The notes below the pieces were generated by a model that saw only the letters and a list, made by a program, of their open reading frames with translations, was not told the origin of the DNA and did no database searches. From NCBI GenBank assembly GCA_051986365.1, contig JBPYFG010000403.1, positions 1 through 27,567 on the forward strand: a stretch of DNA of 27,567 bases, given 5' to 3'. This DNA is from Xanthobacteraceae bacterium (GTDB lineage Bacteria > Pseudomonadota > Alphaproteobacteria > Rhizobiales > Xanthobacteraceae). Positions 1 to 27,567 of this stretch are shown piece by piece (within the stretch, counting starts at the first letter, position 1; the number at the start of each line of letters is the position of its first letter). Made by a program: the position numbers and the translations under genes.

Positions 1-45
1 AACCATTGTGTACTGAGGGACCCGCCGCTTCGGGGAGTACCAGGT

Positions 46-1638
46 TTGAAACGACCTTTCGCTCGCGCGCTGCTGGCGTCTGCGGCTATTGCCGCTGCGA
101 TTGCTCTGGCCGGCTGTGACGCTGAAAGCATTTCTCCCACGGGCCGGGCAAAGGCCCCATTGTCCGAAAAGATGGTCGCCGAGATCGCGGCGAAAAACAT
201 GGACAAAGAGTCTCCGATTCTCGGTCGAATCTTCAAAGAAGAGTCGGAAATGGAGATCTGGAAGCAGAATCGCGACGGCGAGTTCGTTCTGCTGAAGACC
301 TATCCGATTTGCCGCTGGTCCGGCGATCTCGGCCCCAAGAAAAAGGAAGGTGACCGGCAGGCGCCAGAGGGGTTCTACACGATCACGCCCGGCCAGATGA
401 ATCCGAACTCCAGCTACTATCTGGCGTTCAACACCGGTTTCCCGAACGCCTATGACCGTGCAATGGGCTACACGGGTGGGGAACTGATGGTGCACGGCGA
501 TTGTTCATCGCGCGGCTGCTACGCCATGACCGATGAGCAGATCCAGGAAATTTACGCGTTGGCACGCGAGTCGTTCTTCGGCGGGCAAAAGGCATTTCAG
601 CTGCAGGCGTTTCCGTTCCGCATGACGCCGCTGAACATGGCGAAGCACCGCGACAATCCGAACTTCGCGTTCTGGAAAATGTTGAAAGAGGGCTACGACC
701 ATTTCAACGCCACGCACCGGGAACCGAAGGTCGCGGTTTGCGATCGGCGCTACGTTTTCGACCCGGCGGCGCCCGATGATTCCAGCAGGGCGCTCTCTTT
801 CAACCCGAAGAGCGCCTGCCCGGCCTATCAGCTCGACAAAAACGTCGCCGACGCGGTGCTCGATGTCCGGCGGCAAGAGCAGTCCAAAATGGCGCAGTAT
901 ATCGCCAGCGGCGTTGCAACCGCCCCGTCACGCGCCGGCATTGATGGCGGCATGAATCCGGTGTTCGTCGCAAAGCTTTCGCCGCAGAGCGGGTTCGATA
1001 ACAACGGTCGCTATCAGGTGGCCAGTGTTGCGCCCGGCGCGCTGCCGCGCGTGGAGAACGCGCCTGGCGCACTGCCACGCGACACCACGCCTCCGGCTGC
1101 AGCCGCAGAGGCTCCGGCCAAGACGGCTGCTCCAGCGAAGACTAGCGAGCCGACCGCCACGGCAAGCGTGCCGACGCCGCGGCCTGCGCCGCAGGCCAAG
1201 CCTGAGGAAGCCCCTGCCCCCGAGCGCAAGCCGACCACGATTGCCGGCTTGATCGGTGGCTGGTTCAGCGGCTCGAAAACCGAAACCACCGCCGCGGCAC
1301 CGGATAAGGAACAGCCTGCCACGCGCGCCACTGCCACGGATACAAAAGCGAAGCGCGCGGCTCCGGCCCGCACGCCAGCTCCGGCACCTGTGCAAAGCGC
1401 GCAGGCCGCGCCGGCGCCAAAGCAGCGTGAGGCCGCGCCGAAATGGCCGGAGCCTCCCGTCCGGACTGCGGCACCGGCACCAGCGCCAGCACCGGCAGTG
1501 GTGAAATCCGCCAAGGCCGAGCCGCCACAGCAATCGGAAATCCGGACCGCGTATACGACGCCGCCAGCAAGCAACAACGGCATGCTGACGGGCGCCCAGC
1601 CGGTGGTACCGGTTGGTTCGTTCAACAGCTTCCGGTAG
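46..1638 (+). CDS. Murein L,D-transpeptidase-fold lipoprotein (YafK/DpaA-like) with long Pro/Ala-rich C-terminal tail
   Basis: TTG start with GGGGAG SD at 32-37; lipobox ALAG-C after a hydrophobic stretch; YafK-type motifs GPKKKEGDRQAPEGFY, YYLAFNTGFPNAYD and the catalytic His/Cys segment MVHGDCSSRGCYAM; low-complexity tail from about residue 330. Confidence 0.88.
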   Translation: MKRPFARALLASAAIAAAIALAGCDAESISPTGRAKAPLSEKMVAEIAAKNMDKESPILGRIFKEESEMEIWKQNRDGEFVLLKTYPICRWSGDLGPKKKEGDRQAPEGFYTITPGQMNPNSSYYLAFNTGFPNAYDRAMGYTGGELMVHGDCSSRGCYAMTDEQIQEIYALARESFFGGQKAFQLQAFPFRMTPLNMAKHRDNPNFAFWKMLKEGYDHFNATHREPKVAVCDRRYVFDPAAPDDSSRALSFNPKSACPAYQLDKNVADAVLDVRRQEQSKMAQYIASGVATAPSRAGIDGGMNPVFVAKLSPQSGFDNNGRYQVASVAPGALPRVENAPGALPRDTTPPAAAAEAPAKTAAPAKTSEPTATASVPTPRPAPQAKPEEAPAPERKPTTIAGLIGGWFSGSKTETTAAAPDKEQPATRATATDTKAKRAAPARTPAPAPVQSAQAAPAPKQREAAPKWPEPPVRTAAPAPAPAPAVVKSAKAEPPQQSEIRTAYTTPPASNNGMLTGAQPVVPVGSFNSFR

Positions 1639-1665
1639 ACCTCTCAGCAGCAAGATGGACGAAAC

Positions 1666-1917
1666 ATGGACTGCTATGTCTATGTTCTCGGCACCGTCTC
1701 ACATAACCGCCATCTGACTTACGTCGGCTGGACCGACGACGTCGCGCGCCGCCTGACGCAACACAATTCCGGCAAGGGCGCACGTTCGACACGCGGCCGC
1801 ACATGGGTTCTGCTCTATTCCGAGCGGTGTGCCAGCAAACGCCACGCAATGAGTCGCGAGTGGCATCTCAAGCGTGACCGCAATTTTCGCAAGAAGCTGG
1901 CGTTAGGAATCAAATAG
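1666..1917 (+). CDS. GIY-YIG nuclease family protein (small UPF0213/YhbQ type)
   Basis: YVYVL...[28 protein letters not shown]...AMSREW pattern matches stand-alone ~85 aa GIY-YIG proteins. Confidence 0.88.
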
Positions 1918-1940
1918 TCGAATTCTCGGGTACCGACAGA

Positions 1941-2702
1941 ATGGCTGATGCCACGGTTTCAAAATTCACACGAGGCGGATACCGCTTTGTGAATGGCGTG
2001 TTCCAATATTCGGCCGGCGTCGCCGCCGAATCCGGGTTTGAGATCGTCCGCGCGCGTTTCGCAAAGGTTGTGCCGATCGAGAAAGGCTTCGAAAGGATCG
2101 AGACGCATCTCGCCAGCCTGGGCCGACCGATTTTCGCCTTTTGTGCATGCGAGCTGCGTTCGCCGCGCCCTTTCGACGATGCCGGCTTTCTTGCGTTCAA
2201 CAAAAGCTACGTCGAACCGTTGCGACAGTGGGGCATCGTCAAGGACGACGTAAATCCGATCGCCCGCAGCAATGTCTGTCCCGCGGTGAACCCGCCTTCC
2301 GAGCCGGGGTTTTATGCATTCTCCTATACCGTGCCCACGACCGCGTCCGCGGCGCCGACTTTCGTCATTGCCGGCAGCGGCGAAGCGCCGGAGGGCCGGC
2401 AAACCTATGGCGAAAGGGCGATTCGCATCGGCGAACACACTCCGGACGCGATCCGCGAGAAAGCACAATGGGTCTTGCGTGAGATGGAGCGACGGATGGC
2501 AGCGCTCGGGGTCACCTGGACCGATTCAACCGCAACGCATCTCTACACGATCTACGACATTCATCACATCATGGCCGACGAGATCGTCCGTCGCGGCGCC
2601 GCAAGCGCGGGACTGACCTGGCAATTTTGTCGTCCGCCGGTCGACGTGCTCGACTATGAAATGGACGTACGTGGCGTCCTTGCGGAAATCGTGCTGCCCT
2701 GA
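1941..2702 (+). CDS. CnbZ-like protein (2-amino-5-chloromuconate deaminase family; RidA/chorismatase-like fold)
   Basis: GGYRF..GVFQYSAGVAA..GFEI, AFCACELRSP.PF...GF..FN..YV..L..WG, NP.ARSNVCP and C-terminal RPPV..L.YEMDVRGV recalled from Comamonas CnbZ homologues; no search run. Confidence 0.7.
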   Translation: MADATVSKFTRGGYRFVNGVFQYSAGVAAESGFEIVRARFAKVVPIEKGFERIETHLASLGRPIFAFCACELRSPRPFDDAGFLAFNKSYVEPLRQWGIVKDDVNPIARSNVCPAVNPPSEPGFYAFSYTVPTTASAAPTFVIAGSGEAPEGRQTYGERAIRIGEHTPDAIREKAQWVLREMERRMAALGVTWTDSTATHLYTIYDIHHIMADEIVRRGAASAGLTWQFCRPPVDVLDYEMDVRGVLAEIVLP

Positions 2703-2708
2703 ACGGCG

Positions 2709-5504
<2,796 letters not shown>

Positions 5505-5692
5505 CGCATTATCCCTTCGAATCTCGGCTCATCCGGCAGATTTGACGACAACACGATTTTTTCCGGAAATCCGTTCCCGCTCTGCTCGGACGGTGCCGTC
5601 GTTGTCTCGCGGGCGACGCAAACCCAACGGGCGGAAAATACGGCGCTATTCGGGCGGTGACGCGGCGATTGAAACATCCCGATACAGGGCGA

Positions 5693-5721
5693 CAGATAGG
5701 AGGGGGTCGTTTTTTTGTCAA
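5693..5721 (-). promoter_or_regulatory. Putative sigma70 promoter of secA (TTGACA-N17-TATCTG)
   Basis: Minus strand reads TTGACA AAAAAACGACCCCCTCC TATCTG: perfect -35, 17-nt spacer, alphaproteobacterial-type CTAT -10; implies a TSS near 5686. Confidence 0.7.
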
Positions 5722-5945
5722 TGCAAACGGGTATTTTCACGCGATCGTTAGGCGCAGCCCGATTTCTCCCATTGCCAAGCCCCGGCCGATTGGGCGACTG
5801 TCCGCGCCGATCAAGGGTCGGCGCCTGGTCGCCGCCGCAGAACGGCGGGCTAATTCCAGCGGGCGTTCGCTGCCTCAACCGTTAGGCCGGCCAGTCGCGT
5901 AGGCCCGTGGTTAACGCTTCGGCCACAATGCCAAAGGATCACATT

Positions 5946-6818
5946 ATGTCTTTCCCTCATTCCTTCGCCGCCCGCTGGCTGGGTGCGGTTGCGCTTGCGG
6001 CACTGCTGACCGCGCCGGTCGCACGCGCTGAGGATTCCGACCCCGTCCTCGCCCGCGCCAACGGCGTCGATATCCGCCAGAGCGATCTTGCCTTGGCCGA
6101 AGAAGATATCGGATCGGCAATGCCGCAAATGGGTGCCGAGCAGAAACGCGACTATCTCATCACTTATCTTGCCGACGTCATCATCTTGGCGCAGGCCGCC
6201 GATCAGCATCAGCTCGCCAATCGCGGCGACGTCAAACAGCGCATCGAATTCGAGCGGCACAAAGCTCTGATGGAAGCGCTCCTGCAGGATGCCGGTAAAG
6301 CCGCGATGACGGACGATGCCCTGCACAAGGTCTATGATGAAGCGATCAAGCAGACCCCGAACGAGCAAGAAGTCCACGCCCGGCATATTCTGGTCGCGAC
6401 GGAAGGTGAGGCCAAAGATATCGAGGCGCAGCTGAAGAGCGGCGCGGATTTCGCCACGCTGGCGAAGCAAAAATCCAAGGACCCAGGCGCGGCCGAAGGC
6501 GGCGATCTCGGCTATTTCACCAAGGATCAAATGGTGCCGGAATTCGCCGAAGCCGCGTTCAAGCTCGACAAGGGCCAGATCTCGGATCCGGTCAAGACGC
6601 AATTCGGCTGGCACATCATTAAGGTCGAAGACAAGCGCATCAAGCCGACGCCCACCTATGATGAGGTTAAAGGGCAGCTCCAGAACTACGTCGCGCGTCG
6701 CGCGCAGGCCGAGCTTGTCGATAATCTGCGCAAATCGGCAACGATCGAGCGCCTCGACCAGCCTGCCGGCCAGGCCAATCCCTCCGTGCTTAATCCCGCC
6801 GCGCCGGCAAAGAAGTGA
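5946..6818 (+). CDS. Parvulin-type peptidyl-prolyl cis-trans isomerase (PpiC/PrsA-like), exported
   Basis: Signal peptide ending APVARA-E; VHARHILV, FATLAKQKSKD, GGDLGYF...MVPEFAEAAF, SDPVKTQFGWHIIKV motifs; start moved to ATG 5946 because AAGGA SD lies upstream; usual secA/argJ neighbour. Confidence 0.93.
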   Translation: MSFPHSFAARWLGAVALAALLTAPVARAEDSDPVLARANGVDIRQSDLALAEEDIGSAMPQMGAEQKRDYLITYLADVIILAQAADQHQLANRGDVKQRIEFERHKALMEALLQDAGKAAMTDDALHKVYDEAIKQTPNEQEVHARHILVATEGEAKDIEAQLKSGADFATLAKQKSKDPGAAEGGDLGYFTKDQMVPEFAEAAFKLDKGQISDPVKTQFGWHIIKVEDKRIKPTPTYDEVKGQLQNYVARRAQAELVDNLRKSATIERLDQPAGQANPSVLNPAAPAKK

Positions 6819-6845
6819 TTGGCCCTTGCGGGGCGCGCAAAAAAG

Positions 6846-6965
6846 CGTCATTCCGGCCGATCGAAGCGAGTGCCGGAATCCATAGTCCCAGTATTCGAGA
6901 CTGACCGCTGACGCTGGGATTGTGGATTCCGGGCTCGCGAGCATCGCTCGCGCCCCCGGAATGAC
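6846..6965. repeat. CGTC-tagged REP-like composite palindrome (inverted dimer)
   Basis: Starts CGTC; terminal inverted repeat GTCATTCCGG (6847-6856)/CCGGAATGAC (6956-6965); inner stem CCGGAATCCATAGTCCCAG/CTGGGATTGTGGATTCCGG; side hairpin GCGAGC-ATC-GCTCGC. Confidence 0.85.
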
Positions 6966-6969
6966 CAGT

Positions 6970-8202
6970 ATGTCCTCAAACATCTCTCCGCTCGCGCCCA
7001 AAACGACACCGCACCTGCCGACCATTGCCGGCGTGCGGCTGGCCACAGCACAGGCCGGCATTCGCTATCGCGACCGCACCGACGTGATGCTCGCGGTGTT
7101 TGAGCCGCAAACCAGCGTTGCCGGCGTATTCACCCGCTCGAAATGCCCCTCGGCACCGGTTGAATGGTGCCGCGCACAGATCAAGGGCGGCAAGGCGCGC
7201 GCGCTGGTGGTCAATTCTGGCAATGCCAATGCTTTCACCGGCAAAAGCGGCCGGCAGGCTTGTGCACTGACGGCCAAATTTGCGGCGGCGGCGATCGGCT
7301 GCAAGAGCGTCGAGGTCTTTCTCGCTTCGACCGGCGTGATCGGCGAGCCGCTCAATGCGCAAGCCTTCGGTCGCGTCATGGCCGGCCTCGCCGCCGCAGC
7401 CCGCCCGGACGGCTACGGCGATGCGGCCAAGGCCATCATGACGACCGACACATTCCCGAAACTGGCGACGGCGCGCGCGCGGCTGCGCGGTACGGATGTC
7501 ACTATCAACGGCTTCGCCAAGGGCGCCGGCATGATCGCGCCGGATATGGCGACCATGCTCGCTTTCATCTTCACCGACGCGCCCATTGCTGCTCCCGTGC
7601 TGCAGTCGGTATTACGCGAGGGCGTGACCGATACGTTCAACGCCGTCACCATTGACGGTGACACCTCAACCTCGGACACCGTGCTGGCCTTTGCGACCGG
7701 CGCAGCGTCGACGCCGCGGATCAGCCGCAGCAGTGACCCGCGGCTCATCCCCTTTCGCAAGGCATTCGCCGGCGTCCTGGCCAATCTCGCCGAGCAAATT
7801 GCCCGCGACGGTGAAGGCGCGCGCAAGCTTGTCGAGATCATCGTTGAGGGCGCGGTGTCCAAAGCTTCGGCGCGCCGCATCGCGCTCTCAATCGCCAATT
7901 CGCCGCTGGTCAAAACCGCGATTGCCGGAGAGGACGCGAATTGGGGCCGCGTGGTGATGGCTGTCGGCAAGGCCGGCGAGCCGGCCGATCGCGACCGGCT
8001 GTCGATTTGGTTCGGCGGTATTCGCCTCGCGCATAAAGGCGCGCGCGATCACGCTTACGATGAAGCGGCGGTTTCCGCGGCAATGAAGCGGCCGGAAATC
8101 AGCCTCAAAGTCGCGCTCGGACTCGGCAAGGGTCGCGATCGTGTGCTCACCTGCGACCTGACCAAAGAGTATGTCGCAATCAACGGGGATTATCGAAGTT
8201 GA
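6970..8202 (+). CDS. argJ: Bifunctional ornithine acetyltransferase/N-acetylglutamate synthase
   Basis: [36 protein letters not shown]|TML autocleavage site, [38 protein letters not shown] end. Start at 6970 (alternative 6961). Confidence 0.98.
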
Positions 8203-9095
8203 ACGCGACTCTCAAACGCGTCCAAACCTCGGTGCTTGAGGTCGCTTACGAGGAAAGCGGCATCGCGCGCGGCGCGCCGGTCTTTCTCATGCACGGCTGG
8301 CCGTATGATCCCCGCTGCTACGATGCGGTTATCGCGCCGCTCGCCGCTGGCGGCGCGCGCGTGATCGTGCCTTACCTGCGCGGTTTCGGACCGACGCGTT
8401 TTCTTGCCGAAACCACGCCGCGCTCGGGCCAGCAGGCTGCGCTCGGCAACGATCTGCGCGAATTGATGGATGCGCTTTCTATCGATCGCGCCGTACTTGC
8501 CGGTTACGACTGGGGCGGCCGCGGCGCCTGCATCGTGGCGGCGCTGTGGCCAGAGCGCGTGCGCGGCCTGGTAACGGTCAACGCCTACAATATTCAAAAT
8601 ATTCCCGGCGCCGGAAAACCGACCGCGCCGGCGCAGGAACACCGGCTCTGGTATCAATGGTATTTTCAGATGGAGCGCGGACGCGCTGGAGTCGAGGCCA
8701 ATCGGCGCGAACTGTGCCGGTTGCTGTGGCGATTGTGGTCGCCGCACTGGTCATTCGACGACGCAACATTTGAGCGCAGTGCAACATCGTTCGACAACCC
8801 CGATTTTGTCGCGGTGACGATCCATTCCTACCGCCATCGCTACGGCAACGCCGCCGGCGATCTCACGCTCGATGCGATCGAACGGCGGCTCGCGCAACAA
8901 CCCAAAATCACAGTGCCGACCATCGCCTTGCAGGGCGAGGCCGACGGCGTCCATCCGCCCGACAGCTCCGCGCATCACAACGCTTTCTTCACTGGGCCCT
9001 ATCAGCGGCGTCTGATGCCGCGGATCGGGCACAACCCGCCGCAGGAAGATCCAAAAAGCTTCACCGATGCCGTTCTCGAAATGATGCGGATCTAG
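8199..9095 (+). CDS. Alpha/beta hydrolase (epoxide hydrolase-like)
   Basis: HGWP oxyanion motif, PYLRGFG, GYDWGG Asp nucleophile elbow, WYQWYF cap, GHNPPQE catalytic His; TTG start overlaps argJ stop. Confidence 0.9.
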
Positions 9096-9118
9096 GCGAT
9101 GACGCCGATGAGAAGCCC

Positions 9119-9523
9119 GTGACCGTCAAGCTTGTGCTCGTCGCCGCCTGCGCATTGATCGACACCGATGGCCGGGTCCTGATCGCGCAACGCCCCTCGG
9201 GTAAGACCATGGCCGGGTTGTGGGAGTTTCCCGGCGGCAAGGTCGAATCCGGCGAACGGCCAGAGCAATGTCTCATTCGCGAACTCAAAGAGGAATTGGG
9301 AATAACGGTGAAAGAAGATTGTCTCGCACCGCTGACATTTGCGAGCCACCTTTATCCTGACTTCTATCTGCTCATGCCGCTCTATGTGTGCCGGCGCTGG
9401 GACGGGTTCGTCGCGGCCAAGGAGGCACAGCAGCTGAAATGGGTACCGCCGCACGAACTGCGCCGATATCCGATGCCGCCGGCCGACGAGCCGCTGATCG
9501 CACACCTTGCTGCGCTGATTTAG
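9119..9523 (+). CDS. mutT: 8-oxo-dGTP diphosphatase MutT (Nudix hydrolase)
   Basis: Nudix box GGKVESGERPEQCLIRELKEELG, WEFPGG, LAPLTFASH, PMPPAD; usual position after argJ. Confidence 0.92.
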   Translation: MTVKLVLVAACALIDTDGRVLIAQRPSGKTMAGLWEFPGGKVESGERPEQCLIRELKEELGITVKEDCLAPLTFASHLYPDFYLLMPLYVCRRWDGFVAAKEAQQLKWVPPHELRRYPMPPADEPLIAHLAALI

Positions 9524-9550
9524 CCGGATACGAAAGCCGCGGCTCATGCG

Positions 9551-10435
9551 TCAGCGGCCGGTCTTCTCTCCGGCCGAAATCTCGCGCGTGCCAAGGGCGT
9601 CGGCCAGCCGCGCCTTTGCCGATCCGGGTCGCAGCGGCTGTTGTTGATTCGGATGCGGCGCCCAGCCCGACAGCCACAGAATATCGAAGGTCGCCCGCAT
9701 GCGCCCATCGGCATCGGCGAAATGCCGGGCATAGATGTCGGCCATCTGCATCAGCGTCGCACGCCGCAGCGGCACACGACGGCGTGCCACGAGCGCATTG
9801 GTTGCCCCCATGCGCCGCAGATCGTGCATCAGATCGAAGGCCGAGTTGTAACGCACCGTCACGCGCTCGACATCGGTCACCGGCAAGGCGAATCCGGCGC
9901 GCTGCAGCAAAGCGCCGACTTGCCGCAGATCGGCGAATGGCGCCACGCGCGGCGAGGCGCCGCCTTCGATTTCGCTTTCGGCCTCGGCAAAGGCTTGCCG
10001 CAGCTCGGTGAGTGTTTCGCCGCCAAACAGCGCCGCCACAAACAAACCGTCGGGCTTGAGCGCGCGGCGGATTTGCGCCAGCACACCCGGCAAGTCATTG
10101 GCAAAGTGCAGCGCCAGGCCGGACACAACGAGATCGAGGCTGGCGTCACGAAACGGAAGCGCCTCCTCGTCGGCGATCACAAATGGCTTGTCGCGGGCGA
10201 TCATGTCGACGCCCACGATCATCCCCACCGCGCCAAGCCGGCGCAGCGCTATGCGCGCTGCGTCGCCGGGCGTGCCAAGATCGACCCCGACATCGAAATG
10301 GCGCAGCACCACGCTTAAACGATCGACGAGCTCGCCGGCGACATGATCGAGCAAAAAATTCGATAGCGATGCCGCGGCGCGGAAGCGGCGCCGGCGCTGC
10401 AGCAAGCGATCGAAGATGATCGGGCTTTCGGTCAT
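9551..10435 (-). CDS. SAM-dependent methyltransferase (BioC/NDUFAF5-like)
   Basis: IFDR N-terminus, DEEALPF...SLDLVVS.LALHFANDLPG.L..I...LKPDG, GGETL.ELR, RVAPF, DL..MG.TNA; divergent from comF as usual. Confidence 0.88.
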   Translation of the reverse strand: MTESPIIFDRLLQRRRRFRAAASLSNFLLDHVAGELVDRLSVVLRHFDVGVDLGTPGDAARIALRRLGAVGMIVGVDMIARDKPFVIADEEALPFRDASLDLVVSGLALHFANDLPGVLAQIRRALKPDGLFVAALFGGETLTELRQAFAEAESEIEGGASPRVAPFADLRQVGALLQRAGFALPVTDVERVTVRYNSAFDLMHDLRRMGATNALVARRRVPLRRATLMQMADIYARHFADADGRMRATFDILWLSGWAPHPNQQQPLRPGSAKARLADALGTREISAGEKTGR

Positions 10436-10536
10436 TTATCTCTCTACCACGAGAGTCATTGTCTCATGTTCCGCAGCATGTGTCGCCACGATGGCCCGAT
10501 GACAACGGCCGTCGAGATCGATAGCGTGACGTTTTA

Positions 10537-11325
10537 ATGTTGTCCGCAAGCAAGATTCTCCCCGCTCCGTTGCAGCGTGTTGGCAGTGCCGCCCATTCGG
10601 CGTTGCGCCGCGTGCTCGATCTCGCGCTGCCGCCATTGTGTGCGGCGTGCCGCGAGCCCGTCGAAGGCCGCGGCCTCTGTCCGGCATGTTGGTCGAAACT
10701 GTCATTCATCACGCGGCCCTATTGCGAGCGGCTCGGCACGCCCTTCGTCTATGACCCCGGACCGGGCATCTTGTCGATGGAAGCCATCGCCGATCCGCCG
10801 GCCTACAACCGTGCTCGCGCCGTGGTGCGTTTCGACGAGACTTCCCGGGCGCTGGTGCACGCACTCAAATATGGCGATCGGCTTGATCTTGCACCCATGA
10901 TGGGCCGCTGGATCGGTCAGGCTGGGCGCGAACTCCTGGCCGAGGCCGATGCGCTCGTTCCAGTGCCGCTGCATTGGCGGCGCCTATGGGCGCGGCGTTT
11001 CAATCAATCCGCCATGCTGGCCGCGGCAGTATCACGCCAAACCGGCGTGCCGGTCGCTGCCGGCGCGCTCAAGCGGATCAAGCCAACTGCCCAGCAGGTT
11101 GGGCTGTCGCGGACCGAACGAGCTGCCAATGTCCAAGGCGCGTTTCGTGTGCCCGGCGACGGCAAGGCCGCCGTGACCGGCCGCCGCCTAGTGCTCATTG
11201 ACGACGTGCTGACATCGGGGGCAACCGTCGACGGCTGTGCGCGAGCGCTGCTCCGCGCCGGTGCCGCCAATGTCGATGTACTGGTTTTTGCCAGGGTTGC
11301 CGAGCCGGCACGAACGTCCATATAA
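10537..11325 (+). CDS. comF: ComF family protein (zinc ribbon plus phosphoribosyltransferase domain)
   Basis: LPPLCAAC...LCPACW zinc ribbon, LKYGDR, PVPLHWRRLW.RRFNQS, VLIDDVLTSGATV PRT motif. Confidence 0.9.
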   Translation: MLSASKILPAPLQRVGSAAHSALRRVLDLALPPLCAACREPVEGRGLCPACWSKLSFITRPYCERLGTPFVYDPGPGILSMEAIADPPAYNRARAVVRFDETSRALVHALKYGDRLDLAPMMGRWIGQAGRELLAEADALVPVPLHWRRLWARRFNQSAMLAAAVSRQTGVPVAAGALKRIKPTAQQVGLSRTERAANVQGAFRVPGDGKAAVTGRRLVLIDDVLTSGATVDGCARALLRAGAANVDVLVFARVAEPARTSI

Positions 11326-11351
11326 GACTTTGCTAAAAATTGCGACCGATC

Positions 11352-11621
11352 ATGGCCGATATCGATATTTATACGGTTCGATACTGCCCCTATTGCCAGG
11401 ACGCCAAGGAGCTCCTTTCGCGCAAAGGCGTGGGCTACCATGAGATTGATGTCACTGGAAAACGGGACGTTCGCAAGGAAATGATCAAGCGCGCCAACGG
11501 CCGGAGCACCTACCCGCAGATTTTCATCGGCGCGACCCATGTCGGCGGTTGCGACGATCTTTATGCGCTGGAAGAAGCGGGCAAGCTCGATTCGCTGCTG
11601 GCCGAGGCGAAGCACCCATGA
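11352..11621 (+). CDS. grxC: Glutaredoxin 3
   Basis: CPYC active site, TYPQIFIG, HVGGCDDLYAL; start taken at ATG 11352. Confidence 0.95.
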   Translation: MADIDIYTVRYCPYCQDAKELLSRKGVGYHEIDVTGKRDVRKEMIKRANGRSTYPQIFIGATHVGGCDDLYALEEAGKLDSLLAEAKHP

Positions 11622-12502
11622 GCGCAATAGAGCGTTTGGGCTTTAATGCCGCGATGATTCAAATGCGCTCGGGGCTCGATCCGGCGGCCAATCTCGTTGC
11701 CGCATTGAAATTGATCGACGAGGCCAAAGAGGCCGGGGCCGACTACGTGCTCACCCCGGAAATGACGAACATCCTGGCGGCAAAGCGTGAGCAGTTGTTC
11801 GCAAAGATTGTCGCTGAAGAGCAGGACGCGACCCTGACGACCTTGCGCGAAGTGGCGCGCAAGCTTGCGATCTACATCCATATCGGCTCGCTCGCGATCA
11901 AGGCATCGCCGGAAAAAGCCGCCAATCGCTCGTTTCTGATCGACCGCCGCGGCGAGGTGGTCGCGCGCTACGACAAGATCCACATGTTCGACGTCGATCT
12001 CGCAGGCGGCGAAAGCTACCGCGAATCCAACACCTACCGTCCCGGCGAGTTGGCCATGGTTGCCGATCTGCCGTGGGGCCGTCTCGGCCTGACCGTGTGT
12101 TACGATTTGCGGTTTCCGGCGCTCTACCGCGCGCTGGCGGAAGCCGGCGCATCGTTTCTGGCGATCCCGTCAGCTTTCACGCGGCAAACCGGCGAAGCGC
12201 ATTGGCATGTTCTGCAGCGCGCGCGTGCCATCGAAAACGGCTGCTTCGTGTTCGCAGCGGCGCAAGGCGGCAAGCACGAAAACGGCCGCGAGACGTACGG
12301 CCATTCGCTGGTCGTCGATCCTTGGGGCCGCATCCTGGCCGAGGGCGGCACCGGGCCGGGCGTGGTCATGGCGCAGATCGAGCCGTCCGAGGTCGTCGCG
12401 GCGCGCAGCCGCATTCCTTCACTCCATCACGGCCGTCGTTTCGAGTTGGTTGAACCGCTGGCCGAGCCGACTTACCTCCACGCAGTGCGAGAGCCCACAT
12501 GA
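11618..12502 (+). CDS. Carbon-nitrogen hydrolase, Nit1/deaminated-glutathione amidase-like
   Basis: E-K-C triad in TPEM, YDKIHMFDV and VCYDLRFP; RARAIENGC, TYGHS; ATG 11618 overlaps the grxC stop (ATGA). Confidence 0.92.
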   Translation: MSAIERLGFNAAMIQMRSGLDPAANLVAALKLIDEAKEAGADYVLTPEMTNILAAKREQLFAKIVAEEQDATLTTLREVARKLAIYIHIGSLAIKASPEKAANRSFLIDRRGEVVARYDKIHMFDVDLAGGESYRESNTYRPGELAMVADLPWGRLGLTVCYDLRFPALYRALAEAGASFLAIPSAFTRQTGEAHWHVLQRARAIENGCFVFAAAQGGKHENGRETYGHSLVVDPWGRILAEGGTGPGVVMAQIEPSEVVAARSRIPSLHHGRRFELVEPLAEPTYLHAVREPT

Positions 12503-13014
12503 TTCGCTACGCGCTCAACTGCGATCAAGGTCACACCTTCGAAAGCTGGTTTGCAAACTCTGCCGCTTGCGACAAGCAGGCTAAGCGCGGACTGGTGACG
12601 TGCCCGATGTGCGGCTCGGCGAAGGTGGAAAAGGCGATCATGGCACCCAATCTGTCCGCGAGCCTCGGCCCAAGCGGGACTGCGGATCCGCGGCCGCCGA
12701 CGCCCACCGCGCCTGCGCCACCGCCGCCGCTACAGCCGGCGCCGACGCCGCCAATCCCGCCGAAGGCGCCGGTCGCCATGATGTCGGCCGCGGAGCGCGA
12801 GCTCCGGCACAAACTCAAAGAGCTGCGCGATCACATCACCAAGAATGCGCACTATGTCGGCCCTCGGTTTCCGGAGGAGGCGCGCAAGATTCATTATGGC
12901 GAGGCCGAGCACCGCTCGATCTATGGCGAAGCTTCGCCGGAAGAAGCGCAGCAACTGCACGATGAAGGCATCGAATTTCACCCGCTGCCGATCCTGCCTG
13001 ACGACAAGAATTGA
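12499..13014 (+). CDS. DUF1178 family protein
   Basis: MIRYALNCDQGHTFESWF, CPMCGS, KAIMAP, YVG.RF.EEARKIHYGE...R.IYGEA, L.DEGI; ATGA overlap with upstream gene. Confidence 0.9.
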   Translation: MIRYALNCDQGHTFESWFANSAACDKQAKRGLVTCPMCGSAKVEKAIMAPNLSASLGPSGTADPRPPTPTAPAPPPPLQPAPTPPIPPKAPVAMMSAAERELRHKLKELRDHITKNAHYVGPRFPEEARKIHYGEAEHRSIYGEASPEEAQQLHDEGIEFHPLPILPDDKN

Positions 13015-13049
13015 CGCCGGATCGCCGCCGCGCGGCGTGGACATTATTT

Positions 13050-13946
13050 TCAATGGGCCAGTATCAATAGCGCCACGCCGGCGACCACGAGCACCATGCC
13101 AACGACTTCGCGCGCGCTGGTGTGTTGACCAAAGCCGTAGCGCGCCACCAGCTGCGCGAACAGAACTTCGACGAGCGCCAGGGTCCGCACGCTGGCCGCA
13201 GTCGCGAGCGCGAAGGCCAGAAACCAGAACTGCGAGGCGAGCGCGCCCATGAAACCGGCGAATAGCGAGGGTTTCCAGGCTCGCAACAGTGCGAACACCA
13301 CCGACGGCCGCCGCAGCGACAGATAGAGCGAAAGCACGACAGATTGCATGGCCAGCCCGATGACCAGCGTGAACGTCGCCGCCATGAAGTAATCGGACAA
13401 GTTTAGACTGAGGATCGCGCCGCGAAATCCGACGGCAGCGAGGGCGAAAGCGCCACCCGAGGCCAAGCCCAGCAAGGTCGGCTTTATTCCACCGATCATG
13501 CCGCCCGGTTTTGTGGACGTGACAATCACGCCGGCCGTCGCCAGCAGAATGGCCGCGGCCATCGACCACGTCACCGTATCGTGGAGAAAGATGAAGCCGA
13601 ATACCGCAACATGGATCGGTTCGGTCTTGATATAGGCGATGGTGACCACGAAGGACCGCTTACCCATCGCCGCAAGCATCAGGGCCGTGGCGGCGATTTG
13701 GGTCAATGCGCCGGCGACGACCCACGGCCAGAAGTAAAGTCCAGGCCGCGGCAACGGCGCGCCGGTGACCGCCAGCAGAACAGCCAGAAAGACCAGCGCG
13801 AACGGAAAACCGAACAGGAAGCGCACTTGCGTCGCGCCGACGGTGCCGAGGCTGGCGGTCAATTCGCGCTGCATCGCGTTGCGGATGGTCTGAGCGAAGG
13901 CGGCAGCGACGGTAAAAGCGGCCCAGAGCCAGGGCGTCGCGGTCAC
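13050..13946 (-). CDS. EamA/DMT family inner membrane transporter
   Basis: About 10 hydrophobic segments; AAFAQTIRNAMQ, RFLFGFPF, YIKTEP, ASVRTLALVEVLFA motifs; GTG start overlaps ubiG stop. Confidence 0.88.
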   Translation of the reverse strand: MTATPWLWAAFTVAAAFAQTIRNAMQRELTASLGTVGATQVRFLFGFPFALVFLAVLLAVTGAPLPRPGLYFWPWVVAGALTQIAATALMLAAMGKRSFVVTIAYIKTEPIHVAVFGFIFLHDTVTWSMAAAILLATAGVIVTSTKPGGMIGGIKPTLLGLASGGAFALAAVGFRGAILSLNLSDYFMAATFTLVIGLAMQSVVLSLYLSLRRPSVVFALLRAWKPSLFAGFMGALASQFWFLAFALATAASVRTLALVEVLFAQLVARYGFGQHTSAREVVGMVLVVAGVALLILAH

Positions 13947-14695
13947 GCGGGCTTCTCCGCGACCACCATGTAATTGACATCCATGTCGCTGGAGACCTGC
14001 CAGCGGTCGGCGAAAAGATTATAGATCACGCCGGTCTCGCCAGTGATATGCAGGCTGCTTTGCTCGATGGCGATCTCGAGTTCATTGGGCGTGACGAACT
14101 TGTCCCATTGATGCGTGCCGCGCGGCAGCCAGCGTAAAATGTATTCGGCGCCGACAATCGCCAGCGCGAAACTCTTGATGGTGCGATTGATGGTTGCAAC
14201 AAACAAAAGCCCGCCGGATTTCACCAGCGTCGCGGCGGCATCGATGAACAGATTGAGATCGGTGACGTGCTCGACCACCTCCATCGCCAGCACCACGTCG
14301 AATGTTTCACCGGCCGCTGCTTGGGCCTCGGCGCTGCTGTTGCGATAATCGATCGTTAGCTGGGACTGGCCGGCGTGTCGACGTGCGACGGCGATGTTGC
14401 TGTCCGAGGGATCGACGCCCACCACGGCCGCGCCGAGGCGAGCCAAGGGCTCGGCGAGGATGCCGCCGCCGCAGCCAATATCGAGGATGCGGAGTCCGGT
14501 GAGGCTGTCGAGGCGGGTCGCATCGCGCTGGAAATGGCGGGCTGCACGATCGCGGATATAAGCGAGCCGCACCGGATTGAACTTGTGCAGGGCCGCCATG
14601 GGGCCACGCGCATCCCACCACTCGCCCGAGAGCCGCGAAAATCGTGCGACTTCGTCGTCATCGACCGTGTCGGCGCGGGTTTGCCGCCGCTCCAT
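13943..14695 (-). CDS. ubiG: Ubiquinone biosynthesis O-methyltransferase
   Basis: TVD..EVARF...EWWD..GPMAALHKFNPVRL, LDIGCGGGIL.EPLARLGA, MEVVEHV, TINRTIKS.....GAEY, GTHQW.KF. Confidence 0.97.
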   Translation of the reverse strand: MERRQTRADTVDDDEVARFSRLSGEWWDARGPMAALHKFNPVRLAYIRDRAARHFQRDATRLDSLTGLRILDIGCGGGILAEPLARLGAAVVGVDPSDSNIAVARRHAGQSQLTIDYRNSSAEAQAAAGETFDVVLAMEVVEHVTDLNLFIDAAATLVKSGGLLFVATINRTIKSFALAIVGAEYILRWLPRGTHQWDKFVTPNELEIAIEQSSLHITGETGVIYNLFADRWQVSSDMDVNYMVVAEKPA

Positions 14696-14849
14696 TTTCC
14701 AGCTCCCAGCATTGCGGGGCCGCAGCCCACCATGCTTAATCGAACGATGCGCAAGATACGCGACCTCGGCGAGTGTTGCACTCGCTCCCGACCTGAACGA
14801 GGATAGGCTCGCAAAAAGGTCCGCGCATCAGAAAAACCGGGAGGGAAGG

Positions 14850-16025
14850 ATGCAACGTTTGCTTTGCGGCTTCGCTGGATGTGCGTTGGCGTTGCTCTTG
14901 GGCACGGGCGCTGCCGTTGCTCAGGACACCGTCAAAATTGGCCTCATCATGTCCTATTCCGGCCAGTTCGCCGACACTGCGACGCAGATGGATAACGGCG
15001 TCAAACTGTATATGAAGCAAAACGGCGACAGCGCGGGGAAGGTCAAGATTGAGCTCATTCGCAAAGATACCGGCGGCATCGCGCCCGATGTCGCCAAGCG
15101 GCTGGCGCAAGAAGTCATCGTGCGCGATCACGCCGATCTCCTCGGCGGCTTTGTCCTCACCCCCAACGCGCTGGCCGCCGCCGACGTCTCCGCAGAAGCG
15201 AAAAAGTTCATGGTGGTGATGAACGCGGCGACCTCGATCATCACCACGAAGTCTCCCTACATCGCGCGCACCTCGGTGACGACGCCGCAGCTCAATCACA
15301 CGCTCGGCGAATGGGCGGCCAAGAACGGGATCAAAAGAATCTACACCATGGTCTCCGATTACGGCCCGGGAATTGACGCGGAGACCTGGTTCCAGAAAGG
15401 CTTCAAGGACGGCGGCGGCGAGATTGTCGGCTCGGTGCGCTTCCCGGTCGCCAATCCGGACTTCTCCGCCTTCGTCCAGCGCGCCAAGGATTCAAACCCG
15501 GACGCAATCTATATCTGGGTGCCCGGCGGCGCGCAGCCGGCGGCGATCGGCAAAGCGCTGGCGGAACGCGGCATTGACACGTCGAAGACTAAGATTTTGG
15601 GGCAGGACGCGCTCACGTCCGAGACCGCGCTCAAAAGCATGGGCGATGCGGCGCTCGGAATCATCACGGTCGCGTTCTACGATTACAATCTCGATACGCC
15701 GCTGAATAAAACCTTCGTCAAAGCGTACAACGACGAATTCCATCGCAATCCTGATTTCTTCGCGGTCGGCGGCTATGACGGCTTGCACCTCATCTACGCG
15801 ACGCTGCAGAAGACCGGCGGCAAGACCGACGGCGATGCGCTGATCGCGGCGGCCAAGGGCATGGCGTGGGATAGCCCGCGCGGACCGATGTCGATTGATC
15901 CGCAAACCCGCGACGTCGTGCAAAACGTTCACATTTTCAAGGTTGAAAAGGTCGGCGGCGAGTTGCGCAATGTCGAGATTGACAAGGTGCCGAACGTCAA
16001 AGATCCCGGCCACATGACGCAGTGA
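14850..16025 (+). CDS. ABC transporter substrate-binding protein, LIV/HAAT family (aromatic-acid-binding subtype likely)
   Basis: Signal peptide then VKIGL...SGQFA; LTPNALA...EAKK.MVVMNAATS.IT.KSPYI.RTS resembles R. palustris aromatic-acid SBPs as recalled; start moved to ATG 14850 after GGGAGGGAAGG. Confidence 0.9.
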   Translation: MQRLLCGFAGCALALLLGTGAAVAQDTVKIGLIMSYSGQFADTATQMDNGVKLYMKQNGDSAGKVKIELIRKDTGGIAPDVAKRLAQEVIVRDHADLLGGFVLTPNALAAADVSAEAKKFMVVMNAATSIITTKSPYIARTSVTTPQLNHTLGEWAAKNGIKRIYTMVSDYGPGIDAETWFQKGFKDGGGEIVGSVRFPVANPDFSAFVQRAKDSNPDAIYIWVPGGAQPAAIGKALAERGIDTSKTKILGQDALTSETALKSMGDAALGIITVAFYDYNLDTPLNKTFVKAYNDEFHRNPDFFAVGGYDGLHLIYATLQKTGGKTDGDALIAAAKGMAWDSPRGPMSIDPQTRDVVQNVHIFKVEKVGGELRNVEIDKVPNVKDPGHMTQ

Positions 16026-16080
16026 ATTTTGAGTTCGGGGTCGTGAGTCGGCAATAACAGAGCGACGGCGGCCGCGTCCG

Positions 16081-16941
16081 ATGCCTCCTGTCTTCGGCGT
16101 TCTGTTCGATGGCCTCGCTTACGGGATGCTACTGTTTCTGCTCTCGGTCGGGCTTTCGGTCACGCTCGGCATGATGAATTTCGTCAACCTGGCGCATTGC
16201 AGCTTCGCGATGCTCGGCGGTTATGTCACGGTCACGCTGATGAACAGGCTCGGCTGGCCGTTTTTTGCGACGCTGCCGGCCGCCTTCGTCGCTGCCGCCG
16301 CGGCAAGCGTCGTGCTGGAGCGAGCGTTCTTTCGCCGTTTTTATAATGCCAGCGACCTCGAACAGTGTCTGTTGACGATCGGCATTGTATTCGTCTCGAT
16401 CGCGGCGGCGGCCTACATCTACGGCACCGACCAGCAGCCGGTTCAGCTGCCGGCGTTCTTGCGCGGTTCGGTTGCTTTTGCCGGCTTGAATTTCGCGATC
16501 TATCGGCTGTTCCTCATCGGCATAGCCCTGATTATCACGGTCGTGCTCGTCGGCACGCTGGAGATGACACGCTTCGGCGCACAGGTCCGCGCCGCGGTCA
16601 ACAATCAGCGCATGGCGCGCGGGCTGGGCATCGATGTCGATGCGCTGTTCGCCGTCACTTTTGCGCTCGGCAGCGGTCTTGCCGGGCTCGGTGGCGCGCT
16701 CGCCATCGATCTGGTCGGCCTCGATCCGTCCTTTGCGTTCACTTACCTGATCTATGTCCTGATTGTCGTTTCGGTCGGCGGCCTTGGCTCGATCGGCGGC
16801 TCGCTTGCCGCCGCGATGCTTCTCGGCGTCAGCGATATCGCCGGCAAATATTACGTGCCGGCGATCGGCTCGATCCTGATTTATCTGGTCATGACGGTGC
16901 TGATCATGCTCCGCCCCGCCGGGATTTTCGGGAGACGCTAG
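16081..16941 (+). CDS. LIV-family ABC permease (LivH-like)
   Basis: GLSVTLGMMNFVNLAH, TRFGAQVRAAV.NQRMA..LGI, VSVGGLGSI.G; hydrophobic. Confidence 0.93.
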   Translation: MPPVFGVLFDGLAYGMLLFLLSVGLSVTLGMMNFVNLAHCSFAMLGGYVTVTLMNRLGWPFFATLPAAFVAAAAASVVLERAFFRRFYNASDLEQCLLTIGIVFVSIAAAAYIYGTDQQPVQLPAFLRGSVAFAGLNFAIYRLFLIGIALIITVVLVGTLEMTRFGAQVRAAVNNQRMARGLGIDVDALFAVTFALGSGLAGLGGALAIDLVGLDPSFAFTYLIYVLIVVSVGGLGSIGGSLAAAMLLGVSDIAGKYYVPAIGSILIYLVMTVLIMLRPAGIFGRR

Positions 16942-16942
16942 C

Positions 16943-17932
16943 GTGACCAGCACAACGATCGCCGAGCCGCGCGATCATCTGCAGGCGCAGATGCGCTGGC
17001 ATTGGGGTGAAATCGCCTTTTGGCTCGCTACTCTCTTGCCTTTTATCCTGGCGCCCGATTATCTCCTGCTGGCGAGCCAAGTCGCCATCGCCGCTTTATT
17101 CGTGCTGTCGCTCGATCTTATTCTGGGCTTCGCCGGCATCGTGTCGCTCGGACACGCCGCTTATTTCGGCACTGGCGCCTACGCCGCGGGGCTGATTTCG
17201 AAATGGGGCTGGGGCGAGCCGCTCACCGGCCTTGTCATTGCGGCCTTGGCGGCCGGCTTGTTCGGCTATGTGACGAGCTTCATCATCGCCCGGTTTCGTC
17301 ATCTGCCGCTGATCATGATCACGCTCGGCATCGGCCTGTTGCTGCAGGAATCAGCCAACAGTGCAAGCTGGCTCACCGGCGGTTTCGACGGCCTGCAAGG
17401 TATCCATACCTGGCCCATTCTCGGCAGATTCCGTTTCGATCTCTACGGCTACACCGCATATGGCTATGCGCTCGCCAGTTTGTTTTTGATCTTTCTCGGC
17501 GCCCGGCGGCTCATTCATTCGCCGTTCGGGCTGGCGTTGCGCGGCATCCGGGACAATAACCAGCGGATGCGCGCGATCGGCGCAGCGACACATTCGCATA
17601 TCCGCACGATCTATACGATCGCGGCGATGATCGCGGGCGCGGCCGGCGCCATCCTGGCGCAAACTACCGAAACCGTCTCGCTCGAAGTGTTGGGCTTTCA
17701 GCGCTCGGCCGATGTACTGGTCATGCTCATTCTCGGCGGCACCGGCCGCCTTTATGGCGGGCTCTTAGGCGCTGTGGTGTACATGGTCGCGCGCGATCAA
17801 TTTTCTGGGCTTAATCCGCAATACTGGTACTTTTGGATCGGGCTTCTGTTGATCGGGGTGGTGGTGGTGTTGCCGAACGGGCTCCTTGGCGGTCTTTCGC
17901 TGCTGGCGCGGCGCGCGAAGGCTCGATCGTGA
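16943..17932 (+). CDS. LIV-family ABC permease (LivM-like)
   Basis: SLDLILGFAGIVSLGHAAYFG.GAY, TGGFDGL, SPFGLALRGIRDN..R..AIG, ILGGTG.LYG. Confidence 0.93.
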   Translation: MTSTTIAEPRDHLQAQMRWHWGEIAFWLATLLPFILAPDYLLLASQVAIAALFVLSLDLILGFAGIVSLGHAAYFGTGAYAAGLISKWGWGEPLTGLVIAALAAGLFGYVTSFIIARFRHLPLIMITLGIGLLLQESANSASWLTGGFDGLQGIHTWPILGRFRFDLYGYTAYGYALASLFLIFLGARRLIHSPFGLALRGIRDNNQRMRAIGAATHSHIRTIYTIAAMIAGAAGAILAQTTETVSLEVLGFQRSADVLVMLILGGTGRLYGGLLGAVVYMVARDQFSGLNPQYWYFWIGLLLIGVVVVLPNGLLGGLSLLARRAKARS

Positions 17933-18684
17933 CTGAGAGCGCGCTGGTCGCTCGCGGCGTCGACAAACGATTTGGCTCACTGGTCGTCGCCGCCGACGTC
18001 AACCTCACGCTGCCGGCCGGCGCGCGGCACGCGCTGATCGGCCCGAACGGCGCCGGCAAGACCACGCTGATCAATCTGATGACCGGCATGCTGCGTCCGG
18101 ATGGTGGTCAGATCCTGCTTGGCGGGGAGGATGTGACGGCGCTTGCGCCCGAGCGGCGGGTGCGGCGCGGCCTCGCCCGCACCTATCAAATCAATTCGCT
18201 GTTTCCGCATCTGACCGCGCTCGAATCAGTGACGCTTGCGGTCTGCGAGCGGCGGCGGGTCGCGCAAACCTGGTGGCGCCGCCTAATCGCCTATCGCGAG
18301 GAAATCGAGGAAGCCCATCAGATTCTCGGCGCACTGATGTTGGGCGCGGTCTGCCATCGCCCGGCGCGCGAACTCGCCTATGGCCAGCAGCGACTTCTCG
18401 AAATTGCTTTGGCCCTGGCGAGCCGGCCCAAGGTTCTTCTACTTGACGAGCCCGCGGCCGGCGTGCCGCGCGAGGAAAGTAAAGAACTGTTCGCCGCCAT
18501 CGCCGGACTGTCGCGTGACATCGCCGTGCTGTTCATCGAGCATGACATGGAGCTCGTGTTTCGTTTCGCCAGCAGGGTCATCGTGATGGTCGGCGGCAGC
18601 ATTTTGATCGAAGGCACGCCGGCCGAGATTGCATCCGATGCGCAGGTGCGCGCCGTTTATCTGGGCAAGGCACATAGAGCATGA
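17929..18684 (+). CDS. LIV-family ABC ATP-binding protein (LivG-like)
   Basis: GPNGAGKTT Walker A, LAYGQQRLLEIA signature, LLLDEP Walker B, IEHDM; GTG 17929 overlaps upstream stop. Confidence 0.94.
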   Translation: MTESALVARGVDKRFGSLVVAADVNLTLPAGARHALIGPNGAGKTTLINLMTGMLRPDGGQILLGGEDVTALAPERRVRRGLARTYQINSLFPHLTALESVTLAVCERRRVAQTWWRRLIAYREEIEEAHQILGALMLGAVCHRPARELAYGQQRLLEIALALASRPKVLLLDEPAAGVPREESKELFAAIAGLSRDIAVLFIEHDMELVFRFASRVIVMVGGSILIEGTPAEIASDAQVRAVYLGKAHRA

Positions 18685-18740
18685 CCCCGAAAAGTGGATA
18701 CCGGTTTTCGGACAAGGTCATGCTCAAAGATCAGTACCAC
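18676..18740. repeat. Short palindromic REP/MITE-like insertion between the two ABC ATPase genes
   Basis: GAGCATGACC (18677-18686)/GGTCATGCTC (18716-18725) and CCGAAAA/TTTTCGG nested inverted repeats; flanked by a CAT direct repeat (18673-18675, 18741-18743). Confidence 0.8.
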
Positions 18741-18741
18741 C

Positions 18742-19458
18742 ATGGCTGAGCCGCTACTGGCGATCGAAAATGTGCGCGCTGGCTACGGCTCTGCCGTCGT
18801 GCTCGACGGCGTGTCGTTCGATCTCGCATCGCAAGGCGGCCTCGCCGTGCTCGGCCGCAACGGCGTTGGCAAATCGACGCTCTTGCTCACGATCATGGGC
18901 TATACGCGGGTGAGCCGCGGCCGCATCCTCTGGCGTGGCGCCGACATCACTCATGACTCGCCGCACCGCCGGGCGCGCGCCGGTATCGGCTGGGTGGCCC
19001 AGGAGCGCGAGATCTTTTCGACACTGACGGTCGAGGAAAATCTCACCGTCGCCGCCCGCAACGGCCCATGGTCGCTGCCGCGCGTTTATGAACTGTTTCC
19101 GCGGCTTGCCGAACGCCGCCGCAATCTGGGCAATCAATTGTCCGGCGGCGAGCAGCAGATGCTGGCGATCGCGCGCGCGCTGATGACCAATCCAAACCTC
19201 CTTTTACTCGATGAGCCGTTCGAGGGCCTGGCGCCGATTGTGGTCGAAGAGCTGACGGCGGCAATCCGGCGAATGATCGCGGAACGCGTCAATGCTTTTG
19301 TCCTCGTCGAGCAGCATGTCGAGATCGCGCTGCCGCTGACCGAGAGCGTGATCGTACTCGAACGCGGCCGCATCGTGCATCGCGGCGCGTCGGCAGAGCT
19401 TCTTGTCGATCACGCCGCGCTGGAGCGGCTGATCGGGCTCAAGTTGGCAGACGTTTAG
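18742..19458 (+). CDS. LIV-family ABC ATP-binding protein (LivF-like)
   Basis: GRNGVGKST, LSGGEQQMLAIARAL, LLLDEP.EGLAP, LVEQH; start ATG 18742 (MAEPLL). Confidence 0.94.
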   Translation: MAEPLLAIENVRAGYGSAVVLDGVSFDLASQGGLAVLGRNGVGKSTLLLTIMGYTRVSRGRILWRGADITHDSPHRRARAGIGWVAQEREIFSTLTVEENLTVAARNGPWSLPRVYELFPRLAERRRNLGNQLSGGEQQMLAIARALMTNPNLLLLDEPFEGLAPIVVEELTAAIRRMIAERVNAFVLVEQHVEIALPLTESVIVLERGRIVHRGASAELLVDHAALERLIGLKLADV

Positions 19459-19489
19459 CTCTTACTCTTATCGACCGGCTGCCGTCGCG

Positions 19490-20470
19490 TTATGGCTTTA
19501 TCTGCATATGGAATTCCTCGACCACTTTGGTGTAGCGGTCGAGGTCGTCTTGCATGAATTTGGTGTAGGCGGCGGTGCCATTTTCGGCCAAATGGATACC
19601 GAGCGTCTTCAAGCGGGCCGCGATCTCGGGCTCGCGCAAGATCTTTGCGACCGCGGACTGCAGCTTGGCGACAATTGTCGGCGGTACACCGGCCGAGGAC
19701 TGCAGCCCCAGCACAGTTGCGACGTCGAAACCCTTATAGCCAAGCTCATCGCAGGTCGGCACCTCCGGCAGCGACTCGTCGCGCTGCAAGACGCTGATGC
19801 AGAGCGCGCGCAGCTTGCCGGTCTTGATCAACGAAACGACGTTGGGAATTCCGGACCAGCCGGCGTCGACCTCGCCGGTCAAGAGCGCGTTGACGAGACC
19901 GGTGCCGCCGCGATAGGGCACGTGAAGGAGTGTAATGCCGGCGGCTTTTTCGAAGATGATCATCGTCATCTGATGGATCGAGCCGGTGCCCGCGGAGCCG
20001 AAGCTCATCGCCCCAGGCTTGGATTTGGCGAGTGCCACAAATTCGCCAAGCGTTTTGGGGGGCACGTCGGGTCTGATCACCAAAATGGTCGGCAGCCGCG
20101 CCAGAGCGGTGATCGGCGTGAAATCCTTCAGCGTGTAATTGGCGTCGGGATTCATCGCGATGCTGATGCCGAGCGAGCCGGAATCGTTTAGACCTAGCGT
20201 GTAGCCGTCCGGCCGCGCCGCCGCCGTCTGCTTGGCCGCAATCACCCCGCCGACGCCCGGCACGTCTTCAACCACAAACGGATTGCTGAAGATTTCGCTC
20301 AAACGGGCGGAAAGAATTCGCGCCAGCACGTCGGGATTGCCACCGGCGGCCGAAGCCGCGATGACGCGGACCGGATGAGTTGGATAAGCGTCTTCCGCCG
20401 ATGCTGTCGATGTAAAGAGCGCCAAAGCAATCGCTGCGACAGCAGAAATACGAGTGATTATTGATGCCAT
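19490..20470 (-). CDS. Tripartite tricarboxylate transporter substrate-binding protein (Bug/TctC)
   Basis: Signal peptide; YPTHPVRVI...AGGNPDVLAR, PGVGG.I, PDGYTL, SFGSAGTGS..., HVPYRGG, EVPT..ELG. Confidence 0.93.
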   Translation of the reverse strand: MASIITRISAVAAIALALFTSTASAEDAYPTHPVRVIAASAAGGNPDVLARILSARLSEIFSNPFVVEDVPGVGGVIAAKQTAAARPDGYTLGLNDSGSLGISIAMNPDANYTLKDFTPITALARLPTILVIRPDVPPKTLGEFVALAKSKPGAMSFGSAGTGSIHQMTMIIFEKAAGITLLHVPYRGGTGLVNALLTGEVDAGWSGIPNVVSLIKTGKLRALCISVLQRDESLPEVPTCDELGYKGFDVATVLGLQSSAGVPPTIVAKLQSAVAKILREPEIAARLKTLGIHLAENGTAAYTKFMQDDLDRYTKVVEEFHMQIKP

Positions 20471-20483
20471 CGGTCGCAGGTCC

Positions 20484-21632
20484 CTATGTGTCGCCCCAAA
20501 TATCGCACGCCAGATCGCAGACCAGTTCGAGCTTGCGCCTTTGCGCCTCGACTGTCAGCGGATTGCCGGTGTCGAGGCTGGCAAAGCCGCATTGCGGACT
20601 GACCGCGAGCCGATCCAGCGCCACGAACTTGGTCGCCTCGTCGAGGCGGCGTTTGAGAGCAGCCTTGTCCTCGAGCTCCGGTATCTTGGTGGAGACAAGC
20701 CCGAGCACCACCGATTTGTGCTTCGGCATGAAGCGCAGCGGGGTGAAGCTGCCAGCGCGGGGCGTGTCGTATTCGAGGAAATAAAATTGGATGGCCAAAG
20801 CATTGAACAGCCGTTCCGCAACCTCTTCGTAGCTGCCTTCGGCGTGCCAGTGGCCGCCGCGATTGCCGCGGCAAAGGTGCATGCCGATGTACATGTCCTT
20901 GGGCGCGGCGGCGAGCAGGCGGTTAGTCACCGCGATATATTTGTCGATCAGCGCGCTCCAATCATCGCCGCGCGCGGCGAGCGCGCTCTGTACCTGGGGG
21001 TCACCGAATTTGGCGAAAGCGGTTTCGTCGATCTGGACGTAACGGCAACCCGCCGCCGCAAGGGCGCGAAGCTCACATGTGAAGGCGTTGATCGTATCGG
21101 ACCAGAACTGATCCACGTCCTGGTATGCGCTTGCCGTTATCGCGGCATCGCCGCCGCGGAAGTGCAGCGCACAGGGCCCTGGAATCGTGATCTTCGGCCA
21201 GCGATTTGAGCGAATTTTGAGGAAGGCCGCGTCGGCCGTGTTGATCGGATGAGTCCATTGCACGCGGCTGCCGATTATCGCGACCGGCTGTGCGCCGCGT
21301 CCGCCGTCCCCGTCCGCGCCAACAGCATCGGCGCCGCCGATCGTGTCGATGCGCAATTGCCCAAGCCCGCCGTAGAAAAAGCTGTGATAGGAGCGACGAC
21401 GAAATTCGCCATCAGTGACAAATTTGAAGCCCAATTGCTCTTGCAGCCGAATCGCGTCGGCAATGGCGTCATCTTCGGCGGCGGCGAGCGCGGCGGCGGC
21501 GATCTCGCCCTTGGCAAAGCGGGCGCGTTCGCGCAGCAATTTGGCCGGACGCAGCAAGCTGCCGATATGCTCGGCGCGAAACGGCGGTTGTGCCGCGGCC
21601 ACATTTGCCGCCGCCTGCAAGCGGGCATTCAC
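20484..21632 (-). CDS. Single-barrel cobalamin-independent methionine synthase-like Zn protein (YxjG/YxjH-like; Meth_synt_2)
   Basis: PPFRAEHIGSLLRP, TDGEFRR, CRYVQIDE, Zn ligands HLCRGN, FLEYD, SPQCGFAS; only about 380 aa (no N-terminal barrel). GTG 21632 with GGAGG SD overlaps upstream stop. Confidence 0.88.
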   Translation of the reverse strand: MNARLQAAANVAAAQPPFRAEHIGSLLRPAKLLRERARFAKGEIAAAALAAAEDDAIADAIRLQEQLGFKFVTDGEFRRRSYHSFFYGGLGQLRIDTIGGADAVGADGDGGRGAQPVAIIGSRVQWTHPINTADAAFLKIRSNRWPKITIPGPCALHFRGGDAAITASAYQDVDQFWSDTINAFTCELRALAAAGCRYVQIDETAFAKFGDPQVQSALAARGDDWSALIDKYIAVTNRLLAAAPKDMYIGMHLCRGNRGGHWHAEGSYEEVAERLFNALAIQFYFLEYDTPRAGSFTPLRFMPKHKSVVLGLVSTKIPELEDKAALKRRLDEATKFVALDRLAVSPQCGFASLDTGNPLTVEAQRRKLELVCDLACDIWGDT

Positions 21633-22684
21633 GAACTGCCTCCGATCTCTGGCATCCTCACACCGTCTGCTTTTGCCATCGCTGCCAATTCGTCCCACAG
21701 CTTTGCCGGAATCGGGATGCCGGTCTTGCGGCGCGCCGCTTCAGTGCGGCTGCCGCGCTCACCGGGTAATAAAATTTCATCGAATCCGGCCCGGCGGGGC
21801 AGCGCCTTGATGATCGCGGCAAGCGCGTCGGCGTCGGTCTGAAAGTCGACCAGCGGCCGAAACGTTTCGATATCGATCACGACCATCGCGGTATTGGCGG
21901 TGTGCGGCGTGCCTTTTTGCGGGCCGAGCGCCGGCGCCTGGATCGGTGCTGCCGCAAGCACGCTGGCCAGCATTTCGAACATGAACGCCAATCCCGAACC
22001 CTTAGGACCGCCAAGCGGCAGCAGGATCTCGGCTTGTTTGGCATCGGTCGTCGGCTCGCCGGCGGCAGTGAGCACGGTACCTTCCGGTAGCGCCGCGCCG
22101 GTGGCGCGCGCCTGCAAGATCTTGCCGTTTGAGATCGTGCTGGCCGACATGTCGAGAGCGATAAGACCTTTGCTGCTCGGCACCGCAATGGCAATCGGAC
22201 TCGTCGCCATGCTGGCAACCCGCGCGCCGTGATAGGCCATCAAAGTAGGCCCGGCGCCCATGAGCAGCGCGGCACAGCCACGCCCGGCGATCCATTGCGC
22301 GTAACGTCCGATCGCGCCGGTATGGGTTGTGTGGCGAATGAGCGCGAAGCAGACCCCGATCTGTTTCGCCCGCTCGACCGCGCGCGCGGCCCCCTCCATC
22401 ACGGCGACGGGACCGAAGCCGTGCCCGCCATCGATCATCAAAGTCGCGCCGCGATCATGCACAGGCCGCGGCTGCGCTTTGACATCGATCTCACCGCTGG
22501 CCAGAAGCTTCACATAGCGCGGCAGCCGTGACACGCCATGGCCGTCGCCCCCGCGCAGATTGGCCCAGACCAGTCCCTGCGCCACGATCGTGGCGTCGTG
22601 GGCGTTGGCGCCATGCTTGACGAGAATGTCCGCGATGAAACGGCCGAGCTCGTCATGGCCGACCAGCTTGGCGGGCGCACTCAT
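21629..22684 (-). CDS. Ldh_2 family NAD(P)-dependent oxidoreductase (malate/L-sulfolactate/ureidoglycolate dehydrogenase-like)
   Basis: GHGVSRLPRY, DGGHGFG, HTGAIGRYA, TSPIAIAVP, LDMSAS, LGGPKGSGLA, LPGERG; start ATG 22684 overlaps upstream stop (ATGA). Confidence 0.92.
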   Translation of the reverse strand: MSAPAKLVGHDELGRFIADILVKHGANAHDATIVAQGLVWANLRGGDGHGVSRLPRYVKLLASGEIDVKAQPRPVHDRGATLMIDGGHGFGPVAVMEGAARAVERAKQIGVCFALIRHTTHTGAIGRYAQWIAGRGCAALLMGAGPTLMAYHGARVASMATSPIAIAVPSSKGLIALDMSASTISNGKILQARATGAALPEGTVLTAAGEPTTDAKQAEILLPLGGPKGSGLAFMFEMLASVLAAAPIQAPALGPQKGTPHTANTAMVVIDIETFRPLVDFQTDADALAAIIKALPRRAGFDEILLPGERGSRTEAARRKTGIPIPAKLWDELAAMAKADGVRMPEIGGSS

Positions 22685-23586
22685 GCTTTGCCCCGCGTCG
22701 GGAAATAGGCGTCGAGCCAGTTGCGCAGCAGCGTCCACACACGCGCCGAATTCTCGGCAAACAGAAAATGGTCGAGCCCGCTGAACAAATGTAGCTCAGC
22801 CGGTTGGCCGGCGCGCTTGAACATTTCGATCGACTGCTCGGTCGGAGTCACCGAATCATTGGCGGCATGGATCAAGAGCAAGGGGCGCGGTGCGATCTTG
22901 GCGACCACCTCTTCGGCGCGAAAATCGAACATGCTCTGCGCCGTCTCGGCCGGAAACATCTCGACCGAATTCGGCGCCAACATGCCGACCTTTTGCCGTT
23001 CCAGATTTTGCCGCACGTGGTCCGGGATTGGCACGATATCGTAGCGGGGTACCATCAGCGATTTGCCGGTCTGCGTGCGATGGGTGCGGCCCTCTTCCAG
23101 CATTTTGGTGAACTTGACCCAGGCTTCCGGCGTGCGGTGCTGGCCGCGAAATTTGCGTTCGCCGTGGCCCCAGCCGCCGTTCGAAATCACCGCGGCAAGG
23201 CGCGGATTGATGCCGCCGGCATAAACGGCGACGGCGCCGCCGAAGCTCGAACCGATCGCGCCGATGCGGTCCGGCTCAACCGCCGGATGGGAAGCGAGAA
23301 AGTCGAGCGCATTGCCGAGGTCTTCGACCTGTTCCAGGCAGATGACGCGGCCGAATTCTCCCTCGCTTTTGCCGCAGCCGCGCATGTCGAAGCGCAGCGT
23401 GACATAGCCGAATTGGTTGAGCACGCGCGTCGGCGCCAGCACGTTTGAGCTTTCGGAGTTGGAGCCGAAGCCGTGCAATACCAGGAATGCCGCACGCCGT
23501 TCCGACGCGCCCAGGTCCTCCGGCATGCCGAGCACGCCATGCAGGCGCAAGCCTGCGGACTGGAAACTGACCACCTGTTCTTTCAC
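22681..23586 (-). CDS. Alpha/beta-fold serine hydrolase (S33/S15-like)
   Basis: LHGFGS, RFDMRGCGKSEG, GSSFGG nucleophile elbow, HAANDSVTP (Asp), GLDH (His); start inferred at GTG 23586. Confidence 0.88.
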   Translation of the reverse strand: MKEQVVSFQSAGLRLHGVLGMPEDLGASERRAAFLVLHGFGSNSESSNVLAPTRVLNQFGYVTLRFDMRGCGKSEGEFGRVICLEQVEDLGNALDFLASHPAVEPDRIGAIGSSFGGAVAVYAGGINPRLAAVISNGGWGHGERKFRGQHRTPEAWVKFTKMLEEGRTHRTQTGKSLMVPRYDIVPIPDHVRQNLERQKVGMLAPNSVEMFPAETAQSMFDFRAEEVVAKIAPRPLLLIHAANDSVTPTEQSIEMFKRAGQPAELHLFSGLDHFLFAENSARVWTLLRNWLDAYFPTRGKA

Positions 23587-23677
23587 GACTGTGCCATCCC
23601 GGTTTTGATCCGGCGGCACTGTAGCGATTTGCCGCGGCAACGGAAGAGGTTGCGGGCCGCCGAAGGCCGAGACTTTT

Positions 23678-25276
23678 TCAGCGCAGCGATGGGGCGGTGG
23701 GCAACGATTGAGCGCTGCGGCCCGGCCAGCGTTCATGCGTCAGCGGCACGGCAAGCTTCACGCTCAGGCCCTTGCGCGAATATGAGTAGACGACTTCGCC
23801 ATTGAGCTGGCGCCGGATAACGAGATCGATGAGCCGCATGCCGAAGCCGAGCTTGCGCGGGCGACGCGCCGGCGGGCCATTTTTCTCGATCCAATCGAGA
23901 GAGAGCGTCATGCCGCGCTGCGCGCGGCTCACCGACCAGCGCAGCTCGAGCTGGCCCTTCGGCCGCGACAGGCTGCCGTGCTTGATGGCGTTGCCGGCAA
24001 GCTCATGCAGCGCGGCGCTCAGATGGAAAACCGGATCAGGCTCGAGATCGAAGTTCGGGCCGTCGAACAATACCCGATCGATATAAGGCCCCAACAAGAC
24101 GTAAAGCAGCTCCATGATCGGGATCGATTTCCAACCACCCTCGGTGATCAGCCGGTGGGCATTCGCCATCGCCAAGACACGGGCTTGATACTTGCTGGAG
24201 AGGTCGGGAATGCCCTTCGAAGTCCGCGCCGTCTGCGAGAATAATGCCAAGAGCTGCGAGAACAGATTGCCGGAGCGATGCCGCATGTCGCGAATCATCA
24301 ATTCGTGGCGCTGTTCGAGCTGGCGGCGCTGAATCGCGCCGGCCAAAAGATTGCCGATCGCGGCCAAAAACGAAATGTCCTGCGGATGAAATTTTCTTTT
24401 TTTGGCGGTGCAGACGCCGAGAATGCCATAGGCCCGGCCGTCGGGGCCGGCAATGCTTACGGTCACGCCGCTCTTGCAGCTGTGATCCTTCAAATAGCTC
24501 GGCATCTCGAATCTTGTCTCGGCGTCGAAATCGTCAACGACAATTGGAGCCGCCGAGTCCAGGGTGACGCGCGCAAAACTGTTCGCTGCGCCGGTGGTCA
24601 GGATCGAACCGACCAGATCGGATTTCCAACCATACCCGCTTCGCAGCAAGAGCTCGGTATCGCCCGGCAGCAATTCCAGGATCTTGACGAAATCGACATT
24701 TAGCGTCAGCGCAATCGTGCTGACCGCGTCATTTAAGAGCCGCTCCAGATCCGGTTCCACCAATGCCCGCTCGCCAAGCTGCGCCAGGGCTTCTTGTTGC
24801 TTAATCCTGCTGCGCAACTCGGTTTCGAGATTGGCCCGCTCGGTCACGTCGTAACACAAACCAAGGATGCGTCTGGCAGCGCCACCCTCGACGAAAACGG
24901 CGCCGCTCGTTGCGAGCCAGCGTTCGTCGGAGTTCGCGCTATGCGCGACGCGATAACGTGCGCGAAAGGCGCCTCGTTTTCGCACCGCTTCTTGCAGAGC
25001 GGCGTTGACCGCGCCGCGATCCTCTTCATTGATGACCTTGAGGAAGCCGGCATAGCTGCCGTCGAAACCGCCCGGCGGCAAGCCATGCAGCGCCGCAAGA
25101 TTGCTGGACCAGTTCACCGCGTTGGTCGCGAGATCCCATGACCAGACGCCGAGCTGCGCGGCCTCCAACGCCTCGTGGACAGTCGTAAAGTCCGGAAATA
25201 GTTCTGTCGCCTGATCCTGCGCCAGCCGATGTTCCGAACCGAATTTCGGCTGCTTGATGACTTCAGGCCTATCCAT
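23678..25276 (-). CDS. Cytoplasmic HWE-family sensor histidine kinase (PAS-GAF-HWE_HK)
   Basis: LGVWSWDL...NWS PAS fold; GAF segment (GVTVSI...YGILGV...F...DISFL.AIGNLL); H-box RHRSGN; HELAGNAIKHGSLS; W.E motif in DWIEKNGPP; GFGMRLI. No TM helix or LOV cysteine motif. Confidence 0.92.
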   Translation of the reverse strand: MDRPEVIKQPKFGSEHRLAQDQATELFPDFTTVHEALEAAQLGVWSWDLATNAVNWSSNLAALHGLPPGGFDGSYAGFLKVINEEDRGAVNAALQEAVRKRGAFRARYRVAHSANSDERWLATSGAVFVEGGAARRILGLCYDVTERANLETELRSRIKQQEALAQLGERALVEPDLERLLNDAVSTIALTLNVDFVKILELLPGDTELLLRSGYGWKSDLVGSILTTGAANSFARVTLDSAAPIVVDDFDAETRFEMPSYLKDHSCKSGVTVSIAGPDGRAYGILGVCTAKKRKFHPQDISFLAAIGNLLAGAIQRRQLEQRHELMIRDMRHRSGNLFSQLLALFSQTARTSKGIPDLSSKYQARVLAMANAHRLITEGGWKSIPIMELLYVLLGPYIDRVLFDGPNFDLEPDPVFHLSAALHELAGNAIKHGSLSRPKGQLELRWSVSRAQRGMTLSLDWIEKNGPPARRPRKLGFGMRLIDLVIRRQLNGEVVYSYSRKGLSVKLAVPLTHERWPGRSAQSLPTAPSLR

Positions 25277-25415
25277 GCCGTTAACGTCTCACTTCCGGCA
25301 CCTCGGCAAATAGATCGTTACTTGCGGCGTCCTTGAAAAGGGGTCGCGCTTGTTCATCGTCGCCCGTTATGCGCGGCCCTCGGCGGTGGCGATCTGGTGT
25401 GCCGGGTCTTGCCGA

Positions 25416-26195
25416 TCAATAGAGGCCGGCGGGTCCGGTTCTGCTGGAAATAAGCTCGCGCGGTTGCGCGGCTGGCCGCGCTGGCATTTGTGCCGACATC
25501 CCGGCGCCGGTCGGCGCGTCTTGCATCACATCGCGCTTGCCGTCGTCGAGCGACACGAGGCGCGGGTCACTTGCCAACACGACCACTTTTGTTCCGATCC
25601 CGACGCGATTGTAAAGATCAATGATGTCGGCGTTCTGCAACCTGATGCATCCGCTCGAAACGCGCTTGCCGATCGAACTCGGATCGTTGGTGCCGTGGAT
25701 GCGATATTCGGTATTGCCGAGATAAAGCGCCCGCGCGCCCAACGGATTTCCGGGGCCGCCGCCGACCCAGCGCGGCAAATACGGCTGACGCGCCACCATT
25801 TGCGCCGGAGGAATCCAGTCTGGCCATTCGGACTTACGCGCGATCGTTTCAACACCGGACCAGGTGAAGCCCTGGCGTCCGACGCCGATGCCATAGCGCA
25901 TCGCCATGCCGTGACCGAGCGTCAAATAAAGAAAAGTATGCCCAGTATCGATGATGATGGTGCCGGGCGGCTCGTTGGTCGGATAGGTCACCATTTGGCG
26001 CCGAAACTGCGCCGGCAACTGCTCCGTTCCGGCCTCATCGTCCTGCTGTTGCGGCGCGTATTGCGACAAGGGCTGATCGAAGCGAAATGCTGGCGCGAAC
26101 GAAAGCGCCTGCGCAAAAACGGGACCGGCGGAGACCGCGACAATCGCAAGCGTTGCGATCGCGCGGCAAAGGCGTGCGCGGCTAATTGCTAACAC
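25416..26195 (-). CDS. L,D-transpeptidase (YkuD/ErfK family), exported
   Basis: PPGTIIIDT...LYL, RYGIGVGRQG, NPLGARALYLG, catalytic IHGT...SSGCIRL.N.D; start GTG 26195, 6 nt after GGGAGG; signal peptide ending PVFA-Q. Confidence 0.93.
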   Translation of the reverse strand: MLAISRARLCRAIATLAIVAVSAGPVFAQALSFAPAFRFDQPLSQYAPQQQDDEAGTEQLPAQFRRQMVTYPTNEPPGTIIIDTGHTFLYLTLGHGMAMRYGIGVGRQGFTWSGVETIARKSEWPDWIPPAQMVARQPYLPRWVGGGPGNPLGARALYLGNTEYRIHGTNDPSSIGKRVSSGCIRLQNADIIDLYNRVGIGTKVVVLASDPRLVSLDDGKRDVMQDAPTGAGMSAQMPARPAAQPRELISSRTGPAGLY

Positions 26196-26234
26196 GACAC
26201 ACCTCCCGTGCTGAAATGCCGTTCTGCCGATAAT

Positions 26235-26260
26235 AACCATCGAAGGGAACTTAAAGTTCC
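26235..26260 (-). promoter_or_regulatory. Putative sigma-EcfG (GSR) promoter of the L,D-transpeptidase
   Basis: Minus strand GGAAC-TTTAAGTTCCCTTCGAT(17)-GGTT, one mismatch to GGAAC-N16/17-CGTT, about 40 nt upstream of the start codon. Confidence 0.6.
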
Positions 26261-26458
26261 ATTCCGATATCAAACAAACGATCGAAGATGACAGCTGGAA
26301 AGAGAAACAGAACAAACAAATAACGCGGCACAGCATGCGCCGCGTCGATTGCATTCTAATTTTATTTGTCGAAAATCCGAGCCGATGAAAAAAGCGTCGC
26401 AAGCCGCGGCGTCAGCGCCGCGATCACATGGGGCCACAAATAGATCGACGTGTTTCGA

Positions 26459-26776
26459 TCACGTCATGCAGCGTCCCACGATGTGCGCCAATCGTGGCGA
26501 TGAGATCGGCGAAAATGACCCCTCGCATCCGACTGGAATCTTCTGCGGCTTCGACGATTGTTCCTGCGTGCTCAAACCAGGTCGCGCGACGGTCGGAACA
26601 CTGGAGAGCGGGAGCCGGTCGCCCTTGAATTGCCGATTGACGGAGAAGCTTGGCGCCCTAGCGGCGATGCCGGCGCCAGCGGTTGGATCGGCGAAGAACG
26701 GGATGAGCCCGACAAAGAACAGGGCAAGCGCAGTTATTCCCAACGCGCCTGCGATGCGAACGAACAGCTTGGCCAT
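26459..26776 (-). CDS. Small exported/membrane-anchored hypothetical protein (about 105 aa) with C-terminal Cys pair
   Basis: ATG 26776 with GGAG SD; N-terminal hydrophobic segment; VNRQFKGDRL and GCEGSFSP...GRCM motifs recalled from small rhizobial hypothetical proteins. Confidence 0.75.
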   Translation of the reverse strand: MAKLFVRIAGALGITALALFFVGLIPFFADPTAGAGIAARAPSFSVNRQFKGDRLPLSSVPTVARPGLSTQEQSSKPQKIPVGCEGSFSPISSPRLAHIVGRCMT

Positions 26777-26864
26777 CGGATTGCTCCGCAGCGCTGATGC
26801 GACCACCCCTGCGATCGATCATGCACACGAAAATCCCCCGAGCTGACCACAACACCGCGGAGTT

Positions 26865-26889
26865 AACGCCCAAAGGCCCGTCGGGTTCC
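26865..26889 (-). promoter_or_regulatory. Sigma-EcfG (sigmaT/RpoE2-type) promoter of the small exported protein
   Basis: Minus strand GGAAC-CCGACGGGCCTTTGGG(16)-CGTT, an exact match to the GSR consensus, correctly oriented, in a phyR locus. Confidence 0.8.
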
Positions 26890-27010
26890 ATGGCCGGCCG
26901 CCGCTCACCGGGTCGTGATCTGGGGCCGGATTCGACCGCCAAACCGCATTTGCGGTCCTTGCGACACGTTGTGAGGGTAGGAACAAAGATGGGGCGCGGC
27001 ACTTGTCATG

Positions 27011-27101
27011 GCGAACGGCCATCCTTTCCCCCTCCCCCCGTGCTTGGCCGTTCAACGTTGGGCGCAGTCGATATGCCGATCGGCTGCGCCCTAACTTTTT
27101 T
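27011..27101 (+). ncRNA. Putative trans-acting small RNA with C-rich anti-SD loop (suhB/MmgR/alpha-r8-like architecture)
   Basis: Perfect 9-bp stem GAACGGCCA (27013-27021)/TGGCCGTTC (27045-27053) enclosing TCCTTTCCCCCTCCCCCCGTGCT, followed at once by a plus-strand intrinsic terminator; no plausible plus-strand CDS upstream. Confidence 0.7.
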
Positions 27102-27110
27102 GTTGTTGTT
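27057..27110 (+). terminator. Rho-independent terminator (plus strand)
   Basis: 13-bp stem GGGCGCAGTCGAT (27060-27072)/ATCGGCTGCGCCC (27079-27091) with one G-U pair and 6-nt loop, then TAAC-TTTTTTGTTGTTGTT; no U-tract in the minus direction. Confidence 0.85.
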
Positions 27111-27256
27111 TAAAGCGAGCGATAGAGCCACCAAGCCGAGCGATGCGGCAAATCTGATGTGCTTATGCGCTGCGGCGCACACGCCCGACAGGATCGGAGA
27201 AATTACATCGACAGCGTCACAGGGCTACGGCGTTCCACGGCCTCACACTGCGTCGA

Positions 27257-27567
27257 CTAGAGAGTCGCTTGGCGCTCGCTCGGCTTGCGCTCGCGCTGGC
27301 GCGCCTTACGGCCGAAAAACAGCGCCTGGCTGACGACGGCCGAGACCACGGCGACCTGGAACGGTTTTGCAATCAGGAAAGCCGGCTCGGGCCGTTGTCC
27401 GGTCAGGAAACGTTCCGGATAAGCAGTGATGAAGATCACCGGGACTTCAAACGAGCCAAGGAGTTCGTTCACCGCATCCAATCCCGAACTGCCGTCGGCG
27501 AGCTGAATATCGGCGAGGATTAATCCGGGCCGCTTCTGTTTCGCCAGAGCCAGTGCTTCGCTGTGGG
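27257..27567 (-). CDS. phyR: PhyR anti-anti-sigma response regulator, C-terminal receiver domain (5' part outside window)
   Basis: Reading the frame to the window edge gives HSEALALAKQKRPGLILADIQLADGSSGLDAVNELL...PVIFITAYPERFLTGQRPEPAFLIAKPF, the characteristic PhyR receiver sequence. Confidence 0.95.
   Translation of the reverse strand, partial: HSEALALAKQKRPGLILADIQLADGSSGLDAVNELLGSFEVPVIFITAYPERFLTGQRPEPAFLIAKPFQVAVVSAVVSQALFFGRKARQRERKPSERQATL

Follow-up and report, generated by a model that had tools for sequence, protein, structure and literature searches.

A hydrolase-Ldh_2 gene pair and a MetE-like-TctC gene pair joined in one small clade of Xanthobacteraceae, probably as a young composite operon

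The close packing of four co-directional genes in a Xanthobacteraceae bacterium (GCA_051986365.1, contig JBPYFG010000403.1) raises the question of whether a serine hydrolase, an Ldh_2-type dehydrogenase, a MetE-like zinc enzyme and a TctC-type binding protein act together in one new pathway. The whole stretch of DNA analysed, here called the window, is 27,567 nt long. The cluster occupies positions 23586-19490, with all genes on the minus strand in the transcription order hydrolase, Ldh_2, MetE-like and TctC (Table 1). The co-directional arrangement and the gene identities given in a preliminary description were borne out by the open reading frames and by Pfam and NCBIfam matches, and the tight coupling that it reported was confirmed by reading the junctions. 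The hydrolase and Ldh_2 genes share an ATGA overlap (22684-22681), the Ldh_2 and MetE-like genes share a GTGA overlap (21632-21629) with GGAGG located 6 nt upstream of the MetE-like GTG start, and a 13-nt gap (20483-20471) precedes the TctC gene. The start sites were backed by near-identical public contigs, for which independent gene calls gave 301, 351, 382 and 326 aa, and that of the hydrolase also by homologues aligning over residues 1-301. As previously described, there was no TctA/B or regulator gene inside or immediately flanking the cluster. The sole signalling gene nearby was that of the upstream HWE sensor kinase, and the convergent neighbour downstream of TctC was a Liv-type ABC ATPase gene with its 3' end at 19458. 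The rest of the genome contained 2 TctA genes and at least 47 TctC matches.

Table 1. Positions of the four genes and associated features in the window.
Feature	Position	Strand	Remarks
Promoter-like conserved block TTCCGT-N16-TACAGT	23618..23645	-	in 91-nt HWE kinase/hydrolase gap
Alpha/beta hydrolase	22681..23586	-	GTG start, 301 aa; first gene of module A
Ldh_2 dehydrogenase	21629..22684	-	351 aa; second gene of module A
Single-barrel MetE-like zinc enzyme, NF005085/PRK06520	20484..21632	-	382 aa; first gene of inserted module B
TctC/Bug binding protein	19490..20470	-	326 aa; second gene of module B
Inserted two-gene cassette, extent	19490..21628	-	from Ldh_2 stop codon to convergent ABC gene 3' end

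The first gene is predicted to encode a cytoplasmic alpha/beta-fold serine hydrolase of the esterase/lactonase type. It matched Hydrolase_4 (6e-19) and also Abhydrolase_6/1, Peptidase_S9/S15 and DLH, and its top PDB match was 7QJM (6e-49), with feruloyl/cinnamoyl esterases and a MHETase ranking next. The top NCBIfam match, the UilS AHL lactonase, reached 101 bits, below the cut-off of 400, and the PcaD model gave 25 bits, below the cut-off of 256. The residues invariant in 21 homologues were G112-S-S114-F-G, H273 and the lid motif W139..H150, which was strongly conserved as W139-G-H-G-E-R-K-F-R-G-Q-H150. The second gene product matched PF02615 (1e-94) with H49, R53 and H121 invariant, and is a predicted NAD(P)-dependent 2-hydroxy/2-oxo-acid dehydrogenase. 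It scored under every NCBIfam equivalog cut-off, with 189/500, 184/336, 150/496 and 130/316 for ComC, YbiC-type, AllD and YiaK, respectively, and the closest PDB chains were 1V9N and 2X06 (ComC) at about 161 bits. The fourth gene product matched PF03401 (2e-63), carries a Sec-type signal peptide (...TSTASA/ED, read from the sequence) and is predicted to be the periplasmic substrate-binding protein of a tripartite tricarboxylate transporter. PDB 6HKE, BugE, BugD, terephthalate-binding proteins and Bug27 were matched at comparable scores; since TctC is about equidistant from all receptors of known ligand, its ligand is not predictable. Many TctC paralogues were present in these genomes, with 69 in one of them (G023).

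The third gene product matched PF01717 (7e-15), exceeded the cut-off of NCBIfam NF005085/PRK06520 (332.6 bits vs 313) and aligned with PDB 1YPX over its full length (2e-73, and 8.6e-134 with a profile). Its match to T. maritima MetE was weak, with about 29 bits for the single protein and 75 bits for the profile, over the first half only. The zinc-ligand residues H252, C254, E287 and C348 were invariant in a set of 11 orthologues and paralogues, and the IGS, GE and QIDE motifs aligned with those by which T. maritima MetE binds homocysteine. F158 replaces the folate-stacking Trp and sits in an invariant H157-F-R159-G-G motif. In the five genomes checked, no Meth_synt_1 domain was found and MetH was always present (5/5); because of the latter, the MetE-like enzyme is unlikely to be the housekeeping methionine synthase. 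We infer that this zinc enzyme alkylates homocysteine without folate in an accessory role.

It is quite improbable that the MetE-like enzyme is a B12-independent "core" methionine synthase backing up MetH, with TctC and the upstream pair unrelated in function. Its zinc and homocysteine-site motifs are intact, the NCBI family name is methionine synthase, and the genomes contain MetH and lack two-barrel MetE, so that a B12-independent backup would be useful. However, an orthologue was found in just 5 of the 24 genus genomes searched, with several other paralogues per genome, and in three genomic contexts and three genera the gene is accompanied by a binding protein dedicated to it. In the contexts sampled, its relatives adjoined importers and catabolic genes but in no case methionine genes, and the enzyme has neither the folate-stacking Trp nor the folate domain and no known methyl donor. 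The core methionine synthases MesA-MesD are half-size relatives of MetE whose methylation of homocysteine does not use methyl-folate; MesA-C use corrinoid proteins and belong to strict anaerobes, and MesD occurs in aerobes and requires MesX (DUF1852) (Price et al. 2021, PMC7857596; Deobald et al. 2020, PMC7005905). MesX was not found in the 5 genomes searched, although the search control was uninformative, and the MesD-like PDB chain 3RPD matched the NF005085-family profile weakly (7.6e-17, first half).

A role in CoM/sulfolactate metabolism, in which Ldh_2 would be ComC-type, the MetE-like enzyme similar to epoxyalkane:CoM transferase and TctC a sulfolactate receptor, appears very improbable. 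The sulfolactate dehydrogenase model was the top NCBIfam match of Ldh_2, and 2X06 was among its best PDB matches. Xanthobacter Py2, a CoM user, belongs to Xanthobacteraceae, and Chromohalobacter takes up sulfolactate via a TTT system. However, the ComC score was below the cut-off, as given above, and a search of 5 genomes detected no ComA (phosphosulfolactate synthase), while the control genomes matched. Moreover, the MetE-like enzyme keeps the residues that hold the homocysteine amino and carboxyl groups, which CoM does not have, and the Ldh_2 and MetE-like genes have separate histories, as described below.

The distribution of the four genes was surveyed in 80 species-level genomes of one uncultured soil/peat Xanthobacteraceae genus. 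Hydrolase and Ldh_2 genes were adjacent in all 80 loci, and MetE-like and TctC genes followed them in only 7. These seven loci and the window formed one clade in the hydrolase plus Ldh_2 tree (support 0.98), and its sister group had no insert; the monophyly of the insert-bearing loci indicates a single insertion. Three sister species (L083, L086 and L087) had 300-400 bp in place of the cassette. In other species, Ldh_2 directly faced the ABC gene, or the slot contained unrelated genes, such as an MBL-fold gene, a caspase-like peptidase, a radical-SAM/B12 gene, KatG plus LysR, a methyltransferase or other TctC genes. Orthologous MetE-like and TctC genes (76-82% identity) occupied the space between carB and carA, preceded by an upstream region of their own, in G012, G021, G011, L035 and L036, and on one 3.2-Mb contig they lay 0.66 Mb from hydrolase-Ldh_2. 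The carA and carB genes of the window's own genome were about 290 bp apart with nothing between. The window TctC was orthologous to that of the carB/carA cassette, and an orthologous TctC also stood 3' of MetE-like genes in two other genera, whose MetE-like orthologues kept it adjacent (75% and 57% identity). The TctC genes beside hydrolase-Ldh_2 elsewhere were about 30% identical to that of the window.

At family level, 10-kb neighbourhoods of about 130 MetE-like and about 105 Ldh_2 genes were sampled across 45 genera, and no MetE-like gene except that of the window was within 10 kb of Ldh_2. The hydrolase adjoined Ldh_2 in 7 of 20 loci outside the genus and was at most 3 kb away in 2 more; it adjoined TctC in about 7 of the 20, and one locus carried a co-directional PcaB-like-hydrolase-Ldh_2-TctC set. 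Most hydrolase-linked Ldh_2 genes fell in one clade. Distant MetE-like relatives adjoined other importers, including an NMT1-type binding protein, TRAP DctPQM, ABC permeases with TauD, and a Liv-type ABC system. In another organism (L179), MetE-like (47% identity) and Ldh_2 (36% identity) genes were independently co-located, which counts against reading the two pairs as independent.

The preliminary description considered a single pathway very likely, and this was not supported: the four-gene order was limited to 7 of 80 species through one insertion, the halves were separate elsewhere, and co-occurrence in other genomes failed beyond one shallow clade. Its statement that no described pathway has this combination agreed with the literature searched, in which none was found. 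Hydrolase plus Ldh_2 (module A) is a real pair, and MetE-like plus TctC (module B) is a real pair that moved as a unit. The explanation that we favour, and consider fairly probable, is a young composite operon of two independent modules. As two separate older pairs were joined in one small clade, a single new pathway made up of all four genes is unlikely. In the clade ancestor, a ready-made MetE-like and TctC cassette would have been inserted directly 3' of the genus-wide hydrolase-Ldh_2 operon and would have shed its own upstream region.

Expression of the joined genes was also considered. TTCCGT-N16-TACAGT was the most conserved stretch of the HWE kinase/hydrolase intergenic region in 9 aligned species, some of them without the insert, and is a putative promoter; an EcfG-type GGAAC..CGTT motif was looked for in this block and was absent. 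The Ldh_2/MetE-like stop/start overlap (GTGA or ATGA) was kept in 7/7 other species sharing the four-gene order. Since the overlap is thus kept in 8/8 clade species and the cassette lacks a separate promoter there, expression now appears coupled, and the four genes are probably co-transcribed. Soil metatranscriptome contigs of 90-95% identity, which are assembled, come from relatives and may include DNA, spanned all four genes. One contig bridged the MetE-like/TctC junction, and none among the contigs listed bridged the Ldh_2/MetE-like junction. Coupled Ldh_2/MetE-like expression could reflect a selected functional link, which counts against independent modules.

Such a link would be expected if TctC imported a carboxylic-acid ester or lactone, the hydrolase cleaved it, Ldh_2 oxidised or reduced the hydroxy/oxo-acid half, and the MetE-like enzyme removed a methyl/alkyl group from the other half or transferred it to a thiol. 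In that case the cassette would have been captured because both modules act on parts of one compound. We regard this single pathway as fairly unlikely. The translational coupling in eight species, the reliance of the cassette on the upstream promoter and the co-location in L179 are consistent with it, as is the resemblance of the hydrolase to feruloyl/cinnamoyl/chlorogenate esterases and MHETase, the substrates of which are carboxylate esters. Hydrolase-Ldh_2 pairs have also recruited TctC genes in other genera, so the window TctC could in principle serve both modules. However, the four-gene order arose in a single event, each half works alone elsewhere, and the insertion site takes up unrelated cargo in other species. 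The lack of any other MetE-like gene within 10 kb of Ldh_2 in the 45 genera sampled and the orthology of its TctC to the carB/carA type, rather than to the TctCs linked to hydrolase-Ldh_2, also argue against it.

For the favoured composite operon, broad substrate types and both reaction schemes can be suggested at family level from sequence. In module A, the cytoplasmic esterase/lactonase would free or unmask a 2-hydroxy (or 2-oxo) acid from an imported ester/lactone, and Ldh_2 would interconvert the 2-hydroxy/2-oxo forms with NAD(P), delivering the product into central metabolism. In module B, TctC would bind a carboxylate in the periplasm and pass it to one of the TctAB permeases with genes elsewhere in the genome. 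The zinc enzyme would activate the thiol of homocysteine or a closely similar amino-acid thiol and move a methyl/alkyl group from the imported compound to it without folate, a role that would be accessory and not housekeeping methionine synthesis.

Compared with known systems, the hydrolase shares the alpha/beta fold, GxSxG nucleophile, conserved His and lid insertion with lid-containing Hydrolase_4 carboxylesterases/lactonases (7QJM enzyme "202", PET46 feruloyl esterase 8B4U, UilS and PcaD enol-lactonase), but it has its own lid motif and falls far under the UilS and PcaD cut-offs. Like ComC (sulfolactate dehydrogenase), archaeal MdhII-type, YbiC/HcxB, AllD, DpkA and YiaK enzymes, the window Ldh_2 has a full-length PF02615 domain and keeps the His/Arg/His residues, and it is closest to ComC/archaeal malate-type chains. 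It differs in its fixed alpha/beta hydrolase partner and in reaching no equivalog cut-off; we know of no alpha/beta hydrolase in any described Ldh_2 pathway. TctC resembles the orphan receptors BugD, BugE, Bug27, MatC-like 6HKE, TphC/TBP and AdpC in its PF03401 domain, its signal peptide and a TctA encoded elsewhere. The MetE-like enzyme, a half-size MetE relative like MesA-MesD, shares the zinc and homocysteine motifs with the C-terminal catalytic barrel of MetE (EC 2.1.1.14; T. maritima 1XPG/1T7L), but it is without the N-terminal folate-binding barrel (no PF08267), and the pterin-stacking Trp has given way to F158 in the invariant, family-specific H-F-R-G-G motif. Its nearest counterparts are the YxjG/YxjH-type "methionine synthase II" proteins (NF005085/PRK06520, NF004875/PRK06233 and the Listeria protein of PDB 1YPX), for which no demonstrated reaction of any NF005085 or NF004875 member was found in the literature searched. 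It shares with them a single (beta-alpha)8 barrel of about 370-380 aa and the HxC...E...C zinc motif, and differs in being coupled to TctC and, in this clade, joined behind an unrelated operon.

The region 23586-19490 was filled by four co-directional open reading frames on the minus strand, encoding an alpha/beta hydrolase, an Ldh_2 protein, a MetE-like protein and a TctC protein, the receptor of the tripartite tricarboxylate transporters. The open reading frames, the families, the ATGA and GTGA overlaps and the 13-nt gap between the MetE-like gene and the TctC start were all as given in the preliminary description, and the same four protein lengths appeared in the gene calls of near-identical public contigs. 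A GGAGG sequence was located 6 nt upstream at the Ldh_2/MetE-like junction. As read from the sequence, a Sec-type signal peptide was present on the TctC protein and absent from the hydrolase, Ldh_2 and MetE-like proteins, which are therefore predicted to be cytoplasmic. The local gene order was phyR locus–L,D-transpeptidase–HWE kinase–hydrolase–Ldh_2–[MetE-like–TctC]–convergent Liv-type ABC transporter operon. The public relatives were MAGs of uncultured Xanthobacteraceae recovered from soil, bog and peat.

Features of the four-gene cluster (window positions) and of the loci compared with it (G, genomes compared; L, loci compared)
Feature	Location	Strand	Details
Alpha/beta hydrolase, 301 aa	23586-22681	minus	Hydrolase_4, 6e-19; several further alpha/beta-hydrolase models matched more weakly
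Ldh_2 protein, 351 aa	22684-21629	minus	PF02615, 1e-94
MetE-like protein, 382 aa	21632-20484	minus	Sole domain Meth_synt_2 catalytic barrel (PF01717), 7e-15
TctC protein, 326 aa	20470-19490	minus	PF03401, 2e-63
Hydrolase/Ldh_2 junction	22684-22681		ATGA
Ldh_2/MetE-like junction	21632-21629		GTGA
Promoter-like block	23645-23618		TTCCGT-N16-TACAGT, upstream of hydrolase; conserved whether or not the species carries the insert
GGAAC-N14-19-CGTT	26865-26889		Sole match in the window
Kinase-to-hydrolase metatranscriptome contig, 402 nt	23458-23860		From a relative
Variable slot	19459-21628		Ldh_2 to the convergent Liv-type ABC operon; same slot compared in L080-L152
MetE-like triplet, L026	G005:C3:215882-219198
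MetE-like triplet, L027	G012:C2:561322-564917
MetE-like triplet, L028	G023:C2:930171-933497
MetE-like triplet, L030	G022:C9
Middle triplet copy with in-frame TGA codons	G015:C4:294957-296057
Broken carB, MetE-like and TctC frames, L025	G011:C9:98000-112000
PcaB-like–hydrolase–Ldh_2–TctC	L156:3700-9408 (G159:C26)
MetE-like–NMT1/SsuA-type	L185:6629-8774 (G059:C66)
MetE-like/Ldh_2 in another soil MAG (also L180)	L179:221-5125

For the survey of the genus, one genome per species was searched with the hydrolase protein and the best 80 loci were kept, all at least 81% identical. The hydrolase and Ldh_2 genes were adjacent in 80/80 of these species loci, and the MetE-like and TctC genes followed Ldh_2 in seven only (L073-L079). 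In the hydrolase plus Ldh_2 tree of 75 loci, these seven and the window formed one clade with a support of 0.98, and the sister group of this clade (L083, L086 and L087) did not carry the insert, which implies one insertion event. An orthologous MetE-like and TctC pair (76-82% identity) was located between carB and carA in G012, G021, G011, L035 and L036, divergent from carB and with its own upstream DNA of about 250 bp. The two modules were 0.66 Mb apart on one 3.2-Mb contig (L117 versus L035), and in the window's own genome an empty stretch of about 290 bp separated carA from carB. A MetE-like orthologue of at least 66% identity was found in only 5 of the 24 genus genomes searched, and the MetE-like–TctC pair had moved within the genus as a unit. 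The operon is a young fusion and not a conserved system, and we lean towards a lineage-specific fusion of two independent two-gene modules, hydrolase–Ldh_2 and MetE-like–TctC.

The insert occupied a variable slot. In other species the slot was empty, with Ldh_2 directly abutting the ABC gene, or held unrelated cargo: a metallo-beta-lactamase-fold gene, a caspase-like (C14) peptidase, a radical-SAM/B12-binding gene, KatG with a LysR regulator, a methyltransferase, or unrelated TctC genes on the opposite strand. At the carB/carA site of G011 (L025), a nine-contig assembly, carB, MetE-like and TctC were each broken into several frames; as this includes carB, which was in four pieces, a pseudogene reading of MetE-like and TctC was rejected, and the broken frames are probably assembly indel errors.

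The stop/start overlap between Ldh_2 and MetE-like was conserved in all eight species of the clade. Soil metatranscriptome contigs 90-95% identical to the window together covered all four genes, and one contig of 293 nt spanned the MetE-like/TctC junction; no bridging contig for the Ldh_2/MetE-like junction was found among the matches listed. These assembled contigs belong to relatives, may include carried-over DNA and cannot be equated with transcripts. Co-transcription of the four genes would follow mainly from the conserved overlaps, with weak support from the metatranscriptome. Scans for intrinsic terminators and sigma-70 promoters inside the operon gave nothing above the shuffled expectation. 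The gap between kinase and hydrolase was spanned by a contig running from the interior of the HWE kinase gene into the hydrolase gene, so read-through from the kinase gene is possible besides initiation at the promoter-like block. General-stress (EcfG) control, suggested by the nearby phyR locus, was rejected, as GGAAC-N14-19-CGTT was not found upstream of the hydrolase gene.

The preliminary description had held that the four coupled genes very likely form one pathway. Its gene identities and coupling stand; the shared pathway was not supported, as the four families were co-located in 7/80 loci, all of one clade, and were not found together in the separate lineages surveyed (80 species loci, 20 other-genus loci and 45 genera). 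In the survey of 45 genera, with one genome per genus and about 130 MetE-like (E<=1e-40) and about 105 Ldh_2 genes (E<=1e-30), the window's own genes were the only MetE-like/Ldh_2 pair within 10 kb. A single independent co-location was seen in another soil MAG (L179 and L180), where a MetE-like gene (47% identity) was divergent from a GntR(FCD)–Ldh_2–ABM monooxygenase–aldehyde dehydrogenase operon whose Ldh_2 was 36% identical; a general link between the two families was rejected. A window-type MetE-like orthologue adjoined the hydrolase in 0/20 other-genus loci, and one of the 20 (L161) had a weak MetE-like match of 27% identity about 1.2 kb from the hydrolase. The conserved overlaps would suit a true four-step pathway; given the co-occurrence results, we consider it unlikely that the fusion reflects one.

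The preliminary description knew of no pathway with this gene combination, and none was found in the literature searched. Coenzyme M or sulfolactate metabolism would draw on the likeness of the Ldh_2 protein to ComC, to which and to archaeal malate-type enzymes it was nearest (about 161 bits). However, it scored 189 bits against the ComC equivalog model, with a cut-off of 500, and ComA (phosphosulfolactate synthase, PF02679) had no match in five genomes while three control genomes matched, which makes this reading highly improbable.

In the reading as two modules, hydrolase–Ldh_2 is a unit of its own. The hydrolase was found in 22 of the 62 Xanthobacteraceae genera sampled. Among 20 other-genus loci, Ldh_2 was directly adjacent in seven and within 3 kb in two more, and TctC adjoined the hydrolase in about seven; the surroundings were otherwise unrelated (LolA/FtsK, a luciferase-like oxygenase, an ABC binding protein). 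One deep clade of the Ldh_2 tree held most of the hydrolase-linked Ldh_2 genes; two hydrolase loci used a different Ldh_2 lineage, a placement involving long branches. In one other genus (L156), genes for a PcaB-like cycloisomerase, hydrolase, Ldh_2 and TctC were co-directional in a row beside an IS481-family transposase. The cycloisomerase scored just above the TIGR02426 cut-off. The arrangement suggests that, in this genus, a lactone is formed before the hydrolase acts.

The GxSxG nucleophile elbow of the hydrolase (G112-S-S114-F-G) and the catalytic His (H273) were invariant in 21 homologues; the catalytic acid is probably D244, a position that was not invariant in this alignment. The lid motif W-G-H-G-E-R-K-F-R-G-Q-H (residues 139-150) was strongly conserved, with W139, G140, G142, K145, Q149 and H150 invariant across the 21 homologues from many genera. 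Such lid conservation is unusual and may mark the substrate pocket. The Ldh_2 protein matched PF02615 with 317.8 bits (gathering score 38.8; residues 28-351, model 3-332 of 333) and kept the conserved His/Arg/His positions. In the simplest scheme, the hydrolase would cleave an ester or lactone and Ldh_2 would then carry out 2-hydroxy/2-oxo-acid redox, on substrates that we infer.

The TctC protein matched PF03401 with 214.7 bits and carried an export signal. Elsewhere in the window's incomplete genome there were at least 47 TctC matches, and two TctA genes lay on other contigs; a close relative had 69 TctC genes. With so many TctC genes, and TctA encoded elsewhere, an orphan TctC without local TctAB is normal here. 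Ligand prediction from solved homologues was rejected, as all were about equally distant.

The MetE-like family occurred in 34 of the 45 Xanthobacteraceae genera sampled, with as many as 15 copies in one genome. At E<=1e-20 three good genomes of the window's genus had 4-5 copies each, including a conserved tandem triplet; a count of 10-28 paralogues per genome at E<=1e-3 was discarded as an overcount from weak, fragmentary matches. The triplet of PRK06520-type paralogues, which share 41-47% identity with the window protein, was conserved across the genus and adjoined neither TctC nor Ldh_2 genes. The middle copy of G015 contained four in-frame TGA codons, the neighbouring copies none, and may reflect either a pseudogene or faulty assembly. 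TctC adjacency as a trait of all MetE-like genes of the genus was rejected, since 0/4 paralogues in G023 lay beside any of 69 TctC genes; the link is specific to the window's orthologue group. In two other genera, MetE-like orthologues of 78% (G064) and 68% identity (G056) had adjacent TctC orthologues of 75% and 57%, respectively, and three other genera had MetE-like genes at 60-68% identity without TctC.

MetE-like relatives also had other neighbours. In one of these three genera (G059), the relative of 65% identity (L185) was directly followed by an NMT1/SsuA-type binding protein, with no TctC, and the nearest cluster of 58% identity (L173) lay beside TauD and ABC permeases; the latter neighbours hint at organosulfur scavenging. 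The nearest other 50%-identity clusters adjoined importers or catabolic genes: besides the TauD cluster and the GntR–Ldh_2–ABM–aldehyde dehydrogenase set given above, one had TRAP DctPQM, TetR, MR_MLE, ApbA, an FAA-hydrolase and a second MetE-like gene, and another a divergent Liv-type ABC system. No methionine-synthesis genes were found in the MetE-like contexts sampled.

The MetE-like protein matched the NCBIfam model NF005085 (PRK06520) with 332.6 bits, above the cut-off of 313 (residues 13-379, model 3-368 of 368). The zinc motif HxC...E...C (H252, C254, E287 and C348) was invariant in 11 orthologues and paralogues and aligned with the motifs of 1YPX; from motif and conservation, the protein is predicted to keep the MetE zinc ligands. 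The motifs for the homocysteine carboxyl and amino groups were also invariant, and a profile alignment to 1XPG/1T7L paired H-I/V-G-S, D-G-E and Q-I-D-E with MetE motifs; the residues holding homocysteine in T. maritima MetE we take to be I409-G-S411, E462 and D577. The pterin-stacking Trp of that enzyme (W539; chain W571) aligned to F158, within the invariant motif H157-F-R159-G-G161. MetH was full-length in 5/5 genus genomes checked, and Meth_synt_1 (PF08267) had no match above the cut-off in five genus genomes. Since the zinc and homocysteine motifs are kept, the Trp is replaced, MetH is present and Meth_synt_1 was not found, the protein is best read as a putative accessory zinc-thiolate alkyl- or methyltransferase whose acceptor would be homocysteine or a close analogue, and whose donor would be a non-folate compound, plausibly the one delivered by TctC. 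The retained homocysteine motifs would also fit a mere backup methionine synthase, which, with the Trp replaced, appears distinctly unlikely.

Overlapping stop and start codons show co-expression and not a shared pathway, and in this case a cassette of two genes came to lie behind an operon already present, at a site open to varied cargo. The wider interest lies in the MetE-like family, with zinc and homocysteine sites kept, folate contacts lost and repeated location beside solute importers; identification of its donor would extend soil carbon or sulfur metabolism by a methyl or alkyl transfer that needs neither folate nor B12. The hydrolase–Ldh_2 pair is a second recurring module. A bolder proposal, which we hold to be doubtful, is that the NF005085/PRK06520 enzymes form a large class of cofactor-independent zinc alkyl/methyltransferases, each paired with a dedicated solute-binding protein (TctC here; NMT1, TRAP or ABC in relatives), that methylate or alkylate homocysteine with groups taken from imported organic acids or organosulfur compounds, and that the enzyme of this clade may have joined an esterase–dehydrogenase operon because the four proteins all process one plant- or peat-derived ester.

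The four genes all belong to known families (alpha/beta hydrolase, Ldh_2, NF005085 and TctC), without being equivalogs of characterised enzymes. The hydrolase and Ldh_2 proteins fell short of all NCBIfam equivalog cut-offs. The hydrolase scored 101 bits against the AHL lactonase UilS (equivalog cut-off 400) and 25.5 bits against the enol-lactonase PcaD (255.85). Its closest solved relative was 7QJM, a promiscuous polyester hydrolase scaffold (PMC9772341), followed by feruloyl/cinnamoyl esterases and a MHETase. The Ldh_2 protein scored 150, 130 and 184 bits against AllD, YiaK and YbiC, with equivalog cut-offs of 496, 316 and 336, respectively. The literature searched on YxjG/YxjH, MetE-like O-demethylation and core MetE gave no biochemical assignment for the NF005085/PRK06520 subfamily. 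In the MesD/MesX core methionine synthase the MesX partner is usually adjacent. The window had no such gene, and MesX (DUF1852, PF08908) had no match in five genomes, nor in any control genome, which makes this search uninformative by itself. The MetE-like protein matched 1YPX, a Listeria structure without ligand, along its whole length (2e-73; with the family profile, 8.6e-134), and its first half matched the T. maritima MetE catalytic barrel. MetE (EC 2.1.1.14) has two barrels, with an N-terminal folate/polyglutamate domain, whereas the MetE-like protein consists of the PF01717 barrel alone.

Follow-up and report, generated by a model that had tools for sequence, protein, structure and literature searches.

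The window analysed here (27,567 nt; positions 1 to 27,567 of the forward strand of contig JBPYFG010000403.1, assembly GCA_051986365.1, Xanthobacteraceae bacterium) ends inside phyR, of which the 3' part is present on the minus strand. The 115-aa ORF on the other side of the intergenic region also lies on the minus strand, as the preliminary description had stated for both genes, and a small RNA (sRNA) gene is predicted between them on the plus strand. The alphaproteobacterial general stress response (GSR) is commonly presented as a partner switch between proteins, PhyR-NepR-EcfG, in which the nepR product is the anti-sigma factor and the phyR product the anti-anti-sigma factor. The features of the locus are as follows.

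26193-26212, minus strand: initiation region of an L,D-transpeptidase gene, a candidate target (AGCACGGGAGG at 26212-26202, 6 nt, GTG at 26195-26193)
26459-26806, minus strand: 115-aa ORF for a small exported protein, from the ORF list
26865-26889, minus strand: perfect EcfG promoter GGAAC-N16-CGTT, divergent from the sRNA and driving the gene at 26459-26806
26980-26984, plus strand: -35 element GGAAC of an EcfG-type promoter, read from the sequence and kept in related loci
27001-27004, plus strand: -10-like ACTT, 16 nt past the -35 element (family consensus nnTT)
27012-27101, plus strand: predicted sRNA transcript of about 90 nt, with a deduced 5' end and a 3' end within the T-tract
27013-27053, plus strand: 5' hairpin with a 9-bp stem and a 23-nt loop, from sequence, fold and family alignment
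27013-27021, plus strand: 5' arm of stem 1, GAACGGCCA, read from the sequence
27022-27044, plus strand: exposed C-rich loop, the presumed seed, from conserved alignment columns
27045-27053, plus strand: 3' arm of stem 1, TGGCCGTTC, with nine perfect pairs to the 5' arm
27060-27101, plus strand: intrinsic terminator with a 13-bp stem, a 6-nt loop and T6, found by the terminator scan on the plus strand only
27257-27567, minus strand: 3' part of phyR with the receiver domain (Response_reg), convergent with the sRNA and truncated by the contig end

The end of the sRNA is separated from the phyR stop by 156 bases. This arrangement recurs among relatives: phyR is convergent with the sRNA and at most 1.5 kb away in 28 of 29 family loci, and one 8-Mb family genome carries an sRNA copy 15 kb from phyR. 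Full-length phyR orthologues in related loci start with (V/L)STSQAVLQHLP(F/S)LRRY. On its other side, the sRNA shares a 140-bp spacer with the exported-protein gene, and this spacer holds two divergent EcfG-type promoters, one for each unit (minus strand for the protein gene, plus strand for the sRNA). The perfect GGAAC-N16-CGTT of the minus strand shows the form of the EcfG promoter in this genome.

The predicted RNA consists of two hairpins joined by a 6-nt linker. Direct reading of the sequence confirms the first one as originally described, with its 9-bp stem and a loop in which 21 of the 23 nucleotides are pyrimidines. The loop contains CCTCC (CCUCC in the RNA) at 27031-27035 and a near-invariant CCGUGCU at 27038-27044. 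The anti-Shine-Dalgarno-like CCUCC, to which the early reading gave prominence, is present but varies between genera, some of which carry CCCCCCAAGCCCCCC at this place, and the invariant core in the family alignment is a C-run followed by GUGC. The second hairpin (27060-27091) is G+C-rich, with 13 pairs including one G-T and a 6-nt loop, and has TTTTTT downstream at 27096-27101; in agreement with the earlier claim that it works on the plus strand only, the scan for terminators lists it on that strand alone. The plus-strand fold reaches -43.6 kcal/mol (z = -5.1), a value equalled by none of 200 shuffles, while the z-score of the minus strand is -2.8.

A GGAAC element had been proposed as a -35 box at a suitable distance upstream, and it is indeed found at 26980-26984 and retained in all 54 related loci, in the same register in 50 of them. 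At the -10 position, 53 of 54 loci have nnTT and 6 of 54 CGTT; in the window, ACTT agrees with the CGTT consensus in the TT only. In the genus alignment, the spacer between the two elements varies in sequence and keeps its length. Within the window alone the promoter motif does not exceed chance (4 found, 2.55 expected), and its significance derives from conservation across related loci rather than from window counts. On these grounds we infer that the sRNA promoter is of the EcfG type and that transcription would depend on σEcfG in vivo.

Sequences of the element are present in public RNA libraries. In an index search, RNA-library runs matched a 401-nt query in about one fifth to one quarter of its words, approximately the share of the sRNA alone. 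When assembled contigs from four metatranscriptomes of four studies (soil, plant) were mapped on 26700-27567, they covered 27010-27100 in all four studies and left both flanking spacers without depth; being assemblies, such contigs reveal neither the strand nor the level nor the true ends of a transcript. The empty spacers are partly an artefact, because the spacers are the least conserved part of the region and contigs of relatives cannot map there. Several contigs of runs X1, X8, and X9 extend upstream into the region with GGAAC or downstream beyond the terminator, which makes DNA carry-over or read-through possible. Two variants of the sequence in cDNA run X13 have an Illumina adapter fused at 27015 and 27016, which suggests a common, abundant 5' end near 27012-27015. 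Taken together, the metatranscriptome coverage gives modest support for expression of the sRNA.

BLAST detects the element in every one of the 24 genus genomes and gives no match in 16 genomes that represent other families of the order. Model R1, a covariance model trained on the genus sequences, matches 68 of 151 family genomes, distributed over 31 of 52 genera, and a family-wide model (R2) picks up further genera of the family; the covariance-model match in the window spans 27003-27104 with 114.5 bits. In the genus alignment GGAAC is invariant, the RNA body is highly conserved, and divergence resumes right past the T-tract. The family alignment used (A3) replaced an earlier one (A2), which was discarded for including antisense terminator matches. 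Among 38 family sequences, pairing holds in 97.9% of cells, and compensatory changes are seen at 14 of the 20 pairs; none of 500 shuffles scored as high, and the signal collapses when the partners are slid by 1-3 columns. Structural conservation in related genomes, put forward in the preliminary description as a check, is thus present. Its distribution between the hairpins is uneven. In the terminator stem, 12 of 13 pairs show compensatory changes and the sequence drifts by compensation. Stem 1 has 96% of its cells paired, and the closing pair of the 5' hairpin covaries (AU 15, GC 11, GU 5). Unlike the terminator stem, stem 1 and the loop are kept in sequence, and the loop is the most conserved sequence of all.

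Public genome contigs contain the exact 21-nt loop word in 107 stretches; the 80 of these that were listed all come from uncultured MAGs of soil, peat or sediment, labelled mostly Xanthobacteraceae or Alphaproteobacteria. This places the host among the uncultured soil members of Xanthobacteraceae. Some family genomes are multi-copy, with six sRNA copies in G167 and two each in G147, G096, G059, G063, G067, and G137. Among eight extra copies located elsewhere in five genomes (loci L185-L192), seven keep GGAAC-N18-TT, and L190 is devoid of the promoter. The extra copies vary in loop detail (e.g., CCCCCCAAGCCCCCC).

These patterns bear on two other explanations. An element acting solely as a terminator or insulator between convergent units, its C-rich hairpin having no role in trans, would fit the terminator being the strongest structural element, its location at the phyR 3' end in most genomes, and the RNA-library contigs that read through it. 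This is nevertheless very improbable: the T-tract exists only on the strand opposite to phyR, all 54 loci preserve GGAAC-N16-nnTT at a constant distance, the loop is retained while the terminator stem drifts, extra copies far from phyR keep both promoter and loop, and the copy of the 8-Mb genome is 15 kb away from phyR. The plus strand also contains an open frame of 36 codons starting with TTG (27003-27113), which could point to a small protein, or the element could be the leader or riboswitch of a downstream gene. The frame was rejected on its indel pattern, since close relatives differ by one-base length changes inside it (C-run and linker), and it is not preceded by a Shine-Dalgarno sequence. 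As for a leader, the gene past the terminator is on the opposite strand, leaving nothing to lead into, and no Rfam riboswitch model matches; both versions have practically no probability. It is very likely that the element is a genuine gene for a regulatory RNA of about 90 bases, activated by EcfG and conserved beside phyR. Promoter, terminator, and phyR linkage all support the original proposal of an unannotated, GSR-linked RNA gene of this size on the plus strand.

With Rfam 15, the whole window yields no match at the gathering score. Lowering the threshold to E<=10 over 26800-27260 returns only the Streptomyces sRNA Scr6925 (E = 0.065), a terminator-driven hit at chance level. The suhB/MmgR family (alpha-r8, RF00519) gives no match at either threshold, and neither the cuckoo nor the alpha-r and BjrC families were matched in the Rfam searches. 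The sRNA resembles suhB/MmgR and cuckoo/CcsR as a small alphaproteobacterial RNA with a C-rich, anti-Shine-Dalgarno-like loop and a terminator hairpin; in contrast to this general likeness, their Rfam models do not match it even at E<=10, and the affiliation with suhB/MmgR or cuckoo considered at the outset had to be abandoned after this covariance check. Beyond the family, R1 and R2 retrieve only terminator-like matches lacking the C-loop, GGAAC, and phyR; R2 was run on 147 genomes of the order outside this family and on 150 genomes of the class. As there is neither an Rfam match nor an R2 relative outside the family, the RNA therefore represents a separate sequence family, absent from Rfam, of a known functional kind.

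That kind is exemplified by GsrN of Caulobacter crescentus, a σT-dependent sRNA of about 100 nt that is stabilised by Hfq, is processed to a 5' isoform, and can carry much of the protective output of the GSR (PMC5869019; bioRxiv 10.1101/344820). GsrN activates the katG and osrP leaders by pairing of its C-rich 5' loop with their G-rich tracts, and this base pairing was proven by compensatory mutations (Tien et al. 2018, PMC5869019; bioRxiv 10.1101/344820). Homologues of gsrN adjoin ecfG-nepR-phyR in most Caulobacteraceae (Tien et al. 2018, PMC5869019). The sRNA described here shares with GsrN the EcfG-type promoter motif, the 5' hairpin with an exposed C-rich loop followed by a terminator, and the position in the GSR locus, so that the functional comparison with GsrN made from the sequence was well chosen. 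However, Rfam and R2 (in the order and class genomes) detect no sequence relation, and the likeness is one of published anatomy. The katG leader marks a further difference from GsrN: examined as a conserved target in five genomes of the genus, it has no special complementarity to the sRNA and was rejected. In the relative G165, katG (C18:255794-257913; L182, L184) is in two pieces with a TGA between them and is possibly frameshifted or broken.

A second precedent is ReC64 of Rhizobium etli, an 88-nt RNA encoded downstream of phyR-tcrY (Jans et al. 2013, PMC3892343). For ReC64, 5' RACE and reporters established a σEcfG1 promoter, and expression is abolished in an ecfG1 mutant (PMC3892343). ReC64 belongs to Rhizobiaceae, another family, and R2 finds no sequence match there in the order-wide sample. 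Closer to the window, GsrN-like genes were predicted next to the GSR loci of Bradyrhizobium diazoefficiens and Rhodopseudomonas palustris (Tien et al. 2018, PMC5869019, Figure 9), solely from position and an EcfG site (PMC5869019). Our RNA is likened to these predicted genes by position and promoter, not by sequence. In GTDB, both species belong to Xanthobacteraceae, the family in which R1 finds the RNA. The main text of the Bradyrhizobium TSS paper does not mention this locus.

The gene is unannotated and without an Rfam family, and it is not a new type of RNA, as the GsrN/ReC64 kind has already been published. The novelty implied in the preliminary description does not hold up against ReC64 (PMC3892343), GsrN (PMC5869019), and the GsrN-like genes predicted within the family. 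Being both published and predicted for Xanthobacteraceae, this kind of RNA leaves the concept unchanged. What is added is a well-supported sequence family absent from Rfam, now with a covariance model, that is distributed over most genera of a dominant soil-bacterial family, uncultured lineages of peat and soil among them, and that is visible in soil and plant metatranscriptomes. For annotators it is a gene to add; for experimenters, the nepR, phyR, and L,D-transpeptidase initiation regions constitute testable targets.

The element is, with high confidence, a σEcfG-dependent, trans-acting sRNA of about 90 nt with a C-rich loop, of the GsrN/ReC64 kind. RNA polymerase with σEcfG would transcribe it on the plus strand from GGAAC-N16-ACTT, and the transcript would end at its own intrinsic terminator, the exact ends being those predicted above. 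The 23-nt cytosine-rich loop presented by the 5' hairpin would then pair with G-rich mRNA leaders and ribosome-binding sites, and the sRNA would add a post-transcriptional layer to the GSR, as GsrN does in Caulobacter. Pairing through the loop is the likely mechanism.

Titration of a protein, or mimicry of the 16S rRNA anti-Shine-Dalgarno sequence, would instead make the RNA a sponge or decoy without specific mRNA pairing. About 20 nt of the loop and the CCGGCC/GGCCGG of stem 1 are stricter than the structure needs, genome-wide pairing sites are numerous and unspecific, and rRNA is enriched in GsrN pull-downs for reasons unknown (PMC5869019; bioRxiv 10.1101/344820). Yet no result obtained here points to a protein partner, GsrN acts by base pairing as its compensatory mutations demonstrate, and complementary sites exist at the initiation regions of genes of the locus itself; a sponge or decoy is therefore improbable. 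In stem 1, CCGGCC/GGCCGG (27015-27020 with 27046-27051) is almost invariant across genera, beyond the needs of pairing, which hints at a sequence-specific recognition, e.g., by a protein, or at a processing site.

Returning to a trans-acting, pairing sRNA, candidate targets were ranked against 714 initiation regions, a background chosen to favour strong Shine-Dalgarno sites. ACGGGGG(G)A, which is complementary to loop UCCCCCCGU, precedes the nepR start throughout the genus, within an unusually G-rich ribosome-binding site (ACGGGGGA). The median duplex energy of nepR with the loops of the same genomes is -24.3 kcal/mol over 22 genus loci, in the 3% tail of the 714 regions. phyR has a rare Shine-Dalgarno sequence, GGGGAGGG, found at only about 13 initiation-like sites genome-wide and preceded by AGCAC in the subclade of the window; its median duplex energy over 26 genus loci is -24.0 kcal/mol (4% tail of the 714). 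In the L,D-transpeptidase initiation region, AGCACGG is the exact complement of loop positions 27038-27044, and about 12 of the 21 genus loci with the gene adjacent retain this block between diverging flanks; by energy, the site falls in the 14% tail of the background only. Presence of AGCACGG alone is weak evidence because the 7-mer has 606 occurrences in the genome. The gene belongs to the YkuD family and has its own GGAAC-N17-GGTT (26235-26260, minus strand) about 40 nt before the GTG. The GGAAC of this promoter is one arm of an inverted repeat, GGAACTTTAAGTTCC.

By complementarity, the initiation regions of nepR, phyR, and the L,D-transpeptidase gene are the most likely targets, as predicted from sequence. 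Among the local genes with strong Shine-Dalgarno sites proposed earlier as targets, the L,D-transpeptidase gene gains some support and the others none. GGGAGG shows no enrichment in the window (5 occurrences against 11 expected), and a genome-wide duplex scan is unspecific: 1369 sites reach -16 kcal/mol or better, and many of these lie within G-rich palindromic repeats. A scattered element of this type, approximately UCCCCCGCAAGCGGGGGAGGG (C202:741-766, C353:1920-1945 and 6837-6861, C283:3103-3125), dominates energy-based target searches for C-rich sRNAs and may be a REP-like element.

If the loop paired with the ribosome-binding sites of nepR and phyR and with the L,D-transpeptidase site, the sRNA might exert feedback on the switch together with feed-forward control. 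CCGUGCU would in that case target, through AGCACGG, the EcfG-driven L,D-transpeptidase of the same locus, and σEcfG output would tune the stoichiometry of its own partner-switch proteins while feeding forward onto cell-wall remodelling. This circuit is doubtful, although conceivable; to our knowledge, such feedback has been shown for no GsrN-like RNA. In Caulobacter, nepR-sigT mRNA with a predicted G-tract site co-purified with GsrN, an independent argument for the nepR site; against a functional role there, GsrN exerted no feedback on a GSR transcription reporter (PMC5869019; bioRxiv 10.1101/344820).

In two relatives (L008, around 2700-2750; L009), the nepR initiation region GCGAACGGGGGAAAAAUG is tandemly duplicated, with 2-3 copies. 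The in-frame MGERGKN... of the duplicated region is probably not the true N-terminus, and the duplication would multiply the G-tract complementary to the loop of the sRNA.
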